Shown one piece after another: positions 1-64,000 of a stretch of DNA of 64,000 nt. A program made the translations under genes and the position numbers. Below the pieces are notes generated by a model, which had not been told where the DNA came from, ran no database searches, and was given only the letters and a program-made list of their open reading frames with translations. The stretch is from Oscillospiraceae bacterium. Lineage in GTDB: Bacteria > Bacillota > Clostridia > Oscillospirales > Ruminococcaceae. Location of the stretch: NCBI GenBank assembly GCA_051881775.1, contig JBJEQN010000103.1:14604-78603 (forward strand), given 5' to 3'. Numbering within the stretch: position 1 is the stretch's first letter; each line of letters opens with the position of its first letter.

Positions 1-377
1 GCCGCCTTAACGACCTCGTCGTCAAGGGGCATTTCCGCCTGTGACCAAGGCTCGCTGCCCCAGCCTATGCCTTCATCGAAAGGATTTTGTTGTTCCCATT
101 TTTCGTATATTTCCGCAAGTTCCTCATTTATCTGAACAGAACCGCTTTCACGAAGTCCGTCAAGTATTCCCGTTACCTTTGATACGTTCACCATACCGCC
201 CGAGCCTGTTCCGCTCTTGTAGTAGTGAAGCTGTATACGTCCGAAAACGGAAAGACGGCAGTTATTTTCAAAGGGCAGAGCGCCGTTGTCATTTTTCAGC
301 AGAACACAGCCCTCCGCAGCTGTTTTTCTTGCTGTTTCAATATATTTGTTCCAATCAAGTATCATTTTTTCAGACAT
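1..377 (-). CDS. glycoside hydrolase family 3 (beta-glucosidase-like), N-terminal part; the rest lies outside the window
   Basis: Absent from the ORF track because it runs off the window. Hand translation of the minus strand from ATG 377-375 gives MSEKMILDWNKYIETARKTAAEGCVLLKNDNGALPF...YYKSGTGSGGMVNV, typical of clostridial GH3 N-termini. AAGGAG lies 8 nt upstream. Confidence 0.65.
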   Translation of the reverse strand, partial: MSEKMILDWNKYIETARKTAAEGCVLLKNDNGALPFENNCRLSVFGRIQLHYYKSGTGSGGMVNVSKVTGILDGLRESGSVQINEELAEIYEKWEQQNPFDEGIGWGSEPWSQAEMPLDDEVVKA

Positions 378-392
378 ACAATTTGCTCCTTA

Positions 393-1004
393 TTATCTGT
401 AATCATCAACATCAAATTCACGGTCTTTGTAGTAGTATTTTCTGTCGTCCTCGGTGATGAAGCGTATGACCCTTGCAGGATTTCCTGCGGCAACGGCATT
501 GTCGGGAACGTCCTTTGTCACAACCGAGCCTGCGCCGATAACTGCATTGTTTCCTATCGTCACACCGGGCAGTATTACCGAGTTTCCGCCTATCCAGACG
601 TTGTCTCCGATAGTTATGGAAATGCCGTATTCATAGCCTGAATTCCGTGAATCGGGGTGAAGGGGGTGTCCTGCGGTGTAAATGGAAACGTTGGGAGCGA
701 TCTGTACATTGCTGCCTATGGTCACCTTTCCAACGTCAAGAACAGTAAGGTTGTAGTTGGCAAAAAAGTTTTCTCCCACTTCAATGTTGTAACCGTAATC
801 GCAGTGAAACGGGGGCATAACGTTAATGTCCTTTCCCGTTTTTGCAAAAAGCCCTTTAAGTATGTCCGCAATTTCGGAAAATCGTTCCGGCGGCATATTG
901 TTTATTTCATAGACCGCCTTCTGCGCACGCAGACGTTCTTCGGGAAGTCCGTCAAGCCACGCCTTGTAAGGCAGCCCTGCAAGCATTCTTTCTTTCATAT
1001 CCAT
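393..1004 (-). CDS. maa: maltose/galactoside O-acetyltransferase (hexapeptide-repeat transferase)
   Basis: Mac-type N-terminus (MKERMLAGLPYKAW...) followed by left-handed beta-helix hexapeptide repeats (IGDNVWIGGNSVILPGVTIGNNAVIGAGSVV). I chose the ATG at 1004 (AAGGAG 9 nt upstream) over the track start at 1037, which overlaps ung. Confidence 0.85.
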   Translation of the reverse strand: MDMKERMLAGLPYKAWLDGLPEERLRAQKAVYEINNMPPERFSEIADILKGLFAKTGKDINVMPPFHCDYGYNIEVGENFFANYNLTVLDVGKVTIGSNVQIAPNVSIYTAGHPLHPDSRNSGYEYGISITIGDNVWIGGNSVILPGVTIGNNAVIGAGSVVTKDVPDNAVAAGNPARVIRFITEDDRKYYYKDREFDVDDYR

Positions 1005-1018
1005 AACAGTTTTTCTCC

Positions 1019-1690
1019 TTATTCGGGTATTCTCCAATCAACAGGCTCAATGCCGTGTGCCGTAAGAAAATCGTTGGTCTTAGAAAAATGTTTGTTTCCG
1101 AAAAATCCGTTGTAAGCCGAAAGGGGACTGGGGTGCGCCGATTGTAAAATAAGATGATTCGGATTTGTTATCAGCTTTGTTTTTGAACGTGCATTTGCTC
1201 CCCATAAAATGAAAACAATAGGCTTTTCACGTTCGTTAAGCAGCTCTATAACTCTGTCGGTGAATATCTCCCAGCCTTGATTTTTGTGTGAGTTGGGGCA
1301 GCTTTCCCGTACCGTGAGCACCGTGTTCATAAGCAGTACGCCGCTTTGCGCCCAGGAAATAAGCTCTCCGTGGCTTGCGGGAGGGATACCGAGGTCGCTT
1401 TGCAGCTCCTTGTAAATATTCTGCAGCGAGGGAGGGGTAGGCGTGCCCTTCTGCACCGAAAAGCAAAGCCCGTGAGCCTGTCCCGGCTGGTGATAAGGGT
1501 CCTGCCCAAGAATAACGGCTTTTACATCGCTGTATGAGGTGTATTTCAGCGAGTTGAAAATATTGTACATATTGGGGTAAACGTGATAGTGGGAGTATTC
1601 ATATTTAAGAAATTCTCTCAGCTTCAGATAATATTCCTTTTCAAATTCTCCCTTAAGTATCTCGTCCCATTCGTTGCCTATGTTAACCAT
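1019..1690 (-). CDS. ung: uracil-DNA glycosylase, family 1
   Basis: GQDPYH and HPSPLS motifs; about 223 aa. Confidence 0.95.
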
Positions 1691-1704
1691 TGAATGTTCC
1701 TTTC

Positions 1705-2859
1705 TCAGCCTCTTTCGCGCACTTTTACAAAGGCAGCGTCAAGAAGAGCGATAGTGTCGTTCCAGCGTACGTCCGCACCGGGAGCCTTGAACACTATGCA
1801 GATTATCTGATGTCCGAAGCGCTCGGCAGTCGCAACAACGCAGTGGCCTGCTTCGTCTGTCATGCCTGTTTTCATGCCGGTGGCGTACATATAATAGCAG
1901 TCACTGTAATCGTGGATAAGCTTGTTTGTATTTTCCCAGGAAATTTCTTCGCCGGAAAGGAAGGTAACATACCTGTCCGTTTTTGCCGCCGATTCCGTCA
2001 GCATATCAAAATTTTCTGCATAAAGCGCTACCCTCAGCATATCAAGTACCGTGGTGTAGTGATCGTCATCGTGGAAACCGTCGGGGTTGGCAAAATGCGT
2101 GTTTTTACAGCCAATGCGCTTTGCGGCAGCGTTCATTTCGTTAACGAACCGTTTTACAGCCTGTTCTGCGGACATATTTTCATTGTCTGCAATGACCCGT
2201 CCCGTGTTTGCGGCTGCACAGTAAGCAGCGTCGTTGCCGGAGGGCAGCATCATTCCGTCGATTATCATACCAAGGTCAAGCTCGCTGCCTCTGTTGAGCA
2301 TGGCAAGGCTTGAACCGGGATTAACAAGATCCTGCTCATCTCCTGCGGTGAAAACAAGGTCTTCCGGAGCGTATTTCAGCGTTATCGCAGAGGACATTAT
2401 TTTTGTCGTGCTGGCAGGATAGCATTTTTCCTCGGGATTTTTGGCGTAAAGCACTTCATTTGCTTCAACGTCATAAACGATAGCGTATTCCGAGCGTATC
2501 ACCATATCAATGGGGTAGCTGTCCTGCAGCTTTATGTTGATCTTTCTTACCTCGTCTGCGGCAGGGTCGGAGCTTACCTTTTCGGTCACAACTGTTTCTG
2601 CGGCAACAGGAACAGCCTCGCCGCCGTCCTCCGTGCTTTCGGGCAGTATGACCTCCTCCGAGCCGAGACAAACGTAACCGTCAGCCTCAACCGATAAAGG
2701 TATTTCCGCCTTGCTTCCCGTGATTATAACTGCGCCTATTCCTGCGCATACAGCCACAACTCCGAGAACGGAAGCGATCTTTGCCCTTGCAGCATTGCGC
2801 CGCCTTCTTGCCTCGAGAGAGAGCCGTTTTTTTGCTTTTTTATTGTTTGATCGTGCCAT
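1705..2859 (-). CDS. D-alanyl-D-alanine carboxypeptidase (PBP5/DacB-type serine peptidase S11), membrane-anchored
   Basis: SxxK (ASTTK), SxN (PSGND) and KTG (MKTGMT) motifs; N-terminal basic segment plus a TM helix. Confidence 0.85.
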
Positions 2860-3131
2860 ATGTATACCTCACAGCGGTTTTGATTTCATAAAAGTATACC
2901 TATATTTTAACATAAACGCAGGATTTGTCAATGCTGTCAAAAGAAAAAATGTTATATTGGCAAACTTGTGCTTTTTATTTTAATGTTGGAAAAATGTCGA
3001 ATCTGTTTGCTTTTTATTGGAATAAATGTCATATCAGCGGTTATTTATGTTGGAAAAATGACAAAAATCCTTTTAAAACTGTTGCATAAATGCCAAAAAC
3101 GTGCTATACTAAGTGTGGGGAGGTATTTGAT

Positions 3132-4484
3132 ATGCTGCACAGAAAGATTGAACGTGAAATTGTTGACTGGCTGAACAAGGATAGTAAGGCGCTGCTTATT
3201 GACGGTGCAAGACAGGTCGGTAAGACATATATTATAAGAAGTACGCTTGCGCAGCAAGGCTGTGACTATGCTGAATTTAATCTGCTGCACACACCGGAGC
3301 TTGTGACCTTGCTTGAAAAATGCAGCAGTGTGGAAGATATGATAACGAGCCTGTCCTTGTTTGCCGATAAGCCGTTTGTAAGGGGCAGGACAGTTTTGTT
3401 CTTTGACGAGATACAGGAGTTTAAGGAGCTTGCTACAAAAATCAAGTTTTGGGTAGACGAGGGTTCGTTCCGCTATGTGTTCAGCGGTTCACTGCTCGGC
3501 GTGGAACTGAGGAGCATAAAATCTGCACCTGTCGGTTATTTGAAAACCTTGACAATGTATCCTATGGACTTTGAGGAATTTTTGCAGATATATAATTTTA
3601 CCGACAAACTCAGAGAATCGCTGTACAATTCCTTTGTTGACAGAACACCTGTAAATGAAGCTGTGCATGAGCGAATGATGCGTATTTTTAATATGTATCT
3701 GCTTGTAGGCGGTATGCCTGCAGCTGTTGAACGGTTCCGAGAAACTCATAATTTAGAAGATGTGCTATCTGAACACAATGATATAGTTACACAGTATAAA
3801 AGGGACTTTACGCATTATGAGCAGGACGCTAAAAAAATCTATCTGACACAGATATATGACCTTATTCCTGCTGAATTGAATAAGCCAAATAAACGTTTTA
3901 ATTTTTCTGATCTGAAACAGGGAATGCGTTATGAACGCAGCGAGGAAAATTTTTTATGGCTGGCTCAGGCAGGCGTGGCATTGCCTGTGTATAATGTGTC
4001 AGCGCCTGAGATACCGTTGATGCTTAACGAAAAAAGCAGCTTGTTCAAGCTGTTTATGTCCGATGTAGGAATGTTGACCTCAGTTTACGGCAGAGCGGCA
4101 AAAATGGAGATATTGTCCGGCAGCGGCAATACAAATAACGGTGCTGTCTATGAAAATGTTGTTGCACAGGAATTGAAGGCTCACGGCTTCAAGCTGTATT
4201 ATTATAACAGCAAGAAGTTCGGCGAACTGGATCTTGTTGTGGAGTATAACGGTAAAGTTCTGCCTATAGAGGTAAAGAGCGGAAAAGATTACCGCCGTCA
4301 TTCCGCATTAAGCAATGTGATGTATGAGAGCGATTACCGTATAGACGAAGCCTTTGTATTGTCGGATTATAATGTAGATGTTCAGGGCAAACTGGTATAT
4401 TATCCTGTTTATATGCTTATGTTTATAAATAACGATGAATTAAGGTTCCCTCAGATAGAAATTGACGATCTTTCTGATATTTGA
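3132..4484 (+). CDS. AAA+ ATPase with C-terminal DUF4143 domain
   Basis: Walker A (GARQVGKT), Walker B (LFFDEIQ) and a DUF4143-like C-terminal half. ATG 3132 has GGGAGG 8 nt upstream; the track ORF starts at 3090. Confidence 0.8.
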   Translation: MLHRKIEREIVDWLNKDSKALLIDGARQVGKTYIIRSTLAQQGCDYAEFNLLHTPELVTLLEKCSSVEDMITSLSLFADKPFVRGRTVLFFDEIQEFKELATKIKFWVDEGSFRYVFSGSLLGVELRSIKSAPVGYLKTLTMYPMDFEEFLQIYNFTDKLRESLYNSFVDRTPVNEAVHERMMRIFNMYLLVGGMPAAVERFRETHNLEDVLSEHNDIVTQYKRDFTHYEQDAKKIYLTQIYDLIPAELNKPNKRFNFSDLKQGMRYERSEENFLWLAQAGVALPVYNVSAPEIPLMLNEKSSLFKLFMSDVGMLTSVYGRAAKMEILSGSGNTNNGAVYENVVAQELKAHGFKLYYYNSKKFGELDLVVEYNGKVLPIEVKSGKDYRRHSALSNVMYESDYRIDEAFVLSDYNVDVQGKLVYYPVYMLMFINNDELRFPQIEIDDLSDI

Positions 4485-4573
4485 ACCGTAATATTTTGTA
4501 AAGCATACCGCCGTAGTTTGACACAAAACGCTTTGTCTGTTATAATTGTATAAAAACCAAAGGAGGACAAATC

Positions 4574-4915
4574 ATGCCGTTTATCAACGTAAAAACCAAC
4601 GCCGAAGTTCCTGCCGAAAAAGCAAAAGCAATAAAATCCGCTCTGGGGCTGGCGATAACAGCGCTCCCCGGAAAGTCCGAGGGCTGGCTCATGGTGGGCA
4701 TCGAGGACAACTACAAGCTTTTCTTTAAGGGCACGGAAGAGCCTGCCGCTATGGTGGAAGTGAGCGTCTACGGAAACGCCTCGTCAAACTCCCTCTCCGT
4801 GCTTACAAGCAATATTACGGGTATCCTGCTTGATAACCTGGGAATACCCACCGACAGAGTTTACGTCAGCTATATGTGTACCGAAAACTGGGGCTGGAAC
4901 GGCTCAAATTTCTAA
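4574..4915 (+). CDS. MIF/phenylpyruvate tautomerase-family protein
   Basis: The N-terminus MPFINVKTN has Pro after Met, the hallmark of the tautomerase superfamily. Length is about 113 aa; AGGAGG RBS. Confidence 0.65.
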   Translation: MPFINVKTNAEVPAEKAKAIKSALGLAITALPGKSEGWLMVGIEDNYKLFFKGTEEPAAMVEVSVYGNASSNSLSVLTSNITGILLDNLGIPTDRVYVSYMCTENWGWNGSNF

Positions 4916-4926
4916 AATTTAAAACA

Positions 4927-4968
4927 AATGCGCAGAACGTGCCGTTAAAGCGTTCTGCGCATTTTTTT
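4927..4968. terminator. bidirectional rho-independent terminator between convergent genes
   Basis: 13-bp stem AATGCGCAGAACG / CGTTCTGCGCATT followed by a T-run; A-rich on the other side. Confidence 0.8.
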
Positions 4969-7279
4969 ATTCGTTCTGAAATTTAAGAAACGTTCCGTCG
5001 CTTATGGTATCGGGAAAATTGGGCAGGGGAGAGCTTTCTTTGCTGCGGAAAATAAGCGTGTCACCGGCAATTTCAAAGACAAACCGTTCACCCGTTCCGC
5101 AGGAAATAACGAGCCTGTCACCCTCCACAGAGCATACTCCGCTTATAATTCGGCTTGAAAGACCCGAATCGGTGAAATACGCTCCGCCGTAAACCGTAAT
5201 GTTTACCGAATTAAGCGCACCGTTTTCTGCGGAATAAACACCGGGCTTCACCATGCTTTGTGCATAAGGACTTATAGCAGGGCTGTTTCCCGGGAACGGC
5301 ACAAAGGCTTCTTCTCCCGAATCGGTATGGCGCACTATCTCAATAAGCGCAAGGTGAGAGCCGCTGTAGCCGTCAAGCGTTCGTGGACGCAGATAAACAT
5401 ATTCCGTGTCGCTGTAATAGTAAGCCTCCCCCAAAAAGCTGCCTGCACCGCTGCTCCATACACGCCTTGTATCAAATGACGGGGAGAAGTCCTCCGCATA
5501 TATCAGCTTGCAGCCGAAGGTGTCAAGCCAGTAGTAAGCGGTCTCCTCACCGTTGCCGATGTAACAGTAAAGCCTGCGCACTCCGTCAATGCTTTCCGAG
5601 CCCATTCCTACGCCGTTCCAACTGTCTGCACCCGGTTCAAAGGGGAGAAGCTGCTTTATCTGTTCAAAGCTTGCCGTAATATCCGCCGTAAATTCCGTTT
5701 GGTCGGTGCAGACGAAAAGATAGTCCGAACCCTCTGTGAAAACGGTGTAAATTTCATCGGCGTAAATAATATAGGGAAATTCCGAGCCGAAATAAACGCT
5801 GTTCATTTTCGCTGTGGAAACGGGTACAACGGGAATTTCCGAGGGAAAGATACGGGAAACGCCGCCCGAAGATGTAAATTCATCAATAACGGCAACAACA
5901 GCGCCGTCCTCGTCAATAACATTGTAATCATCAAGGCAGGAATAAATATCATCGTAAATTTCCCGTGATATTTCGTAGCTGTAGCCGTATTTCGGCAATG
6001 AAACGCCGTATATGATCCTGCCGTCCGTATTTACTGCGGTAAAAAGCTGAAATTCTGCGGAAAGAGGCTCGTCTGCACTGTAATACACTGTAAAATCCCG
6101 CACAGACGTTGGCTTGATCTCATAGTCGGGGTCAACGGGGCTTAGCTCCGAGTTACGCATAAGATAAAGCAGCTTTGACATACTTCCGCTTTTCAGTTCG
6201 TATTCCTCACCCGTCTGACCGTTTGCTTCTTTTGATACGGTCACACTTGGCGACTCGCCGTATAAAACTTCGCTTAAAACAATGTCCATTGAAGTCTGAG
6301 TTTCATAGTCAGGCTTGCCAAAATAGCTTTCAAAATTGTTATTTCCGCTTCTGCCGTTAAAAATAAGAATTACCGATGCCGCAAGAATTATCACCGCAAA
6401 AATGCTTACCCAAAGAGCAGGTCTTTTGAAGCCGAGAACGTTCTTAATGCGCCTTTTTGTACCGTTTTCCGAGAAGCAGGCAGTAAAGGGAGCAGTGTTT
6501 CCTGCGGCAATGTCAAGAAGCGCCTGTGAGTAGTCCGCCTTGCCCGTGTCATCCATATTTTTTGCAACAGCTTCATCGCAGGACATTTCCATATCACGTT
6601 CGCACAGCTTAAACGCAAGCCATACAAGAGGATTGAACCAGTGAATACACAAAGCGGCGAACATTACTATCTTGGCAACGTGGTCAAACCGCTTTATGTG
6701 CGCCTTTTCGTGAAGAATTATCAGGCTGCGCTGCGACTGTGCAAGGTTTTCGGGAAGATATATCTTCGGCTTGAACACGCCCATTATAAACGGGTTTGAG
6801 ATGCCGCCGCAGACGTAAATATTCCCCTCGGTGCAGACAGCGTTTCTAAGCCGTTTTTTCAGCTTTATGTAAGAAATAACGCCGTAAGCCGCCATTAACG
6901 TTACCCCCATAAGCCATATGACCGTTCCTGCGGAGATTATACGGCGTGTGCCTTTGTATTCTTCCGGAGCATTTTTGTCGGTGCTTGTAAAAATCGTAAC
7001 GGAAGCGTTGCTGCCTACGAAAAACAGGTCGCCGTAATCCCGGGGCGTTTGCACGGTATCGGCATTTATGCTGTATTCCTCTATCTTTACGGGAACAACG
7101 GGGGCAGAGGGCAGGGTAAATTCAAATGGGCAAAGCAGCCTTATAAACACAACAGCCCACATTGCATAGGAAAAGACCTTCGGCGCTTTTCGCAGCAGCA
7201 GCCTTAACACAAGCACGGCTGCAATAACAAAGGAAGCTGTAATGCTCATTCCTGCTATTTTCAGAAAAATATCCGTCAT
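4967..7279 (-). CDS. M56 family (BlaR1/MecR1-like) membrane metalloprotease with a large C-terminal extracellular domain that is not PBP-like
   Basis: HEKAHIKRFDH zinc motif within a multi-TM N-terminal region. About 470 C-terminal residues lack SxxK/KTG motifs. The likely start is MTDIFLKIAG at 7279 (TAATG overlap with the upstream gene); the track start at 7330 is an in-frame extension. Confidence 0.85.
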   Translation of the reverse strand: MTDIFLKIAGMSITASFVIAAVLVLRLLLRKAPKVFSYAMWAVVFIRLLCPFEFTLPSAPVVPVKIEEYSINADTVQTPRDYGDLFFVGSNASVTIFTSTDKNAPEEYKGTRRIISAGTVIWLMGVTLMAAYGVISYIKLKKRLRNAVCTEGNIYVCGGISNPFIMGVFKPKIYLPENLAQSQRSLIILHEKAHIKRFDHVAKIVMFAALCIHWFNPLVWLAFKLCERDMEMSCDEAVAKNMDDTGKADYSQALLDIAAGNTAPFTACFSENGTKRRIKNVLGFKRPALWVSIFAVIILAASVILIFNGRSGNNNFESYFGKPDYETQTSMDIVLSEVLYGESPSVTVSKEANGQTGEEYELKSGSMSKLLYLMRNSELSPVDPDYEIKPTSVRDFTVYYSADEPLSAEFQLFTAVNTDGRIIYGVSLPKYGYSYEISREIYDDIYSCLDDYNVIDEDGAVVAVIDEFTSSGGVSRIFPSEIPVVPVSTAKMNSVYFGSEFPYIIYADEIYTVFTEGSDYLFVCTDQTEFTADITASFEQIKQLLPFEPGADSWNGVGMGSESIDGVRRLYCYIGNGEETAYYWLDTFGCKLIYAEDFSPSFDTRRVWSSGAGSFLGEAYYYSDTEYVYLRPRTLDGYSGSHLALIEIVRHTDSGEEAFVPFPGNSPAISPYAQSMVKPGVYSAENGALNSVNITVYGGAYFTDSGLSSRIISGVCSVEGDRLVISCGTGERFVFEIAGDTLIFRSKESSPLPNFPDTISDGTFLKFQNE

Positions 7280-8565
7280 TAGAGAAGCACCTCCGCACTG
7301 TCCTTTATCTTTGTATAGTTGTTTTCGCAAAGCTCGTATAGGTAGCAGCCTTTTTCTATGTTGCTATGTTCGGCGTTGACAATGACAGTTACATAATAAC
7401 GTTTGTGAACGCCGTAAGTGCCGCTTGAAAGTATAATGCTGTCCGTCTTGTCGCCCATATGACAATCCAGCCTCATTTCCTCGGCGGTTTCGGGTGCGCT
7501 GTCCTGTTCGCAGAGTGCGCCGCTTGCTCTTACAAGGTTGTATTTGACAAGATGAAGCTCACCCTCCATACCCGTGCGGCTTTCCATAGCATTGGAGCCG
7601 TATTCGGCTGTTTTTTTGCCTGCGGTAAGTGTGAAACCGTCATATTTTTCGGGGCGAAGCAGTATTTTTTCGGCAGACATTATATAGTTATATCCCCACA
7701 TAACGTAATTGATGTTTTTTCCCGTGTAGTCGATACGATAGAGATGATCGCCATTATTTGCCGCAACAGATACGCAGCTTATATAACGGTTATCGGCTGT
7801 TCTTGCGGTAACGTTGGTAAGCTTCTTTACTCCCGTTTCGGTGTAAAAGTAAAGCTCCTTTCCCTCATATAAGGTCAGCTTTGTTTTATCGAGGGGAGTA
7901 TATTTTATATTACGCAGCCATTCCATAAGCTCCGCACGGTCGTCCTCGGTAAAAATTGCATAGGTGTCATAGGTTTTGCCTCGGCTCACTGCTTCGACCT
8001 TGAAATACTCGCCGCCTGTCAAGTCGTCAATAACGGAGGTGTCATATTCCGCAGCATCGTCTTCATAGTCAAACAAAGCGTCTATATCCTCAAAAAGCTG
8101 TCCGCATTGTTTTTCGTCAAGTACAAAAATTCCCGAATTAAGGAGCTTGATATGCACATAGGTCAGCACACAGGCGTTTTCACCATTTGCATCCTTTCCC
8201 CTTGAAAGTGTGATCTCAAAAAAATCAAAATAAATTTTAGCGGTGCGCTCCGTACTGGTAAGCGGAGATTCCTTGACTTCTTTCAGGTCAAGAGCGTAAA
8301 AATCCCTTGCAAACTGTCCTATCTCTCCGCCGAGAGTGATAATGTCGGAGGAAGTACCGTTTCCGTAACTCACAGTTTCGCCGTCCATTTCAAAGGTCAC
8401 GCTGTAATCTATTTTGTCAAAGCCGATCCTGTCCTTTACCGAATTTTCCTTGGAAATTATCATTGATATAAGCAGAAAAACGGTAAAAAGCAGGACAAAG
8501 ATTCCGCCGAAAAGAGCGTATTTTCTGAACGGAACGGTTTTTGCAGCAATGTCGGTGTATTTCAT
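7279..8565 (-). CDS. hypothetical membrane-anchored protein (one N-terminal TM helix, about 390-aa extracytoplasmic part)
   Basis: Long ORF translationally coupled on both sides (ATGA overlap with blaI-like at 8562-8565, TAATG with the M56 gene). I recognise no family. Confidence 0.6.
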   Translation of the reverse strand: MKYTDIAAKTVPFRKYALFGGIFVLLFTVFLLISMIISKENSVKDRIGFDKIDYSVTFEMDGETVSYGNGTSSDIITLGGEIGQFARDFYALDLKEVKESPLTSTERTAKIYFDFFEITLSRGKDANGENACVLTYVHIKLLNSGIFVLDEKQCGQLFEDIDALFDYEDDAAEYDTSVIDDLTGGEYFKVEAVSRGKTYDTYAIFTEDDRAELMEWLRNIKYTPLDKTKLTLYEGKELYFYTETGVKKLTNVTARTADNRYISCVSVAANNGDHLYRIDYTGKNINYVMWGYNYIMSAEKILLRPEKYDGFTLTAGKKTAEYGSNAMESRTGMEGELHLVKYNLVRASGALCEQDSAPETAEEMRLDCHMGDKTDSIILSSGTYGVHKRYYVTVIVNAEHSNIEKGCYLYELCENNYTKIKDSAEVLL

Positions 8566-8930
8566 TTCAGTTCCTTTCGGTAATCGTCTATCATCTTCTG
8601 TATTTCGTCAAGCTCTGCGCCGCTGAGTTTTTTTCTGTCTGCAAATGCTGCTAAAAATTTAGGCAGAGAGCCACCGTAGCTTTCATTTACAAGCTGTTCA
8701 CCCTTTTCTGCGGCAAGCTCTTCCTCGGTCATTTTCACACGGACAACTCCGCCGTCGTTAACGAATATTCCCTTGTCGCAAAGCCTTCGCAGCATGGTGT
8801 AGGTAGTGGATTTTTTCCAGTTAAGCTCCCTTTCGCACAGCTTTACAAGCTCACCCGAGGGGATATTTTCATTTTCCCATATGAGCCGTGCAAAGCGGTT
8901 TTCCATTTCTCCAAGCTTAATTTCAGCCAT
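8562..8930 (-). CDS. BlaI/MecI/CopY family transcriptional repressor
   Basis: Winged-helix N-terminus (IWENENIPSGELVKL...WKKSTTYTMLRRLCDKG) and a helical C-terminal dimerisation part; 122 aa. Confidence 0.9.
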   Translation of the reverse strand: MAEIKLGEMENRFARLIWENENIPSGELVKLCERELNWKKSTTYTMLRRLCDKGIFVNDGGVVRVKMTEEELAAEKGEQLVNESYGGSLPKFLAAFADRKKLSGAELDEIQKMIDDYRKELK

Positions 8931-8944
8931 AATGATCCTCCTTT

Positions 8945-9004
8945 GGTCTAACTCTATTAAACCTTATTTGTATATAGTCTAACACTATTAAACCAATATG
9001 TCAA
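8945..9004 (-). promoter_or_regulatory. candidate promoter and operator of the blaI-like operon: two 19-bp direct repeats
   Basis: GGTCTAACTCTATTAAACC (8945-8963) and AGTCTAACACTATTAAACC (8976-8994) lie 31 bp apart. On the minus strand, TTGACA (9004-8999), a 17-nt spacer and TAGACT (8981-8976) give a promoter. One repeat covers the spacer and -10; the other sits just before the RBS. Confidence 0.45.
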
Positions 9005-9065
9005 CGAATTTTTAAAAAATTTTTATTATATACATAAAAAATTATAAATTAACCAAAGCATTTTG

Positions 9066-9094
9066 TTGAAAATAACAAAATTTTATGGTATAAT
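9066..9094 (+). promoter_or_regulatory. candidate sigma-A promoter of the thyA operon
   Basis: TTGAAA (9066-9071), 17-nt spacer, TGg-TATAAT extended -10 (9086-9094). This implies a leader of about 175 nt. Confidence 0.5.
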
Positions 9095-9224
9095 CTTGTA
9101 TAAGTAGAAATCATTTGCGGAATGTGTTATAATTAATCATAACTATATTGATTCAATGAAACTGTTTGAGTGTTTCGAAAACCGCAGAGCGTATATTGTA
9201 CATCTGCAATTCGGTCCAAATAAT

Positions 9225-9252
9225 TTCACTCTCCACTCTTCACACTCCAAAC
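9225..9252. repeat. single heptad-periodic array (CU-rich on the + strand) just upstream of the thyA SD
   Basis: TTCACTC TCCACTC TTCACAC TCCAAAC. Its reverse complement matches the GGAGAGT/GAAGAGT arrays at 29.8, 30.5, 39.8 and 42.0 kb. Confidence 0.7.
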
Positions 9253-9276
9253 TTAATTCACGGAGGTTTATTTTAA

Positions 9277-10107
9277 ATGAGCGCTGCCGATAAAATTTTT
9301 ATAGATAACGTTAAGGATATACTTGCAAACGGCGTATGGGACACAGACCTTGAAGTCCGTCCCAAATGGGAGGACGGCACACCTGCCCACACGGTAAAGA
9401 AATTCTGCATTGTCAACAGATACGACCTTGCAAAGGAATTTCCCATAATGACCCTGCGCCGCACCTTTATGAAAACTGCCGTCAAGGAGCTGCTTTGGAT
9501 ATGGCAGAAAAAATCCAACAACATCGCCGACCTTGACGCTCATATCTGGGACAGCTGGGCGGACGAAAACGGCTCTATCGGCAAGGCCTACGGCTACCAG
9601 CTTGGGGTCAAGCATCACTACCCCGAGGGCGACTTTGACCAGGTGGACAGGGTGCTTTACGACTTAAAGCACAATCCTGCCAGCCGCCGCATTATGACTA
9701 ATATTTATAATCATCACGACCTGCACGAAATGGGGCTTTACCCTTGCGCATACAGCGTGACCTTCAATGTAACGGGCAATAAGCTGAACGCAATTCTCAA
9801 TCAGCGTTCACAGGATATGCTTACTGCGAACAACTGGAACGTCTGCCAGTATGCGGTGCTTGTGCATATGATGGCGCAGGTAAGCGGCTTTGAGGTGGGT
9901 GAGCTTGTTCACGTTATTGCGGACGCACACATTTACGACCGCCACGTTCCCATTATTGAAAAGCTTATCGAAAAGGAGCCTTACGACGCTCCCAAGTTTG
10001 TGATTGACAAGTCTGTGACGGATTTTTACGCTTTCACTCCCGACAGCTTTTCTCTTGAAGATTACAAGTATCATAATGATGAGGTAAAATTCCCCGTTGC
10101 AATATGA
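9277..10107 (+). CDS. thyA: thymidylate synthase (ThyA type)
   Basis: Close resemblance to Bacillus ThyA (KELLWIWQ, catalytic Cys context YPCAY, RSQD). Confidence 0.95.
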   Translation: MSAADKIFIDNVKDILANGVWDTDLEVRPKWEDGTPAHTVKKFCIVNRYDLAKEFPIMTLRRTFMKTAVKELLWIWQKKSNNIADLDAHIWDSWADENGSIGKAYGYQLGVKHHYPEGDFDQVDRVLYDLKHNPASRRIMTNIYNHHDLHEMGLYPCAYSVTFNVTGNKLNAILNQRSQDMLTANNWNVCQYAVLVHMMAQVSGFEVGELVHVIADAHIYDRHVPIIEKLIEKEPYDAPKFVIDKSVTDFYAFTPDSFSLEDYKYHNDEVKFPVAI

Positions 10108-10125
10108 CCGAGAGAATGTGATTTA

Positions 10126-10341
10126 ATGATAATGAATACAGAACTCAAAATTTTTACGGCTGTAATTCTGCTTATTTTCGGTGCGGCTCATATATTTTTT
10201 CCGCAGGTATTATGGTATTTTGCCCACGGTATACATGACAAGAACGCCGAGCCGGGGGAGCATACCGAATTGATATACAGAATTGTCGGCGGAATTCTTG
10301 CCGTGATAGGAATTATAGTTTTGATAGGAGCGCTTATATGA
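10126..10341 (+). CDS. small two-TM membrane protein of unknown function
   Basis: 71 codons with two hydrophobic helices. It sits between thyA and folA, with its stop overlapping the folA start (ATGA). Confidence 0.5.
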   Translation: MIMNTELKIFTAVILLIFGAAHIFFPQVLWYFAHGIHDKNAEPGEHTELIYRIVGGILAVIGIIVLIGALI

Positions 10342-10826
10342 TAACAGCAATAGCGGCGGTGAGCCGAAACTGGGGAATAGGCAGGGATAACGACCTGCTG
10401 TACAATATCCCCGAGGATAAAAAATTCTTCCGCAGAACTACCCTTGAACATACTGTTATAATGGGAAGAAAGACCCTGCTTTCCCTTCCGAACGGCAAGC
10501 CCTTCAAGGACAGGAACAACGTTGTTCTTTCACACAATAAGGACTTTTGCCCCGAGGGAGTAACCGTCCTGAGAAGTGTTGAGGAAGCTGTGAAGTATGC
10601 CGAAAACGAGGGCGGAGAGGTGTTTATCGTAGGCGGCGGCTCCGTTTACAAGGAAATGCTCCCGTTCTGCGGCAAGGCGCTTATAACAAAGATAGACGGT
10701 GCGCCCGATGCAGACGTATTTTTCCCGAACCTTGACGAGCTGTCCGAATGGAAGCTGACGGAGGAATCGGAGGAACAGGAATACGAGGGCGTTAAATATA
10801 AATTCTGTACTTACGAAAGAATCTGA
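10338..10826 (+). CDS. folA: dihydrofolate reductase
   Basis: IAAVSRNWGIGRDNDLLYNIPEDKKFFRRTT...VIMGRKT motifs; 162 aa. Confidence 0.95.
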   Translation: MITAIAAVSRNWGIGRDNDLLYNIPEDKKFFRRTTLEHTVIMGRKTLLSLPNGKPFKDRNNVVLSHNKDFCPEGVTVLRSVEEAVKYAENEGGEVFIVGGGSVYKEMLPFCGKALITKIDGAPDADVFFPNLDELSEWKLTEESEEQEYEGVKYKFCTYERI

Positions 10827-10853
10827 CCGATATTTTGAAAAGAGGTTGGCTTT

Positions 10854-11582
10854 ATGGACGAAAAATTGGAATTATTCAAGCAGTGGTTAAAGGAATCGGA
10901 TAAGGTGGTGTTTTTCGGCGGAGCAGGCGTTTCCACCGAGAGCGGCATACCCGATTTCAGAAGCGTTGACGGTCTTTATAATCAGAAGTATAAATTCCCC
11001 CCCGAAACGATTTTAAGCAGAACCTTTTTCTGCAATCATCTGACCGATTTTTACGAATTTTACCGTGAAAAAATGCTCTGCCTTGACGCAAAGCCCAACT
11101 CTGCGCATTATGCTCTTGCAAAACTGGAGCAGATGGGCAAGCTGACGGCTGTGGTTACGCAGAATATTGACGGACTTCACTACGCCGCAGGAAGCAAGAC
11201 CGTATACGAGCTTCACGGTTCCATACACAGAAACTACTGCCTGCGCTGCGGAAAAAATCACAGTGCCGAGTATATCAAAAGCGTGGACGGACCTCCGCCT
11301 TGTACCGACTGCGGCGGACTTGTAAAGCCCGATGTTGTTCTTTATGAAGAAGGTCTTGACCAAAAGACCGTAAACGGTGCAATCAAGGCAATAAGCGAAG
11401 CTGATATGCTTATAATCGGCGGAACATCGCTGACGGTCTATCCTGCCAGCGGACTTATCGACTATTTCAAGGGCAAGCACCTTGTTCTTATAAACAAGAC
11501 CCCCACCCCCAAGGACGAGACCGCAGACCTGCTTATTCAGGACAGTATATGCAAGGCACTCAGCGTTGTTGACGAGCTTTGA
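10854..11582 (+). CDS. cobB: NAD-dependent protein deacylase (Sir2 family)
   Basis: GAGVSTESGIPDFRS, QNIDGLH and the Zn ribbon CxxC...CxxC (CLRCG...CTDCGG). Confidence 0.9.
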   Translation: MDEKLELFKQWLKESDKVVFFGGAGVSTESGIPDFRSVDGLYNQKYKFPPETILSRTFFCNHLTDFYEFYREKMLCLDAKPNSAHYALAKLEQMGKLTAVVTQNIDGLHYAAGSKTVYELHGSIHRNYCLRCGKNHSAEYIKSVDGPPPCTDCGGLVKPDVVLYEEGLDQKTVNGAIKAISEADMLIIGGTSLTVYPASGLIDYFKGKHLVLINKTPTPKDETADLLIQDSICKALSVVDEL

Positions 11583-11596
11583 CAGGAGTAACGCTT

Positions 11597-12598
11597 ATGA
11601 AAAAAATTACGGCACTTGTTTTCTCTGCCGCTGTTCTGGTATCGGTTTTTACAGGCTGCGGAGAAGCTGCGGAAAGTGCAGAGCTTGCTGAAGAAATTAC
11701 CGTGAGCGTTTCAGATGTGGTCGAAGCTGCCGTTACATTTTCGGAGACTTTGGAAACAACGCTTGAAGAAACTTCCGATACGATTTCCGAAAGGTCGCTT
11801 ACAACCTCTGAAACGGGATCCGAAACAGCAGAAATAACAACAGCTGCAATTTCCGAAACATCACTTACTGCCTCTGAAACGGAAGCTGTAACAGAAGTGA
11901 CCACAACAGCCGAAAGTGCCGAAAAAGCCGCCGAAACTAAAAGCGGCGGAACTTATGCGGCTGATAAGGATTCTCTTGTTGGAACGTGGTATGCTATCGA
12001 CAGCGAATCTTATGAAGAAATGACCTATACTTTTAGCGAAGACGGAACAATAACGGCTTCTGACGCTTCCAAAAAAGAAAGCGGAACATACACGGTGAAC
12101 AACGGTTTGCTGGAACTCACTCTTTCATACGAGGGAGAAGACTATATCCAATCAATTGCAGCGGTCGTTGACGGGGATGTTCTTGTTTTAGACCTTATCG
12201 GGCTGAATACGGAGCTGATAAGGGAAGAATTTGTGCCGTATACGGAAGACAGAACTTTGTATGACTATTGTCACGACATCGGTTCGACCACTGTACCGCT
12301 GTTTTTGTCAAGGGAAAAGTCTGTTTTAGCCGAACAGAAAGACGTTCTCGGTGAATGGACGGTTTTTGAAAAAGGCGAAGCGGCAGGAAAGTGTGTGTTT
12401 GACGAAAACAGCATAACAGAAATAAGAAACGGTAAAGAAGAAACTCTGCCAATAATGCTTAAAAACGGCAGAACGGCTTTCTCGGGTGAAGCCCCCGAAA
12501 ACGTATCTCTTTCCGAAGATATTGTCAGTTATTTATGCGGTGGGAAAATTTATACGTTTGACGCAATATTTCCCACGATAATGGAAAAAATCAAATAA
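11597..12598 (+). CDS. lipoprotein of unknown function with a T/E/S-rich linker
   Basis: Signal peptide plus lipobox (VSVFTGC) at ATG 11597, then a low-complexity acidic linker and a globular domain. Confidence 0.7.
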   Translation: MKKITALVFSAAVLVSVFTGCGEAAESAELAEEITVSVSDVVEAAVTFSETLETTLEETSDTISERSLTTSETGSETAEITTAAISETSLTASETEAVTEVTTTAESAEKAAETKSGGTYAADKDSLVGTWYAIDSESYEEMTYTFSEDGTITASDASKKESGTYTVNNGLLELTLSYEGEDYIQSIAAVVDGDVLVLDLIGLNTELIREEFVPYTEDRTLYDYCHDIGSTTVPLFLSREKSVLAEQKDVLGEWTVFEKGEAAGKCVFDENSITEIRNGKEETLPIMLKNGRTAFSGEAPENVSLSEDIVSYLCGGKIYTFDAIFPTIMEKIK

Positions 12599-12656
12599 TT
12601 CTGAATTTTACATACATTGCTAAGGCTTATGGAGCAGCTTACGAAAGGGGAGCGTT

Positions 12657-13403
12657 ATGAAGAAAACATTATCGGCAGCTTTTGCGTTAATAATTTCCGC
12701 AGCGCTTCTTTCCGCCTGCGGCTCTGTTGCCGAAGAAAATTCCGCAGCAACCGTTAATACGGCAGAAGCGGCAGCATATTCCGAGCCTGAACTGACGGAA
12801 GCGGCAGCGTCCGTTTCCGAAGATGATGCCCTTATCCCTGCGGAACAGGAAGATATTCTCGGGGCATGGATAAAAAGATCGGCTGGGGTAATTTTTCTTT
12901 TTGAGGACAGCTGCATTGATGTTATGTTATCCGGTCAAATATCCAGATCATATGTCGAAGTAAGCGGCGGAAAAGTGGTTTCTTCCGGCGAAACGCAGCT
13001 TCCCGAATGCAGCTTTTATCTATCGGGCGATAAGCTGCTGTATGTTTCCGATTCCGAACGTCTGACCCTTGAAAGATATAAGGAAACCGAGCTTACAGCT
13101 GAAATGCTTGACGGCTGCCGCACGGAGGTCGTTAAAACCGTGACTGCCGATACTGCACAGAACACCGCTTTTTCCAACACAGCCGACGGACGGTATTTCT
13201 GCTTTGACGGCAGCACTTTCTGCGAGCCTTGGGAGGGTTCTTCCGGCAGCTATACAATAACCGGGCAGACAATAACCTTGCCTATTGACGGAAAAAATGT
13301 TACTTATACATATTACACCTGGGGAGATCATATTTACCTTATAGGCGATGAGGATCACCTTGTATTTTACGGCGCAGAAAACAAGCTGCGCCTTATGGAA
13401 TAA
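12657..13403 (+). CDS. lipoprotein of unknown function
   Basis: MKKTLSAAFALIISAALLSAC lipobox and an A/E/S-rich linker. Its layout resembles the preceding gene. Confidence 0.7.
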   Translation: MKKTLSAAFALIISAALLSACGSVAEENSAATVNTAEAAAYSEPELTEAAASVSEDDALIPAEQEDILGAWIKRSAGVIFLFEDSCIDVMLSGQISRSYVEVSGGKVVSSGETQLPECSFYLSGDKLLYVSDSERLTLERYKETELTAEMLDGCRTEVVKTVTADTAQNTAFSNTADGRYFCFDGSTFCEPWEGSSGSYTITGQTITLPIDGKNVTYTYYTWGDHIYLIGDEDHLVFYGAENKLRLME

Positions 13404-13427
13404 ATAATCTGAAAGGACAAACAAAAA

Positions 13428-14267
13428 ATGCTTTTACCCGAATTTTATGTTGACGACGTTATAAAAAGAGCGCTGGAGGAGGATATAAACTATATCGACC
13501 TTGCAACAGACCTGCTTATTTCCGATGAAGACACCTCCGCTGCCGAGTTTGTTTCCAAGGCAGATGGCGTTCTTGCAGGAATCGACTGCGCATTGAGAAC
13601 ATTTACCTTTGTTGACAGCTCTGTAAAGTGTGAAATTTTCATTCACGACGGCGAAAAAGTCAAAAAAGGCGACGTTATTGCAAGAGTTGAGGGAAAAACA
13701 CGCTCAATTTTGAAAGCGGAACGCACTTCCCTTAATATTTTGCAGCATATGTCGGGCGTTGCGACCGCTACAAACCGCCTTGTTGAAGCCTGCTCGGGAA
13801 CAAAGGCTTCTATCGTTGATACAAGAAAAACTCTTCCCGGACTTCGTGCCCTTGAAAAGTATGCTGTAACGGCAGGGGGCGGCAGAAATCACCGCTTCAA
13901 TCTCTCCGACGCAGCTATGCTTAAAGATAACCATATTGACGCTTACGGCAGCATTACAGGCGCAGTTTCGGCTCTTAAAGCAAAGATAGGTCATATGGCG
14001 AAAATTGAAGTTGAAGTCAGAAACAAGGAAGAACTGCTTGAAGCCCTGAACTGCAAGTGTGACGTTATTATGCTTGACAATATGACCCCGGAAGAAATGA
14101 CCGAGTGCGTAAAAATTACAGACGGCAGAGCCGTTCTTGAAGCTTCGGGTAACGTTACTATCGACAACGTTGCAGCTGTTGCCGCATCGGGAGTTGATAT
14201 TATTTCCGTTGGTGCAATAACCCATTCGGTAAAGGTGTTTGATATTTCCCTTAAAATAAGAAAGTGA
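13428..14267 (+). CDS. nadC: nicotinate-nucleotide pyrophosphorylase (carboxylating) / quinolinate phosphoribosyltransferase
   Basis: Typical NadC sequence (RTSLNILQHMSGVAT, DTRKTLPGLR, GGGRNHR, MLDNM). Confidence 0.95.
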   Translation: MLLPEFYVDDVIKRALEEDINYIDLATDLLISDEDTSAAEFVSKADGVLAGIDCALRTFTFVDSSVKCEIFIHDGEKVKKGDVIARVEGKTRSILKAERTSLNILQHMSGVATATNRLVEACSGTKASIVDTRKTLPGLRALEKYAVTAGGGRNHRFNLSDAAMLKDNHIDAYGSITGAVSALKAKIGHMAKIEVEVRNKEELLEALNCKCDVIMLDNMTPEEMTECVKITDGRAVLEASGNVTIDNVAAVAASGVDIISVGAITHSVKVFDISLKIRK

Positions 14268-14282
14268 TTAGGAAGTGTTATC

Positions 14283-14891
14283 TTGAAAAGTATGACTGTT
14301 TTGTATGCAGTTCACGATAATCTTTATGTAAATCTTACCAACAGATGCCCCTGCAACTGCACCTTCTGCATCCGCCACAACGGAGACGGAGCTTACGGCT
14401 CGGACAGCTTGTGGCTTGAACGTGAGCCGGAGGTGGACGAGGTCATTGCAGAGTTTGATAAATACGGCGATCTGTCGCAGTTCAAGGAGATCGTTTTCTG
14501 CGGCTATGGCGAACCTATGGAGCGTGCGGAGGATGTTGCCTTTATCGGACGTTATCTTAAGGATAATTACGGTGTGACCATAAGGCTGAACACCAATGGT
14601 TTGGGCGATAAGATAAAAGGCTATCCCACGGCAAAGCTGCTGGAGGGCGCTGTGGACATAGTTTCCGTTTCGCTTAATTCCTACTGCAAGGAAAAGTACA
14701 ATGAAGTGACCCGTCCTAAGTGGGACGACGCTTTTGACGCAATGATCTCCTTTGCGTCGGACTGCAAAAAGTATGTTCCCGAGGTAATGTTCACGGTTGT
14801 GGACGTTATCCCTCCCGAGGATATAAGCCGAAGCAAGGCGCTTGCAATGTCCCTTGGGATAAAACTCAGGGTAAGGACCTATGATTCGTAA
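14283..14891 (+). CDS. radical SAM protein (small, TatD-associated type)
   Basis: CPCNCTFC contains a CX3CX2C cluster motif. TTG at 14283 has AGGAAG 7 nt upstream; an alternative ATG lies at 14292. Confidence 0.7.
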   Translation: MKSMTVLYAVHDNLYVNLTNRCPCNCTFCIRHNGDGAYGSDSLWLEREPEVDEVIAEFDKYGDLSQFKEIVFCGYGEPMERAEDVAFIGRYLKDNYGVTIRLNTNGLGDKIKGYPTAKLLEGAVDIVSVSLNSYCKEKYNEVTRPKWDDAFDAMISFASDCKKYVPEVMFTVVDVIPPEDISRSKALAMSLGIKLRVRTYDS

Positions 14892-14911
14892 AATTTATAA
14901 AAAATGAGGTA

Positions 14912-15931
14912 ATGGCTATGAGCGAATGTTACGCAAAAAAAGTTGAACACAAAGGAATAGAAGCCGTAGAGCTTTGCGCAGGAGGATACCGTGCGATCGT
15001 TGCTCCCTCCTTGGGCACCAACGTTCTCCGTTTCCGTGATGAAAAGAGGGGAATGGAGATTTTCCGTTACAGCGATGAGCTTACAATAGCGGAGTTTATG
15101 GAAGCACCCGAAATATGGGGTCTGCCTACGCTGTATCTTCCAAACCGCCACGACAACGGCGTTCTGAGGACTTCCGACGCTGTCTATCATCTTCCCGTGA
15201 ACGAGACACGTTTCAAAAACCACCTTCACGGCTTCCTGCATAAGCGTCCCCACAAAATAAAGGAAATGGGCAGCGAAAACGGCAGAGCCTTTATTACAAC
15301 TGTTTACAAATATGACGAAAACGATTTCTTCTTCAATTGTTTCCCCGTAAAATTTACTTCTGAAATAACCATTGAGCTTTCAAAGGACGGCTTAAAGCAT
15401 ACACTTACCCTTAAAAACCAGTCCAAGGCAATGATGCCTGTTTCAATTGCAACTCATACAACTATCAACGCACCCTTTGTTGACGGCGGCAAGCAGGAAA
15501 ATATCCGTCTGCAGGTGCCTGCGGTCAAGAAGCTGCAGTTCAACAAAAAGCGCTGGCTCCCCAACGGCAGACAGCTTGCCCTTAACGATTGGGACAAGGA
15601 ATATGTCGAGGGAACAAAATGCCCCGTTCTTCAGGACATCTGCAACGATATGTACACCGCAGGAACGGTCAAGCTGAACGGCAAGGACTTTTACGGCTGC
15701 GTAATGACCGATACCGAAAGCGGAAAGAAGATATGCTATGAGGTAGATGATAAATACAAGTTCTGGATAGTATGGAATCACGAAGGCTTCAAAAACTATT
15801 TCTGCCCCGAGCCGATGACAGCACAGGTCAACGCCGCAAATCTTGATATGCCTGCCGAAAAGAGCGGTTACACCGAGCTTAAACCGGGCAAGAGCTATAC
15901 CGTTTCACAGTGCTTCTTTACTGCCGATTAA
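14912..15931 (+). CDS. aldose 1-epimerase family protein
   Basis: The N-terminal pattern (AGGYRAIVAPSLGTNVLRF), length and beta-sandwich-like composition fit the galactose-mutarotase-like superfamily. Confidence 0.7.
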   Translation: MAMSECYAKKVEHKGIEAVELCAGGYRAIVAPSLGTNVLRFRDEKRGMEIFRYSDELTIAEFMEAPEIWGLPTLYLPNRHDNGVLRTSDAVYHLPVNETRFKNHLHGFLHKRPHKIKEMGSENGRAFITTVYKYDENDFFFNCFPVKFTSEITIELSKDGLKHTLTLKNQSKAMMPVSIATHTTINAPFVDGGKQENIRLQVPAVKKLQFNKKRWLPNGRQLALNDWDKEYVEGTKCPVLQDICNDMYTAGTVKLNGKDFYGCVMTDTESGKKICYEVDDKYKFWIVWNHEGFKNYFCPEPMTAQVNAANLDMPAEKSGYTELKPGKSYTVSQCFFTAD

Positions 15932-16015
15932 ACTGCATTATTTTTACTTTTTATCTGTCACAACATATATTCACTAACAAATTACCATTGCATTTTTGAA
16001 AGGAAGCACCACAAT

Positions 16016-16582
16016 ATGAAAATTGGATACAAAGGTATTACGGGCGATTACGGCTGCCGTGCTGCAAAAGAGCTTGCCGTCAGCGCAGGATTGCTTGACC
16101 CCGATTTTGTTCCGTTCCCCGATTTTAAAAGCGCTGCGGAAGCCCTCGGAAACGGTACAATAGATATGGCAGCGGCTATGCTGTTCAGCTCCGTTGACGG
16201 GGAAAACAAGGAAACCTCGGCTGCGCTTGAAGATTTGGCATATACCAAGGTCACGGCGGCAGTCGTTCCGCTTCACCTGTGCATTTACGGGCAAAAAGGC
16301 TTCGCCGTAAAGGAAAATATCAACAAGATAGTTTCAAGCCCTGCTGCAATAAAGCAGACGGAGATTTTCTGCAAAGACAAGTTTCCGCTTACCAAAATTG
16401 TTGAAGCTGTTTCAAGTGAAGAAGCGGCACAGAAGCTTTCAGAGGGCGAGTACGGGAAATATGCCGCAGTTATCTGCCGTAAGGACGAAGGAACACGTTT
16501 TGGTCTGACTCTTATGTATGAAAATGCAGAGGATAAGGAAATAATGGCGTTGTTTGCTCTTATCAGAAAAGCGGCGACGTAA
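16016..16582 (+). CDS. divergent prephenate dehydratase-like (PDT-fold) protein without an ACT domain
   Basis: MKIGYKGITGDYG...FPDFKSAAEALGNGTIDMAAA aligns with the PDT N-terminus. The canonical ENS, SHPQA and TRF motifs are replaced (FSS, SSPAA, none). Confidence 0.4.
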   Translation: MKIGYKGITGDYGCRAAKELAVSAGLLDPDFVPFPDFKSAAEALGNGTIDMAAAMLFSSVDGENKETSAALEDLAYTKVTAAVVPLHLCIYGQKGFAVKENINKIVSSPAAIKQTEIFCKDKFPLTKIVEAVSSEEAAQKLSEGEYGKYAAVICRKDEGTRFGLTLMYENAEDKEIMALFALIRKAAT

Positions 16583-16587
16583 AATAA

Positions 16588-16629
16588 AGAGCTTTTACTT
16601 CCGAAATGGTTGTAAAAGCTCTGTTTTTA
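16588..16629. terminator. bidirectional terminator between convergent genes
   Basis: 11-bp stem AGAGCTTTTAC / GTAAAAGCTCT followed by GTTTTTA. Confidence 0.75.
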
Positions 16630-17550
16630 TAACGATGTAAGCACGTTTTTGACCTTCTTTATCTCTTCAAGGAACGCCTTGTCAAGGTCGGTGGGCTTGT
16701 AATGCTTCGGCATAATAAGCAGATCCTTGCCACGGTAGACAATATCGCTGCACTCTTTTTGTACCAAACGGAAGTGCGTGAGCTGCTCCTCTGTAAAGGG
16801 AGATACCCACATAAACGAGTTAGGTACGCTGTCCAGCAGGTCAAACTGACTTCCTCGGTCGTAAACGAAGATACGGCTTCTGTCGGAAGCGTTTGTTTTT
16901 TTCAGATACCTTGTAGAAAGGTAGGGAACTGTCATATCGCCCTGTATTATCTCAATATAATTGTCAAGGTCGGAGGTAACAAGGTCCTTTTTATCTGCAA
17001 GGGCGTTATTTTCAGCCATAAGCACAAGATAGGGGAAATTCCATATCTCTTCATAGTAAAATTCCTTGTCTTTCAGCAGGGAAATAAAGAAATCCTCATA
17101 TGCTTCTTCAAAACGGATGATCGCAAAGTTGTATTCTCCGTCCGAAACGCCGTTTATTGAGTTAAGAGCGTTGGTTTCACGGAAGTTTACCGAAATATGC
17201 TGGCTTCTGTCAATTGAATTGATGAAATAGGAGAATGCGTTTGCAATATATGAAGCTCTGGGAATGGCGATCTTCAACGTATTAAGCTCCGAATTATCCG
17301 GCTTAAGTATGGTTTCCATTTTTTCAAGCTGCTGAATGATCGTCTTAGCGCATTCGAGGAAAGCTGCACCCTTTTCGGTAGGTTCAACGCCCTTGGAAAT
17401 GCGCTTGAAAATAGGAGTGCCGTATTCATTTTCAACTTCTTTGATGGCCTTGCTCAGATTTGGCTGACCCATAAAAAGATTGGCGGCAGCCTTGGTAATG
17501 GAACCTGTTTTTTCAACTTCTACCATATATTTAAGCTGCAATAAATTCAT
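16627..17550 (-). CDS. LysR family transcriptional regulator
   Basis: N-terminal HTH (LLQLKYMVEVEKTGSITKAAANLFMGQPNLSKAIKEVE) plus a substrate-binding domain. ATG 17550 has AAGGA 9 nt upstream. Confidence 0.9.
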   Translation of the reverse strand: MNLLQLKYMVEVEKTGSITKAAANLFMGQPNLSKAIKEVENEYGTPIFKRISKGVEPTEKGAAFLECAKTIIQQLEKMETILKPDNSELNTLKIAIPRASYIANAFSYFINSIDRSQHISVNFRETNALNSINGVSDGEYNFAIIRFEEAYEDFFISLLKDKEFYYEEIWNFPYLVLMAENNALADKKDLVTSDLDNYIEIIQGDMTVPYLSTRYLKKTNASDRSRIFVYDRGSQFDLLDSVPNSFMWVSPFTEEQLTHFRLVQKECSDIVYRGKDLLIMPKHYKPTDLDKAFLEEIKKVKNVLTSL

Positions 17551-17690
17551 GCTGATCATTCCTTAAAATTTAAAATAGTCGCACAAACTGCGGAAAATTT
17601 GCAGAATATCCCAAAATTTTTCATATGATATTATACCACTTTAATGCCGTGAATAAATTAACAATATGCTAACAATGTATGAATATGCAA

Positions 17691-17727
17691 CAATTGCCGT
17701 ACAAATATCTGATCTGTACGGCAATTG
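17691..17727 (-). terminator. hairpin downstream of adhE
   Basis: 13-bp perfect stem CAATTGCCGTACA / TGTACGGCAATTG, 30 nt after the adhE stop. The U-tract is weak. Confidence 0.55.
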
Positions 17728-17757
17728 TATTGATTATTCGGTTAACAGAACGTCAGC

Positions 17758-20418
17758 TTATTTTGCGTCCTTGCCGTAATAAGCAAGACGGAGAAGCTTT
17801 TTGAGTTCGTCGATTCTGGGAAGTCTGGGGTTAGCGGTCGTGCACTGGTCATCGAATGCCTTGTATGCAAGCATTTCAACAGCACTGTCGTAAACCTTAG
17901 GATCGATGTAGGATCTGGGATCCTTTTCGCCTGCTTCCTTGATAGAAAGAGGAATGTTAACTTCAGTCATAAGATTTCTTACAGCGTCTGCAAGAGCCTT
18001 AACACCTTCCTGAACGGAAGCGTCCTGAGGAACGAAGCCCATGAGCTTGGCGATCTCAGCATAACGCTCAGGAGCGATATAGTGATCGTACTTAGGCCAA
18101 GCAGCAAACTTTGTAGGAGTCTGTTCGCCGTTGTATTCGATAACGTGGGGGAGGAGGTAAGCATTTGCAAGTCCGTGGGGAATGTGGAACTCACCGCCCA
18201 GTTTATGAGCCAGGGAGTGGTTTACACCAAGGAATGCGTTGGTGAACGCCATACCTGCGATACAGGAAGCGTTGTGCATCTTTTCTCTTGCAAGGTGGTC
18301 AGCGGTCTTGTAGGACTCGGGGAGGTACTTGAATACCAGCTTGATAGCGTGGAGAGCAAGTGCGTCTGTGTAGTCTGTAGCAAGAACGGAAACGTATGCT
18401 TCAATAGCGTGAGTGAGAACGTCAAGTCCTGTGAATGCTGTGGAAGCCTTAGGAACTGTGTAAACGAACTCAGGGTCAACGATAGCAATATCAGGAGTAA
18501 GCTCGTAGTCTGCAAGAGGATACTTCATGTTCTTGGACTTATCGGAGATAACTGCGAAGGAAGTAACCTCGGAGCCTGTACCGGAGGTCGTAGGAACGCA
18601 GACAAGCTTTGCCTTCTTACCCATCTTGGGAAACTTGTAAACCCTCTTGCGGATATCCATGAATTTCTGAGCCATACCGATGAAGTCAGCGTCGGGGTTC
18701 TCATAGAAGAGCCACATTGCCTTTGCAGCGTCCATTGCGGAACCGCCGCCGATAGCAACGATGCAGTCAGGCTGGAAGGAATTCATAATATCGGTACCCT
18801 TGCGTACTGTTGTGAGATCGGGGTCAGGCTCGACCTCGCTGAAAATTTCAAGAACAGGGTGGTTTTCGTTTTTATTGAGCTGATATGTGAGTCTGTCAAC
18901 GTAGCCGAACTGAACCATTCCGGGGTCAGCTACGATCATTACTCTGTGGATGTTGGGCATCTTTGCAAGATACTGAACAGAGCCGGGTTCAAAATAGATC
19001 TTTTCGGGAACCTTGAACCACTGCATATTAAGTCTTCTCTTAGCGACCTTCTTAACGTTAATAAGGTTCTTAGCTGTAACGTTCTCGGAAACGGAGTTCT
19101 TACCGTAGGAGCCGCAGCCGAGTGTAAGAGAAGGAGCCATAGAGTTGTAAACATCACCGATAGCACCGAAGGATGCAGGAGAGTTAACAACGATACGGCT
19201 TGCGTTCATGGATTCGCCGTACTTGTCAGCAAGCTCATCGTTAGATGTGTGGATAACAGCGGTGTGACCTGCACCGTGCTTAAGCATTTCCTTACAAAGC
19301 TCGAAAGCGTGGTCTGTTGTGTCAGCCTTAACAACTGCAAGAACAGGGGAGAGCTTTTCAAGAGCAAGAGGATACTTGTTAGCGTCTGTGCCGCCGATCT
19401 CAACGCAGAGTACCTTGGTTTCCTTAGGAATTGTGATACCTGCCTTCTCGGCGATCTGCCAGGGATACTGACCAACGACCCAAGGACGTACAGCCATCTT
19501 GTCAAGGTCAATAATTGTATCCTGTATCTTCTGTACTTCTTCGGGAGTTGCAAAATAGCAGCCGTGATACTTCATAAAGCCAACTGCTTCATCATAAACC
19601 TCAGCGTCGATGATAGCAGCCTGCTCGGATGCGCAGATCATACCGTTATCGAAGGACTTGGAGAGAATGAGGTCATTAACAGCCTGCTTGATGTTAGCGG
19701 TCTTTTCAATATAGCAAGGTGTGTTTCCGGGACCAACGCCGAGTGCAGGCTTACCTGCGGAATAAGCAGCCTTTACCATTCCGGGACCGCCTGTTGCAAG
19801 GATAGTTGCAACATCGGGGTGGTTCATGAGCATACCTGTTGCTTCGATGGAAGGATATTCGATCCACTGGATGCAGTTTTCGGGAGCGCCTGCCTTGATA
19901 GCAGCGTCACGAACGATCTCTGCAGCTCTCTTGGAGCACTGCTGAGCGGAGGGGTGGAAACCGAAGATGATGGGATTTCTTGTTTTTGCGCAGATGATCG
20001 ACTTGAACATTGTTGTGGAAGTCGGGTTTGTTGTAGGTGTTACGCCGCAGACGATTCCGAGAGGTTCTGCAACTTCAACGTAGCTTTCATCAATGTTGTC
20101 TTCGATGATGCCGACGGTCTTTTCGTGCTTGATGGAGTGCCAGATGTACTCTGTGGAGAAGATGTTTTTGGTGACCTTATCCTCGTAGATACCTCTGCCT
20201 GTTTCCTCGATAGCCATTTTTGCAAGCTCGCTCTGAGCGGAAAGACCTGCAAGAGCCATTGCCTCTGTGATCTTGTCGATCTGCTGCTGATCCAGCTTCA
20301 TGTATTCTTCAAGAGCTTTCTTAGCGTTAGCCACAAGACCGTTGATCATATCCGCTGTTTCAACCTTCTTTGCCTCGTCAGCTGCGGGAGCTGCTGCGGC
20401 TTTTTTCTTGTCTGCCAT
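17758..20418 (-). CDS. adhE: bifunctional acetaldehyde-CoA/alcohol dehydrogenase
   Basis: N-terminal ALDH domain plus a C-terminal iron-ADH domain (GGGSAMDAAK, HxxxH metal ligands). The start is MADKKK at 20418, with GGGAGGA 9 nt upstream. Confidence 0.97.
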   Translation of the reverse strand: MADKKKAAAAPAADEAKKVETADMINGLVANAKKALEEYMKLDQQQIDKITEAMALAGLSAQSELAKMAIEETGRGIYEDKVTKNIFSTEYIWHSIKHEKTVGIIEDNIDESYVEVAEPLGIVCGVTPTTNPTSTTMFKSIICAKTRNPIIFGFHPSAQQCSKRAAEIVRDAAIKAGAPENCIQWIEYPSIEATGMLMNHPDVATILATGGPGMVKAAYSAGKPALGVGPGNTPCYIEKTANIKQAVNDLILSKSFDNGMICASEQAAIIDAEVYDEAVGFMKYHGCYFATPEEVQKIQDTIIDLDKMAVRPWVVGQYPWQIAEKAGITIPKETKVLCVEIGGTDANKYPLALEKLSPVLAVVKADTTDHAFELCKEMLKHGAGHTAVIHTSNDELADKYGESMNASRIVVNSPASFGAIGDVYNSMAPSLTLGCGSYGKNSVSENVTAKNLINVKKVAKRRLNMQWFKVPEKIYFEPGSVQYLAKMPNIHRVMIVADPGMVQFGYVDRLTYQLNKNENHPVLEIFSEVEPDPDLTTVRKGTDIMNSFQPDCIVAIGGGSAMDAAKAMWLFYENPDADFIGMAQKFMDIRKRVYKFPKMGKKAKLVCVPTTSGTGSEVTSFAVISDKSKNMKYPLADYELTPDIAIVDPEFVYTVPKASTAFTGLDVLTHAIEAYVSVLATDYTDALALHAIKLVFKYLPESYKTADHLAREKMHNASCIAGMAFTNAFLGVNHSLAHKLGGEFHIPHGLANAYLLPHVIEYNGEQTPTKFAAWPKYDHYIAPERYAEIAKLMGFVPQDASVQEGVKALADAVRNLMTEVNIPLSIKEAGEKDPRSYIDPKVYDSAVEMLAYKAFDDQCTTANPRLPRIDELKKLLRLAYYGKDAK

Positions 20419-20505
20419 AATCAAAAATCCTCCCATTAAAATTTTATTTTATTACTTATGGGTCGCATACATACGGGTAAAATCCCATTGATCTACCTTG
20501 CCTAT

Positions 20506-20534
20506 ATAATATCACATTGTTAAACTTTTGTCAA
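20506..20534 (-). promoter_or_regulatory. candidate adhE sigma-A promoter, overlapped by a Rex-like half-palindrome
   Basis: Minus strand: TTGACA (20534-20529), 17 nt, TATTAT (20511-20506). TTGTTAAACTTTTGTCAA (20517-20534) resembles the clostridial Rex box TTGTTAANNNNTTAACAA, with two mismatches in the right half. Confidence 0.45.
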
Positions 20535-20743
20535 TATGCATATTAAAAAAATTATGACTTTATATCGTTTTTTTCTGTAAACCGCAAACGGCTTTTATTC
20601 TTCCAAAGGCGTTTACATATAATTATTAACTTAATTTGCTCGGATTATTAATAATAAGACCGTATAATGATTAAAATAGTTAATATAAAGCGGCTGAAAA
20701 TGAAAAAACGGTTTTCGGCGCTTTTTGATAAGGAGTATTGCCA

Positions 20744-21547
20744 ATGGACTACAGTTTATATCAGCTTGCGATGTTTTTCCTTGTTTATGCTTTTCTTGGC
20801 TGGCTCTCGGAGGAGGTATTTGCCCTTGTAAGGCACGGAAAACTTGTTAACAGAGGCTTTCTGACGGGTCCTGTTTGTCCTATCTACGGCTTTGGAATGA
20901 TAATAATCATACTTTGCCTTACGCCGGTGCAGGATATACTTCCGCTGCTTTTCCTCGGTTCAGCCGTACTGACTACGCTTCTGGAGTTTGTGACGGGTTA
21001 TGTGCTGGAAAAGTTCTTTAAGACAAAGTGGTGGGATTATTCCGAAGAGCATTTTAACGTAAAGGGCTACATATGTTTGAAATTCTCGATATTATGGGGT
21101 CTTGCCGGAGTGTTTATAATGGATATAGTACACCCTTCGGTGATGAAGCTCCTTGATAAGCTGTCCTATAAAGCAGGACTTGTAATAATTGCAGTTTCGG
21201 CTGTTTTATTCGCTGTAGACCTTACAACGACCCTTATTTCCATGATAGACCTGCACAAAGGCGTTGCAAAGCTGGAGGAGCTTTCCGCAAAAGCCGAGGA
21301 ATTCAGGCTTAAGCTTGAACATATGGCTGAGTCCGGCTCAGAACTTATTGAAGAACGCACCGATGAGCTGAAAGCGGAGTTTGCCCGTCAGCGTGAGCAG
21401 ATAAGCGAGGCGCGGCTTGCCCTTTCCGACGAGCTTCACAGACGTCACCGCAGATTTTTCAGCGCATTCCCTCATTTTGAAAAGGGCGAGCGCTTTGAAA
21501 AGCTGAGAGAAGCCATTGAAGAATACCGTGAAAAACGAGGCAAATAA
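20744..21547 (+). CDS. membrane protein of the putative ABC-transporter type IV (CmpB/PF06541-like) family with a C-terminal coiled-coil tail
   Basis: FLVYAFLGWLSEEVF...NRGFLTGPVCPIYGFG matches the family signature. ATG 20744 has AAGGAG 8 nt upstream. Confidence 0.6.
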   Translation: MDYSLYQLAMFFLVYAFLGWLSEEVFALVRHGKLVNRGFLTGPVCPIYGFGMIIIILCLTPVQDILPLLFLGSAVLTTLLEFVTGYVLEKFFKTKWWDYSEEHFNVKGYICLKFSILWGLAGVFIMDIVHPSVMKLLDKLSYKAGLVIIAVSAVLFAVDLTTTLISMIDLHKGVAKLEELSAKAEEFRLKLEHMAESGSELIEERTDELKAEFARQREQISEARLALSDELHRRHRRFFSAFPHFEKGERFEKLREAIEEYREKRGK

Positions 21548-21560
21548 CAGATAAAAAACT

Positions 21561-21598
21561 ATCCCCGTAAATTTTTCGTTCAGAATATTTACGGGGAT
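21561..21598. terminator. bidirectional terminator between convergent genes
   Basis: 12-bp stem ATCCCCGTAAAT / ATTTACGGGGAT, A-rich upstream and T-rich downstream. Confidence 0.75.
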
Positions 21599-21625
21599 CA
21601 TTCATTTTATGCAGAAGTTCGGATG

Positions 21626-22360
21626 TCAGCTTCCCTCTCCCGAAATGAAGGCGATAGGGTCTATCCATTCGCCGTTTTTCTTAAGAGCAAAGTGGAGGTG
21701 GGAGGCTTCCTTTATCTCACCCTCCGCAGTGTCTCCCACAGTGCCGATAACGGTACCTGCGGAAACGGTCTGTCCTTCAATAACGGGGATGTCCTTGCTG
21801 AGGTTGCAGTAAAAGCCTTCAAGACCGTTTTCGTGGTCGATAACAACGCAGGCGCCGAGCATCTGATCCTCATAGACCCTTGTTACCGTTCCCGAAGTCA
21901 TGCTTTTTACCTTTTCGCCGAAATTTCCTGCAATATCAACGCCGTCATGGGTCTTCCAGACGTTCAGAGTGGAGGACTTCACAAGCTCTCCGCCGGAATA
22001 TTCGCCGATTATCTCCCCATTGAGGGGGCGCACCATTGCCTGATAGGAAGCAGCCGGCACTTCGGAAACGAATTCTTCCATAACGTCCTCGGTCTTATCG
22101 CTCTGCTCCGTTTCAGCGGCAGATGTTACGGCTTCCGTTTCGGTTTTTGCCACCTGAGTTTGTTCGGCGTTTGCCTTTGCAGCGCCCGGCTCGTCCTCTG
22201 CGGCTGCCGTGGGTTTGTTTCCGATAAGCTGGTCGTTAAGCTGATCCGCCGCCTTTTTGTAGGAGTAAATTCCCACGCCGCCGACGATTAGCAAGCAAAC
22301 GCATACAGCGATCGCAAAGCCTTTTCCGCCGAGATTTTCCTTGCTGAAAAAATTTTTCAT
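21626..22360 (-). CDS. M23 (LytM) family metallopeptidase with an N-terminal TM anchor
   Basis: HxxxD (HDGVDI) and HxH (SHLHFAL) motifs. The probable start is MKNFFSK at 22360; the track start is 22420. Confidence 0.8.
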   Translation of the reverse strand: MKNFFSKENLGGKGFAIAVCVCLLIVGGVGIYSYKKAADQLNDQLIGNKPTAAAEDEPGAAKANAEQTQVAKTETEAVTSAAETEQSDKTEDVMEEFVSEVPAASYQAMVRPLNGEIIGEYSGGELVKSSTLNVWKTHDGVDIAGNFGEKVKSMTSGTVTRVYEDQMLGACVVIDHENGLEGFYCNLSKDIPVIEGQTVSAGTVIGTVGDTAEGEIKEASHLHFALKKNGEWIDPIAFISGEGS

Positions 22361-22496
22361 ATTAATATGTCCGCCTTTCGTAAAACTTCCGAGGGAATAA
22401 TAAACCTTTTCCTCAAGCATAGTTTTGACAGATAAGGCGGATTTATACTATCTTTATTCAAATATTTGAAGAAAAAACTTTTTGGGGCAGATCGGG

Positions 22497-23162
22497 TCAT
22501 CCGCTGAGAAAGCTCCGCAGCTTCATAAGCAGCTTTTTTTCACGCCGTGAGACCTGTACCTGTGAAGTTCCAAGCCTTTCCGCAACGGCAGACTGGGTAA
22601 GACCCTTGTAATACCGCAGAAAAATAAGTGTGCGGTCGTTTTCTTCAAGTGACATAAGCGCCTGATGAAGAGAAAGCATTTCCGTCATTTCATTTTCCGG
22701 TGTCTCTACCGCTATGTCGATCTGACAGCCTTCGTTGTCCTCGTCCGTGCCGGTAAGAGAAAGGGCAGGGGCGCCTGCAGCAATGGCTTCGGCAATGTTT
22801 TCGGGGGATTCGCCGCATATCTCACAAAGCTCGCTCAGCAAAGGCTCACGCCCGTTTTTCAGACAGAATTCATCCCTTATGCGTGAAACCTTGAGGGAAA
22901 GCTCTCTTAAACTTCTGCTCATTTTGACCGTTCCGCCGTTTCGGAACAGACCTTTTATCTCTCCCATTATCACGGGTACTGCATAGGTTGAAAACTTTAC
23001 ACCCCTGCTTTCGTCAAATCCGTTGGCAGCTTTGATAAGACCAACGCAGCCTGCCCCGAAAAGGTCGTCATATTCAATGCCCCTGCTTCTGAAACGGTTT
23101 GCGCAGAGATGCACAAGCCCCATATTGCTTTCAACGAATCTGTCGGTCTGAGTACCGTTCAT
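22497..23162 (-). CDS. sigF: sporulation sigma factor SigF
   Basis: Sigma-70 regions 2-4, and third gene of a spoIIAA-spoIIAB-sigma operon with overlapping stop and start. Confidence 0.9.
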   Translation of the reverse strand: MNGTQTDRFVESNMGLVHLCANRFRSRGIEYDDLFGAGCVGLIKAANGFDESRGVKFSTYAVPVIMGEIKGLFRNGGTVKMSRSLRELSLKVSRIRDEFCLKNGREPLLSELCEICGESPENIAEAIAAGAPALSLTGTDEDNEGCQIDIAVETPENEMTEMLSLHQALMSLEENDRTLIFLRYYKGLTQSAVAERLGTSQVQVSRREKKLLMKLRSFLSG

Positions 23163-23632
23163 CTGCCGCAGTTCCTTTCCTGTTGATTATGTATGATGCT
23201 GTCTGCGGAGACGAGCCTGCGGCACAAGGTTACGGTCGTTCCTTTTCCCACCTCGCTTTTTACCTTTACCTTGTCCATAAAGGATTCCATTACCGCAAAG
23301 CCAAGTCCTGCACGTTCCTCTTCGGGAGCGGAGGTGTAAAGAGGTTCCATTGCCTTTTCAACGTCGCCTATGCCGCAGCCGTGGTCAGTGATGCGTATGG
23401 AAACGGTCTTGTCGTTGTAAGCCCTGACTTGAACGTCGATTTTTCCGCTTTGGTTACGGTAGCCGTGAACGATAGAGTTTGTAACGGCTTCCGATACGGC
23501 GGTCTTTATCTCCGCAAGCTCGCTTACCGACGGGTCAAACTCCGAAATAAAGGACGTAACGCACATTCTTGCTATCCTTTCGTTGCAGCTTTGCGCAGGA
23601 AAAGAAAATTTCAGTTCGTTTATTACTTTCAT
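23159..23632 (-). CDS. spoIIAB: anti-sigma F factor (serine kinase) SpoIIAB
   Basis: GHKL ATPase motifs (EAVTNSIVHG, DHGCGI, GLGF). The start is MKVINELKF at 23632. Confidence 0.9.
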   Translation of the reverse strand: MKVINELKFSFPAQSCNERIARMCVTSFISEFDPSVSELAEIKTAVSEAVTNSIVHGYRNQSGKIDVQVRAYNDKTVSIRITDHGCGIGDVEKAMEPLYTSAPEEERAGLGFAVMESFMDKVKVKSEVGKGTTVTLCRRLVSADSIIHNQQERNCGR

Positions 23633-23654
23633 TTTGGTTATCCTTTCTGCTTTT

Positions 23655-23960
23655 TCATTCGATAGAAGCAAGCCGTTCAAGACCTGCCAGCTTCATCACC
23701 TTTTTTATCTGTGCGGAAGCGTTTGTTACCGAGACCTTGCCGCCGTAGGTCTTTGCCAGCTTATACCTTCCCATTACAAGACCTATGCCGGAGCTGTCCA
23801 TAAATGTTACCTCTCCGAAATCCAGCACAAGCACGGACGGGTGCTGCTTGTCCGCTTCAAGGTCTATCATACGCCGTATCTCTGCGGCGCTGTGGTGGTC
23901 TATTTCTCCCTGGATGTGTGCAGTTAAGGTACTGCCGTCTGTGTCAATTGTTACAGGCAT
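23655..23960 (-). CDS. spoIIAA: anti-sigma F factor antagonist SpoIIAA (STAS domain)
   Basis: STAS fold with the phosphorylatable Ser context (FMDSSGIG). The start is MPVTIDTD at 23960. Confidence 0.9.
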   Translation of the reverse strand: MPVTIDTDGSTLTAHIQGEIDHHSAAEIRRMIDLEADKQHPSVLVLDFGEVTFMDSSGIGLVMGRYKLAKTYGGKVSVTNASAQIKKVMKLAGLERLASIE

Positions 23961-24161
23961 TTTTGTAATCCTCCTTTTTCTATTATTGTAATACAAATTA
24001 ATGTAAAATATTGTCAATTATAAGTACAAGCTATCTTTATTATTGCGAGAAAAGAAAACAAAGAGTTTTTGATGGATTTAACAAAAAATACATTTATATA
24101 AAAAACAAAATATGCTATAATGACAATATATGATCAAAACAATGCTGAAAGGTTGATAAAT

Positions 24162-27100
24162 ATGGATTCCGAGCGTTCACAGCTTTTTAACTGCGGCTGG
24201 AGCTTTGCTCTCCTTGAAAACGGTGCAGGCTATGAAAAAGCTGCTTCATACACAGATTATAAAGACGTTGAAATACCCCACGACTGGCTTATTTACGATA
24301 CAAACGACCTTTACAAAAGCGGCGAAGGCTGGTACAAGAAAACGTTTTCTCTTGAAAAAGGCGGGTATAAATATAGTATAGATTTTGACGGCGTTTATAT
24401 GGACAGCACGGTCTATGTCAACGGCGCCGCTGCAGGCAGCTGGCACTACGGCTACTCGTCCTTTTCCTTTGATATAACCGACCTGCTTAAGGACGGCGAA
24501 AATACTGTAATGGTGCAGGTGAGATACGTTGCTCCAAACTCAAGGTGGTATTCCGGCGCAGGAATTTACAGGAATGTTTATCTTACCAAAACCGCTCCTC
24601 TGCACATTGTCAGGGACGGAGTTTATATTACCGCAGACCCGGTAAACGGAAATGTGAAGGTAGAAATAGAAGCAACGGGGGATTACGACTCTGTTTGCCA
24701 CGAAATATTCACATCCGACGGCTGTAAAGTTGGAGAATTTTACAGCAATTCTTTCAAAATTGACAGTCACAAGCTCTGGAACCTTGATGATCCTGTACTT
24801 TATACAATGAAAACGAGTATTGTAAAGGCAAATAACATTACAGATACAGTCAAGAATGTATTTGGTTTCAGGAGCATAAAATTTGACCCCAACAAGGGAT
24901 TTTTCCTTAACGGACAGCATATGAAGCTGAAAGGCGTGTGCCTGCACCACGATCTGGGCGCTCTCGGTGCAGCTGTGAATTACAGCGCGTTGGAACGTCA
25001 GATACTTCTTATGAAAAAAATGGGAGCAAACGCTGTGCGAACCTCCCACAATATGCCGTCAAGGGAGCTTGTGGACATCTGCGACAGAGTGGGTATGCTT
25101 GTGGATTCCGAGAGCTTTGATATGTGGGAGCTGCCCAAGACCGAGTTTGACTATGCAAGATTTTTCAAAGAGGACGCACATAAAGACGTTCTCAGCTGGG
25201 TAAGGCGTGACAGAAATCACCCCTGCATTATAATGTGGAGCATCGGCAATGAGATCTACGACACCCACGCTTCGGAACACGGCTATGAGATAGCAGAAAT
25301 ACTGGCAGGATATGTAAGAGAAGCCGACCCTGAGTGTCACGCTGTGCTTACCATAGCTTCAAACTATATTGAGTGGGAAAATTCCCAGAAAATCGGAAAT
25401 CTCCTTGTTCATTCGGGCTATAATTACACGGAAAAATGCTATGACGAGCATCACAAAAAGTACCCCGATACCGTGATTTACGGAAGTGAGACCTCTTCCG
25501 CCGTAAGAAGCAGGGGAATTTACCATTTTCCGTCAGATATTCCGCAGCTTACCCATGACGACCACCAGTGCTCTTCCCTTGGAAACAGCTGTGTAGGCTG
25601 GGGAAGACCTATGGAAAGCGCCTGGGTCGAGGACAGAGACAGGGAATTCTGCGCAGGTCAGTTTATTTGGACGGGCATCGACTACATAGGCGAACCTACG
25701 CCCTACAGCACTAAAAACAGCTATTTCGGCGCAGCAGATACCGCTTGCTTTCCCAAGGACGCATACTATTTTTACCAATCTGTCTGGACGGACTTCAAAA
25801 CCGCCCCGATGATACATCTTCTGCCTTATTGGGACTTTAACGAGGGGCAGCTTATTGACGTTATCGCTTATACAAATGCGCCTGCCGCCGAGCTTTTCTT
25901 CAACGGCAAGTCTCTCGGCGTGAAGATGATCGATCATAAACACGGAAAAATTCTTCATGCGGAATGGAAGATACCTTATGAAAAGGGCGAATTAAAGGTC
26001 AACGCCATTGACGAAGACGGAAATGTTGTCGCAAGCGATGTCCGGCGCAGCTTTGGCGACCCTGTTGAAGTGGTGCTGAAAGCGGACAGAAACGTTATTA
26101 ATGCAGATGCAAACGAGCTTTGCTTTGTTGAAATTTCCGCCGCAGACGAGAACGGCACCTTTGTCGCCAACGCAAGAAACTATGTAAAGGTAACGGTAGA
26201 GGGCGCAGGACGGCTTCTCGGACTTGACAACGGCGATTCCACCGATTACGGTCAGTACAAGACCGATTCAAGAAAACTTTTCAGCGGAAAACTCCTTGCA
26301 ATTGTTGGTCCAAACGGTGAGGATGGCGAAATAACCGTAACGGTGTCTTCGGAAGGTCTGAAAACGGCAGCTGTGAGTGTACAGTCAAAAGGCTTTACAC
26401 ATACTTCAAACGCACAAAAACTTGTTCCGCAGATAACACCTTCAAAACCGGGAGCAGTTCCTATGCGTAAGATAGAGGCTTGCGCCGCAGACGGAGGAAA
26501 ACTCACCGAGGAAAGACCCTGCGCAGATGTTAAATACAGAATTTTGCCGAAAAACGCCGCCTATGACGATGTAACCTTTAAACTTGTCAAGCCAAACGGC
26601 GTTGAAACGGATATTGCGGAAGCGGAAATGTGCGGCGATACCGTAAAAGTCACCGCAAAGGGCGACGGCGAGTGCATTCTCAGGCTTTACGGCAATAACG
26701 GTGCGGAATATCCCCAGGTCATTTCCGATGTTGCCTTTGAGATCTCAGGCTTGGGAGCGGCTGTGCGTGATCCTTACTCAATGATTTTGGCAAACACCTT
26801 TGCTTCTTCGGATGTTCCTGTTACAATTATCGAAAACGGCGCTCTCGGCGGATTTGCACAGAGAAGCCGTGTGGATTTTGCTAATCTTGATTTCGGAAAA
26901 ACAGGTACGGACAAGATAAGAGTGTACTTTGGCAACTGCCGCAACAGGGAGATACCCGTTGAAATTTTTGACGGCGAAGATCTTGTTGAAACGCTGATGA
27001 TACCCCACAACAACGGCTGGGACAAGGCTTCACCCTTTGATTTTACCCTTCCCGTGCGGCTTAAAGGCGTTCACAATATCGGTGTTGCGGTTTCCGACAA

Positions 27101-27500
27101 CTGTATTTTCGGCGGCTTTGAGTTTATTGAAGAAAACAGGGCTTACGCCGCTCTTGACCCTGCTGACTGCGACAATATTTACGGTGATGACTACAAGATT
27201 GGCGGAAACGGCATTGAAAATATTGGCAACAACGTTGTTATTGAATTCAAGGGCATGGATTTTGGCGACGGCGCACACAAGCTGGAGCTTACGGGACGTA
27301 CTCCCAACAAGGTGAACACCATACAGCTTTGCTGCACCGCAGACGGCTCTTTGAGAAAACAGCTTATTGAGTTTGAACATTCGGAAGAGTACGCTTCAAG
27401 AGTGTTTGAGATTGATGAAATAAGCGGAACGACCGATATAAGCTTTGTATTTATGCCGGGAAGCAAATTCGATTTCCTCGGATTCAGATTTATTAAGTAA
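24162..27500 (+). CDS. glycoside hydrolase family 2 beta-galactosidase with C-terminal Ig-like/carbohydrate-binding extensions
   Basis: GH2 sugar-binding, Ig and TIM-barrel signatures (NAVRTSHN, WSIGNE acid/base, nucleophile context GSETSS). The start is MDSERSQ at 24162. Confidence 0.9.
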   Translation: MDSERSQLFNCGWSFALLENGAGYEKAASYTDYKDVEIPHDWLIYDTNDLYKSGEGWYKKTFSLEKGGYKYSIDFDGVYMDSTVYVNGAAAGSWHYGYSSFSFDITDLLKDGENTVMVQVRYVAPNSRWYSGAGIYRNVYLTKTAPLHIVRDGVYITADPVNGNVKVEIEATGDYDSVCHEIFTSDGCKVGEFYSNSFKIDSHKLWNLDDPVLYTMKTSIVKANNITDTVKNVFGFRSIKFDPNKGFFLNGQHMKLKGVCLHHDLGALGAAVNYSALERQILLMKKMGANAVRTSHNMPSRELVDICDRVGMLVDSESFDMWELPKTEFDYARFFKEDAHKDVLSWVRRDRNHPCIIMWSIGNEIYDTHASEHGYEIAEILAGYVREADPECHAVLTIASNYIEWENSQKIGNLLVHSGYNYTEKCYDEHHKKYPDTVIYGSETSSAVRSRGIYHFPSDIPQLTHDDHQCSSLGNSCVGWGRPMESAWVEDRDREFCAGQFIWTGIDYIGEPTPYSTKNSYFGAADTACFPKDAYYFYQSVWTDFKTAPMIHLLPYWDFNEGQLIDVIAYTNAPAAELFFNGKSLGVKMIDHKHGKILHAEWKIPYEKGELKVNAIDEDGNVVASDVRRSFGDPVEVVLKADRNVINADANELCFVEISAADENGTFVANARNYVKVTVEGAGRLLGLDNGDSTDYGQYKTDSRKLFSGKLLAIVGPNGEDGEITVTVSSEGLKTAAVSVQSKGFTHTSNAQKLVPQITPSKPGAVPMRKIEACAADGGKLTEERPCADVKYRILPKNAAYDDVTFKLVKPNGVETDIAEAEMCGDTVKVTAKGDGECILRLYGNNGAEYPQVISDVAFEISGLGAAVRDPYSMILANTFASSDVPVTIIENGALGGFAQRSRVDFANLDFGKTGTDKIRVYFGNCRNREIPVEIFDGEDLVETLMIPHNNGWDKASPFDFTLPVRLKGVHNIGVAVSDNCIFGGFEFIEENRAYAALDPADCDNIYGDDYKIGGNGIENIGNNVVIEFKGMDFGDGAHKLELTGRTPNKVNTIQLCCTADGSLRKQLIEFEHSEEYASRVFEIDEISGTTDISFVFMPGSKFDFLGFRFIK

Positions 27501-27513
27501 GAAGGATTTTGAT

Positions 27514-28551
27514 TTGAACGAATTAATTGTCAGACTTGCGGTAATTGCCGTGTGTATCATAGGTATTGCCGCCGCAGCCGCATTTATAATCATCGGTCTT
27601 AAAGGCGGCGAAAACGAAAATGAGTATGCCGAAGCTGTAAATGGAACAACCTTTACAGAAGAAAATACGGCGGAACTTACCGAAACGGCTTCAGCGGAAA
27701 CCTCCTATGAGTTCGACATTGCAGATGTGACCGATGCACCTGAGGTCACAACAGTTCCCGAAGAAACAGGCGAAAACATCGAAACCTCGTCAAGCAGGAC
27801 TATTATAACAAGCCGTGCCCGAAAGGAATACGACAACCATTCCGTTTATATAGATATGGAATCGGTGCTGCAGCTTCCCGAGCTTCCCGTTGGCTGTGAA
27901 ATAACGGCGCTTACCATTAATCTGCGGTATCTGGGCTTTGATGCGGACAAAACAGACCTTGCGTCCAATTATCTGCCTAAGGGCGGCAATGCGCAGTACA
28001 TAGACGGCGAGCTTTACAAGGACAGCTTTTTCGATTACTTCATAGGCGACCCCTTTTCAAGAGGCTACGGCTGCTTTTCAAACGCTATCGTAAAGGCGGC
28101 GGAAAAGTATATTGCCGATAACGGCGGCGGCTATACCGTGGTGAACCTGTCAGGGTCGAATCCCGATGTGCTGTACGACTATCTTGCGGAGGGAATACCC
28201 GTTATCTGCTGGGCGACCGACGGAATGATAGAGCCGGAATATTACGAAAGCTGGTTCGACAACGCAACAGGGGAGAAGCTGGACTGGTACCTTAACGAGC
28301 ATTGCTTTGTCCTTGCAGGCTTTAATATGGACGCAGATACCGTTACCCTTAACGACCCTATGAAGGGCATTATCGACTACAATATCAACAAGTTTGAAAC
28401 AAGATATGCTCAGATGTACAGTCAGGCAATAGTCATTTTAAAGGACGAGGACAGCGGAGAAACTGCTTCTTCGGAGCAGGAAATAGAAGAAACGGAACAA
28501 ACCGAAACGACGGATTCGGCGGAAGAACCTTCATTTGATACGGAAGAATAA
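27514..28551 (+). CDS. membrane-anchored C39-like (papain-fold, Peptidase_C39_2/BtrH-like) domain protein with an acidic C-terminal tail
   Basis: Candidate catalytic Cys (LPVGCEITAL) and His (NEHCFVLAG), plus an N-terminal TM helix. I prefer the TTG at 27514 with GAAGGA upstream, because the track start at 27445 overlaps the GH2 gene. Confidence 0.55.
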   Translation: MNELIVRLAVIAVCIIGIAAAAAFIIIGLKGGENENEYAEAVNGTTFTEENTAELTETASAETSYEFDIADVTDAPEVTTVPEETGENIETSSSRTIITSRARKEYDNHSVYIDMESVLQLPELPVGCEITALTINLRYLGFDADKTDLASNYLPKGGNAQYIDGELYKDSFFDYFIGDPFSRGYGCFSNAIVKAAEKYIADNGGGYTVVNLSGSNPDVLYDYLAEGIPVICWATDGMIEPEYYESWFDNATGEKLDWYLNEHCFVLAGFNMDADTVTLNDPMKGIIDYNINKFETRYAQMYSQAIVILKDEDSGETASSEQEIEETEQTETTDSAEEPSFDTEE

Positions 28552-28560
28552 AAATAATAT

Positions 28561-28650
28561 ATCCCCCGTGAAATACGGACAAAACCTTGTAAAATATAGG
28601 TTTAACGGCGGTTTGAACGCCATATCCGTATTATCTCGGGGGATTTTTAT
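28561..28650 (+). terminator. long branched hairpin ending in a T-run (terminator-like)
   Basis: Outer arms ATCCCCCGTGAAATACGGA (28561-28579) and TCCGTATTATCTCGGGGGAT (28625-28644) are followed by TTTTAT. Two small inner hairpins: AAACCT/AGGTTT and GGCG/CGCC. Confidence 0.55.
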
Positions 28651-28774
28651 CTCAAAAAAATAAATTTTTTTAAATTTTTTTGGCAAAACCCCTTTTCAAA
28701 TCCTGCAAAACGTGATAAAATATAAGCTGTATTGACACGGCGTAATTTTATGCCGCTGAATTGGAGGATGTAAA

Positions 28775-29764
28775 ATGAGTAAATTTCGTATTGGCATAGT
28801 CGGCTACGGCAACCTTGGCAGAGGAACCGAGCTGGCAATAAGACAGACCCCGGACGCAGAGCTTGCGTGTGTTTTCACAAGGCGTGACCCGTCCGCACTT
28901 AAAATACTGACCGAGGGCGTACCCGTATATTCGGTAAACGATATTGCGGCGCATAAAAACGATGTTGACGTACTTATTCTCTGCGGCGGAAGCGCAACAG
29001 ACCTGCCCGTTCAGGGACCTCAGCTTGCAGAAATGTTCAACACTATTGACAGCTTTGATACCCACGCAAAAATTCCCCAGTATTTCGATTCCGTTGACGC
29101 TGCGGCTAAGAAGGGCGGCAATGTAAGCATTATTTCCGTTGGCTGGGATCCCGGTATGTTTTCCGTTAACCGTCTTTACAGCAGCTGCATTCTTCCCGAG
29201 GGTGAAAATTACACATTCTGGGGCAAGGGCGTAAGCCAGGGACACTCCGACGCTATCAGAAGAATAGAGGGCGTTGCCGATGCAAGACAGTACACTATCC
29301 CCGTAGAATCCGCCGTTGAAGCTGTTAGAAGCGGCTCAAATCCTGCCCTTACCACACGCCAGAAGCACACAAGAGAGTGCTTCGTTGTAGCAAAAGAGGG
29401 CGCTGACAAGGCTAAGATCGAGTCCGAGATAAAGAATATGCCCAACTATTTCGCTGATTACGACACTACCGTACACTTTATTTCCGAGGAAGAACTGAAG
29501 CGTGACCACAGCGGACTTCCTCACGGCGGCTTTGTTATCAGAAGCGGCAAGACCGGCGAAAACAAGGAGACCTCCCACGTTATCGAGTATTCCCTCAAGC
29601 TGGGTTCAAACCCCGAGTTTACTTCAAGCATTCTTGTTGCATACGCAAGAGCGGCAGTAAGGCTTTCAAGAGAGGGTGCAGCAGGTGCCAAGACCGTGTT
29701 TGACATTGCTCCTGCATACCTTTCTCCCAAGAGCGGTGCAGAGCTCAGAGCGGAAATGCTTTGA
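28775..29764 (+). CDS. ddh: meso-diaminopimelate D-dehydrogenase
   Basis: N-terminal Rossmann motif IGIVGYGNLGRG and overall similarity to Ddh; 329 aa. Confidence 0.9.
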   Translation: MSKFRIGIVGYGNLGRGTELAIRQTPDAELACVFTRRDPSALKILTEGVPVYSVNDIAAHKNDVDVLILCGGSATDLPVQGPQLAEMFNTIDSFDTHAKIPQYFDSVDAAAKKGGNVSIISVGWDPGMFSVNRLYSSCILPEGENYTFWGKGVSQGHSDAIRRIEGVADARQYTIPVESAVEAVRSGSNPALTTRQKHTRECFVVAKEGADKAKIESEIKNMPNYFADYDTTVHFISEEELKRDHSGLPHGGFVIRSGKTGENKETSHVIEYSLKLGSNPEFTSSILVAYARAAVRLSREGAAGAKTVFDIAPAYLSPKSGAELRAEML

Positions 29765-29772
29765 TTTGAACA

Positions 29773-29836
29773 AGTTTGAAGTGTGGAGAGTGAAGAGTGG
29801 AGTTAAACTTTGATTTTATACTCTCCAAATTTAAAA
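29773..29836. repeat. heptad-periodic array, truncated copy
   Basis: Positions 29773-29805 (AGTTTGAAGTGTGGAGAGTGAAGAGTGGAGTTA) are identical to 30472-30504. The tail TTTGAT..CTCTCC..AAATT matches the 30541-30581 tail, with internal deletions. Confidence 0.75.
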
Positions 29837-29848
29837 GACAATTTAGTG

Positions 29849-29959
29849 AAGGTTTCTATAAATAAAGAATTGTCTGATTGATTAAGCTAACGAAAAAAAT
29901 CACTTTTGATACTTTTAGGGTGTCAAAAGTGATTTTTGTTTTTGTCGGAAGTTGACTTG
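29849..29959 (+). repeat. 111-bp direct repeat copy 1, containing a terminator hairpin (29898-29934 plus T-run) and a TTGACT -35 box
   Basis: Hand alignment to 30354-30463 shows 3 substitutions and one 1-nt indel. The hairpin is AATCACTTTTGA...TCAAAAGTGATT. Confidence 0.85.
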
Positions 29960-29981
29960 TTAGGCGGCGGTGTGATATAAT
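29952..29981 (+). promoter_or_regulatory. candidate promoter of the 93-codon ORF
   Basis: TTGACT (29952-29957), 18-nt spacer, TGaTATAAT extended -10 (29973-29981). Confidence 0.45.
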
Positions 29982-30028
29982 TAAACTATAATAAATAGGG
30001 ATTTTTGTACTTTAAGTTGGTGATTTAA

Positions 30029-30310
30029 ATGGAAAACAATGGAATGGACTTTAGAGAAACTTTACTAAATCAAATAAAAGAATATCTTGATGGTAAAATA
30101 ACAAAAGAAGAATATTATGCAATGGCTGAACCTTTTTATACCCAATACGCTCATAATTGCAATAACACATTGTTCCTTGAATATTTTTTAGCTACAATAC
30201 CAGATGCTTGTTTATTTTATATTGACGAACCCAACTTCACATCTGAAAGTAATGATGAAATGTTTTACAAAACGTTAAGTGAAGCATATATAAATTTACA
30301 GAAACTTTAA
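30029..30310 (+). CDS. hypothetical 93-aa protein; AT-rich orphan, possibly a small helical immunity-type protein
   Basis: ORF with its own promoter-like sequence and a downstream terminator. G+C is visibly far below the flanks. No secure family assignment. Confidence 0.5.
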   Translation: MENNGMDFRETLLNQIKEYLDGKITKEEYYAMAEPFYTQYAHNCNNTLFLEYFLATIPDACLFYIDEPNFTSESNDEMFYKTLSEAYINLQKL

Positions 30311-30353
30311 AGATATTTTTGAGTTGATTTGATACACATATTCCAATTTGGCA

Positions 30354-30463
30354 AAGGTTTCTATGAATAAAGAATTGGCTGATTGATTAAGCTAACGAAA
30401 AAATCACTTTTGATACTTTTAGGGTGTCAAAAGTGATTTTTATTTTTGTCGGAAGTTGACTTG
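30354..30463 (+). repeat. direct repeat copy 2, with terminator hairpin 30402-30438 plus T-run
   Basis: See copy 1. Confidence 0.85.
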
Positions 30464-30471
30464 CTGTAATG

Positions 30472-30581
30472 AGTTTGAAGTGTGGAGAGTGAAGAGTGGA
30501 GTTATAATTTTAACTTCACTCCCAACTCTTCACACTTCACTCTTTGATAATTCCACTCTCCACTTTCCACTTTCCAAATTC
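30472..30581. repeat. heptad-periodic inverted-repeat element, full copy
   Basis: Purine arm TGAAGTG TGGAGAG TGAAGAG TGGAGTT (30476-30503), inverted arm TAACTTC ACTCCCA ACTCTTC ACACTTC (30511-30538), then TTCCACT CTCCACT TTCCACT TTCCAAA (30551-30578). Confidence 0.8.
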
Positions 30582-30588
30582 AAAAAAC

Positions 30589-30614
30589 CCCCGTGAAGAA
30601 CACTCCTCACGGGG
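30589..30614. terminator. purB terminator (bidirectional hairpin)
   Basis: CCCCGTGA / TCACGGGG stem flanked by an A-run (30582-30587) and a T-run (30618-30623). Confidence 0.8.
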
Positions 30615-30637
30615 ATATTTTTTATTATAGCGTAAAA

Positions 30638-32071
30638 TCAAACGGAAAGCTCGGCAGTTTCGTTAAGAATATCCTTGTTTGCGTCAAGAATAGGCTTGAT
30701 GCAGCCGTTAATGAACTCTTCGACCTGCTGAGAGCTTCTTCCTGTGAAGTTTTCGGGCTGGAGAATAGCCTTTATCTCTTCCTCGTTAAGCATAAAGTCG
30801 GGGTCTGCAAGCACTCTGTCAATAAGGTCGTTTTCAAGACCCTCTTCCTTGACCTGCTTGCCTGCCTCCATAGCGTACTGACGGAGCTTTTCGTGAAGCG
30901 CCTGACGGTCGCCGCCCTTCTTTACAGCGTCCATCATAATGTTCTCCGAAGCCATAAAGGGCAGCTCCTTCATTACTCTTGCACGGATTACCTTGGGGTA
31001 AACAACAATTGCGGAAGTGACGTTTATCATAATGTTGAGTATAGCGTCAATTGCAAGGAAGCCCTCTGCAACGGAAATACGCTTGTTTGCGGAGTCGTCA
31101 AGAGTTCTCTCAAACCACTGTGTACCGGAAGTGAACGCAGGGTTAAGGGAATCGATCATAACGTATCTTGCAAGAGCGGTGATTCTTTCGCATCTCATGG
31201 GGTTTCTCTTGTAGGGCATAGCAGACGACCCTATCTGATTTTTCTCAAAGGGTTCTTCCATTTCCTTGAAGTTCTGGAGAATACGCATATCGTTTGCAAA
31301 CTTCATTGCGGACTGAGCAATTCCGCTGAGAGTTGCAACTATCTGGGAGTCTATCTTTCTTGAATAGGTCTGACCTGAAACGGGAACAACGGCGTCGAAG
31401 CCCATTTCCTCGGCAATAAGCTCTTCCAGCTTCTTTACCTTTTCCGTGTCGCCCTCGAAAAGCTCCATAAAGGAAGCCTGTGTGCCGGTTGTACCCTTTG
31501 AACCGAGGAGCTTCATATTTGCAAGGCGGTAGTCAATTTCTTCAAGATCCATAAGCAGCTCGTTCATCCACAGGGTAGCACGCTTGCCAACGGTGGTAAG
31601 CTGTGCAGGCTGGAGGTGAGTGTAAGCAAGGCAGGGCATATCCTTGTATTCCATTGCAAAGCTGGAAAGCTGGTTAAGTACGTTTATGAGCTTGCGCTTT
31701 ACTATCTTAAGAGCGTCCCTCATAATGATAATATCGGTGTTGTCGCCTACATAGCAGGAGGTCGCGCCAAGGTGGATAATACCCTTTGCCTTGGGGCAGG
31801 CGAGACCGTATGTGTAAACGTGCGCCATAACATCGTGACGGACAAGTTTTTCACGCTCTGCCGCAGTTTCATAGTCGATATTGTCGATGTTTGCTTCAAG
31901 CTCGTCCACCTGTTCCTGAGTTACGGGCAGACCAAGCTTCATTTCCGCTCTTGCAAGAGCGACCCAGAGGCGGCGCCATGTGGTGAATTTTTTATCTGCA
32001 GAGAAGATATACTGCATTTCCTTGCTTGCGTATCTGGTGCAGAAAGGGGATTCATAGCTGTTTGTTGACAT
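30638..32071 (-). CDS. purB: adenylosuccinate lyase
   Basis: Fumarate-lyase signature (GSSAMPYKRNP) and full-length PurB similarity; 477 aa. Confidence 0.97.
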   Translation of the reverse strand: MSTNSYESPFCTRYASKEMQYIFSADKKFTTWRRLWVALARAEMKLGLPVTQEQVDELEANIDNIDYETAAEREKLVRHDVMAHVYTYGLACPKAKGIIHLGATSCYVGDNTDIIIMRDALKIVKRKLINVLNQLSSFAMEYKDMPCLAYTHLQPAQLTTVGKRATLWMNELLMDLEEIDYRLANMKLLGSKGTTGTQASFMELFEGDTEKVKKLEELIAEEMGFDAVVPVSGQTYSRKIDSQIVATLSGIAQSAMKFANDMRILQNFKEMEEPFEKNQIGSSAMPYKRNPMRCERITALARYVMIDSLNPAFTSGTQWFERTLDDSANKRISVAEGFLAIDAILNIMINVTSAIVVYPKVIRARVMKELPFMASENIMMDAVKKGGDRQALHEKLRQYAMEAGKQVKEEGLENDLIDRVLADPDFMLNEEEIKAILQPENFTGRSSQQVEEFINGCIKPILDANKDILNETAELSV

Positions 32072-32148
32072 TAATATAACAACTCCCGTTAAACAATATT
32101 TTTTTCAGTATAACATATTTCAGCAGGTTTTGCAAGGGCTTTTACATA

Positions 32149-33240
32149 TTAATAGCATTGCAGCGATATTTTTACCTTGTCAAACCGCTTTTTCGCAAGG
32201 TCTGACTTACTGATGTAAAAATACAGATTTCCTCCGTCGCCGAACATAAAGCCGCAATTATTGCTTTCAAATGTGGAAAGCTGGCAAAGCTGCACATACT
32301 CTTCGTCAAATTCTTCCGTAAGTCCGCCTTGGATAACGTCGGAATATCCTCCGAGCTTGAAATATATTTCGCTGTATTCTGAGGTGTCATAGCCGAGAAC
32401 AGCGGTTTTCGCATTGTCATATTCATCGTAATTAAAATTCACATTGCCGCAGAGATTTTCGTGATCCTCATAAGAGGGCAGATCATTTTTGCCAAAAAAC
32501 CGAACGGCACTTTCGTCAATAATGCAGTTCATATCGGCGTATCCGAAACAGCCGCAATCTGTGGGGTCGTATTCGTCGGGAAAATCGGTCGGCACAAGCA
32601 GCGACAGGTCACCGTCATAATAATAAACTGCATAACCCTTGCCGTCTTGGTCATCGCTTTCCCAGGGCTGATTTTCTATATCATAGAAGAAATAGAGCAT
32701 ACCCTTTTCGGGGAAAATGCCGTCCTTGTCGTACTCGTGTATCTCCGCACAGTTTATCTGCATCAAAAAGGTAAGCGGCTCGTCAGATTCATTTCTGTAC
32801 CATACAAAATTTGCCGGCATATCGGGCTTTCCGCCTATCTTTGAAGAAGCGGTCTCTATTGTGCGTTCTTCATATATCGGTTCAATATATATTGCATTTT
32901 TCATAAACGGTTTAAGCTGTTCAACAACACTTTCCGAAACCTCAGTGGCTGTACGGGGAGGCTTGCGTTCTGCGCTTTTCCGGTTCTCACGATCCATACG
33001 CATAGCGTCCTCTTCGGTAATGCCCATCATCTCAAAAAGCTGCCTGTTCATTTCCTTGGCACGTTTTTTCTGTTCCTTAGGCGAAAGGCTCATCAATTCC
33101 GAAATGTCAGAGACCCCCATCATTTCCGACATCATTTTTTCGGCATTGGCAAGCAGATTTTTCTGTTCTTCGGATAAAGACCCCAGCAGTTCTTTTTCTG
33201 CTTCTTCCGCTTTTTTCATAATTTCGTCCATGTCTGCCAT
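32149..33240 (-). CDS. DUF1963 (YwqG-like) domain protein with a helical acidic N-terminal extension
   Basis: SSKIGGKPDMP...LTFLMQINC...GMLYFFYD...GGNLYFY pattern, typical of the YwqG family. Confidence 0.7.
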   Translation of the reverse strand: MADMDEIMKKAEEAEKELLGSLSEEQKNLLANAEKMMSEMMGVSDISELMSLSPKEQKKRAKEMNRQLFEMMGITEEDAMRMDRENRKSAERKPPRTATEVSESVVEQLKPFMKNAIYIEPIYEERTIETASSKIGGKPDMPANFVWYRNESDEPLTFLMQINCAEIHEYDKDGIFPEKGMLYFFYDIENQPWESDDQDGKGYAVYYYDGDLSLLVPTDFPDEYDPTDCGCFGYADMNCIIDESAVRFFGKNDLPSYEDHENLCGNVNFNYDEYDNAKTAVLGYDTSEYSEIYFKLGGYSDVIQGGLTEEFDEEYVQLCQLSTFESNNCGFMFGDGGNLYFYISKSDLAKKRFDKVKISLQCY

Positions 33241-33514
33241 AATTATCCTCCAATCTGACCTTTATCATAATGCTTTAAAACGAATGTACACAAATTATAG
33301 CATATTCTGCATAGATTATCAACGTTTTTTATGATATAAATATGTATAATGATAAATCAACGGAGGCACACATCATGAAGACGGTTAGTTGGCACTGTTA
33401 TTTTTAGGGCAAATATATCAAAATACAGTATTTTTTCTTTACAAACGCCATTTTTGATGTTATAATTATTCTATCGGAAATGTCTAATCGGTAAAAATAC
33501 TGAAGGATGATATA

Positions 33515-34831
33515 ATGAAAGTAGATTTTAACAAAAAGTATACCACCATAGCCGTTTATACCGTTATTACTTTTGCGGTATGCCTGCTGCTTGTTGTTCT
33601 GGTGAAGGAATCGGAAAAGATCTCGGCAGGATTAAAAACCGTTGCAAAGGTGCTTGCTCCCGTGACATGGGGCGTTGTTATCGCTTATATACTTAACCCG
33701 GTCATGATGTGGTCGGAGAAGTGCCTTAAAAAGCTTCTTGAAAAGAAAAAGGAGCGCCCCAAGCTGGTGCGTTCATTAAGCGTGTTTTTAAGTATGATAC
33801 TGCTCATTGCGATACTTATTGCCTTTGTTGCTATCCTTATTCCTCAGATAGTGGACAGCATAGTTGGCATTGCAGGAAACTTTTCCACTTATCTCAGCAA
33901 TTTTGAAAAGTGGATATATAAATTTGTCGAGGACTATCCCGATATTTACAATTTTGTGCAGGATCAGTTCAACAGCATCCAGCCTAAGATAAACGAATTC
34001 GTCAACAATCTTATCCCACAGCTTGCCAATATAGCCGTAAAGCTGAAGGACGGCGCTATCGGACTTATCGGTGGTTTAAAGGATTTTGTTATCGGCTTTA
34101 TCGTTGCCATATATCTTCTGTTCAGCAAGGAAAAATTCATCGCTCAGGCAAGAAAAATGATCTCGGCAATTTTCCCGAAGTATTTTGCACAAGGCGTGTT
34201 CAACGTTGCTTCTCATGCAAACAAGACCCTCGGCGGCTTTATTTCGGGCAAGATACTCGATTCAACTATTATCGGAATTATTACTTTCATATGTATGACC
34301 ATAATGAAAATGGACTTTGTTGCGCTGATAAGCGTTGTTATCGGCGTAACGAATATCATCCCGTTTTTCGGTCCGTTTATCGGAGCAATACCAAGCGCAG
34401 TTCTTCTCCTTGTGGCGGCGCCGAGGCAGGTCATTCCTTTTGTAGTGTTTATAATCATTCTCCAGCAGTTTGACGGAAATATTCTTGGCCCGAAGATACT
34501 TGGCGATTCAACGGGACTTTCACCCTTCTGGGTAATGTTTGCAATATTTGTGGGCGGCGGTCTGTTCGGATTTGCAGGTATGCTGCTTGGAGTGCCCGTG
34601 TTTGCCGTTATTTATTCAATGATAAGCGATTTTGTCAATTTTCTCCTCAGAAGAAAGGGAATGTCCGCCGATACGGGAGATTACTACGCTCCTGCAGCGG
34701 AAACGTCACCTTCTTCAAAAAGAGAATTTGTCAATAAGCCTGTTTCGGAAATTTTTAAATCAAGAAAGAAAAAACAGGACGGAGAAACAGAAGCAGCGGT
34801 CAACGATAATAAAGACGATTCGGAAAAATAA
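33515..34831 (+). CDS. AI-2E family transporter (PerM/YtvI-like)
   Basis: Multi-TM protein with the conserved IPFFGPFIGAIP and ILGPKILG segments. Confidence 0.85.
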   Translation: MKVDFNKKYTTIAVYTVITFAVCLLLVVLVKESEKISAGLKTVAKVLAPVTWGVVIAYILNPVMMWSEKCLKKLLEKKKERPKLVRSLSVFLSMILLIAILIAFVAILIPQIVDSIVGIAGNFSTYLSNFEKWIYKFVEDYPDIYNFVQDQFNSIQPKINEFVNNLIPQLANIAVKLKDGAIGLIGGLKDFVIGFIVAIYLLFSKEKFIAQARKMISAIFPKYFAQGVFNVASHANKTLGGFISGKILDSTIIGIITFICMTIMKMDFVALISVVIGVTNIIPFFGPFIGAIPSAVLLLVAAPRQVIPFVVFIIILQQFDGNILGPKILGDSTGLSPFWVMFAIFVGGGLFGFAGMLLGVPVFAVIYSMISDFVNFLLRRKGMSADTGDYYAPAAETSPSSKREFVNKPVSEIFKSRKKKQDGETEAAVNDNKDDSEK

Positions 34832-34852
34832 TAGTTTTAAGGAGAACTTTTT

Positions 34853-35764
34853 ATGATAAAGGATATTCAGGAGCAGATACTCCGTTTGAAAAAGGAAAAG
34901 AACGTTACGATCCTCGCACACAGCTATCAGGCGGAGGAAATTCAGGAGATCGCCGATTATACGGGAGATTCTTTCAGACTTTCACAGCTTGCAGCAGAGG
35001 ATAAAAATGACACGCTGATAATGTGCGGCGTTCATTTTATGGCTGAGACCTGCAAAATTCTTTCGCCCAATAAGAAGGTCATTCTTTCCTGCCCGAATGC
35101 AGGCTGTCCTATGGCGGAGCAGATAAGCGCAGAGGAGCTTGTCCAGCTTAAACAGATGTACCCCGGCTATACGGTAGTTGCGTATATCAATACAACAGCC
35201 GCATTAAAGGAGCATTGCGATGTTTGCGTGACTTCCAGCTCTGCGGTGGAGATATGCCGCAAAATCGAAAACAAAGATATTTTGTTTATTCCCGACTGCA
35301 ACCTGGGCGCATATGTCAAGGAGCAGCTTCCCGAAAAAAATATCAAGCTGATACAGGGCGGATGTCCCGTTCATGCAGCTGTAACGGAGAAAATGGCGGT
35401 TGAAGCAAAAGCCGCACACCCCGAAGCGCTGCTTCTCGTTCACCCCGAATGTCAGCCATCCGTGTGTAAGCACGCCGATTACATAGGCTCCACTTCCGGC
35501 ATCGTAAACTTTGCCAAGAAGTCCGAAGCAAAGGAATTTATCATCGGAACGGAAATTTCCATTGCCGAGCATCTCCAGTATATCTGTCCCGACAAGAAGT
35601 TTTATCCCCTTTCCAAGCACCTTATCTGCCCCAATATGAAGGGTACAACCCTTGTGGACGTTTATAACTGCCTTACCGGCGAGGGCGGACTTGTAATAGA
35701 AATGCCAGAAGAGCAGATAAAGCGTGCCTCCGTTTGCATCGACAAAATGCTTGAAATGGGATGA
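34853..35764 (+). CDS. nadA: quinolinate synthase
   Basis: NadA type with HSYQ, VHFMAET, CPMA and VHPEC motifs; 303 aa. Confidence 0.95.
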   Translation: MIKDIQEQILRLKKEKNVTILAHSYQAEEIQEIADYTGDSFRLSQLAAEDKNDTLIMCGVHFMAETCKILSPNKKVILSCPNAGCPMAEQISAEELVQLKQMYPGYTVVAYINTTAALKEHCDVCVTSSSAVEICRKIENKDILFIPDCNLGAYVKEQLPEKNIKLIQGGCPVHAAVTEKMAVEAKAAHPEALLLVHPECQPSVCKHADYIGSTSGIVNFAKKSEAKEFIIGTEISIAEHLQYICPDKKFYPLSKHLICPNMKGTTLVDVYNCLTGEGGLVIEMPEEQIKRASVCIDKMLEMG

Positions 35765-35768
35765 GTTT

Positions 35769-35814
35769 AATGCGGAATTAGGAATTCGGAATGCGGAATT
35801 AATGGCGGATTCCG
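35769..35814. repeat. heptad array, GGAATKC dialect, left arm
   Basis: ATGCGGA ATTAGGA ATTCGGA ATGCGGA ATTAATG. Positions 35783-35799 are the perfect reverse complement of 35933-35949. Confidence 0.8.
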
Positions 35815-35827
35815 TACATATGAAATA

Positions 35828-35869
35828 AAAAACAACGTTTTTGTGGAAAAGCACAAAAACGTTGTTTTT
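35828..35869. terminator. bidirectional terminator shared by nadA (+) and fucI (-)
   Basis: 18-bp perfect stem AAAAACAACGTTTTTGTG / CACAAAAACGTTGTTTTT with a 6-nt loop. Confidence 0.85.
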
Positions 35870-35917
35870 GCTTGTGTAGGAAACTACATTATTGACGCAA
35901 ATTTTCGGATAATAAAT

Positions 35918-35949
35918 AATTCCGCATTCCGCATTCCGCATTCCGAATT
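35918..35949. repeat. heptad array, right (inverted) arm, overlapping the fucI stop codon
   Basis: (ATTCCGC)x3 ATTCCGA ATT. Confidence 0.8.
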
Positions 35950-37720
35950 ATTTATAAAGTGCTCCGTAGCATTCGCAAGCCTTGTAATCGGCGTCTTCAA
36001 GATTGCCTGTGCCGAAAGCAGACCATGCGTGAGGACGGTAAATGTCCTCGTCGGGTACGTTGTGCATTGCAACGGGAATTCTAAGCATTGAAGCAAGGGT
36101 GATAAGATCCTTGCCGATGTGACCGTATGCAAATGCGCCGTGGTTTGCGCCCCAGTTTGCCATTACGGAATAAACGTCCTTGAACGCCGTCTTTTCGGGC
36201 ATAAGGTTGGGAACGAACCAGGTTGTTGGCCAGGTCTTGTCCGTGCGGTCGTCAAGGGGCTTGTGTATTTCTTCGGGAAGAACGACGGTGTAGCCCTCCG
36301 CAAGCTGAAGAACAGGACCTATGCCGTCAATAACGTTGACTCTAATCATTGTAACGGGCATTTCAGCCTGTGTGCGGAAGTGTGAGGAGAATCCGCCGCC
36401 TCTGAAGTATCCGAGATTTGCAGGACACCAGTCAACCTTGCCGAGAACAGCGTCAATGTCCTTGTCGGTCATATCCCACCACTTTTTCATAAGGTGATTG
36501 CCGTTTTCATCCTGCGCCATACCTGTTCCGTCAAGAGCGGCAGCGCCGGAGTTGATAAGGTGAATGAAGCCGTTTGCAGCCTTGCCCGTAGGCTTGATTC
36601 CCGTTACACGTTCAACAGCTTCGGGGCTCCAGTATGTACGAACGTCTGCAAAAACGGAGGCTGTGCCGGTAACAAGTGTTCCCAGAAGCATTGCTGTGCC
36701 GTTAAGACCGTCATTTTCTGTTGCAAAGGTAAGAGGCTGCTTCTTGCCGTTCCAGTCAAAGGTGGTGTTAAGGATAGACTCGCAGAAATCGGCGTTGGGG
36801 AGCCAGTCTGTCCACTGGCGCTGACCCTGGAAACCGCCCATAACAGCGTTTCTGCCGTTTGCTTCTTCCTTCCAGCCCATTTCACGGAGCTTTTCGTTGC
36901 CAAGCATAATATCACGGACGATAAGGGTCATCTTAACGGTGAATTCCCACTGCTCCTCGTGGGACATTACCTTCTTGTTGCCGGGATTTATCTCTGTGTT
37001 GATGTCCATACCCTCGGGACAATGAGCCTTTGTCCACGCAAGAGCCTTTTCATATTCCTCGTGGTCGTAAATTTCAAGGTGGATTCGGCGGAGAATTTCC
37101 GTCATATCTACCCATTCGGGGCGCAGACCGAGATAATCCTGCATAAACATTGCGTCGCAGTAAGAGCCTGCAATACCCATAGCAACACCGCCGATGTTAA
37201 CGTAAGCCTTGGTTTTCATCCAGCCAACGGCAACTGCACAGCGTGCAAAGCGGAGTATTTTCTCCGAAACGTCCTCGGGGATAGAGGTGTCGTCAGCGTC
37301 CTGAACATCGTGACCGTAGATAGAGAACGCAGGCAGACCTCTCTGAGCGTGAGCGGACATTGCAGCGGCAAGATAAACTGCGCCGGGGCGTTCTGTGCCG
37401 TTAAAGCCCCATACAGCCTTGATAGTTGTAGGGTTAAGGTCGATAGTTTCCGTAACGTAGCACCAGCAGGGGGTAACGGAAAGTGTTGCGCAGATGTTCT
37501 GTGTCGAGAAAAATTCCTCAGCCTTTGCAGCCTCTGCGCCGCCGCCTATTGTAAACGGCGTGATAACGCATTCTACAGGCGTTCCATCGGGATAGCGGCA
37601 GTTTTCTTCGATAAGCTTCTTTGCGGAATTTGCCATGTTCATCGTCTGAACTTCAAGGGATTCTCTTACTCCGAACTGACGTCCGTCAATAATTGGTCTG
37701 ATTCCTATTCTTGGGTACAT
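35948..37720 (-). CDS. fucI: L-fucose isomerase
   Basis: 590-aa protein, colinear with FucI (MYPRIGIRPIIDGR... N-terminus). Confidence 0.95.
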   Translation of the reverse strand: MYPRIGIRPIIDGRQFGVRESLEVQTMNMANSAKKLIEENCRYPDGTPVECVITPFTIGGGAEAAKAEEFFSTQNICATLSVTPCWCYVTETIDLNPTTIKAVWGFNGTERPGAVYLAAAMSAHAQRGLPAFSIYGHDVQDADDTSIPEDVSEKILRFARCAVAVGWMKTKAYVNIGGVAMGIAGSYCDAMFMQDYLGLRPEWVDMTEILRRIHLEIYDHEEYEKALAWTKAHCPEGMDINTEINPGNKKVMSHEEQWEFTVKMTLIVRDIMLGNEKLREMGWKEEANGRNAVMGGFQGQRQWTDWLPNADFCESILNTTFDWNGKKQPLTFATENDGLNGTAMLLGTLVTGTASVFADVRTYWSPEAVERVTGIKPTGKAANGFIHLINSGAAALDGTGMAQDENGNHLMKKWWDMTDKDIDAVLGKVDWCPANLGYFRGGGFSSHFRTQAEMPVTMIRVNVIDGIGPVLQLAEGYTVVLPEEIHKPLDDRTDKTWPTTWFVPNLMPEKTAFKDVYSVMANWGANHGAFAYGHIGKDLITLASMLRIPVAMHNVPDEDIYRPHAWSAFGTGNLEDADYKACECYGALYK

Positions 37721-37742
37721 AATTCATTCTCCTTTTTAGTTT

Positions 37743-37845
37743 AAAGTGAAAAGTTGAAAGTTGAAAGTGGAATTTGCGGAAGTTTGAAATGTTAAGAGTG
37801 TATTTTTTCAATAATTCCGAATTCCGCATTCCTAATTCCTAATTA
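37743..37845. repeat. heptad-periodic element between fucK and fucI (GAAAGTT and GGAATTC dialects)
   Basis: AAGTGAA AAGTTGA AAGTTGA AAGTGGA ... then ATTCCGA ATTCCGC ATTCCTA ATTCCTA. The last units overlap the final fucK codons and stop codon. GGAATTTGCGGAA (37769-37781) can pair with TTCCGCATTCC (37822-37832). Confidence 0.8.
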
Positions 37846-39301
37846 TTTCAAGATACCTTTTGTACGCAGATTCCCATTCATCCGTATTTTCGGGGGAGTA
37901 GAGCTTTACATTGTCCGATCCTGCAATAATCTGCCTTGCTGTCTTGATGTCGGGAATAGCGCCAACGGCAATAAGCTGCATTGCAATGTTTCCGTAAGCG
38001 GTAGCCTCGATAGGACCTGCCACAACGTCACAATTGCAGGCAGCGGCGGTCATTCGGCAAAGCATACCGTCCTTCGTTCCACCCCCCACAAGATGAATTT
38101 TTCTGTATTCCTTGCCCGTGCATTCCCTTATCTCGTCAAAGGTAAGACGGTATTTAAGCGCAAGGCTCTCGTAAATGCACCGCATAACTTCGCCCACACT
38201 TTCGGGAACGGGCTGATTCGTCCTGCGGCAGTATTCACGCACTCTTTCGGGGATATTTCCCACGGGTACAAACTCGGGTGCGTCGGGGTCGATAAAGCAC
38301 TTGAAGGGTTCACACTCCAGCGCCATTTTTTCAAGGTCGGCAAAGGAATATTCCTTGCCCTCACGCCTGAACTGACGGCGTGATTCCTGAATAAGCCATA
38401 AGCCTATAATGTTCTTTAAGAAGGTGGTTTTTCCGCCGTAACCCGTTTCGTTGGTGATGTTCAGCGCCGCAGATTTTTCGTTTATAACAGGTTCGTCCGT
38501 TTCCGTGCCGAAAAGCGACCAGGTTCCGCAGGAAATGAAGATGAAATCCTCTTCCTCCGTGGGAGCAGCTGCTGCGGCACATTGCGTGTCGTGTCCGCAG
38601 ACGGAAATTACCTTTGCAGAGGGAATGTCAAGCTCCCTGCAAATTTCCTCGGAAAGCTCTCCAAGCTCCGTTGCAGGCATACATATCTCAGGCAGTATAT
38701 TTTTCGGGATACCAAGCGCATCAAGCACCGTTTCCGACCAACTGCGGTTTACAGCGTTCATCATCTGGGTCGTGGAAGCAATGGAAAGCTCCGCACGCTT
38801 TTTTCCCGTCAGCAGATAGCCGAATAAATCGGGCATAAGCAGCAAGGTTTCCGCATTTTTCAGCATATCTGGGCGCTGCAGTTTAAGGGAAAGAAGCTGA
38901 AAAGCCGTGTTTATCTCCATAAACTGGTTGCCCGTTATCTTGTAGAACTGCTCCTTGTCAATAAGCTCAAAAGCCTTGTCGAGCATACCCGAAGTGCGGC
39001 TGTCACGGTAGTTTACGGGCAGCTCCAGAAGGTGACCGTCCTTGCCGATAAGTCCGAAATCAACGCCCCAGGTATCCACAGCAAGACTGTCAAATCCGCC
39101 GCTTTGCGCAGCCTTTACAAGCCCCTGCTTGATCTCGTGAAAAAGACGGGGCAGATCCCAGTAAAGGGTGCCGCACATCTGAACGGGAGTGTTTTCAAAG
39201 CGGTGTACTTCTTCCAGCTTAATGGTCTCACCGTCGAAAATGCCGATAATTGCTCGTCCGCTTGAAGCACCGAAATCGAAAGCCAAAACTCGTTTTTCCA
39301 T
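37832..39301 (-). CDS. fucK: FGGY-family sugar kinase (rhamnulokinase-like); L-fuculokinase by operon context
   Basis: FDFGASSGR N-terminal ATPase motif and a two-domain FGGY layout, lying between fucU and fucI. Confidence 0.75.
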   Translation of the reverse strand: MEKRVLAFDFGASSGRAIIGIFDGETIKLEEVHRFENTPVQMCGTLYWDLPRLFHEIKQGLVKAAQSGGFDSLAVDTWGVDFGLIGKDGHLLELPVNYRDSRTSGMLDKAFELIDKEQFYKITGNQFMEINTAFQLLSLKLQRPDMLKNAETLLLMPDLFGYLLTGKKRAELSIASTTQMMNAVNRSWSETVLDALGIPKNILPEICMPATELGELSEEICRELDIPSAKVISVCGHDTQCAAAAAPTEEEDFIFISCGTWSLFGTETDEPVINEKSAALNITNETGYGGKTTFLKNIIGLWLIQESRRQFRREGKEYSFADLEKMALECEPFKCFIDPDAPEFVPVGNIPERVREYCRRTNQPVPESVGEVMRCIYESLALKYRLTFDEIRECTGKEYRKIHLVGGGTKDGMLCRMTAAACNCDVVAGPIEATAYGNIAMQLIAVGAIPDIKTARQIIAGSDNVKLYSPENTDEWESAYKRYLEIIRN

Positions 39302-39313
39302 ATCAGCTCACCG

Positions 39314-39742
39314 TTACTTTACAACGCCTTTTTTAAGGATAATGTTTGCGTAAATTGCCTCTTCGCCCGTTGCAACAACAGCGTAAGCGGTCTTTGCACG
39401 TTCGTAAAAAGCAAAGCGTTCTATCATTTCTATCTTGCAGTTTTCCGGCTCGTATTTGTTTATAACAGCCTTGTAATCGTCCCATATCGTGGGAACAACA
39501 GGGTCGCCGGGAACTACCTCCATAAGCATAACAGGCTTTTCAGTGTATGTATCAAGAGGGAAAAGCTGCATAATTGCGTCAAGAAGCTCCGTTACACCGT
39601 GACCGTCGCAGCGGATAACACGCTTGCCAATAGTTTCGGCAGGAAAGTTGCCGTCTGCGATAACGATTTCATCTCCGTGTCCCATTTCCATAAGGGTCTT
39701 GACAAGCTCAGGGGAGAGGAGCTTTGGGATGTTTTTTAACAT
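39314..39742 (-). CDS. fucU: L-fucose mutarotase (RbsD/FucU family)
   Basis: MLKNIPKLLSPELVKTLMEMGHGDEIVIADGNFP is a canonical FucU N-terminus; 142 aa. Confidence 0.85.
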   Translation of the reverse strand: MLKNIPKLLSPELVKTLMEMGHGDEIVIADGNFPAETIGKRVIRCDGHGVTELLDAIMQLFPLDTYTEKPVMLMEVVPGDPVVPTIWDDYKAVINKYEPENCKIEMIERFAFYERAKTAYAVVATGEEAIYANIILKKGVVK

Positions 39743-39756
39743 ATTATATGACCTCC

Positions 39757-39905
39757 AATTTAAAGTGTGGAGTGTGAAGAGTGTAGAGTGGAGTTTTTCA
39801 ATTTGGAAAGTTGAAAGTTGAAAGTAGAATTTTTTTGATCAATAAATCTCCGTCTTTGAAGCAGAAATTATAACTTCACACTTCACTCTTCACACTTCAA
39901 ACTCT
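39757..39905. repeat. heptad-periodic inverted-repeat element between the nitroreductase gene and fucU
   Basis: AAAGTGT GGAGTGT GAAGAGT GTAGAGT GGAGTTT (39762-39796), GGAAAGT TGAAAGT TGAAAGT (39805-39825), and the inverted arm TAACTTC ACACTTC ACTCTTC ACACTTC (39871-39898). The perfect 12-bp core is 39772-39783 / 39884-39895. Confidence 0.85.
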
Positions 39906-39908
39906 GAT

Positions 39909-40427
39909 TTAGTCGTAAATAACAAATCCGTCTTTTCTTGCGGCAGGCTGTTGGTGAACGGTGTCTGCATAGCCGAGAATACAGTTTCCGATGCCAACAT
40001 ATTTTTCGTCAAGACCCCATTTTTTCATAAGAGCCTTGCCTTCTTCTGTCTGGAATGTTTCTCTTGCTCTGTGTATCCAGCAGGAATCCACGCCCAGTGA
40101 AAACGCTGCATTCATAAGATTTCCCATAACAAGACTTCCGTCCTCAATATAAGTATTTACAGTGCTGTCAGCAAAAACTATAACTAACACAGGAGCGCCG
40201 TAAAATGGGTCGTTTACGCCGTCCATTATCCTTGCATTTATCTGCGACAGCATATTTATGGTTTCCGTGTCCCTAACAACCACCATAACGGAGGACTGCT
40301 TGCCTCTTCCGTTGGGCGCATATTCTCCTGCGTTAAGTATTTCGTTAAGAACATCGTCGGGAACGGGTGTGTCTTTGTAGGAACGCACACTTCTGCGTGA
40401 TACAAGGTTTTTTATAGTTTCGTTCAT
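39909..40427 (-). CDS. nitroreductase family protein
   Basis: RRSVRSY near the N-terminus and NAD(P)H-flavin nitroreductase-fold length. ATG at 40427; the track TTG start is at 40451. Confidence 0.85.
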   Translation of the reverse strand: MNETIKNLVSRRSVRSYKDTPVPDDVLNEILNAGEYAPNGRGKQSSVMVVVRDTETINMLSQINARIMDGVNDPFYGAPVLVIVFADSTVNTYIEDGSLVMGNLMNAAFSLGVDSCWIHRARETFQTEEGKALMKKWGLDEKYVGIGNCILGYADTVHQQPAARKDGFVIYD

Positions 40428-40453
40428 ATTAATAAAATCTCCTGTCGTCAAAA

Positions 40454-40753
40454 TTACTGCCTTTCTTTAAGACTAAGCTCCGAAATAGCTATGTCTACGC
40501 CGTTTTTGTCCGCAAATTTAACGGCTCCCGAGATCAAACGGTCCTTGTTCTTTTCAAACACGGACAGGACAAATTTATCCTGTTCCTCCTGCGGTATGAA
40601 ACGCAGGAAATTTTCAAGCACACCCGGCGATTCGGCAGCGTTAAGAACTGCAGGCGGCAGGGAAATATCGGACTTATCTGCGTAGGGCAGCAAGGCTCTT
40701 ATGGCCTGAGCGTAATTTATTTCATCTATATCGACGGTCAATCTGAATTTCAT
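40454..40753 (-). CDS. hypothetical 99-aa protein
   Basis: ORF starting MKFRLTVDIDE at 40753. The track extension to 40801 runs through an intercistronic hairpin. No family recognised. Confidence 0.45.
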   Translation of the reverse strand: MKFRLTVDIDEINYAQAIRALLPYADKSDISLPPAVLNAAESPGVLENFLRFIPQEEQDKFVLSVFEKNKDRLISGAVKFADKNGVDIAISELSLKERQ

Positions 40754-40781
40754 AAATACATCTTTCTTGTTATAAACAATG

Positions 40782-40816
40782 CGCAATCCGAACGCAGGCA
40801 AAACGCTCGGATTGCG
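40782..40816 (-). other. intercistronic hairpin between fucO and the 99-aa ORF
   Basis: 13-bp stem CGCAATCCGAACG / CGCTCGGATTGCG (one mismatch) with no U-tract. Confidence 0.6.
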
Positions 40817-40840
40817 GTTTGATTTTAATTTACTGTTGGA

Positions 40841-41989
40841 TCAAAGGAGAGACTGGTAAAGCTCCTTGATCTCTGCAACGGAAGTGTCTCTGGGATTTCC
40901 GGGACGGCAAGCGTCATCGTAAGCGGACTGTGAAAGGAAGTCAAGATCTTCAGGCTTAACAATGTCCTTAAGGTCTGCAGGGATTCCTACATCCTGTGAA
41001 AGCTGCTTAACAGCGTCAATTGCAGCCTTTCTGTATTCTTCCTGTGTCATATCGTCAACACCCTTAACGCCCATTGCTCTTGCGATCTCACGGTACTTTT
41101 CACCTGTTGCCGGAGCGTTGTACTCCATAACTGTAGGAAGGATAATAGCATTTGCAACGCCGTGAGGTGTGTCATACAGAGCGCCGAGAGGGTGAGCCAT
41201 TGAGTGAACGATGCCAAGACCAACGTTGGAGAAGCCCATACCTGCAACATACTGACCGAGAGCCATATCTGTTCTGCCTTCCTTGGTGTTTTCAACTGCA
41301 CCTCTAAGGCTTCTGGCAATTATCTCGATAGCCTTAAGATGGAACATATCGGAAAGCTCCCAAGCGCCCTTTGTTATGTAGCCTTCGATAGCGTGGGTAA
41401 GAGCGTCCATACCTGTTGCAGCGGTCAGACCCTTGGGCATAGAGGACATCATGTCGGGGTCAACGAAAGCAACAACGGGAATGTCGTGGGGGTCAACGCA
41501 AACCATTTTACGGTTCTTTTCTGCGTCGGTAATAACGTAGTTGATAGTAACTTCTGCTGCTGTACCTGCTGTTGTGGGAACGGCAAGAATGGGAACGCTC
41601 TTGTTCTTTGTATCTGCAACGCCTTCAAGGCTTCTTACATCAGCAAATTCGGGGTTAGCAATGATAATGCCGATAGCCTTTGCAGTATCCATAGAAGAAC
41701 CGCCGCCGATAGCGATAAGATAATCAGCTTCCGCAGCCTTGAAAGCAGCAACGCCGGACTGTACGTTTTCAATTGTAGGGTTAGGCTTGATCTCGGAATA
41801 AAGAGTATAAGCAAGACCTGCGCCGTCCAGAACGTCTGTTACCTTCTTTGTTACGCCGAACTTGATAAGGTCGGGGTCGGAGCATACAAGAGCCTTTTTG
41901 AAGCCTCTGTTCTTAGCTTCATCTGCAATAGCTGCAATAGCGCCTGCACCGTGATAAGATGTTTCGTTGAGGATAAATCTGTTTGCCAT
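40841..41989 (-). CDS. fucO: lactaldehyde reductase (iron-containing alcohol dehydrogenase)
   Basis: 382 aa with GGGSSMDTAK and His metal ligands. The N-terminus MANRFILNETSYHGAGAI is typical of FucO. Confidence 0.9.
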   Translation of the reverse strand: MANRFILNETSYHGAGAIAAIADEAKNRGFKKALVCSDPDLIKFGVTKKVTDVLDGAGLAYTLYSEIKPNPTIENVQSGVAAFKAAEADYLIAIGGGSSMDTAKAIGIIIANPEFADVRSLEGVADTKNKSVPILAVPTTAGTAAEVTINYVITDAEKNRKMVCVDPHDIPVVAFVDPDMMSSMPKGLTAATGMDALTHAIEGYITKGAWELSDMFHLKAIEIIARSLRGAVENTKEGRTDMALGQYVAGMGFSNVGLGIVHSMAHPLGALYDTPHGVANAIILPTVMEYNAPATGEKYREIARAMGVKGVDDMTQEEYRKAAIDAVKQLSQDVGIPADLKDIVKPEDLDFLSQSAYDDACRPGNPRDTSVAEIKELYQSLL

Positions 41990-42012
41990 AGTAAAAACAC
42001 TCCTTTATTTTA

Positions 42013-42069
42013 GTTTGGAGAGTGAAGAGTTAAGAGTGAAGTTTTTAACACTCTGCTTTTCACTTTTCC
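42013..42069. repeat. heptad array forming the fucO-proximal arm around the four-helix-bundle gene
   Basis: TTTGGAG AGTGAAG AGTTAAG AGTGAAG TTTTT, then AACACTCTGCTTTTCACTTTTCC. Confidence 0.85.
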
Positions 42070-42440
42070 TAAATATTTTTGATGTTATTTGCAGATTTCA
42101 GCGTTCTTGTTGAAGCTGATAACATTCGTCGTATTTCTTCACAGTCTGAATAAATACTGCAATATAATTGTTCACTTAGATAGCCTGTTTCATATAAAAG
42201 TTCAAGCCAATATTTTGTTTCGTTGCATTCTTTAAGTGCGATATAAAGTTTAAAGGTAAAGTCTTTTTTACTGATTGAACATTCTGCTTCTGCTAAATTT
42301 GCACCTATACTTGTTCCACTTCGTAAAACTTGTTTTGATAAAACGTATTCATTTTTTTCAGAACAAAGATATTTGTACATATTAATGATACGAATTGCAA
42401 ATTTTTTACTTTTATATTTTGCTGAATTATCATCTATCAA
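42069..42440 (-). CDS. four-helix-bundle protein (TIGR02436 / 23S rRNA intervening-sequence protein family)
   Basis: LSKQVLRSGTSIGANLAEAECSISKKDFTFKLYIALKECNETKYWLELL is the family signature. TTG start with GGAG 7 nt upstream. About one-third G+C, against about one-half in the flanking genes. Confidence 0.85.
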   Translation of the reverse strand: MIDDNSAKYKSKKFAIRIINMYKYLCSEKNEYVLSKQVLRSGTSIGANLAEAECSISKKDFTFKLYIALKECNETKYWLELLYETGYLSEQLYCSIYSDCEEIRRMLSASTRTLKSANNIKNI

Positions 42441-42443
42441 TTT

Positions 42444-42480
42444 AAAACTCCACTCTTCACTCTTAACACTTCACACTTTT
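42444..42480. repeat. heptad array forming the fucA-proximal (inverted) arm
   Basis: AAAACTC CACTCTT CACTCTT AACACTT CACACTT. Positions 42455-42467 are the perfect reverse complement of 42029-42041. Confidence 0.85.
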
Positions 42481-42482
42481 GA

Positions 42483-43172
42483 TTATTCGTTTCCGTAAGG
42501 GTATTTCTTGTAACCGGGGTGTTTGCCGGTGACTTTGTAATTTTCACGCATAGAGCAGAGACGGTCAATGTTTTCACGGGAAATTTCTCTTTCACCGCCG
42601 AGCAGATGAGCGGTAAGGGAAATTTTTGCGAAAAGCTCAAGAGTTTCCATACGGTAGTAAGCCGTAAGCAGGTCTGCACCTACCGTAAGCGCACCGTGGT
42701 TCTGCAGAAGCATAACATCGTGTTCCTGCAAATAAGGCGTGATTGCTTCGGGAACTTCATAGGTGGAGGGGGTGCCGTAAGGCGTAACGGGAACGCTTCC
42801 CACTGCAATTACCGCTTCTATCATGGTGTATCCGTCAAGAGCCTTGTTTGCAACGGCATATCCCGTAGCCGTGGGAGGGTGAGCGTGAACAACACCGCCT
42901 ACATCGGGGCGTTCCTGATAGCAGCGCAGGTGCATTTTGATCTCGGAAGAGGGACGGTAATCGCCATTTGCTTCGATGACCTCGCCCTTTCCATTGATCT
43001 TAACGATTTTTTCGGGAGTGATAAAGCTTTTGCTTATTCCCGTAGGGGTCGCAAGATATGTATCATCGTCCAGCTTGACGGAAACGTTTCCATCATTAGC
43101 GGCGACCCAGCCAAGCTGCCACATTTTATGGCAGACATCGCATATCTGATCCTTGATTTCCTGTTCGTTCAT
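42483..43172 (-). CDS. fucA: L-fuculose-phosphate aldolase (class II aldolase)
   Basis: Class II aldolase motifs (GNVSV, VVHAHPP His ligands). The start is MNEQEIKD at 43172. Confidence 0.9.
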   Translation of the reverse strand: MNEQEIKDQICDVCHKMWQLGWVAANDGNVSVKLDDDTYLATPTGISKSFITPEKIVKINGKGEVIEANGDYRPSSEIKMHLRCYQERPDVGGVVHAHPPTATGYAVANKALDGYTMIEAVIAVGSVPVTPYGTPSTYEVPEAITPYLQEHDVMLLQNHGALTVGADLLTAYYRMETLELFAKISLTAHLLGGEREISRENIDRLCSMRENYKVTGKHPGYKKYPYGNE

Positions 43173-43237
43173 TGGAATAACCTCATTTCTTGAAACAACC
43201 GGCATTTCGGCTTGTCCGAAAGCTGATTTATGTTTAT

Positions 43238-43266
43238 ATTATACAACAATTGATTAAAAATGTCTA
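43238..43266 (-). promoter_or_regulatory. candidate promoter of the fucose operon
   Basis: Minus strand: TAGACA (43266-43261), 17 nt, TATAAT (43243-43238). Confidence 0.45.
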
Positions 43267-43283
43267 TAAAAATTTGCATTTTG

Positions 43284-43348
43284 CCCTAAAAAATAACGCT
43301 TATTCTTTTGTGCATATTTACCAAAGGAATAAGCGCTTGTCTTTAGGG
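43284..43348 (-). terminator. terminator of the sodium symporter gene
   Basis: Long hairpin with CCCTAAA...TTTAGGG outer and AACGCTTATTCTTTTG / CAAAGGAATAAGCGCTT inner stems. Confidence 0.7.
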
Positions 43349-43357
43349 ATATTTTTA

Positions 43358-44689
43358 TCAGAGGAACGATGAAATAAATATCACGATTATCATAGCAGGA
43401 GCGATATATTTTATAGCTGCGGCGAAAAGGGGCTTTAATCTGAATTTCAGCTTTCCGCCGTTGGATATTTCTTCCGAAGCAGCGTCTATTCCCCATATAT
43501 GCCCTACAAGAATGCACATAAAAAATCCGCCAATGGGCATAACGATCTTATCTGCCGCAAAATTCAGAAAATCAAAGAAGTTCATATTGAAGATCGTTAC
43601 TTCCGAAAGAACGCCGAAGGAAAGGGATGCGAAAATGCACACAAGAAAGGCTGCACCGCCTGCTATGACCGAGGAGACCTTCCTTGAAAGTCCCGTCTTA
43701 TCGGAAAACCAGGATACTATGACCTCCAGCAGTGAAATTGCAGACGTTACCGCCGCAAAAAGCACCAGCAGGAAAAACAGCGCCGAAATGAATCGTCCGC
43801 CCTTTATATTTGAAAATACCACGGGGAGCGTCTGAAAGATAAGTCCGGGACCGCCCGTTACTTCAAGACCGAATGAAAACACCGCAGGAATGATCGCAAA
43901 GCCTGCAATGACAGCTATCAGCGTGTCAAGAGTAACTATTGTCACCGTACTTGAAGTAAGGTTTGTACTTTTGGGCAGGTAGCTTCCGTAGGTTATAAGC
44001 GTTCCCATTCCAAGAGACAGCGAGAAGAACACCTGTCCCATTGCATTTATAGCTATCTGTGACAGGTCGGAAAGGGAGTTTATCTTGCTGAGGTCGGGAA
44101 CGATAAAATACTTTACGCCCCGGGCGGCATTTGGCAGAGTAAGACAGTATATCATTATCCCGATAAGAAATATGAGCAGCACGGGCAGCAGTATGGTGCT
44201 TACACGTTCTATCCCTTTTGCTATTCCGCCCGTGACAATTATTACGTTTATTGCAATAAATACAAAAGTCCAGAGTATAGGTTCAATGGGCTGTGCGGTG
44301 TAGTCTGCAAAAAAATCCGTATCGAATCCGCTGCCCGAAAAGCTTTTAAAAATGTATTTTATTACCCAGCCGCCTACAACTCCGTAGCTTGCAAGAACAA
44401 GAAAAGCTCCCGCAATGCCAAGCCTCCCGACAAAGCCGAATTTGCGGCTCAGCTTTTTGCAGGAATCAACGGCATTTTCTCCTGCAAAGCGTCCTATTGC
44501 CATTTCCGAAAGAAGTATGGGTATTCCGAGTATGACAAGAAAAAAGATGTATATAATGAGAAAAACAGCGCCGCCGCTTGTGCCTGCAACATAGGGAAAC
44601 TTCCACAGATTCCCCAGACCTATGGCGGAACCTGCCGCAGCCATAATAAATCCTATGCCGGAAGACCATTGTTCTCTTTTTGATCGCAT
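43358..44689 (-). CDS. sodium-dependent transporter (SNF / neurotransmitter:sodium symporter family)
   Basis: The N-terminus ...WSSGIGFIMAAAGSAIGLGNLWKFPY is the NSS signature. Confidence 0.9.
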   Translation of the reverse strand: MRSKREQWSSGIGFIMAAAGSAIGLGNLWKFPYVAGTSGGAVFLIIYIFFLVILGIPILLSEMAIGRFAGENAVDSCKKLSRKFGFVGRLGIAGAFLVLASYGVVGGWVIKYIFKSFSGSGFDTDFFADYTAQPIEPILWTFVFIAINVIIVTGGIAKGIERVSTILLPVLLIFLIGIMIYCLTLPNAARGVKYFIVPDLSKINSLSDLSQIAINAMGQVFFSLSLGMGTLITYGSYLPKSTNLTSSTVTIVTLDTLIAVIAGFAIIPAVFSFGLEVTGGPGLIFQTLPVVFSNIKGGRFISALFFLLVLFAAVTSAISLLEVIVSWFSDKTGLSRKVSSVIAGGAAFLVCIFASLSFGVLSEVTIFNMNFFDFLNFAADKIVMPIGGFFMCILVGHIWGIDAASEEISNGGKLKFRLKPLFAAAIKYIAPAMIIVIFISSFL

Positions 44690-45048
44690 AATAAAAACTC
44701 CTTCCGTGTTCCGAACCGCTGAGAAAAATATTATTCGTCAGCTTTATTTCTGATATACATTTTCCCTTTTTTGAACGGAACTATTCAAATATAACGATTT
44801 TTATTATAAAAATGTTAAAAGTGTAAAATCCTCTTCCGTTTGCTATCGGATTGTGGTATAATAATACAGAAAGAGAAAAAATTTTATCGGAGAACACGAA
44901 GATATGTGTTTTCAGGCATAATTGCATATTTGGTATTTGGCAGTAAAGCAGGAAAAGCTGATGCTGCGTTTGTGTGATTATGCAGCGGCATCTGCGGCGG
45001 TTCAAACAATAATATTACAGTATACCGCAGATTTTTATGGAGGTTTTT

Positions 45049-47430
45049 ATGGGTATCAGTCAGGAGTTTTTAACTGCAAAAAGAGCGGCAATGGATATGT
45101 ATTTTTCAGGGCTTAACGATATGCAGAAGAAAGCCGTATTCACCGTGAACGGACCGGTTCTTGTACTTGCCGGTGCAGGAAGCGGAAAAACGTCGGTTCT
45201 CGTTAACCGAATTGCAAATATGATAAATTTCGGAAACGCATATGCAGATGAAAATTGTCACGCAGGCGTTTCCGAGGACGATATAAATTTTCTTAACGGA
45301 TATAAGGGGGAAAAGGACGAAGCAGCGGTTTCAAGGCTTAAAGATATAATTGCAGTCGATAGGGTAGAACCGTGGAGGATAATGGCTATCACCTTTACCA
45401 ATAAGGCTGCAGGGGAATTAAAGGAACGACTTGCCGCAATGCTTGGAGATTGCGCAGCAGAAATTACGGCTGCTACCTTCCATTCAATGTGCGTAAGGGT
45501 CTTAAGAAGGGAAATAAGCAAGCTTGGCTACAGCAGCGATTTCACCATTTATGACAGTGACGACAGCCAGCGGCTTCTCAAGTCCTGCTATGAACCCCTT
45601 GACCTTTCCGACAAGGCTTTTCCGCCCAAGTCCGTTATGGCGGAAATATCCCATGCGAAAGACAGACTTGAAGACCCTGAGGTATACGAAGCAAAAGCGG
45701 CAGGAGATTACCGCAAGCTGGGAATAGCAAAGCTTTATAAAGCGTACCAGAGCCGTCTGCAGGCTGCCAACGCCGTGGATTTTGACGATATAATCAGACT
45801 TACCGTTAAGCTGTTTGAGCAGGACCCCGACGTTCTCGACCATTACAGCAACCGTTACAGATATATTATGGTAGACGAGTATCAGGACACTAATTTTGCC
45901 CAGCTCAGACTTGTTACGCTTCTTTCGGCAAAATTCAGAAACATATGCGTTGTAGGCGACGATGACCAGTCCATTTACAAATTCAGAGGAGCAACTATTG
46001 AAAATATCCTTGAATTTGAGGAACAGTTTGACCCTGCGACAGTTATCAAGCTTGAACAGAATTACCGTTCAACGCAGAACATTCTTAACGCCGCAAACGC
46101 CGTTATTTCCAACAATACCAACAGAAATGAAAAAAGATTATGGACAGATTCGGGCGACGGAGAAAAAGTCACCGTTTACAAGGCTTCGGACGAATCAGCC
46201 GAGTCACATTTTGTTGCCGAAACAATACTTAAAGGCGTGGAAGAGGGCGAAAGCTACAAGGATTATGCTGTGCTGTACAGAATGAATGCGCAGTCAAACA
46301 GCCTTGAACGTGCGTTTACGTCAAGCGGAATCCCATACCGTGTAATAGGCGGTCAGCGCTTCTACGACAGAAAAGAGATCAGGGATATGGTAGCTTATCT
46401 TTCCGTTCTCAACAACGATATGGATATGCTCCGCTTCAAGAGGATAATCAACGAGCCTAAAAGGGGAATAGGCGACACCACAGTTTCAATGATAGAGCAG
46501 ATGTCCTCCGACCTTAAAATTTCTCCTATAGAAATAATGAAAAACGCAGAAAACTATCCCATACTTTCCAAGAAGTCCGCTTCCCTTGTAAAAACTGCGG
46601 ATATGTTCATTGAACTGCGTAAGCTGTCCGAAACTGCGCCCCTTGACGAGCTGCTTGATACCCTTCTTGAAAAAACAGGCTATGCCGCATATATGAAAAC
46701 TCTCGGAGACGAGGGTGCCGCAAGAATGGAGAATATCAACGAACTGAAATCCACTATGGCGGAGTATATGAACAGCAAGGCTGAGGGCGAGGAATACAGC
46801 CTGTCAGAATTTTTGGAGGAGATCTCTCTCTTTACCGATATTGACAAGATGGATGACAGCGCCGACGCAGTAAATATGATGACGATACACTCCGCAAAGG
46901 GTCTTGAGTTCAACAATATTTTCATAATCGGCATGGAAGAGGGAATTTTCCCCGGCGTAAGAAGTATGGATTCCGTTGAGGATCTTGAAGAAGAACGCCG
47001 CCTTGCATATGTTGCCATAACCCGTGCAAGGAAGAAGCTGTATATAACCCATGCCCAGCAGAGAATGTTGTTCGGTTCAACCAACCGCAACCTTGTTTCA
47101 CGCTTTGTAAAGGAAATTCCGCCCGAATATATCAACAGGATAGACAGTACCGTAAATGTCCGCAAGGCTACTGAGGACGATGTTATTATCCAGAACACTT
47201 CAAAGGCGTACACGCTGCAAAGTCAGATCGCAAACAAGAAGATCGAGCAGGCTAAAAAGAGCCGCAGCGTTGAATTTGAAGTGGGCGACAGGGTAAAGCA
47301 TAACATTTTCGGCGAGGGAACGGTTCTTTCCGTAAAGAAAATGTCAAACGACGCAATGCTTGAAATTGCCTTTGAAAAGGTCGGAACCAAAAAGGTAATG
47401 GCTAACTTCGCAAAGATACAGAAGATATAA
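45049..47430 (+). CDS. pcrA: ATP-dependent DNA helicase PcrA (UvrD/Rep family)
   Basis: Helicase motifs (AGAGSGKT, DEYQDTN, YRS, GxxxxVxTxHxxKGLEF). ATG 45049 has GGAGG 5 nt upstream. Confidence 0.95.
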   Translation: MGISQEFLTAKRAAMDMYFSGLNDMQKKAVFTVNGPVLVLAGAGSGKTSVLVNRIANMINFGNAYADENCHAGVSEDDINFLNGYKGEKDEAAVSRLKDIIAVDRVEPWRIMAITFTNKAAGELKERLAAMLGDCAAEITAATFHSMCVRVLRREISKLGYSSDFTIYDSDDSQRLLKSCYEPLDLSDKAFPPKSVMAEISHAKDRLEDPEVYEAKAAGDYRKLGIAKLYKAYQSRLQAANAVDFDDIIRLTVKLFEQDPDVLDHYSNRYRYIMVDEYQDTNFAQLRLVTLLSAKFRNICVVGDDDQSIYKFRGATIENILEFEEQFDPATVIKLEQNYRSTQNILNAANAVISNNTNRNEKRLWTDSGDGEKVTVYKASDESAESHFVAETILKGVEEGESYKDYAVLYRMNAQSNSLERAFTSSGIPYRVIGGQRFYDRKEIRDMVAYLSVLNNDMDMLRFKRIINEPKRGIGDTTVSMIEQMSSDLKISPIEIMKNAENYPILSKKSASLVKTADMFIELRKLSETAPLDELLDTLLEKTGYAAYMKTLGDEGAARMENINELKSTMAEYMNSKAEGEEYSLSEFLEEISLFTDIDKMDDSADAVNMMTIHSAKGLEFNNIFIIGMEEGIFPGVRSMDSVEDLEEERRLAYVAITRARKKLYITHAQQRMLFGSTNRNLVSRFVKEIPPEYINRIDSTVNVRKATEDDVIIQNTSKAYTLQSQIANKKIEQAKKSRSVEFEVGDRVKHNIFGEGTVLSVKKMSNDAMLEIAFEKVGTKKVMANFAKIQKI

Positions 47431-47434
47431 TTAA

Positions 47435-47468
47435 ACCGGCTGTAACGTTAATTGGTGTTACAGCCGGT
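47435..47468. terminator. bidirectional terminator between convergent genes
   Basis: 12-bp stem ACCGGCTGTAAC / GTTACAGCCGGT. Confidence 0.75.
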
Positions 47469-47474
47469 CGTTAT

Positions 47475-48770
47475 TTATGCTTTTGTTTTTTTGACAATGT
47501 TTTGTTCGGGGAAAATATTTCTCCGCCTGTAAACAGACATGAAGATCCCCGTCAAAGCCGCTCCCACAGCCATATTTGCAGGATTATTTGTGAGAAACGG
47601 TACGGTCACATAGGATTCGTAGCTTGTGCTTATTCCGTAATTTGCAAGAATGTAGCATACCGTCTGGAATACGAATACCGCAGATATAGAAACTGCCGTT
47701 ATTCGTCCGAATGGGTTTTTTACTCTTGATGAAAGGATAAGCATTATCATCGGAAAAGCAGTTATTATAAGAGTAACGGCAATTCCTGCGATCAAGCCTA
47801 AGTCGGCTATGACCGCCGTAAGAAGATGTGCGTCTGCGGAACTGCTGAGTTGAGAATAATCGGTTCCGCTTGAACCGAAAAGCTGCGTGTGCGACAGTAT
47901 TTCTCTTATGTAATCCCGTTCAAAGTGCAGACCGTATTCTTCTGACGCACGAAATAGTTTTACCCATATGATGCCTGCCGCTCCCAATGCCGCAGGGATA
48001 TACATAAACAGATAAGCCGTCCGCTTTTTCAGCTTGAACCAGCCTGCCGACACAGCTGTTGTCATTATAACAAGGGCGGTTATCCCAGACATTACAGCTC
48101 CCGAAATGCAGGGCGCATATATGTTGATAAATACGGGCGGAACGACCAGCGCAAAACAGGCGAGCACAAAGCCTTTGAACCCCTTGCCTTTCATCGAGTA
48201 CACAAATCCGCACATAAGCGGTGCATAAAGCATTGTTCCGTAGAACACAAACCGCCGTGACATTTCTCTGTCAAATATCAGCTTCATTCCAACGAATAAA
48301 ACTGCGCTGAAAATTACATAAGCCGTCTTGGGGATACGGGTGAAAACCGTGTAGTCCATAAAGTAAAACAGCAAGGTAACTGCTGCTGCGATGGGTATGC
48401 ACATAAGATATTTTTGTGCGGAATCCAAGGGTATACCTGCGCTTATGCTCATGTTGAAATAAGAAAAGTTATTGCGTTTTGTCAGAAGCGCATAGATAAT
48501 GAAGCCTGCCGCAAGAAACAAGGCTATAAAAAGCAGCATTGCCAGCGGATGATCGGGACGGTGAACACGGTCAAGCTGTATTCCCGTTTCATCGGGGCTG
48601 CCCATAGATTCAACTGCCTTTTCTTCCGCTTCACTTTCTGTCATTCCCGAGGCAATGTAAGCCTCGGTCTGTTCGTCAATATGAGCTTCAAGCTCACGTT
48701 TAAGCGGCTCGTGTACCCCTTTGCACCGTACCTGTTCAAGTACGGAATCAATGTACTCGGCTTTTTTCAT
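47475..48770 (-). CDS. PadR-associated polytopic membrane protein (helical permease-prefix N-terminal domain)
   Basis: MKKAEYIDSVLEQV...HIDEQTEAYIASGMTESEAEEKAVESMGSPDE, followed by many TM helices. There is a 4-nt overlap with the padR stop. Confidence 0.6.
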   Translation of the reverse strand: MKKAEYIDSVLEQVRCKGVHEPLKRELEAHIDEQTEAYIASGMTESEAEEKAVESMGSPDETGIQLDRVHRPDHPLAMLLFIALFLAAGFIIYALLTKRNNFSYFNMSISAGIPLDSAQKYLMCIPIAAAVTLLFYFMDYTVFTRIPKTAYVIFSAVLFVGMKLIFDREMSRRFVFYGTMLYAPLMCGFVYSMKGKGFKGFVLACFALVVPPVFINIYAPCISGAVMSGITALVIMTTAVSAGWFKLKKRTAYLFMYIPAALGAAGIIWVKLFRASEEYGLHFERDYIREILSHTQLFGSSGTDYSQLSSSADAHLLTAVIADLGLIAGIAVTLIITAFPMIMLILSSRVKNPFGRITAVSISAVFVFQTVCYILANYGISTSYESYVTVPFLTNNPANMAVGAALTGIFMSVYRRRNIFPEQNIVKKTKA

Positions 48771-49099
48771 TTTAACCCCTCCAATACCTTGTTTACTGCG
48801 CCGCTGAAAACCTCCCACTCGGCACGTTTTTGCGACAGCACGTTTTTACCGTCATCGGTTATAGTGTAATATTTACGGATACGTCCGTTTTCCGCTTCCG
48901 ATTCGCTTGAAGTAACATAACCCGATTGTTCAAGGGAATGGAGCAGGGGATAAAGAGTTCCTGCTTTCAGCGAAAAAGTGTTGTCGGAGCGCTTTTCCAG
49001 CGTTTCTATCATTTCATACCCGTACATTGCCTTTTCGTCAAGAAGCCGCAGGATAAGCATACCCGTTGAACCCGTTAAAAGTGACTTGTCGATTTTCAT
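48767..49099 (-). CDS. PadR family transcriptional regulator
   Basis: MLILRLLDEKAMYGYEMIETL...GTLYPLLHSLEQSGYV is a canonical PadR winged helix. Confidence 0.9.
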   Translation of the reverse strand: MKIDKSLLTGSTGMLILRLLDEKAMYGYEMIETLEKRSDNTFSLKAGTLYPLLHSLEQSGYVTSSESEAENGRIRKYYTITDDGKNVLSQKRAEWEVFSGAVNKVLEGLK

Positions 49100-49169
49100 A
49101 ACATCACCGCCTATATGTAGATTATCTATATATCATTATATATCGAACATCTATATATGTCAATAGTAT

Positions 49170-49220
49170 TAAGCAAAAAAAATCAGCCTTATACAAAACA
49201 AAATTTGCATAAGGCTTGAT
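49170..49220 (-). terminator. terminator after the aro cluster and the DUF4364-like gene
   Basis: Hairpin TCAGCCTTAT / ATAAGGCTTGA, followed on the minus strand by a T8 run. Confidence 0.7.
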
Positions 49221-49787
49221 TTAATCATAAATATCAATATCAAACTGCTCTTCCTGATTATTAAGAACGTAAGTTATGACCTTGTTGTAAAATCCCACAG
49301 GGTCAAGCATTATCTTGTCCTTTATGACCTCCGCCTGTTCACGGTCGGGAGCGTAAAGCCGCAGGTCCATAAGTTCAAGATCCCTGTCCCTTATAACGCA
49401 CTCTACTTCGCAGCCGTTCTTTACATCACTTATCTTAATGTCTGCGTCATTTTCACGCTTTATTTTTGCGAAAAATGCAAATGCCGACTGAAGAAGCCGC
49501 TTTCTGAAATGGTATGGTATAAATTCGTTGTAATATTCCGAACTTAGCTTTCCTTTTTCCTCAAGAACGATACATTCCGTTCCGTTTATGTTCTTTTTTG
49601 AAATTGCACCGCTTTTTATAAGGTCGCTGAACGCTTCCGTATAGTGAAAATAGTTTACGACTTCGCTGTCTAAAATTATTTCATAAAGCTGTTCTGCGGT
49701 AACGGGACGGTTCAGCTTGTCGAGCATATAGCAAACGGAAATTTTGACATCGTGTACCGAGGATAATTCTGTTGTAAGATCGTCCAT
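49221..49787 (-). CDS. hypothetical protein, DUF4364-like
   Basis: 188-aa ORF with a winged-helix-like N-terminal half. The family call is from memory and uncertain. Confidence 0.45.
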   Translation of the reverse strand: MDDLTTELSSVHDVKISVCYMLDKLNRPVTAEQLYEIILDSEVVNYFHYTEAFSDLIKSGAISKKNINGTECIVLEEKGKLSSEYYNEFIPYHFRKRLLQSAFAFFAKIKRENDADIKISDVKNGCEVECVIRDRDLELMDLRLYAPDREQAEVIKDKIMLDPVGFYNKVITYVLNNQEEQFDIDIYD

Positions 49788-49802
49788 TAAAAGTTCCTCT
49801 TA

Positions 49803-50903
49803 TTAGAAATTGGGATAGTCCAGCATATGTGAAAGAATAGCGATATTAGCCGCCGCTTCAACGCAGGGTACAGCACGGGGAACAACGCAGGGGTCGTGTC
49901 TGCCCTTTATTTCGATAACGCCGTTTGTCATTGCGCCGTAATCAATTGTGTTCTGCGGCTGTGCGATAGAGGGCGTAGGCTTGAATGCGACCCTGAAAAT
50001 TATAGGCATACCGGAGGAGATACCGCCAAGAATACCGCCGTGGTTGTTGGTCTTTGTTACAACGTGACCTACATCGTTGACATAGAATTCATCGTTGTTC
50101 TGGCTTCCGAGCATAGTTGCTACCTGGAAGCCTGCGCCGAATTCGATTCCCTTTACTGCAGGAATGCCGAAAACAAGCTGAGAAATGCTGTTTTCAAGTC
50201 CCTCAAACATAGGAGAGCCTATTCCTGCGGGAACGTTTGTAACGGCACATTCTACAATACCGCCAAGGCTGTCAAGGGCGTTTCTTGCTTCTGCAATGTC
50301 GTTATACATAGCCTGTCCCTTTTTATCGCTTATGGTGGGGAACTTCTTGTGGCGGAGAGCGATTATCTGCTCTCTTGAAATTTCACAGGGATTGAACTTT
50401 GTGTCCTTGATATTGTGTATCTGCTGGATATGAGTGCCTGTGTAGATGCCTCTTCTTTCAAGTATCTGACCGCAGATAGCGCCTGCAAAGCAAAGGGGAG
50501 CGGTAAGTCTGCCGGAAAAATGTCCGCCGCCTCTTACATCGTTGAAGCCCTTGTATCTGAGCGCACCTGTGTAGTCCGCATGACCGGGACGGGCAAGCTT
50601 GGATATGTTGTTGTAATCCTGTGAATGCTGGTCGGTGTTGCTGATAAAAGCGGCAAGGGGAGTGCCTGTGGTGTAGCCGTTGTAAACACCCGACATAATG
50701 TTAGGCATATCCTTTTCGTTTCTGTGAGTTGAGGTCGCGTCTTTTTTGGGAGCGCGCCTTTCCATAAAGCAGCGAAGCTCCTCAAGGTCGATGTGTTCTC
50801 CGGGAGGAAGGTTGTCTATCACAACTCCGATAGCCGGACCGTGAGATTCTCCGAAGATAGATACTGTGATATTGTGGTTCCAGAATGAAGACATTTTTTC
50901 CAT
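49803..50903 (-). CDS. aroC: chorismate synthase
   Basis: GESHGPAIG, RPGHADY and GRHDPCV signatures. Confidence 0.97.
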   Translation of the reverse strand: MEKMSSFWNHNITVSIFGESHGPAIGVVIDNLPPGEHIDLEELRCFMERRAPKKDATSTHRNEKDMPNIMSGVYNGYTTGTPLAAFISNTDQHSQDYNNISKLARPGHADYTGALRYKGFNDVRGGGHFSGRLTAPLCFAGAICGQILERRGIYTGTHIQQIHNIKDTKFNPCEISREQIIALRHKKFPTISDKKGQAMYNDIAEARNALDSLGGIVECAVTNVPAGIGSPMFEGLENSISQLVFGIPAVKGIEFGAGFQVATMLGSQNNDEFYVNDVGHVVTKTNNHGGILGGISSGMPIIFRVAFKPTPSIAQPQNTIDYGAMTNGVIEIKGRHDPCVVPRAVPCVEAAANIAILSHMLDYPNF

Positions 50904-50941
50904 TTCAGTCCTTTCAGTAAATAAGGGGCGTTTGATATTTA

Positions 50942-52204
50942 CTATTCAAAAAATTCAAAATTTCCGCCAAGGGCTTTAAGATCCTTCCAAAAATCAGGAT
51001 AGCTTTTTGAAACTGCTTCACAATCGGAGATCGTAATTATTCCCTCGGACATTGTAGAAGCAATTGCGGAAGCCATAACTATCCTGTGGTCGTTGCAGCC
51101 GTTTACCGAACCGCCACGGAAATGTTCAACAGGTTCAATTTCAAGGTAATCGTCACCTGCTGTGACCTTTCCGCCTATTGCATTCATAGCGTCGGCAATA
51201 GCTTTAAGACGGTCGCTTTCCTTGATCTTAAGCCTTTTTGCGTTGACAATGCGGCTTGTACCCGATGTAAAGCAGCCGAGAACGGTCAGGATCGGCACAA
51301 GGTCGGGAATATCGGCTACATCCACCGTAAACGGCTCATAATTTCCGCATACTCTATTATTATACTTCATATTTTGGATAATTTCAAGGATTTTTTTATC
51401 GCCCTGCACAGAATCTTCATTTAAGTTGGTAACAAGAAGCTCCGAACCAAGAGCTTCTGCGGCAAAATAGAACGCCGCCTGAGAATAATCTCCCTCAACG
51501 GAACGATCGGCAGGCTTGTATTTCTGATTACCCTTGATATTGTAAATAGGGAAGCCCTCCTTGCCAACGGTTTCCTCTATTTCAATGCCAAACTGCTTTA
51601 AAGCGGCTATAGTCATATCCGCATATGGCTTGGATTCCAGCTTTGAGGTAAGTATTACCGAGCTGTCACAGCCGCATAAGGGCAGCGCATAAAGCAGACC
51701 TGTGATAAACTGGGAGGAAATGTCTCCTTCAAGCCTGTATTCACCGCCGGTCAGCCTGCCCGATACAGAAAACGGCATAACGCCCTCTGTGTGGTCAAAG
51801 GTCACTCCCTTTGCGGACATTTCACGCTTGTAAGGAGTAATAGGTCTTGTGGGCAGCTTTCCGTAGCCGTTAAATTCCGTCTCACAGCCGAGAGCGGCGG
51901 CAACGGGTATAATAAAACGCAGCGTTGAACCGCTTTCACGGCAGTTTATGACCGCTTTTTCCGCAGGCTTGCTTATGCCCTTAACGGTATAAACATTTCC
52001 GTCACACGCTATTTTTGCACCGAGAGCAGTCATTGCTTCAACGGTAGCGTCAATATCCTCCGACGGGTTAATGTTGCTTATTTCCGATACACCGTCTGCA
52101 AGAGCTGCGGCAATTATCATTCTGTGGGAAAAGCTTTTGGAGGACGGCGCAGCCACCTTTCCAATCAGCTTTGAGGGCGTAATTTTTACGTTCATCAGGC
52201 TCAT
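50942..52204 (-). CDS. aroA: 3-phosphoshikimate 1-carboxyvinyltransferase (EPSP synthase)
   Basis: PSSKSFSHR, GSTLRF and DHRIVMA signatures; 420 aa. Confidence 0.97.
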   Translation of the reverse strand: MSLMNVKITPSKLIGKVAAPSSKSFSHRMIIAAALADGVSEISNINPSEDIDATVEAMTALGAKIACDGNVYTVKGISKPAEKAVINCRESGSTLRFIIPVAAALGCETEFNGYGKLPTRPITPYKREMSAKGVTFDHTEGVMPFSVSGRLTGGEYRLEGDISSQFITGLLYALPLCGCDSSVILTSKLESKPYADMTIAALKQFGIEIEETVGKEGFPIYNIKGNQKYKPADRSVEGDYSQAAFYFAAEALGSELLVTNLNEDSVQGDKKILEIIQNMKYNNRVCGNYEPFTVDVADIPDLVPILTVLGCFTSGTSRIVNAKRLKIKESDRLKAIADAMNAIGGKVTAGDDYLEIEPVEHFRGGSVNGCNDHRIVMASAIASTMSEGIITISDCEAVSKSYPDFWKDLKALGGNFEFFE

Positions 52205-52210
52205 CCTTTT

Positions 52211-53275
52211 TTATTCATTAAGAAATTTAAGAAATCCGTCTACAGGCATCTTTACTGCGGCTGATTTTCCGACATCGCTGCATATAATAACGCTTATGCT
52301 GCCGCCGGAACGCTTTTTGTCGTTCAGACACGCTTCGCCAAGCTCGGGAACTTCAGGCTCTACCTGTACGTTCAGCTTGTATCGCTCAAGACAGCTTACA
52401 AGCCGCTCGCACAGACCGCTTTCCGCCATGCCCTTTTTTTCGGCAAGACCGGTTATCATTCTCATTCCTGCGGCTACAGCCTTTCCGTGGGTAATGCCGG
52501 TGTAGTTGTAATACTGCTCTATGGAATGAGCAAGAGTGTGTCCGAAGTTAAGGAGCATTCTCTCGCCCTTGTCAAATTCGTCCGCTTCAACAACGTCTCT
52601 TTTGATTGATACACACTGTTCTATAACGTTGTCTGCAATTTCCTTTATGTTGTCCAGCGTCCTTGTTTCAAGAAGCTCGAAAAGGGGAGCGGACTTTATC
52701 ATTCCGTACTTTACGACTTCTCCCATTCCGTCAATAAGGAATTCCTCGGGCAGAGTGTCAAGAGTGTCCGTGTCGCAAAGAACTAACTTCGGCTGCTTGA
52801 ATGCGCCAACAAGGTTTTTGCCTTCGGGAAGGTCGATAGCAGTTTTTCCGCCCACCGATGAATCCACCTGAGCAAGCAGGGTAGTGGGTATCTGCACAAA
52901 ATCCATTCCTCTTAAAAACGTTGCCGCAGCATATCCCGTAATATCGCCCACAACGCCGCCGCCGAGAGCCACAAGGCAGTCTGCACGGGAAATGTGGTTC
53001 TGACAAAGAAAGCTGTAAATTTTCAGCAGCGTATCCGAGCATTTTGAAGCCTCGCCGTGGGGGAAAACGAACTTGCATACGTTAAATCCTGCCGCCAACA
53101 GACTGCCGCAGACCTTTTCGCCGTAAAGTGAATCTACGGTATCATCGGTTATAACGGCAAAATTCTGCGCCTTGGTGACTTCCTTTATATAGTCTGCGGA
53201 ACTGCCTATAAGACCGTCTCCGATGATTATTTCATACTGCCCTGAGGCTTTTACCTTTATCCTTTTGTATTCCAT
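52211..53275 (-). CDS. aroB: 3-dehydroquinate synthase
   Basis: GGGVVGD, LNFGHTLAH and HGKAVA motifs. Confidence 0.95.
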   Translation of the reverse strand: MEYKRIKVKASGQYEIIIGDGLIGSSADYIKEVTKAQNFAVITDDTVDSLYGEKVCGSLLAAGFNVCKFVFPHGEASKCSDTLLKIYSFLCQNHISRADCLVALGGGVVGDITGYAAATFLRGMDFVQIPTTLLAQVDSSVGGKTAIDLPEGKNLVGAFKQPKLVLCDTDTLDTLPEEFLIDGMGEVVKYGMIKSAPLFELLETRTLDNIKEIADNVIEQCVSIKRDVVEADEFDKGERMLLNFGHTLAHSIEQYYNYTGITHGKAVAAGMRMITGLAEKKGMAESGLCERLVSCLERYKLNVQVEPEVPELGEACLNDKKRSGGSISVIICSDVGKSAAVKMPVDGFLKFLNE

Positions 53276-53290
53276 AACAGCACTCTCCGT

Positions 53291-54304
53291 TTAGCCTATT
53301 GTTCTGCCGAAATAGCCGCAGAGACCCTTTATCTTTTCCATGATCTCCTTAAACATAGCAGGGGTAAGCTGCTGACCGCCGTCGGAAAGAGCGCACTTGG
53401 GGTCGTTGTGTACTTCAATTTCAAGAGCGTCCGTGCCTGCCGCAATTGCCGCAAGGGACATAGGCTCGATAAGTGAGATCATACCTGTTGCGTGAGAGGG
53501 GTCTGCGCATACGGGAAGGTGTGATTTCTGCTTAAGAAGGGGAATTGCGGAAACATCGAAGGTGTTTCTTGTCATTGTTTCAAAGGTGCGTATGCCTCTT
53601 TCGCAAAGAATAACGTTAGCATTTCCCTCGGACATAATATATTCGGCTGACATAAGGGTCTCTTCAAGTGTGTTTGCAAGACCTCTTTTGAGAAGAACAG
53701 GCTTGTCTACCTTGCCGAGAGCCTTAAGAAGCTCGAAGTTCTGCATATTTCTTGCGCCGACCTGAATAACGTCCACATCTGCAAAAAGGTCAATGTCGGA
53801 CTGGCTCATTATTTCCGTAACAATGGGAAGTCCCGTTTCAGCCTTTGCTTTAAGCAGCAGCTTGATTCCCTCCGCTCTCAGACCCTGGAAAGAGTAGGGT
53901 GAGGTTCTGGGCTTGAATGCGCCGCCTCTGAGCATTGTTGCTCCTGCTTCCTTGCAGGCTATAGCCGTTGTGATTATCTGGCTTTCGCTTTCAACGGAGC
54001 ATGGACCTGCGATTATCTGCAGAGAACCGTCTCCGATCTTAACATTTCCTGCCTGAACAACGGTATCATCGGGGTGAAATTTACGGTTTGCCTTTTTGTA
54101 AGGCTCCTGAACACGCTTTATTTCCTCAACGCAGTCCTGAGCGTAAAGGTTGCTCATATCAACTGCGGAAGTATCGCCTATAAGTCCGATAATGTTCTGA
54201 TTAACGCCTTGGATATGGTTAGTGGAAATGCCCTTTTCTTTGAGTATTTCTTCAAGTCTTGCAATGGATTCCTGCTTGGCGTCCTTTTTTAAGATAATGA
54301 TCAT
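53291..54304 (-). CDS. aroF: 3-deoxy-7-phosphoheptulonate (DAHP) synthase, class I-beta, with an N-terminal ferredoxin-like regulatory domain
   Basis: KDO8P/DAHP-synthase core (GPCSVES, KPRTSPYSFQG, DPSH) preceded by a domain of about 70 aa. Confidence 0.9.
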   Translation of the reverse strand: MIIILKKDAKQESIARLEEILKEKGISTNHIQGVNQNIIGLIGDTSAVDMSNLYAQDCVEEIKRVQEPYKKANRKFHPDDTVVQAGNVKIGDGSLQIIAGPCSVESESQIITTAIACKEAGATMLRGGAFKPRTSPYSFQGLRAEGIKLLLKAKAETGLPIVTEIMSQSDIDLFADVDVIQVGARNMQNFELLKALGKVDKPVLLKRGLANTLEETLMSAEYIMSEGNANVILCERGIRTFETMTRNTFDVSAIPLLKQKSHLPVCADPSHATGMISLIEPMSLAAIAAGTDALEIEVHNDPKCALSDGGQQLTPAMFKEIMEKIKGLCGYFGRTIG

Positions 54305-54342
54305 TTTGGTTCCTCCGAAATAAATTTTTTATATAGAATTGC

Positions 54343-55356
54343 TTATTTTACAAAAGTGCAGTCGGGAAGCTGTTCTTCAAGATATTCCATTGTTTCATCG
54401 TCAACGGAAATGTTCTCCATATACAGCTTTTTTAGCGCCGTAAGAGAAGCGGCAGGTCTTAAATTTGAAACGGGGTTGCTGCCTATCTTCAGCCATTCAA
54501 GCGTTGTAAGAGACATTACAGGTTCAATGGAAGCTATGTTGTTGTTCTGTATATACAGTTCGTTAAGCTCTATCATATTCATTACCGGCGTAATGTCGGA
54601 AATGCTGTTGTTCTGTAAGTGCAGACGTTCCATTGCCGTCATTCCGCTAAGAGCGGTTATGTCGGAGATATTGTTGTCGTTTATCCTCAGCAGCTTAAGA
54701 TTCCTGCACTCCGCAAGAGGAGTAACATCCTTTATCTCATTTTCCGACAGGTCAAGCACCTGCAAATTGATAAGCCCGTCAAGTGGGGAAATGTCACTTA
54801 TCTTATTTGAACGCAGATAAAGGCTTTCCAGTCCCACAAGTCCGGCAATAGGCGTAAGGTCGCTTATCTCATTTTTGAAAAGAGACAGGTTTTTCAGATT
54901 TGTAAGACCTTTAAGAGGGGAAAGGTCGGTTATTTTGTTCTGATATATCTGAAGCTCCGTCAGATTTACCATATATTTAAGCTCTTTGATGTCGTCGTCC
55001 GTAAGGTCCATATTGCTTAACGTAAGGGTGGTAAGGTCGGTGCTGTATTCTGTGCCCTTAATTAATATAGTAGGCGGCAGGTCTGCCATAGCCTTTTCTT
55101 TTTCGGAAACAGCTTCGCTTACCGCAGGATTATCCTTGCCGAGCAGGTAATCCGATTTGTTTCTGAAACTGATATTGGGCATAGTCTGCTCTTTAAGGGA
55201 AGAAACTTCACTTTGCAGAGATTCTATCTGAGACAAAAGCTCTTCTTCGCTCGGCGAGGCTTCTGCGCTTTCTTTATCTCCGAAAAGAGAACAGCCTGAT
55301 AAGGAAAATATTGCGGCGCAGCACAGACAACCCGATATAACTTTCTTGATATCCAT
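54343..55356 (-). CDS. leucine-rich-repeat lipoprotein (internalin-like 22-residue LRRs)
   Basis: Lipobox LSGC followed by about 10 repeats of LxxLxLxxNxIxDIxPLxxL. Confidence 0.8.
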   Translation of the reverse strand: MDIKKVISGCLCCAAIFSLSGCSLFGDKESAEASPSEEELLSQIESLQSEVSSLKEQTMPNISFRNKSDYLLGKDNPAVSEAVSEKEKAMADLPPTILIKGTEYSTDLTTLTLSNMDLTDDDIKELKYMVNLTELQIYQNKITDLSPLKGLTNLKNLSLFKNEISDLTPIAGLVGLESLYLRSNKISDISPLDGLINLQVLDLSENEIKDVTPLAECRNLKLLRINDNNISDITALSGMTAMERLHLQNNSISDITPVMNMIELNELYIQNNNIASIEPVMSLTTLEWLKIGSNPVSNLRPAASLTALKKLYMENISVDDETMEYLEEQLPDCTFVK

Positions 55357-55440
55357 AATAAACCGTCCTTTCCTTTAGTCAAAAATAAAAAAGTCTGTGA
55401 CAATATTTGCCGCAGACAGTAGAACATATTACAAAGTATG

Positions 55441-55563
55441 TCAGAACGCCATACTGTTTTCGGCATTATATTTTTTACGGCAGAGGAAATAAAAGCCTGA
55501 GCTGAAATAATAGCTGAAGCCTGCAAAAAATATAAATACGAATAATGCAGCAGCGGTATTCAT
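55441..55563 (-). CDS. possible 40-aa hydrophobic peptide
   Basis: MNTAAALFVFIFFAGFSYYFSSGFYFLCRKKYNAENSMAF, with GGAG 9 nt upstream of the ATG at 55563. No homology evidence. Confidence 0.25.
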   Translation of the reverse strand: MNTAAALFVFIFFAGFSYYFSSGFYFLCRKKYNAENSMAF

Positions 55564-55806
55564 AAGCGTACTCCAAATCAAAATGAATAAATCATAAATA
55601 TTATATACCCCCGTGAGTTTTATGTCAATAGTAAAACTGAAAAAAAGTATTATTTTCGGAAATTTAACATAAAATCCCTGCCGTAAAAAGCAATAATTGA
55701 CCAAATAAAAAATGAAATGAATTTTTAGATATGGAGAGAAAACAAGAAAAACAGAGAGATTTAAAGAGATTTAGGGATATATTTTAAAAATTCGGCAAAA
55801 TGACTA

Positions 55807-55835
55807 TTGACAACCTTTTTTCGAGCGTGTATAAT
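55807..55835 (+). promoter_or_regulatory. consensus sigma-A promoter of rplM-rpsI
   Basis: TTGACA (55807-55812), exactly 17 nt, TATAAT (55830-55835). Confidence 0.75.
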
Positions 55836-55866
55836 ACTAAATGTTGTGTCGGACGTATATCGGTTT

Positions 55867-55916
55867 GTATGATGAGTTGCCTACAAGAGCGATTAACCGT
55901 CAGGCAGGAATCATAC
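55867..55916 (+). promoter_or_regulatory. structured rplM leader (candidate ribosomal-protein L13 leader)
   Basis: GTATGAT...TGCCT...AGGCA...ATCATAC nested helices lie in the roughly 100-nt leader. Confidence 0.4.
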
Positions 55917-55939
55917 TATTATTATAAAGGAGAATGACT

Positions 55940-56368
55940 ATGTCAACTTATATGCCTAAGGCTAATGAAATCAGCCGTAAGTGGTATGTTATTGATGCTG
56001 CCGATAAGCCCCTCGGACGAGTAGCTGCAGCTGCCGCATCAATCCTCAGAGGCAAGAACAAGCCTACTTTCGCTCCTCACGCAGACTGCGGAGATCACGT
56101 TATCATTGTAAACTGCTCAAAGGCAGTTCTCACAGGCAAGAAGCTGGAGCAGAAGACCTTTAAGTGGCACACCGGCTGGATCGGCGGACTTAAGGAAACC
56201 AAGTACAGCGATATGATGAAGAATAATCCGGAAAAGGCAATGGAAATTGCAGTTAACGGAATGCTTCCTAACAATACACTGGGAAGAGCAGCTCTTACAA
56301 GACTCAGAACCTATGCAGGTCCCGAGCACGAGAATGCAGCTCAGAAGCCCGAAATTTACGAGATATAA
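55940..56368 (+). CDS. rplM: 50S ribosomal protein L13
   Basis: MSTYMPKANEISRKWYVIDA...; AAGGAG 7 nt upstream. Confidence 0.97.
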   Translation: MSTYMPKANEISRKWYVIDAADKPLGRVAAAAASILRGKNKPTFAPHADCGDHVIIVNCSKAVLTGKKLEQKTFKWHTGWIGGLKETKYSDMMKNNPEKAMEIAVNGMLPNNTLGRAALTRLRTYAGPEHENAAQKPEIYEI

Positions 56369-56381
56369 GGAGGAAGCTTAG

Positions 56382-56783
56382 ATGTACGAATCAAAACAGC
56401 CCTATTTCTACGGCACAGGCAGAAGAAAAAGCTCCGTTGCAAGAGTAAGAGTATATGCCGGCAGCGGTAACGTTACGATCAACGGCAGAGATATTGACGA
56501 TTATTTTGGTCTTGAAACACTCAAGCTGATAGTAAGACAGCCCCTCGTTCTCACAGAAAATGCAGAGAAGTTTGATATTGTCTGCACAGTAGCAGGCGGC
56601 GGTGTTACAGGTCAGGCAGGCGCTATCCGTCACGGCCTTTCCAGAGCTCTCCTCCAGTATGATGCAGAGCTTCGTCCTGTTCTCAAGAAGGCAGGATTCC
56701 TCACTCGTGACCCGAGAATGAAGGAAAGAAAGAAGTACGGCTTAAAGGCCGCTCGTCGCGCTCCTCAGTTCTCAAAGAGATAA
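56382..56783 (+). CDS. rpsI: 30S ribosomal protein S9
   Basis: The C-terminus ...[16 protein letters not shown] is canonical S9. Confidence 0.97.
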
Positions 56784-56910
56784 TTGCTGCCCTTACAAAT
56801 GGCGTGGTTACGTCATTTGGGGCGAGTTTATCACCACTTTGGTCAACTTTTGGACAACTAAATATTGCTTTAAAAGCCTCCTTGTTTCGCACAGGGAGGT
56901 TTTGTCTTTT
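56776..56910 (+). terminator. region containing the rpsI terminator (hairpin 56777-56799 plus T-run to 56910)
   Basis: CCTCCTTG / CAGGGAGG stem followed by TTTTGTCTTTT. Confidence 0.65.
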
Positions 56911-57058
56911 ATTCGGGTATAGAAAAAGCGCCTTTTTATACTAAGTTCATATCATTCTATAGACAAATCCGACAGCTATAATCCAGCCCTCGGCGTCAAG
57001 CTCCCTTGCAAGGCACCAAGCATTGCTGTGATTTCCGCAAAATTGATATTGACGATAA

Positions 57059-57087
57059 GATAGAAAAATGGTATAATATATTAGATA
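57059..57087 (+). promoter_or_regulatory. candidate sigma-A promoter of the tmk cluster
   Basis: TTGACG (57059-57064), 17 nt, TATAAT (57082-57087). Confidence 0.6.
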
Positions 57088-57114
57088 TATCAATAAAAAG
57101 GATGTTTGCGCCTT

Positions 57115-57780
57115 ATGAACAGTAAACTTATCGTCATTGACGGGCTGGACGGCAGCGGAAAAACAACTCAGTTCGACATTATAGGCAGGGAGCTTCGGGA
57201 GAAATACGGCAATGTTAAGATGATCAGCTTTCCCGATTACGATAAGCCTTCCTCGACCCTTGTTAAAATGTACCTGAACGGAGAGATCGCTCCCGACGCA
57301 GGGCAGGTCAACGCTTATGCCGCTTCAAGCTTCTATGCTGTTGACAGGTACGCAAGCTACAAGATATACTGGGAGGATTTCTATAAGAACGGCGGTATCG
57401 TTCTTGCAGGCAGATATGTTTCCTCCAACGCCATACACCAGATGTCTAAACTGCCCGAAAATGAGTGGGACAGCTACCTTGAATGGCTTGAAGATTACGA
57501 ATACGGCAAGCTGGGACTGCCAAGACCGGACTGCGTTATTTTCCTTGATATGCCCGTGGAAATTTCCCAAAGGCTTATGACAGCAAGGTATAACGGCGAT
57601 GAAAGCAGGAAAGATATTCACGAGGCGAATGTGGAATATCTCAATACCTGCCGTAAGACCGCTCTTTATGCGGCGGAAAAGCTGGGCTGGAGCGTTGTTG
57701 AATGCAGCGGCGGCGGAGAGGCTCTTCCTATTGAAGAAATAACCGAAAAAATCAGAAAAATCATATACAGCAAGCTGTAA
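57115..57780 (+). CDS. tmk: thymidylate kinase family protein
   Basis: P-loop IDGLDGSGKTTQ and the DRY motif. ATG at 57115. Confidence 0.7.
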   Translation: MNSKLIVIDGLDGSGKTTQFDIIGRELREKYGNVKMISFPDYDKPSSTLVKMYLNGEIAPDAGQVNAYAASSFYAVDRYASYKIYWEDFYKNGGIVLAGRYVSSNAIHQMSKLPENEWDSYLEWLEDYEYGKLGLPRPDCVIFLDMPVEISQRLMTARYNGDESRKDIHEANVEYLNTCRKTALYAAEKLGWSVVECSGGGEALPIEEITEKIRKIIYSKL

Positions 57781-57814
57781 AATCAAGTTTTGCGGCTTTA
57801 ACGGAGTACCCATA

Positions 57815-58696
57815 ATGTTCGATTTCAGAAAAATTGAATTAAAAGACAGGGAATGGATAAACGAGCTGCTGAAAAAATCGGATTTCAGAGGCTGCGAATA
57901 TTCCTTTGCCAACAATTTTGCGTGGCACAGACTTTATGAAACAAAGATATGCCGCTATAAAGACTTCTACATTTCCTGCTCGGAGAAATACGGTCTGAGG
58001 TTTACCTATCCTGCTGGAGAGGGCGACAGAAAAGAGCTTTTTTCCGCACTGAGAAGGTATGCCGAGGAGCGGAACCGTCCTTTGGTGGTCTCGTCCGTTC
58101 TTACGGAAAATCTTGCGCTGTTTGAGGAGTATTTCCCCGGAGAATTTACAGTTTCCGCAGATGAAGCAGACTTCGACTACATCTACAGCGCCGAAAAGCT
58201 GCGTTCTCTTTCGGGCAAGAAGTACCACGGAAAAAGAAATCACCTCAACCGCTTTTACGAAAACAACTGGAGCTATTCAAGGCTGTCCGAGGCGGATTTT
58301 GACGAGTGCATAGCCTTTGCGGTAAAAAGCTACAACGACAATGATTCCTACAGTGATGAATCCGCCGTTGGAGAGCAGTACGCCATAAACACCTTCTTCA
58401 ACTATTACAATGAGCTGGGACTTTTCGGCGGAGTGATAAGAATTGATGGAAAGGTGGCAGGCTTTACAATAGGCAGCCGCATCAATTCCGACACAATGGA
58501 CACCCACATTGAAAAGGCGGAAAGCGGTATAAACGGCGCTTACACCGCTGTTATGAACGAATTTGCAAAGGACGTTTCGGAAGAGTTCACATATATAAAC
58601 AGGGAAGAGGATCTTGGCATAGAGGGTCTGCGCAAGTCCAAGCGCTCCTACTGCCCCGAATTTCAGATAGTAAAAAACACGGTCACATTCAGATAA
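57815..58696 (+). CDS. DUF2156 domain protein (lysyl-PG synthase C-terminal-like, GNAT fold)
   Basis: The N-terminal pattern KDREWINELLKKSDFRGCEYSFANNFAW and a length of about 290 aa are typical of the family. Confidence 0.65.
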   Translation: MFDFRKIELKDREWINELLKKSDFRGCEYSFANNFAWHRLYETKICRYKDFYISCSEKYGLRFTYPAGEGDRKELFSALRRYAEERNRPLVVSSVLTENLALFEEYFPGEFTVSADEADFDYIYSAEKLRSLSGKKYHGKRNHLNRFYENNWSYSRLSEADFDECIAFAVKSYNDNDSYSDESAVGEQYAINTFFNYYNELGLFGGVIRIDGKVAGFTIGSRINSDTMDTHIEKAESGINGAYTAVMNEFAKDVSEEFTYINREEDLGIEGLRKSKRSYCPEFQIVKNTVTFR

Positions 58697-58718
58697 AATC
58701 ACGAAAGGACAGATAAAA

Positions 58719-59261
58719 ATGATATATGCTTTTCTTGCTCAGGGCTTCGAGGAAATTGAAGCAATTACCGTTATTGACATTCTCCGCCGTGCAGGCAAAG
58801 AGGTGGTCACCGTCGGAATAGGCGGCAGGAACATTACGGGCGCTCACGGAATTGCTGTTACAGCCGATACAGATGATAAGTCTGCAGTTCTTGATGAAAG
58901 GCTGGAAATGGTATTTCTCCCCGGCGGTATGCCCGGAACTCTTAATCTTGATAAGTCGGACTTTGTTGAAAAGACACTTGCATACTGTACAGCAAATGAC
59001 CTTTACATTGCTGCAATATGTGCCGCTCCCTCTGTTCTGGGTCACAAGGGCGTTCTTGAGGGCAAAAAGGCTTCCTGCTATCCCGGATTTGAAAAGGAAC
59101 TGAAGGGCGCAGAGGTTTCTTACGACCCTGTTTCCGTTGACGGAAAGGTCATTACTTCAAGAGGTCCTGCCACAGCTATGGCTTTTGGTCTGAAGCTGGC
59201 GGAGATAACTGTCTCTGCGGAGGCTGCAAAGAAAACAGGAGAAGGCATGTTATGCAGCTGA
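58719..59261 (+). CDS. DJ-1/PfpI family protein
   Basis: GFEEIEA...PGG...nucleophile-elbow context AAICAAP. Confidence 0.85.
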   Translation: MIYAFLAQGFEEIEAITVIDILRRAGKEVVTVGIGGRNITGAHGIAVTADTDDKSAVLDERLEMVFLPGGMPGTLNLDKSDFVEKTLAYCTANDLYIAAICAAPSVLGHKGVLEGKKASCYPGFEKELKGAEVSYDPVSVDGKVITSRGPATAMAFGLKLAEITVSAEAAKKTGEGMLCS

Positions 59262-59866
59262 ACTCCGGAAAAAGCACCTTCAATCTTAAAGAATACAAGA
59301 AAAAGCTCCGTGACGGCTACAAAAAGCTGAGAACAGATATGCTGCCCGAAAAAAAGGCGGAGCTTGACAGGAAAATATGCGAAAGATTCTTGGCAACGGC
59401 GGCTTATAAGAACTGCTCAGTGCTGATGAGCTATGTTTCAACGGAAATAGAAGTTGATACCTCGGGAATAATTGAAGCCGCACTTAAAGACGGCAAGACC
59501 GTTGCTGTGCCGAAGTGCGTTGATGGTACAAGGGATATGATATTTTATGTTATAACCTCAAGGGAGCAGCTTGAACCGGGGGCATTCGGCGTTCTTGAAC
59601 CGAATGTGAGCAGGTGTGCCGAGCTTGATTGTTTTGAAGGTGCGGTGTGTATAGTTCCTGCCCTTGCTTACGATATGGAGGGTTACCGTCTGGGTTACGG
59701 AAAGGGCTATTACGACCGTTATCTTTCCTCTCACAAGGGTTTATACAACGTTGGTATAGAATATTGCTGCTGTACAGCTTCAAAGCTTGTCAGGGGCAAA
59801 TTTGACGTTGCGGCAGATATGATTGTAACGGAAAAATATGTTAAAAACTGCCTTGCGAAAAAATAA
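59252..59866 (+). CDS. 5-formyltetrahydrofolate cyclo-ligase
   Basis: The GYGKGYYDR motif near the C-terminus is diagnostic. Confidence 0.85.
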   Translation: MQLNSGKSTFNLKEYKKKLRDGYKKLRTDMLPEKKAELDRKICERFLATAAYKNCSVLMSYVSTEIEVDTSGIIEAALKDGKTVAVPKCVDGTRDMIFYVITSREQLEPGAFGVLEPNVSRCAELDCFEGAVCIVPALAYDMEGYRLGYGKGYYDRYLSSHKGLYNVGIEYCCCTASKLVRGKFDVAADMIVTEKYVKNCLAKK

Positions 59867-60116
59867 GGCAATACCGCACAAAGATTGCGTGCGGAAATTG
59901 CGATGTTCAATAAAATTGAACCGTCAGATTTTTCGTCAGATTGTATCAAAACGATGCAGGAATACTTGATGTATTTAAGGCAAACGACCGCTTCGCATTA
60001 AATATCGTTTGCCTTGGAGTTTTGGTGCAAGATGACGGAAAATATGCAAGCAAGGCGTGCGCAAAGCCGTAAGGCGGTCTTTGTGCGGTATTGCCTTAAG
60101 GGCAGGGAGGCGTAAA

Positions 60117-61502
60117 ATGGATAACAACGAACAGAAAAAAGAATCGCTGGACAATATTCTTGACAGTATAGACAGTGCTATGGCGAAGAAAAATGATTCT
60201 GCAGCCGATGATACCGTTAAAGAAGAAAATGTGACGGAGGAAGCTGCTGCCGAAGAAAATACGGAGCAGCCTGCTTCCGAGGAAAAGGAAGAAGCTGCGG
60301 AAGAGGTCTCTTCTGCCGAAGAGGACGTTCCCGAGGAAGAAACCGAACCCAGCACCGAAGCTGAGGACGAAGACTTTGACGGGGACGATGAAGAAGACGA
60401 AGACGACTATGAAGAAGAGCCTGCTCCAAGGAGAAAAAAGCGCCGCAGGAGAGGTCACGGACGCTTTATTTTCGGCTTGGTGCTTACTGCTTTTATCATT
60501 GCAGCGGCTATACTTCTTGCGGCTTTCGTGCTGAAATTTGCAAAGGAATTCGTGGGAATAGGAAAGTCGGATATTGAGATAGTTGTGGAAATACCCATGA
60601 ATTCAAGCACCGAAGATATTGCGAATATCCTGTATGACGAGGGAATAATAGACAGTACATACCTTTTCAGATTCTATTCCAGAGTGAAAGGCTCGGACGG
60701 CGCTTTTGTTGCAGGTCCTCACACGCTTTCACCCGATATGTCCTATGAGGGAATGGTGGAGGAGCTTATGACGGGTGCCGTTGACGAGCGTGAGTCGGTA
60801 AATGTTGTGTTCCCCGAGGGAATAACCATTTACGAAGCGGCTCAGAAGCTGGAAGAAAAGGGCGTTTGTCCTGCCGACGAGTTTATCCGTGCTTTCAACA
60901 CTTCCGATTACGGCTTTGACTTTGAAAAGCTGGTCAAGGTAAGTCCTCTTAAATTCTACAAAATGGAGGGTTATCTTTTCCCCGACACCTATACCTTCTA
61001 TCTTGAAGAGGACGCAAGAATAGTTGCAAAGAAATTCTGCCGCAACTTTGAAGCGAAGATAACTCCCGACCTTTACGGACGTATGGACGACCTTGAAATG
61101 GAGCTTGAAGAGGTGCTTACCCTTGCTTCAATGGTACAGGCAGAGGCAAGCTCGGTCTACGATATGAAGCGTGTTGCTTCTGTCTTCCTTAACAGACTGA
61201 ACAACCCCGACGAATATCCGCTTCTCCAGTCCGACCCCACAAGAAAGTATGTGGAGGACATTATTCAGCCCAATATCGAGTTCCCGTCAAAGGAAATGTT
61301 CAAAGCGTACAACACCTACGAGGGCGCAGGACTTCCTCCCGGACCTATCTGCAACCCCGGACTTGACGCAATAAACGCAGTTCTTTACCCTGCGGACACC
61401 GATTATTATTACTTCTGCGCAGATATTAACACAGGCGAGGTCTTTTATGCCAGAACTCTTGAAGAGCATGAAGCCAACCTTGTTCTTGCAGGAATTTCGT
61501 GA
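60117..61502 (+). CDS. mltG: endolytic murein transglycosylase MltG (YceG-like) with an acidic N-terminal extension
   Basis: TM helix plus YceG domain (LASMVQAEA catalytic Glu context, LPPGPICNPG). The start is MDNNEQ at 60117. Confidence 0.9.
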   Translation: MDNNEQKKESLDNILDSIDSAMAKKNDSAADDTVKEENVTEEAAAEENTEQPASEEKEEAAEEVSSAEEDVPEEETEPSTEAEDEDFDGDDEEDEDDYEEEPAPRRKKRRRRGHGRFIFGLVLTAFIIAAAILLAAFVLKFAKEFVGIGKSDIEIVVEIPMNSSTEDIANILYDEGIIDSTYLFRFYSRVKGSDGAFVAGPHTLSPDMSYEGMVEELMTGAVDERESVNVVFPEGITIYEAAQKLEEKGVCPADEFIRAFNTSDYGFDFEKLVKVSPLKFYKMEGYLFPDTYTFYLEEDARIVAKKFCRNFEAKITPDLYGRMDDLEMELEEVLTLASMVQAEASSVYDMKRVASVFLNRLNNPDEYPLLQSDPTRKYVEDIIQPNIEFPSKEMFKAYNTYEGAGLPPGPICNPGLDAINAVLYPADTDYYYFCADINTGEVFYARTLEEHEANLVLAGIS

Positions 61503-61523
61503 TTTAAGCGAGGAAATCTTTTT

Positions 61524-62744
61524 ATGGATATTAATAACCTTGAGGTCTTGGCTCCTGCGGGAGACTATGAGCGTTTCAGAGCCGCACTTGATTACGGCGC
61601 AGACGCAGTTTATCTCGGAGGACAGGCTTTCAGCATGAGAGCCGCTCCGCAGAATTTTACGGGCGAGACCCTGAGATCCGCTGTTGAAGAGGCGCACAGG
61701 GAGAACGTAAAGGTCTATCTTACCTGCAACACTCTTCCGAGAAACAGCGAGATACCTCAGTTTGAACAGTTTATGGCGGACGCTGTGGCAAGCGGCGTTG
61801 ACGCAGTTATCGTTGCAGACCTGGGGCTTATGTCGCTGGTGAAAAAATATGCTCCCGATATGGAGATCCATATGTCCACTCAGACGGGCATTGTAAACTA
61901 TGCTTCCGCAAACGAGCTGTACAATATGGGTGCAAAAAGGGTAGTCCTTGCAAGGGAGCTTTCCCTTGAAGAAATAGCCGAAATAAGGGCGAAGACCCCC
62001 AAAGACCTTGATATAGAGGTCTTTGTACACGGTGCGATGTGTATGTCCTTTTCGGGAAGATGTTTGCTGTCCTCTTATCTTACAAACCGTGACGCAAACA
62101 GGGGAGAGTGCGCTCAGCCCTGCCGCTGGGGTTATTATCTTATGGAAGAAAAGCGTTTGGGAGAATACTATCCCGTTTTCGAGGATGAGAAAGGCTCCTA
62201 TATCCTTAACGCCAAGGATATGTGTATGATAGACCACCTTGACGACCTTGCAGAAGCCGGCGTTACCAGCTTCAAGATAGAGGGTCGTGCAAAATCCGCT
62301 TACTATGTTTCAATTATTACAAACGCTTACAGAATGGCTATGGACATTTACAAGTCCGACCCTAATAACTTTAAGCTGCCCGACTGGGTAAGGGACGAAG
62401 TATTTAAGGTAAGCCACAGAAAATACTGCACAGGCTTCTTCTACGGTCACCCCAAGGACTGCCAGTATTACGAAAACAGCGGATATATCCGTGAATACGA
62501 TGTTGTAGCCATTGTTGAGGAATGCAGGGACGGCAGGATATACGCCACCCAGCGCAACCGCTTTATGAAGGGTGACGAGGTGGAGATAATCTCTCCCGGC
62601 AAGCGCTTTGATACAATGCAGGTGAATGAGATATATGACGAAAACGAAGCTCTTATTGACAACGCAAATAAGGCGATGATGAAGCTGTCCATTCCCTGTG
62701 ACAAGGTTTACCCCAAGGGCGCAATTATCCGAATGAAAAAGTAA
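61524..62744 (+). CDS. peptidase U32 family protein
   Basis: LEVLAPAGDYERFRAALDYGADAVYLGG and a Cys-rich central motif (CMSFSGRC...CAQPCR). Confidence 0.9.
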   Translation: MDINNLEVLAPAGDYERFRAALDYGADAVYLGGQAFSMRAAPQNFTGETLRSAVEEAHRENVKVYLTCNTLPRNSEIPQFEQFMADAVASGVDAVIVADLGLMSLVKKYAPDMEIHMSTQTGIVNYASANELYNMGAKRVVLARELSLEEIAEIRAKTPKDLDIEVFVHGAMCMSFSGRCLLSSYLTNRDANRGECAQPCRWGYYLMEEKRLGEYYPVFEDEKGSYILNAKDMCMIDHLDDLAEAGVTSFKIEGRAKSAYYVSIITNAYRMAMDIYKSDPNNFKLPDWVRDEVFKVSHRKYCTGFFYGHPKDCQYYENSGYIREYDVVAIVEECRDGRIYATQRNRFMKGDEVEIISPGKRFDTMQVNEIYDENEALIDNANKAMMKLSIPCDKVYPKGAIIRMKK

Positions 62745-62790
62745 CATAAATTTCCCTTTGGATCAATAAAATTAATTCGGAGGGATATTT

Positions 62791-63123
62791 ATGGATACTA
62801 TTATAAATGAAGAAAACGTTGATAAGGCTGTGACCGAAACCGAAGCGGCTGAGGAAACTGCTGCAGAAGAGCCTGTGGAGCTGACGGAGCTTTTTGCCAC
62901 AAAGCGGAAAACCGTTACTTTAGCGGATACTATGACCTTGCAGGCTATTATCTGCGTTGTGCTTTCCATTGCATATCTTGCGGTAAATATGTTTCTGCCG
63001 GAAATATCGGAGGCGCTTTACAGCGAGTTTGAGCTTAACTACAATATGGAGGCGGAAAGCGCAGAGGAAGTTTTCAAAGCAATAAGCGATTTTATCAATT
63101 CAACGCCGGTGAATTATGATTGA
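62791..63123 (+). CDS. hypothetical small membrane protein (acidic N-terminus, one TM helix)
   Basis: ORF overlapping the start of the next gene by 8 nt. No family recognised. Confidence 0.45.
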   Translation: MDTIINEENVDKAVTETEAAEETAAEEPVELTELFATKRKTVTLADTMTLQAIICVVLSIAYLAVNMFLPEISEALYSEFELNYNMEAESAEEVFKAISDFINSTPVNYD

Positions 63124-63709
63124 GCTTTGCTTCAGAAATATGAAGGTGTGCTTTAAGTTCAGTTTTTTTGCCGCCGTGGCGCTGCTTATGCTTTGCAGCG
63201 GAAGCAGTTATGCCATTTACAGCTTTTACGCCTGCCTTCTTCACGAAAGCGGACACCTTGAGGTGATGCTTCTTTTCGGACAGCCTGTGAAAAAGCTGGT
63301 TTTTTACGGTGCAGGCATAAAAATAATCCGTCCGAGGAATGATATGCTCAATAAATACGGCAGAGAATTATGTATAGTCTGCTCGGGCTGCGCCGTCAAC
63401 TTCGTTATTTACGCTCTGACGGCTGTTTTTCCCTGCACAGCGGCTCTGAGAGAGTTCGGAGAAGCCAACCTTGCCGTGGGAATGTTCAATTTTCTTCCCC
63501 TGAGCTTTCTTGACGGCGGAAAAGCGATGATACTTATGTTTTTCAGGCTTTTTTCCTACGAAACTGCGGAAAGGCTTGAAAAAATACTTAAATGGGTGAA
63601 TATAATTACCGTTCCTGCCGCCGCTGTGATACTTTTTATAGTTGGGCTGCGGAATTTTACGGTGTATGTTACCCTTATTTTTCTTCTGTTTACATCGGTG
63701 ATGATGTAG
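63116..63709 (+). CDS. site-2 protease (M50) family membrane metalloprotease, short form
   Basis: HESGH zinc motif in a TM helix and the NFLPLSFLDGG (NxxPxxxLDG) motif. Confidence 0.65.
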   Translation: MIELCFRNMKVCFKFSFFAAVALLMLCSGSSYAIYSFYACLLHESGHLEVMLLFGQPVKKLVFYGAGIKIIRPRNDMLNKYGRELCIVCSGCAVNFVIYALTAVFPCTAALREFGEANLAVGMFNFLPLSFLDGGKAMILMFFRLFSYETAERLEKILKWVNIITVPAAAVILFIVGLRNFTVYVTLIFLLFTSVMM

Positions 63710-63722
63710 CGGAGCGGAGGAC

Positions 63723-64000
63723 GTATGTTAAAGGATAAGATAGAAAAGCTGCTGCTTCAGGTGAGAACGCCGTCACGATATATCGGCGGAGAACTGAACA
63801 GCGTTGTAAAAGATAAAAGCAAGGTGGATATGCGGTTTGCATTCTGCTTTCCCGATACCTATGAGATAGGTATGTCCCACCTTGGAATGAAGATACTTTA
63901 TTCCCTTACAAATGAACGGGAAAACTTCTGGTGTGAGAGAGTTTTTGCTCCCGACGTTGATTTTGAAAAGCTAATGAGGGAAAACGGCATTCCGCTGTAT
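63723..64000 (+). CDS. radical SAM protein (TIGR03960-like, B12-binding-domain type), N-terminal part; continues beyond the window
   Basis: Hand translation gives MLKDKIEKLLLQVRTPSRYIGGELNSVVKDKSKVDMRFAFCFPDTYEIGMSHLGMKILY...; GGAGGA RBS. Confidence 0.7.

Follow-up and report, generated by a model that had tools for sequence, protein, structure and literature searches.

Heptamer arrays in a fucose operon and their association with genes for S23p-like four-helix-bundle proteins

Intervening sequences and heptamer repeats in bacteria

The Coxiella 23S rRNA intervening sequence (IVS) that encodes S23p forms a stem that is cut by RNase III, as shown by in vitro assay and RACE, and carries two to three copies of the heptamer GACAGAT, with strains differing by one heptamer; the element is regarded there as selfish (Warrier et al. 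2016, PMC4990558). The family encoded in such 23S rRNA intervening sequences comprises Avd-like four-helix-bundle proteins (PF05635/TIGR02436, 'S23p'), referred to here as 4HB.

Heptamer repeats are also the substance of the cyanobacterial STRR sequences. Inverted pairs of the heptamer GGGAATC occur in Xanthomonas, with 70-75 sites being convergent (inverted) pairs, and were read as G-quadruplex formers (Rehm et al. 2015, PMC4692102). TAACTGA repeats in Beggiatoaceae, Cyanobacteria and Bacteroidetes were instead read as protein-binding sites (MacGregor 2015, PMC4679880). The papers on STRR, Xanthomonas and TAACTGA repeats contain no link of arrays to PF05635 genes. Our literature search found neither a paper joining the Coxiella IVS, Xanthomonas, TAACTGA and STRR heptamers nor an earlier report of heptamer arrays for Clostridia. 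Other short inverted-repeat elements of intergenic spacers, notably at gene 3' ends and within operons, are REP/REPIN sequences with their RAYTs, and MITEs.

Heptamer arrays in and around the fucose operon

The analysed window comprises 64,000 nucleotides of a contig from an Oscillospiraceae bacterium, for which an initial annotation had described arrays of a strict 7-nt period at junctions of the fucose operon. Tandem Repeats Finder (TRF) and a lag-7 scan at a strict threshold recovered nine period-7 arrays in the window, compared with 0.15 in shuffled sequence, and periods 4-12 gave no excess comparable to that of period 7. The scan finds the same places and the same three dialects (Table 1). 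The three perfect inverted cores of 17, 12 and 13 bp were confirmed to the base, and complementarity is 72-92% in the longer arms; the short fucK/fucU, nitroreductase/115-aa ORF and 115-aa ORF/fucO junctions are array-free, as had been proposed. The period is seven throughout, but the word 'strict' overstates it, as units match only 79-95% by TRF. Similarly, the arrays lie mostly in non-coding junctions as claimed, but one of them takes in the fucK stop codon and the last four fucK codons.

Table 1. Coordinates of arrays, hairpins and the 4HB gene in the window; mRNA refers to the operon transcript.
Feature	Position	Strand	Remarks
Solo CU-rich array	9225-9255		GRAGWGT dialect; ~10 nt upstream of thyA SD
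Arrays at DAP dehydrogenase gene/purB	29772-30585		GRAGWGT dialect; arms enclose 93-aa ORF flanked by 121-nt direct repeats; arm A 29773-29811, direct copy of A 30472-30510, inverted arm 30506-30545, TTCCACT array 30550-30585
nadA/fucI hairpin, partner arm	35769-35801		Starts 4 nt past nadA stop codon
Perfect 18-bp hairpin in nadA/fucI loop	35828-35869		A/T runs both sides; terminator-like in both directions
nadA/fucI (convergent genes) hairpin arm	35916-35951		GGAATKM dialect; overlaps fucI stop codon (35948-35950)
fucK/fucI array, CU-rich on mRNA	37742-37776		GAAAGTT dialect; ~9 nt before fucI SD
fucK/fucI array, purine-rich on mRNA	37811-37848		GGAATKM dialect; array scan; fucK stop codon at 37832-37834
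nitroreductase/fucU hairpin, partner arm, CU-rich on mRNA	39757-39795		Scan span 39763-39794; ends 6-7 nt ahead of fucU SD
Solo array in nitroreductase/fucU hairpin loop	39800-39832		GAAAGTT dialect; array scan
nitroreductase/fucU hairpin arm, 5' on mRNA	39871-39910		GRAGWGT dialect; scan span 39871-39904; abuts nitroreductase stop codon
Full cassette, 3' arm, CU-rich on mRNA	42012-42046		GRAGWGT dialect; scan span 42015-42042; ends ~8 nt short of fucO SD
4HB gene, 123 aa	42069-42440	-	PF05635 23S_rRNA_IVP (E 5.7e-30), TIGR02436 (E 4.9e-32); PDB 2RLD (E 5.9e-35)
Full cassette, 5' arm (operon/4HB sense)	42441-42482		GRAGWGT dialect; scan span 42447-42479; begins 1-3 nt past fucA stop codon

Inspection of the fucA|fucO junction reveals one complete cassette, which reads as the fucA stop codon, a purine-rich arm, a 4HB ORF, a pyrimidine-rich arm and the fucO SD. 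The AT-rich 4HB gene occupies the loop that the arms enclose and is co-directional with fucA and fucO. Since the 5' arm has GGAG at its inner end, ~8 nt ahead of the 4HB start codon, it supplies the likely SD of that gene. The initial annotation had not linked the arrays to the ORF enclosed here. Purifying selection acts on the 4HB ORF, with a family dN/dS of 0.03-0.14. Orthologous fucA|4HB|fucO cassettes are present at loci L122, L349/350 and L351, where the spacing from the CU arm to the SD in L349 and L122 is as in the window, and locus L123 has a 46-nt junction with the appearance of an empty site. The cassette is inherited inside an Oscillospiraceae clade.

Like the Coxiella burnetii and Leptospira 23S rRNA IVSs, the cassette encodes a PF05635 protein from an ORF in the loop of a long terminal-inverted-repeat stem, and it would likewise be transcribed as sense strand within a host transcript. 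As in Coxiella, heptamers of variable copy number occupy the 5' stem just before the ORF and provide a purine-rich SD. In contrast to an IVS in helix 45 or 25 of 23S rRNA, the element of the window is placed between a pair of protein-coding genes in a sugar operon, and so in mRNA rather than rRNA. The Coxiella ORF is decaying, whereas the 4HB family is conserved by selection, and unlike the IVS the window has gene-less arrays at adjoining junctions. The window shares with the STRR, GGGAATC and TAACTGA repeats tandem 7-nt units in few to tens of copies, an intergenic location often adjoining start or stop codons, and several dialects per genome, but the unit sequences differ. The arrays had been described as a family not recognised; heptamer repeats are already in the literature in these forms and in the Coxiella IVS.

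The remaining fuc junctions carry gene-less arms whose dialects border 4HB genes elsewhere: GGAATTC/GGAATGC in L156, L162, L175, L179 and L196, GAAAGTT in L202, L203 and L330, and GRAGWGT in L124, L135 and L204. These gene-less derivatives consist of paired arms at nadA/fucI (34 nt, 88% complementary, including the 17 bp core) and at nitroreductase/fucU (39 nt, 79% complementary, with no gene between), a fucK/fucI hybrid, and solo arrays. The fucK/fucI junction is considered a hybrid because its two arrays, being of different dialects, cannot pair. Folding against shuffled controls, suggested initially for each junction, gave z scores of -8.6 for nadA/fucI, -3.9 for nitroreductase/fucU and -2.7 for the fucA|fucO cassette, all three better than the shuffles, but fucK/fucI, at -1.75, did not exceed them.

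Comparison with the fuc operons of relatives shows that the arrays are not kept, apart from the fucA|fucO cassette, which alone is common to them. At the detection threshold used, gene-less arrays were absent from the corresponding junctions of FucI relatives (81-92% identity). In locus L121 the only arrays are degenerate ones (TCTAnnn) next to an additional gene. Direct array-plus-SD repeats flank a 232-aa gene in L121, and at that junction the window has nothing but arrays. In the window's genome, the gene-less arrays are lineage-specific additions. Arrays are enriched in the operon (4 of ~9 junctions versus 2 of ~46, Fisher p ~0.005 from rough junction counts), but the proposal that they are a property of the fucose operon does not hold, given the relatives that lack them and the occurrence of the GRAGWGT dialect at 9225-9249 and 29772-30585.

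Association of 4HB genes with heptamer arrays

Among 80 metagenomic 4HB genes, an array lies upstream of 67, downstream of 61 and on both sides of 51; removal of duplicates leaves 75 distinct genes and retains all 51 two-sided loci. The two sides have complementary units in 46 of these 51, compared with 5.3 expected and a maximum of 12 when partners were permuted, and the 46 loci use 31 different heptamers. This result was replicated in viral contigs, where all eight two-sided loci are complementary. All eight plasmid-borne 4HB genes from cultured organisms (Nostoc, Euhalothece, Planktothrix, Bernardetia, Treponema, Chlorohelix and Monoglobus) also follow the pattern, and the arms of the Nostoc and Planktothrix genes are intergenic heptanucleotide arrays of the same kind as the STRR, GGGAATC and TAACTGA repeats. 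Homologues of the 93-aa ORF, taken as a negative control, are without arrays. Inverted heptamer arrays flank these small, selfish-looking 4HB genes nearly everywhere sampled, in many phyla, and this link may account in part for how common 7-base repeats are in bacterial genomes.

Arms are about five units long (~4.9). Indels between near-identical loci measure 7, 7 and 21 nt, with no others, such that arms gain and lose whole 7-nt units, and the two arms of an element remain complementary while the unit drifts among element lineages. The purine arm comes first at ratios of 32:2 and 31:3. The upstream neighbour is on the same strand in 54 of 62 cases, and its stop codon falls between -25 and +10 nt of the arm start in 39 of 50. 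The 5' arm abuts or overlaps this same-strand stop codon, and its last unit provides the SD of the 4HB ORF.

Readings of the cassettes and gene-less arrays

We hold with moderate confidence that the arrays are arms of IVS-like heptamer stem-loop cassettes, together with gene-less derivatives, that ride on host transcripts. Such a cassette would have no promoter of its own and would be transcribed together with the host operon. On the transcript its arms would pair into a stem of ~25-40 bp, masking the ribosome-binding site of 4HB until a ribosome that terminates on the upstream gene melts this stem. RNase III cleavage, demonstrated for the Coxiella IVS, may apply here too if the homologous 23S rRNA elements of Coxiella and Leptospira are a guide, in which case excising the insert from the host's RNA would come at low cost. 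Gene-less arrays would be decayed or non-autonomous copies, and the arrays in general would be operon passengers rather than fucose regulators. The interpretation in the initial annotation is partly supported, in that its suggested roles as RNase III sites or MITE-like insertions come close to this reading.

Several observations count against the transcript-borne cassette. Stem mismatches show no RNA-level signature, with 82 G.U pairs on the sense strand versus 113 A.C, and the lack of a G.U excess suggests that arm complementarity may be upheld at the DNA level. The terminator-like hairpin between the nadA/fucI arms implies that terminated transcripts would carry one arm only. The loops of the gene-less hairpins yielded no 4HB remnants that would support derivation by deletion. 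The unpairable fucK/fucI arrays, the existence of solo arrays and the location of the window's element in an mRNA operon instead of rRNA also sit poorly with it.

The same G.U result and intervening terminator favour an unlikely alternative, a DNA-level system akin to REPIN/RAYT, in which the 4HB protein would help to propagate, homogenise or recombine arrays that act as DNA termini or hairpins. The protein would be a nucleic-acid-binding pentamer like Avd, possibly partnering an enzyme of the host or of a retroelement; every 4HB lineage would keep its own dialect, with gene-less arrays as its non-autonomous population, and genes could enter or leave operons at arrays, which would also serve as landing pads or recombination sites. 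As for REPIN/RAYT, a small gene lies between inverted repeat copies, and repeat and gene co-diverge by lineage: units agree within one mismatch in ~60% of pairs at 75% or more 4HB identity versus 7% below 60%. Of 61 further arrays that lie no more than 2.5 kb from a 4HB gene, 30 are in the dialect of that gene (4.3 with permuted loci), and array density is ~0.27/kb in 4HB flanks versus 0.014/kb in control loci of related gut Clostridia. However, co-inheritance and local duplication predict such dialect sharing and co-drift equally well. An A-gene-A-A' layout (L172, L198, L322, L323 and 29772-30545 of the window) and the L121 gene between direct repeats also fit. The arms are ~4.9 units long and the protein is a homopentamer (PMC4990558; five chains in 2RLD). 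PF05635 is similar to Avd (accessory variability determinant), a protein that belongs to diversity-generating retroelements (PMC10053308). Avd has the homologous pentameric four-helix-bundle fold (cd16375/PF05635-like) and works on nucleic acids, but its gene adjoins that of a reverse transcriptase, together with template (TR) and variable (VR) repeats, and no reverse transcriptase or TR/VR pair was seen beside the window's 4HB gene or the sampled loci; nor was a recombinase seen adjoining the elements. RAYT belongs to the Y1 transposases and its catalytic mechanism is known, whereas the four-helix bundle of ~120 aa is not known to have a catalytic domain, and REPs are unique palindromes rather than tandem heptamers. 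In contrast to REP/REPIN elements and MITEs, no transposase was found and no target-site duplication could be defined at the examined elements. The fucA|fucO cassette has also kept its position among genomes that share just ~80% FucI identity, which indicates that mobility is infrequent.

It is improbable that the arrays serve the host, with stems lending stability to mRNA segments or fixing where processing occurs, and CU-rich arrays a few nucleotides ahead of the SD adjusting translation of the following gene, for instance as S1, cold-shock or CsrA-type platforms. A CU-rich array does lie 6-14 nt upstream of the SD at fucO, fucU, fucI and thyA, with the spacing retained in the L349 and L122 cassettes, and translational regulation has been proposed for heptamers just before start codons (MacGregor 2015, PMC4679880). 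The initially reported order of purine arm, CU arm and SD holds, but by itself it is no evidence for an SD-directed function, since an inverted repeat reads purine-then-pyrimidine on either strand and this handedness is family-wide. Array spacers avoid divergent, promoter-bearing positions (13 divergent, 53 convergent, 90 same-direction), which speaks for a host function, but the one third of flanking-gene pairs that are convergent have no downstream SD. Close relatives do without the gene-less arrays at the same junctions, and arrays of very diverse units occur at unrelated genes in many phyla.

Finally, an origin of the heptamers by replication slippage in AT-rich spacers, with no bearing on the ORF or on one another, would suit the polymorphism of unit number in steps of seven and the general heptameric SSR excess in prokaryotes that passages of PMC4692102 and PMC4679880 cite, but it is very improbable, as slippage alone explains neither the inverted pairing of matched units nor the handedness, the tight stop-codon abutment or the tie to one protein family as against the array-free homologues of the 93-aa ORF; these observations already contradict it.

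Heptamer arrays and a four-helix-bundle cassette in the window

The period-7 arrays described in the initial annotation were recovered at every place it named by sequence reading, Tandem Repeats Finder (TRF) and a lag-7 self-match scan. They fall into three dialects, or types of unit sequence (GGAATKM, GAAAGTT and GRAGWGT). At a strict threshold, the window holds nine period-7 arrays versus 0.15 in shuffled sequence, and no other period yields anything similar. The arrays are mostly 32-38 nt long and qualify as heptanucleotide simple sequence repeats (SSRs), with at least three tandem 7-nt copies and an excess over chance. The perfect cores of 17, 12 and 13 bp are exact, and the extended arms are 72-92% complementary. 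The period itself stands, but it is not strict, since TRF gives a 79-95% match between units. Similarly, the arrays are not purely non-coding, as 37811-37848 covers the fucK stop and last four codons. These codons and the stop (TAG, 37832-37834) are composed of heptamer array.

Features of the window, with positions and strands as determined
Feature	Position	Strand	Remarks
nadA		+	first in gene order (Pfam, NCBIfam)
fucI, FGGY kinase (fucK), fucU, nitroreductase, 115-aa unknown ORF, Fe-alcohol dehydrogenase (fucO), 123-aa ORF, class II aldolase (fucA), transporter		minus	after nadA, in this order (Pfam, NCBIfam)
123-aa ORF	42069-42440	minus	PF05635, E 5.7e-30, 104 bits against a cut-off of 33.8; TIGR02436, E 4.9e-32
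GGAATKM units	35769-35801		inverted at 35916-35951 and 37811-37848
GAAAGTT units	37742-37776; 39800-39832
GRAGWGT units	39763-39794; 42015-42042		inverted at 39871-39904 and 42447-42479
GRAGWGT-dialect arrays outside the operon	9225-9249; 29772-30585
Heptamer arm A	29773-29811		direct copy 30472-30510; inverted partner 30506-30545
121-nt block with terminator-like hairpin	29839-29959		direct recurrence 30344-30463
Conserved AT-rich 93-aa ORF	30029-30310		between the 121-nt blocks

The arrays had been presented as a feature of the fucose operon. Enrichment there is borne out by rough counts (4 of ~9 junctions versus 2 of ~46, p ~0.005), but exclusivity is not, as GRAGWGT arrays also occur elsewhere in the window. 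The units are contiguous 7-mers without spacers, which rules out a CRISPR array of 25-40-nt direct repeats and unique spacers of similar length, in agreement with the initial annotation. Rfam returned no match in the window at gathering score, and a permissive search gave only sub-threshold hairpins resembling miRNA precursors.

Inspection of the operon places a 123-aa, AT-rich ORF exactly between the inverted arms at 42012-42046 and 42441-42482. Its product is a PF05635/TIGR02436 'four helix bundle protein' (4HB) with a solved relative, 2RLD, and belongs to a family first discovered within 23S rRNA intervening sequences (IVSs). An identical protein is named from an Oscillospiraceae metagenome-assembled genome, and searches of defence-system and phage protein libraries gave no match. 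The cassette runs from the fucA stop through a purine arm, the 4HB ORF and a pyrimidine arm to the fucO Shine-Dalgarno sequence (SD), with arms of 23-32 nt that are 72-91% complementary.

Folding of operon-strand RNA against shuffled sequences upheld the pairing of inverted arms at three junctions. The cassette arms pair around the 4HB ORF in the minimum-free-energy fold (z -2.7). At nitroreductase/fucU the arms give a long stem (z -3.9), and at nadA/fucI the paired arms enclose a perfect hairpin of 18 bp that resembles a terminator (z -8.6). Pairing failed at fucK/fucI, where two dialects meet and the arrays are unable to pair (z -1.75). Separately, a non-heptameric hairpin lies between the 115-aa ORF and fucO (40770-40828; 25 nt, 80% complementary, 14 pairs of which 8 are G-C, weak T tail); attenuation or processing within the operon is a possible role.

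Inheritance of the cassette in related fuc operons

To place the arrays in an evolutionary setting, the operon was compared with those of FucI relatives at 81-92% identity. The Huintestinicola locus (L123) lacks a 4HB gene, shows heptamer periodicity at none of its junctions and has a fucA/fucO spacer of 46 nt. A second relative (L122) has arrays confined to the surroundings of a 4HB gene at fucA/fucO, and a third (L121) has no 4HB gene and only degenerate TCTAnnn arrays. The framing of the arrays as a family belonging to the fuc operon does not survive this comparison. A conserved fucose-operon regulator is likewise ruled out, since the junctions are ordinary in L123 and L122 and L121 carries only degenerate arrays beside an extra gene.

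The nearest 4HB homologues (76-78% identity) occupy the same fucA/fucO site in two further assemblies, with GRAGWGT-type arms that differ in length and unit mix. The complete cassette is therefore old and vertically inherited in this Oscillospiraceae clade. The gene-less arrays at the remaining window junctions, that is to say those without a 4HB gene, are lineage-specific. The L123 spacer at 6222-6269 (...AAAATATAACAAAGGAGTG) resembles an empty site of the window cassette at 41990-42482 (CCAAACT/AAAATAAAGGAGTG). No target-site duplication is evident between this empty-looking site and the filled window site, and none is definable at filled and empty junctions.

Other genes also differ among these operons. 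L121, the closest FucI relative (92% identity), carries a 232-aa gene between fucK and fucI with direct copies of a five-unit TCTAnnn array plus SD on each side (3553-3604, 4304-4375). A PASTA-domain gene precedes fucU in L121 and in L349, a further relative, where the window has only heptamer arrays (39743-39908), as it does at fucK/fucI (37721-37831). No remnants of the PASTA or 232-aa genes were found at these two gene-less window junctions.

Association of 4HB genes with heptamer arms

We scanned metagenomes for relatives of the 4HB protein and searched for period-7 arrays within 200 nt of each gene. Of the 80 loci recovered, 67 have an upstream array, 61 a downstream one and 51 both; after dereplication, 75 distinct genes remain, 51 with arrays on both sides. 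Reverse-complement units (one mismatch at most) are present in 46 of the 51 two-sided loci, compared with a mean of 5.3 and a maximum of 12 in 1000 trials with permuted partners, and these 46 loci use 31 different heptamers. The arms therefore covary. Unit similarity tracks 4HB protein identity. Arm length has a median of 34-35 nt (~4.9 units; interquartile range 28-40), and indels between near-identical loci, all inside arms, measure 7, 7 and 21 nt, the signature of slippage. The purine-rich arm comes first in 32 cases versus 2. The upstream neighbor is on the same strand in 54 of 62 loci, and its stop codon falls between -25 and +10 nt of the 5' arm start in 39 of 50. The 4HB ORF itself is under purifying selection (dN/dS 0.03-0.14). 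PF05635 proteins crystallize as homopentamers; set beside arms of ~4.9 heptamers, this is either a binding register or a coincidence.

Two further collections give the same picture. For 17 4HB loci on viral contigs, arrays lie upstream in 11 and downstream in 10, and all eight two-sided loci are complementary. Arrays are also present at all eight annotated plasmid-borne 4HB genes, from cultured Nostoc (two), Euhalothece, Planktothrix, Bernardetia, Treponema, Chlorohelix and Monoglobus, several of which lie between genes of restriction-modification (R-M), DISARM or BREX operons. A 4HB gene with heptamer arms is thus established as a general architecture across three independent collections. All three window dialects recur as 4HB arms elsewhere: GGAATKM in L156, L162, L175, L179 and L196, GAAAGTT in L202, L203 and L330, and GRAGWGT in L124, L135 and L204.

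Sites within defense operons (L204-L213, L357, L358, L359) comprise type III R-M Mod/Res, Planktothrix DISARM/BREX drmD/pglX, Chlorohelix DUF1156/Swt1-HEPN and Monoglobus type I hsdS/hsdR. L209 and L206 have a second 4HB copy between SNF2 helicase and DUF4391 genes, where L211 has a 13-nt spacer. On viral contigs L322 and L330, the 3' arm recurs 4-5 times downstream of the 4HB gene, ~45-60 nt apart, in a repeat-spacer-like pattern.

A scan of species-representative genomes for three GRAGWGT units gave at least 120 loci, and the matches listed include Planctomycetota, Acidobacteriota, Gemmatimonadota, Bacteroidota, Verrucomicrobiota, Campylobacterota, Chloroflexota and many Clostridia. Over these listed matches, 866 kb hold 301 arrays, with several dialects per locus. 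With the window added (310 arrays), 61% lie outside stop-to-stop ORFs although such ORFs make up 89% of the sequence, and the flanking genes are convergent in 53 cases, same-direction in 90 and divergent in 13. Forty inverted neighboring pairs occur among the matches listed, mostly 12-130 nt apart and with a handedness of 31:3. Intergenic location and convergent (inverted) pairing, as in heptanucleotide SSR arrays, are therefore both present.

With a narrow HMM, few of these inverted pairs enclose a 4HB gene. Of 18 pairs selected by pattern, with loops of 300-700 nt, only four hold one, and the others contain assorted host or phage ORFs. No 4HB remnants were found in the loops of gene-less hairpins. 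Array density is ~0.27/kb in the flanks of 4HB loci versus 0.014/kb in control loci, and 30 of 61 nearby arrays match the local 4HB arms in dialect, versus 4.3 with permuted loci.

The window's 93-aa ORF sits in a nested direct-repeat structure, A-[B-ORF-B]-A-A'. Its 30 homologues lie in prophage- or ICE-like contexts and have no heptamer arrays at their flanks, which rules it out as further array cargo and makes the array association specific to 4HB in this comparison.

Relation to known elements and possible mechanisms

The finding is real and well described. It belongs with the stem-loop cassettes of the S23p/IVS type, which have arms of heptamers, and with intergenic heptamer arrays; its setting and form are new, in that it occupies an mRNA operon in an Oscillospiraceae genome and is accompanied by gene-less derivatives. 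Like the S23p-type IVS, named for its encoded protein, the window cassette encodes a PF05635/TIGR02436 protein and has terminal inverted repeats predicted to form a stem around the ORF. In contrast to the IVS, which is inserted in helix 25 or 45 of 23S rRNA, it lies between fucA and fucO, and Rfam finds no rRNA in the window. The Coxiella IVS encodes an S23p of the PF05635 family, has a 28-bp terminal stem whose cleavage by RNase III was found by in vitro assay and RACE, and carries 2-3 tandem GACAGAT heptamers upstream of its ORF in strain-dependent number (Warrier et al. 2016, PMC4990558). Excision of the insert from host RNA by RNase III is a result for Coxiella.

Other heptamer repeats have been described. 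Xanthomonas has ~186 GGGAATC sites, 70-75 as convergent pairs, and the excess of heptameric SSRs in bacteria has been called unexplained (Rehm et al. 2015, PMC4692102). TAACTGA repeats are intergenic in Beggiatoaceae, Cyanobacteria and Bacteroidetes, with function unknown (MacGregor 2015, PMC4679880), and STRR heptamers are reported from within the RNase P RNA genes of cyanobacteria (Vioque 1997). The window units differ from the described TAACTGA, GGGAATC and GGGGAYT. A MITE-like origin may apply: MITEs are marked by a target-site duplication and a parent element encoding a cognate transposase, and at the junctions compared no duplication could be defined, while the sole array-associated gene lacks a transposase domain. 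A full-text literature search returned no paper that connects inverted heptamer arrays with PF05635 genes at large; the link is mentioned only for the Coxiella IVS, and absence from the literature searched is not proof of novelty.

The main interest lies in the generality of the link, which turns a local repeat family into a recognizable unit, a 4HB gene in the loop of a tandem-heptamer stem. The arms accompany the family in every sampled collection: metagenomes, viral contigs and plasmids of cultured cyanobacteria, spirochaetes, Bacteroidota, Chloroflexota and Clostridia. The abundant, uncharacterized TIGR02436 family thereby gains a concrete candidate nucleic-acid partner. If the link is genome-wide, it would bring together the intervening sequences of rRNA, intergenic heptamer repeats such as the cyanobacterial STRR, and the excess of 7-nt SSRs seen in prokaryotes.

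We infer that the cassette rides on host transcription and that its two arms base-pair in the resulting RNA. The GGAG at the inner end of the purine arm, ~8 nt ahead of the start codon, would then act as the 4HB SD and be masked by the stem; ribosomes that finish translating the upstream gene at its adjoining stop codon could open this stem. By analogy with the homologous IVS, the stem may be cut by RNase III. As a test for RNA-level selection, sense-strand stem mismatches were counted; G.U is not in excess over A.C (82 versus 113), which gives strand-specific selection at the RNA level no support. This result, together with the terminator between the nadA/fucI arms, the unpaired fucK/fucI arrays and the solo arrays, keeps a DNA-level system a serious rival. 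There, arrays would be DNA termini or substrates for recombination, with the 4HB pentamer helping to maintain them, by analogy with REPIN/RAYT, although a RAYT is a Y1 transposase flanked by repeats and the repeat-flanked gene in the window is a four-helix bundle. In its favor, dialect follows 4HB protein identity and is shared locally, A-gene-A-A' architectures occur, and genes are gained and lost at array-bearing junctions. A host regulatory role of the arrays is a weaker rival; for annotation, arrays should be read as boundaries of cassettes and as points where operons gain or lose genes, not as operon-specific regulators. Pure slippage is excluded as a full explanation.

A more ambitious reading, which we consider unlikely, is that the PF05635 4HB proteins make up, together with the inverted heptamer arrays, a single self-maintaining genetic system of wide distribution. 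The pentamer would recognize its own arms, in DNA or RNA form, over about five heptamer registers. It would promote copying, homogenization or spread of the arms, possibly with a reverse transcriptase like its homologue Avd, and so seed intergenic spacers with gene-less arrays of the same dialect. If true, such a system would account together for the prokaryotic heptanucleotide excess, cyanobacterial STRRs and 23S rRNA intervening sequences. PF05635 resembles the DGR accessory protein Avd (PMC10053308).

Elsewhere in the window (7279-8930), the minus-strand gene of a BlaI/CopY-type repressor (8562-8930) and the end of a 428-aa ORF overlap; the repressor gene lies upstream of an AT-rich spacer that ends in a solo heptamer array before thyA.

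Follow-up and report, generated by a model that had tools for sequence, protein, structure and literature searches.

A four-helix-bundle gene between complementary heptad arms at an aldolase-fucO junction, a probable intervening-sequence-type cassette in a protein-coding operon

The junction between a class II aldolase gene and fucO in an Oscillospiraceae bacterium harbors a compact cassette in which an AT-rich gene of the PF05635/TIGR02436 family is bracketed by two mutually inverted arms, each exactly four heptads long. At this junction the cassette has been inherited vertically and is under purifying selection. Its architecture recurs in homologous loci from many phyla, in which the two arms covary, and copies of the arms also stand without the gene elsewhere in the window (i.e., the whole 64-kb stretch of DNA analysed here). 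On balance, we regard the element as a promoterless cassette of the intervening sequence (IVS) type which probably resides in mRNA instead of rRNA, its arms forming an RNase III-type stem in the operon transcript.

Anatomy of the cassette

The features of the locus are listed below in the order of the operon.

43238-43266, minus strand: promoter-like site upstream of the aldolase gene, TAGACA-17-TATAAT, 11 of 12 positions, a consensus match only
42483-43205, minus strand: class II aldolase gene ('fucA'), ending in a TAA stop (42485-42483) some 5 nt ahead of the 5' arm
42443-42478, minus strand: upstream (5') arm in operon sense, purine-rich, with pairing bases flanking the heptads on both sides
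42448-42451, minus strand: GGAG Shine-Dalgarno of the four-helix-bundle gene, within the upstream arm and 7 nt before the TTG
42069-42440, minus strand: PF05635/TIGR02436 four-helix-bundle gene, 123 codons, TTG start, G+C 0.28
42011-42046, minus strand: downstream (3') arm, reverse complement of four heptads, pyrimidine-rich in operon sense
40841-41989, minus strand: lactaldehyde reductase gene fucO (NF007911, 694 bits against a cut-off of 537)

The heptads of the upstream arm read GTGTGAA GTGTTAA GAGTGAA GAGTGGA at 42476-42449 (minus strand), and those of the downstream arm, in plus-strand letters, GTTTGGA GAGTGAA GAGTTAA GAGTGAA at 42013-42040. A preliminary description, made from the letters alone, had reported that segments 42020-42041 and 42455-42476 are complementary at 20 of 22 positions with a perfect core of 13 bp, that a GGAG Shine-Dalgarno lies within the upstream arm and that the module is poorer in G+C than its surroundings. 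All three statements were reproduced, the Shine-Dalgarno at 42451-42448. An inverted-repeat search at the arms returned 23 nt at 91% and 37 nt at 81%, and the arm duplex pairs 29 of 36 positions at -32.1 kcal/mol. This pairing surpasses that of shuffled controls, as had been anticipated, with a z of -3.7 for the RNA duplex of the arms (0/40 shuffles as good) and of -2.98 for the fold of the 491-nt module (0/100 shuffles as good). Both the minimum-free-energy and the centroid fold of the module close off the ORF by the arm stem, and the GGAG is predicted to be sequestered once this stem forms. The best ungapped complementarity score of the arms is 17, against 10 at the 99th percentile of random-position controls. 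Pairing was judged by this score and by z-scores against each locus's own shuffles; raw RNA duplex energies of loci and random positions are uninformative because G+C-rich coding controls give strong energies as well. Shuffles of the 64-kb window yield 0.35 period-7 arrays, whereas the window itself holds 11; arrays with a period of 5, 6 or 8 are absent from it. An Rfam scan of the window gave no match, and no rRNA is present in it.

The cassette fits exactly from the stop codon of the aldolase gene to the ribosome-binding site of fucO (AAGGAG, 42005-42000), which lies just outside the 3' arm. G+C is 0.275-0.31 across the module versus 0.45-0.54 in the neighbours, and 0.28 for the four-helix-bundle gene versus 0.49 and 0.48 for the two adjacent genes. 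Its first placement between fucA and fucO stands as far as fucO is concerned, whereas the aldolase scores under the NCBIfam FucA equivalog cut-offs and owes the name fucA to context only, as fucU, an FGGY kinase gene and fucO belong to the same gene string. Neighbours within about 5 kb encode the aldolase, FucO, an SNF transporter, a UvrD helicase, a nitroreductase, FucU and the kinase. On the operon strand, no consensus match comparable to the promoter-like site was found between that site and fucO (best 9/12), and a promoter consensus scan inside the module yielded weak matches only, at shuffle level. An assembly artefact can be ruled out, the module being present in 10/10 independent contigs encoding an identical aldolase.

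The family assignment of the 123-codon, TTG-initiated ORF proved correct for both PF05635 (E 5.7e-30, 104.1 bits against a cut-off of 33.8, the sole Pfam match of the protein) and TIGR02436 (E 4.9e-32, 110.4 bits against a cut-off of 24). The AF2 model (pLDDT 89.8) consists of four helices, and Foldseek aligned it with 2RLD (BT_0352; TM-score 0.85-0.97, sequence match E 5.9e-35), 2GSC (Xcc0516; about 0.78-0.85) and 4DWL (0.73-0.83). Like the protein described here, bAvd (4DWL/8UBE, the accessory protein of a diversity-generating retroelement, DGR), 2RLD and 2GSC are four-helix bundles, and all three are deposited with five chains. The family motif GxxRxxxSxxxNxxE (cited in PMC3936711) is represented by RxxxSxxxNxxE (R40, S44, N48 and E51, invariant or nearly so in the family alignment), with Q37 at the position of the leading G. 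PADLOC defence and PHROGs phage profiles did not match the gene, and tblastn detected no further PF05635 gene in the 64-kb window, in which it is thus single copy.

Inheritance at the junction and dispersal of the arms

Orthologous fucA-fucO operons (L135/L136, L137, L139 and L097) carry the gene together with its arms and none carries it without them, in agreement with the unit proposed at the outset. Along this series of five lineages the stem is kept at -23 to -67 kcal/mol and the heptad sequence drifts. The gene exhibits a dN/dS of 0.05-0.10, has diverged in step with its neighbours and remains AT-rich. The cassette has persisted at fucA-fucO while the aldolase diverged by about 15%, and Xanthomonas and Dyella both retain it at accB-accC.

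A search for empty sites by exact look-up of the aldolase protein returned ten same-species contigs, all filled, and an exact-protein look-up of fucO returned no record. Relatives at 93% (L091, L092) have no fucO at the junction position, in one at 86% (L094) the junction is occupied by a gene for a 188-residue membrane protein, and a relative at 83% (L140) exhibits a different gene order. No clean empty fucA-fucO junction was found among them from which to date the insertion or read a target duplication. No filled/empty polymorphism was seen among the same-species contigs and relatives compared, and inspection of the window and of the orthologous junctions revealed no convincing direct (target-site) duplication, the arm boundaries being fuzzy. 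As for traits of IS and MITE elements, inverted termini are present and a transposase is absent. A 123-residue ORF lying between fucK and fucI in L140 was considered as a candidate relative and turned out to be unrelated. The mobility suggested for the module in the preliminary description would hold only on long time scales; at the junction itself inheritance is vertical and no empty site was found.

The arms are not private to the gene; each is a copy of a dispersed, approximately 35-nt repeat, a point missed in the preliminary description. Arms without the gene occur at at least five other sites of the window:

39758-39906, minus strand: gene-less arm pair between fucU and the nitroreductase gene, arms at 39875-39904 and 39763-39792, spacer of about 80 nt; RNA fold -41.6 kcal/mol, z -5.1
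37743-37802, plus strand: related heptad array of the GAAAGTT / GAGTGTA type in the spacer after the FGGY kinase gene
30466-30580, plus strand: gene-less hairpin of cassette-type arms with a short loop and an additional pyrimidine-rich array at 30552-30576; RNA fold -42.6 kcal/mol, z -6.8
29772-29811, plus strand: solo arm with 95% identity to the arm at 30472-30510
9225-9254, minus strand: solo arm just upstream of a gene start

Nine arm copies at six window sites align in register over about 35 nt, exactly four heptads, and the gene-less pairs, hairpins and solo arms exhibit 87-95% identity to the arms of the cassette gene.

The arrangement extends to the family, sampled as 78 homologous PF05635 loci from many phyla (Firmicutes, Bacteroidota, Proteobacteria, Verrucomicrobiota, Lentisphaerota, Spirochaetota, Cyanobacteria and others). 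Flanking heptad arrays on other family members, which the preliminary description had singled out as a check, were found upstream in 65/78 loci, downstream in 64/78 and on both sides in 57/78, compared with 2.5% of background windows. Seven is the best period in 71/78 loci on each side, the median arm length is 32 nt upstream and 31 nt downstream, and 82% of loci score above the 99th percentile of controls for arm complementarity. The units themselves differ between genomes, with 50 different units across 57 loci. Within a locus, the upstream and downstream units are exact reverse complements of each other in 27/57 loci and one base off in 18/57, while only 0.6% of pairs of different loci share identical units; the mean unit distance is 0.81 within a locus versus 2.98 across loci. 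This concordance test took the place of a covariance model, as the arms pair in variable registers and offer no column alignment across genomes. Between phyla the protein retains 50-67% identity, whereas nothing of the heptad sequence is retained.

Orientation is biased as well. Purine content is higher in the upstream than in the downstream arm in 46 loci and lower in 7, both neighbours share the strand sense of the gene in 51/68 loci, and the median distance from the stop of the upstream gene to the four-helix-bundle gene is 69 nt. The upstream arm ends at a median of 27 nt before the start codon, often with GGAG or AGGA-like units within it. Host contexts include a type III R-M mod-res pair, accB-accC and tRNA leaders, and cmr3-cmr2 has been reported as another (PMC3936711). 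In a distant subfamily from Xanthomonas and Dyella, the gene lies between accB and accC with GGGAATC-type heptads upstream and their complement downstream; the start codon of accC directly abuts the 3' arm and has no Shine-Dalgarno sequence. Two Nostocales copies (L062 and L074) use the unit TAACTGA. Exceptions exist, since detectable arms are absent in about 15-25% of loci and the arrays of one cyanobacterial copy are in direct, not inverted, orientation. Cassettes were also found on viral contigs, and one that adjoins a tRNA-Leu gene has a second, 29-nt copy of the tRNA 5' half alongside it. Related loci contain 72 further heptad arrays in 457 kb, often as inverted pairs and often of the arm unit of the local gene, whereas 34.8 kb from cassette-less relatives contain none.

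Likeness to intervening sequences and competing explanations

IVSs with S23p ORFs are known in the 23S rRNA genes of Coxiella burnetii, Leptospira and Brucella (Warrier et al. 2016, PMC4990558). In the Coxiella IVS, the S23p ORF is preceded by AGAAGA and then three tandem GACAGAT heptamers. This IVS also has a 28-bp terminal stem, and its cleavage by RNase III in vitro maps to where the first repeat begins (PMC4990558). The analogy drawn in the preliminary description is thereby strengthened. IVS and cassette both hold a PF05635 family gene in the loop, in the sense orientation of the host transcript and with no promoter of its own; both have a terminal inverted-repeat stem of about 28-30 bp that includes the Shine-Dalgarno, and both place purine-rich tandem heptamers directly upstream of the ORF (GACAGAT three times in Coxiella, GTGTGAA-type units four times here). 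They differ in that the cassette is flanked by protein-coding genes of the aldolase-fucO operon, whereas the IVSs are inserted in helix 45, 25 or 9 of 23S rRNA. Cleavage by RNase III is demonstrated for the IVS, and we infer it for the cassette. The Coxiella cleavage removes the Shine-Dalgarno, and the decaying ORF appears not to be translated (PMC4990558), whereas the cassette ORF is under purifying selection. Processing and protein expression may therefore conflict.

We propose that the gene, encoding a predicted pentamer-forming four-helix bundle, would be transcribed along with the aldolase gene and fucO. In this polycistronic transcript the arms would pair into a stem of about 30 bp, enclosing the entire ORF and masking its Shine-Dalgarno. 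The homologous 23S IVSs of Coxiella and Leptospira suggest that this stem is most likely an RNase III substrate, and a cut would excise the cassette RNA and part the aldolase message from that of fucO, the expression of which may be affected. Insertion would cost the host operon little because cleavage would free both flanking messages. RNA processing leaves without explanation the gene-less amplification of identical arms as well as the strong purifying selection on the protein.

A DNA-level element similar to REP/RAYT (REPIN) or a MITE, in which the RNA stem is incidental, seems to us rather unlikely, although it accommodates several observations. In such an element, the arms would be terminal inverted repeats or single-stranded-DNA hairpins recognised by a trans-acting factor, perhaps the four-helix-bundle protein, and gene-bearing (autonomous) and gene-less (non-autonomous) copies would form one repeat family. 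Nunvar et al. in 2010 and Bertels & Rainey in 2011 are said to have described single-copy RAYT genes flanked by inverted, palindrome-forming REP repeats, which reportedly also occur scattered over intergenic spacers, singly or as hairpin doublets. The cassette resembles this in that its gene lies between inverted copies of a repeat dispersed in the same DNA. Copies in register and of fixed length, unlike a variable microsatellite, speak for the DNA level, as do the gene-less pairs, hairpins and solo arms, the further arrays around related cassettes and their absence from cassette-less relatives, the cassettes on viral contigs and the tRNA duplicate. Arm mismatches exhibit no enrichment of sense-strand G.U over A.C (50 versus 67, p 0.14); this signature of RNA-specific selection is therefore absent and pairing could be kept at the DNA level. 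However, RAYT is an HUH/Y1 (IS200/IS605-like) transposase, whereas the cassette protein is a 120-residue helical bundle without nuclease or recombinase motif whose solved relatives are nucleic-acid or RT-binding scaffolds, and the cassette repeats, unlike REP, are built of tandem heptads. Sequence-specific recognition of the arms by the protein is unlikely, given that the heptads change completely across phyla while the protein is conserved. Further arguments against a DNA-level element are the lack of filled/empty polymorphism and target-site duplication in the material compared and the long stability at fucA-fucO and accB-accC. Finally, the polarity of the arms relative to the gene is strict and cassettes run in the same direction as their host operons, which points to a constraint at the transcript level.

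Alternatively, the arms could be cis-regulatory RNA, with heptads that bind S1, a cold-shock protein, CsrA or the pentamer, or that act as REP-like stabilisers; they would then control how well the cassette gene is translated and how stable the flanking messages are, and no excision would take place. This we deem improbable. The short distance between upstream arm and start codon, the GGAG or AGGA-like units, the predicted hiding of the Shine-Dalgarno by the stem and the accC start abutting the 3' arm in Xanthomonas and Dyella would all suit it, and a translational role was proposed by MacGregor for TAACTGA heptamers ending next to start codons (PMC4679880). Yet a conserved sequence-specific binder is unlikely as the heptad sequence is not conserved between genomes. 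What is conserved is the complementarity between the arms, which a single-stranded binding site does not need, and the one experimentally studied relative has a cleaved stem (PMC4990558).

Chance or slippage in AT-rich spacers is hardly credible. Heptameric simple sequence repeats are more frequent than expected in many bacterial genomes, and polymerase slippage has been suggested as the cause (PMC4692102), but this reading is refuted by arrays flanking the gene in more than 80% of loci versus 2.5% of background windows, by arms matching as reverse complements within but not between loci, by an arm length fixed at four units in 9/9 window copies and by the absence of periods 5, 6 and 8 from the window. 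An Avd-type DGR subunit is practically excluded since, despite the shared fold (4DWL, TM 0.73-0.83; 8UBE) and Pfam family, the reverse transcriptase partner and template/variable repeat pair of bAvd were not found next to the gene here or in orthologous loci.

Significance for PF05635 genes and intergenic heptamers

Intergenic heptameric repeats have been described before, GGGAATC in Xanthomonas and GGGGAYT in Nostoc by Rehm et al. (2015, PMC4692102) and TAACTGA in Beggiatoaceae, Cyanobacteria and Bacteroidetes by MacGregor (2015, PMC4679880). Like the cassette arms, these heptamers are tandem, lie in spacers between co-oriented genes and often form convergent inverted pairs, 70 of which are recorded for X. 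campestris (PMC4692102). The arms of the Xanthomonas/Dyella PF05635 gene are exactly the published GGGAATC repeat. The roles put forward in these papers are G-quadruplex or translational (PMC4692102, PMC4679880), and a term search of both returned no mention of the PF05635 family. In the openly accessible literature searched, only the description of the Coxiella IVS linked PF05635, S23p or 'four helix bundle protein' to heptamers.

We tentatively suggest, as a speculation that may well prove wrong, that PF05635 genes and intergenic heptameric repeats are halves of one system. The cassette would be its autonomous form, gene-less hairpins would be derivatives or targets, the pentamer would act in trans on heptad stems (RNA or hairpin DNA) and the rRNA IVS would be a special case. 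Such a system would join GGGAATC of Xanthomonas, TAACTGA/STRR of cyanobacteria and Beggiatoaceae, GACAGAT of the Coxiella IVS and the GAGTGAA-type units described here. If true, it would represent a REPIN-RAYT-like arrangement with an entirely different protein.

The design of heptad arm, gene and complementary arm recurs from Firmicutes to Xanthomonas and the Coxiella IVS. This recurrence ties together three puzzles kept apart for decades, namely the nature and spread of S23p ORFs, the presence of thousands of 'four helix bundle protein' genes in unrelated operons, among them R-M, cas, acc and fuc, and the excess of tandem heptamers in bacterial intergenic DNA. PF05635 genes should accordingly not be taken as functional partners of the operons they interrupt, as in the proposed CRISPR and R-M links. 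The proposed processing of an IVS-type cassette in mRNA predicts RNase III sites within many operons, and Xanthomonas campestris, Bacteroides thetaiotaomicron and Segatella copri are tractable organisms in which the function of the protein and of its heptad stems may be addressed.

The cassette within the fucose-type gene string

The window derives from an Oscillospiraceae MAG, and its minus strand carries a fucose-type gene string:

43266-43238, minus: promoter-like site at the head of the string
42483-43205, minus: class II aldolase 'fucA', second in the string, after the promoter-like site
42069-42440, minus: 123-codon ORF, PF05635 (E 5.7e-30) and TIGR02436 (E 4.9e-32)
40841-41989, minus: lactaldehyde reductase fucO (NF007911, 694 bits)

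A small ORF without known function, a nitroreductase gene, fucU and an FGGY kinase gene follow fucO in this order. The profile matches bear out the family membership proposed in the preliminary description. The nearest solved relative of the ORF product is BT_0352 (PDB 2RLD, E 5.9e-35). Its AlphaFold model is a four-helix bundle (pLDDT 89.8) that superposes on 2RLD with a TM of 0.85-0.97, on Xcc0516 (2GSC) with ~0.78-0.85 and on the DGR protein bAvd (4DWL) with 0.73-0.83, in agreement with the suggested likeness to the Avd fold.

As initially described, the gene is bracketed by inverted heptad arrays, each arm comprising four heptads. In the operon sense, the upstream arm (42476-42449) reads GTGTGAA GTGTTAA GAGTGAA GAGTGGA and the downstream arm (42013-42040) is the complement of GTTTGGA GAGTGAA GAGTTAA GAGTGAA. 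The 'fucA' stop codon lies ~5 nt outside one arm and the AAGGAG of fucO just beyond the other. A repeat search and comparison confirmed the complementarity claimed between 42020-42041 and 42455-42476 (20/22, with a 13-bp perfect core); arm-arm pairing reaches 29/36 pairs and -32.1 kcal/mol, and both the minimum-free-energy and centroid folds of the 491-nt module close the ORF with the arm stem (z -2.98). The placement of the Shine-Dalgarno sequence within the upstream arm (GGAG at 42451-42448, TTG start 7 nt on) and the low G+C of the gene (0.28 vs 0.48-0.49 for its neighbours) were likewise upheld.

Covarying arms across the gene family

With each species represented by a single genome, a scan gave at least 598 close relatives, the best 80 of which, from many phyla and 50-67% identical to the query, were analysed. 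Among the 78 loci of this set with full flanks, a period-7 array lies upstream of the gene in 65, downstream in 64 and on both sides in 57, so that other family members also carry flanking arrays; such arrays occur in 2.5% of random windows from the same loci. The best period is 7 in 71/78 loci on each side, and arms are typically 31-32 nt long. Heptad units vary by genome, with 50 distinct units among the 57 loci (e.g., GGAGTTA, AATGCAG, TGAACAT, GATTACA), and are identical in only 0.6% of pairs between loci. Within a locus the arms covary, the downstream unit being identical to the reverse complement of the upstream one in 27 of the 57 loci and one base off in 18. Ungapped flank complementarity has a median score of 20, vs 7 for random-position controls, and exceeds the control 99th percentile in 82% of loci. 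The arms are also polar (upstream arm richer in purines in 46 loci, poorer in 7). In 65/66 loci the gene has a higher A+T content than the surrounding DNA, both neighbours are co-oriented with it in 51/68, and the median distance from the preceding stop codon is 69 nt. On viral contigs, about 13/19 cassette copies share the arm design.

The Nostochopsis locus L062 (2900-3400) is an exception to the general design, its flanking TAACTGA arrays being direct, not inverted. Cassettes of Acutalibacteraceae, Bacteroides and Porphyromonadaceae MAGs (L005, L009, L012) occupy one conserved junction, flanked upstream by a gene whose product ends in ...GLDDFELICFL and downstream by one whose product begins with MFGLP/MLGLP; the heptad units of the three cassettes differ from one another. 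An identical protein, P0058 (gene 2501-2863 in loci L098-L107), is always encoded between the methyltransferase and restriction-subunit genes of a type III R-M system; it is present on >100 contigs, and its upstream neighbours vary. In locus L052 (2040-2612) a consensus promoter precedes the cassette and a tRNA-Leu(tag) gene follows it. Directly before the 5' arm of this cassette, 29 nt duplicate the 5' half of the tRNA as far as the anticodon loop; this duplicate may be the footprint of cassette entry. Cassettes directly upstream of tRNA genes were also found in L025, L061 and L054.

Gene-less arms and history of the aldolase-fucO junction

Five other sites in the 64-kb window carry the arm sequence, none of them with a PF05635 gene:

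39763-39792 / 39875-39904: paired arms 80 nt apart, located between the nitroreductase gene and fucU
30471-30500 / 30515-30542: tight hairpin of arms
29772-29801: solo arm
9225-9254: solo arm
37743-37802: related heptad array

Nine arm copies align in register as a ~35-nt element of exactly four heptads (consensus AAGTTTGAAGTGTGAAGAGTGAAGAGTGRAGTTATAA), and folding is strong for the gene-less pairs (z -5.1 and -6.8). Period-7 arrays number 11 in the window vs 0.35 in shuffles, and the same scan found none of period 5, 6 or 8 there. A second heptad dialect, GGAATKC, is present, so that one genome holds several heptad types. Two inverted arrays of this dialect (GGAATTA/GGAATGC, complement ATTCCGC) lie ~120 nt apart between convergent genes (35774-35799 / 35919-35949), and a further array follows the kinase gene (37813-37844); the orthologous cassette L097 has arms of GGAATTA/GGAAAGT type.

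Region 29772-30576 contains a 93-codon AT-rich ORF (30029-30310) without Pfam or PHROG match or significant PADLOC match. Two ~125-nt direct repeats (29839-29959 and 30344-30463, 92-98% identical), each with a terminator-like hairpin, flank this ORF, and heptad-arm copies (29773-29811 and 30472-30510, 95% identical) bracket the region. The ORF may represent a second kind of cargo between the same arms.

The module is present in 10/10 same-species contigs, and in related genomes all of the closest relatives of its protein (85, 78, 76 and ~72% identity) are encoded at this same junction between the aldolase gene and fucO. Across this orthologous series, the heptads shift from GAGTGAA-type units, by way of GAGGAGT/GGAGTGT, to GGAAAGT/GGAATTA. 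The arm stem is kept in every lineage (-23 to -67 kcal/mol), lengthened in one by non-heptad complementarity. Because protein divergence tracks flanking-gene divergence, dN/dS is 0.05-0.10 (with dS saturated), gene G+C is steady at 0.28-0.35 and the stem is retained at one junction, the cassette of this lineage is old, has been inherited vertically and is under selection. No clean empty site was found among the ten same-species contigs and related genomes.

One same-species cassette gene carries a nonsense codon (AAA-to-TAA at codon 13; L090, ~1425) and another has Glu in place of Gly in the invariant RSGTS motif (L081, ~3890), which shows occasional decay despite overall purifying selection. 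In the ortholog L137 (2863-3014), an extra gene-less heptad hairpin (purine-rich arm and complement) lies between the cassette stop codon and 3' arm. Where relatives lack the cassette, fucose-operon spacers contain other small AT-rich genes: in L094 the fucA-fucO spacer has one for a membrane protein of 188 residues (3210-3776), and in L140 an unrelated 123-residue ORF lies between fucK and fucI (4457-4828). No heptads accompany either gene.

Relation to rRNA intervening sequences and published repeats

The 23S IVS of Coxiella burnetii carries AGAAGA and three tandem GACAGAT heptamers before its S23p ORF, has a 28-bp terminal stem and is cleaved by RNase III at the start of the first repeat, as mapped by RACE (Warrier et al., PMC4990558). 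Heptamers before the ORF and a terminal stem are common to both elements, whereas the host is 23S rRNA in one case and mRNA in the other; by this shared design, the window module is structurally homologous to a bona fide IVS, in mRNA. An IVS-type hitch-hiker cassette is the best-supported reading. Such a cassette would be promoterless and transcribed from its host unit, lodged in non-coding parts of transcripts (operon spacers, tRNA leaders, rRNA helices), and its RNA would fold into a ~30-bp stem within the transcript. Judging from the homologous IVSs of Coxiella, Leptospira and Salmonella, RNase III probably cleaves this stem, which would set the cassette RNA free and part the messages on either side.

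Three observations argue against an RNA-level explanation alone and make a DNA-level, REPIN-like mechanism, which may coexist with an RNA role, a serious rival: sense-strand arm mismatches have no G.U excess (50 vs 67 A.C), arms of identical sequence are amplified without the gene elsewhere in the genome, and processing leaves unexplained the function for which the protein is conserved. Chance or slippage as the origin of the arrays is ruled out statistically, and DGR membership by gene context.

Xcc0516-type proteins form a distant branch that scores only E 0.09, barely a match, against the subfamily profile of the window protein. In Xanthomonas and Dyella they are encoded between accB and accC, with GGGAATC-type heptads on the upstream side of the gene and the complement of these on the downstream side. 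Rehm et al. described GGGAATC as a heptameric repeat of Xanthomonas, including 70 convergent pairs (PMC4692102); term searches of that article found no mention of this gene. Nostocales cassettes use TAACTGA, a repeat described by MacGregor (PMC4679880). In Xanthomonas and Dyella (L108, 3330-3375; L132, 1881-1916), the accC start codon abuts the pyrimidine-rich 3' arm and no Shine-Dalgarno sequence is recognisable at these positions; accC translation may depend on processing or unfolding of this arm.

The gene family, rRNA IVSs and heptameric intergenic repeats were each already known separately. No link among them was found in the searchable literature (a scope outside which subscription papers and database family notes fall) beyond the single Coxiella description. 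Three points appear to be new: the cassette has a general design in which the heptad arms covary, it occurs within protein-coding operons in different phyla, and its arms are identical with published Xanthomonas and cyanobacterial repeats. Earlier reports have 23S_rRNA_IVP genes 'associated' with cas operons (PMC3936711; PMC10910872) or placed between mod and res in R-M systems. Both placements are more simply explained by promiscuous insertion into operon spacers.
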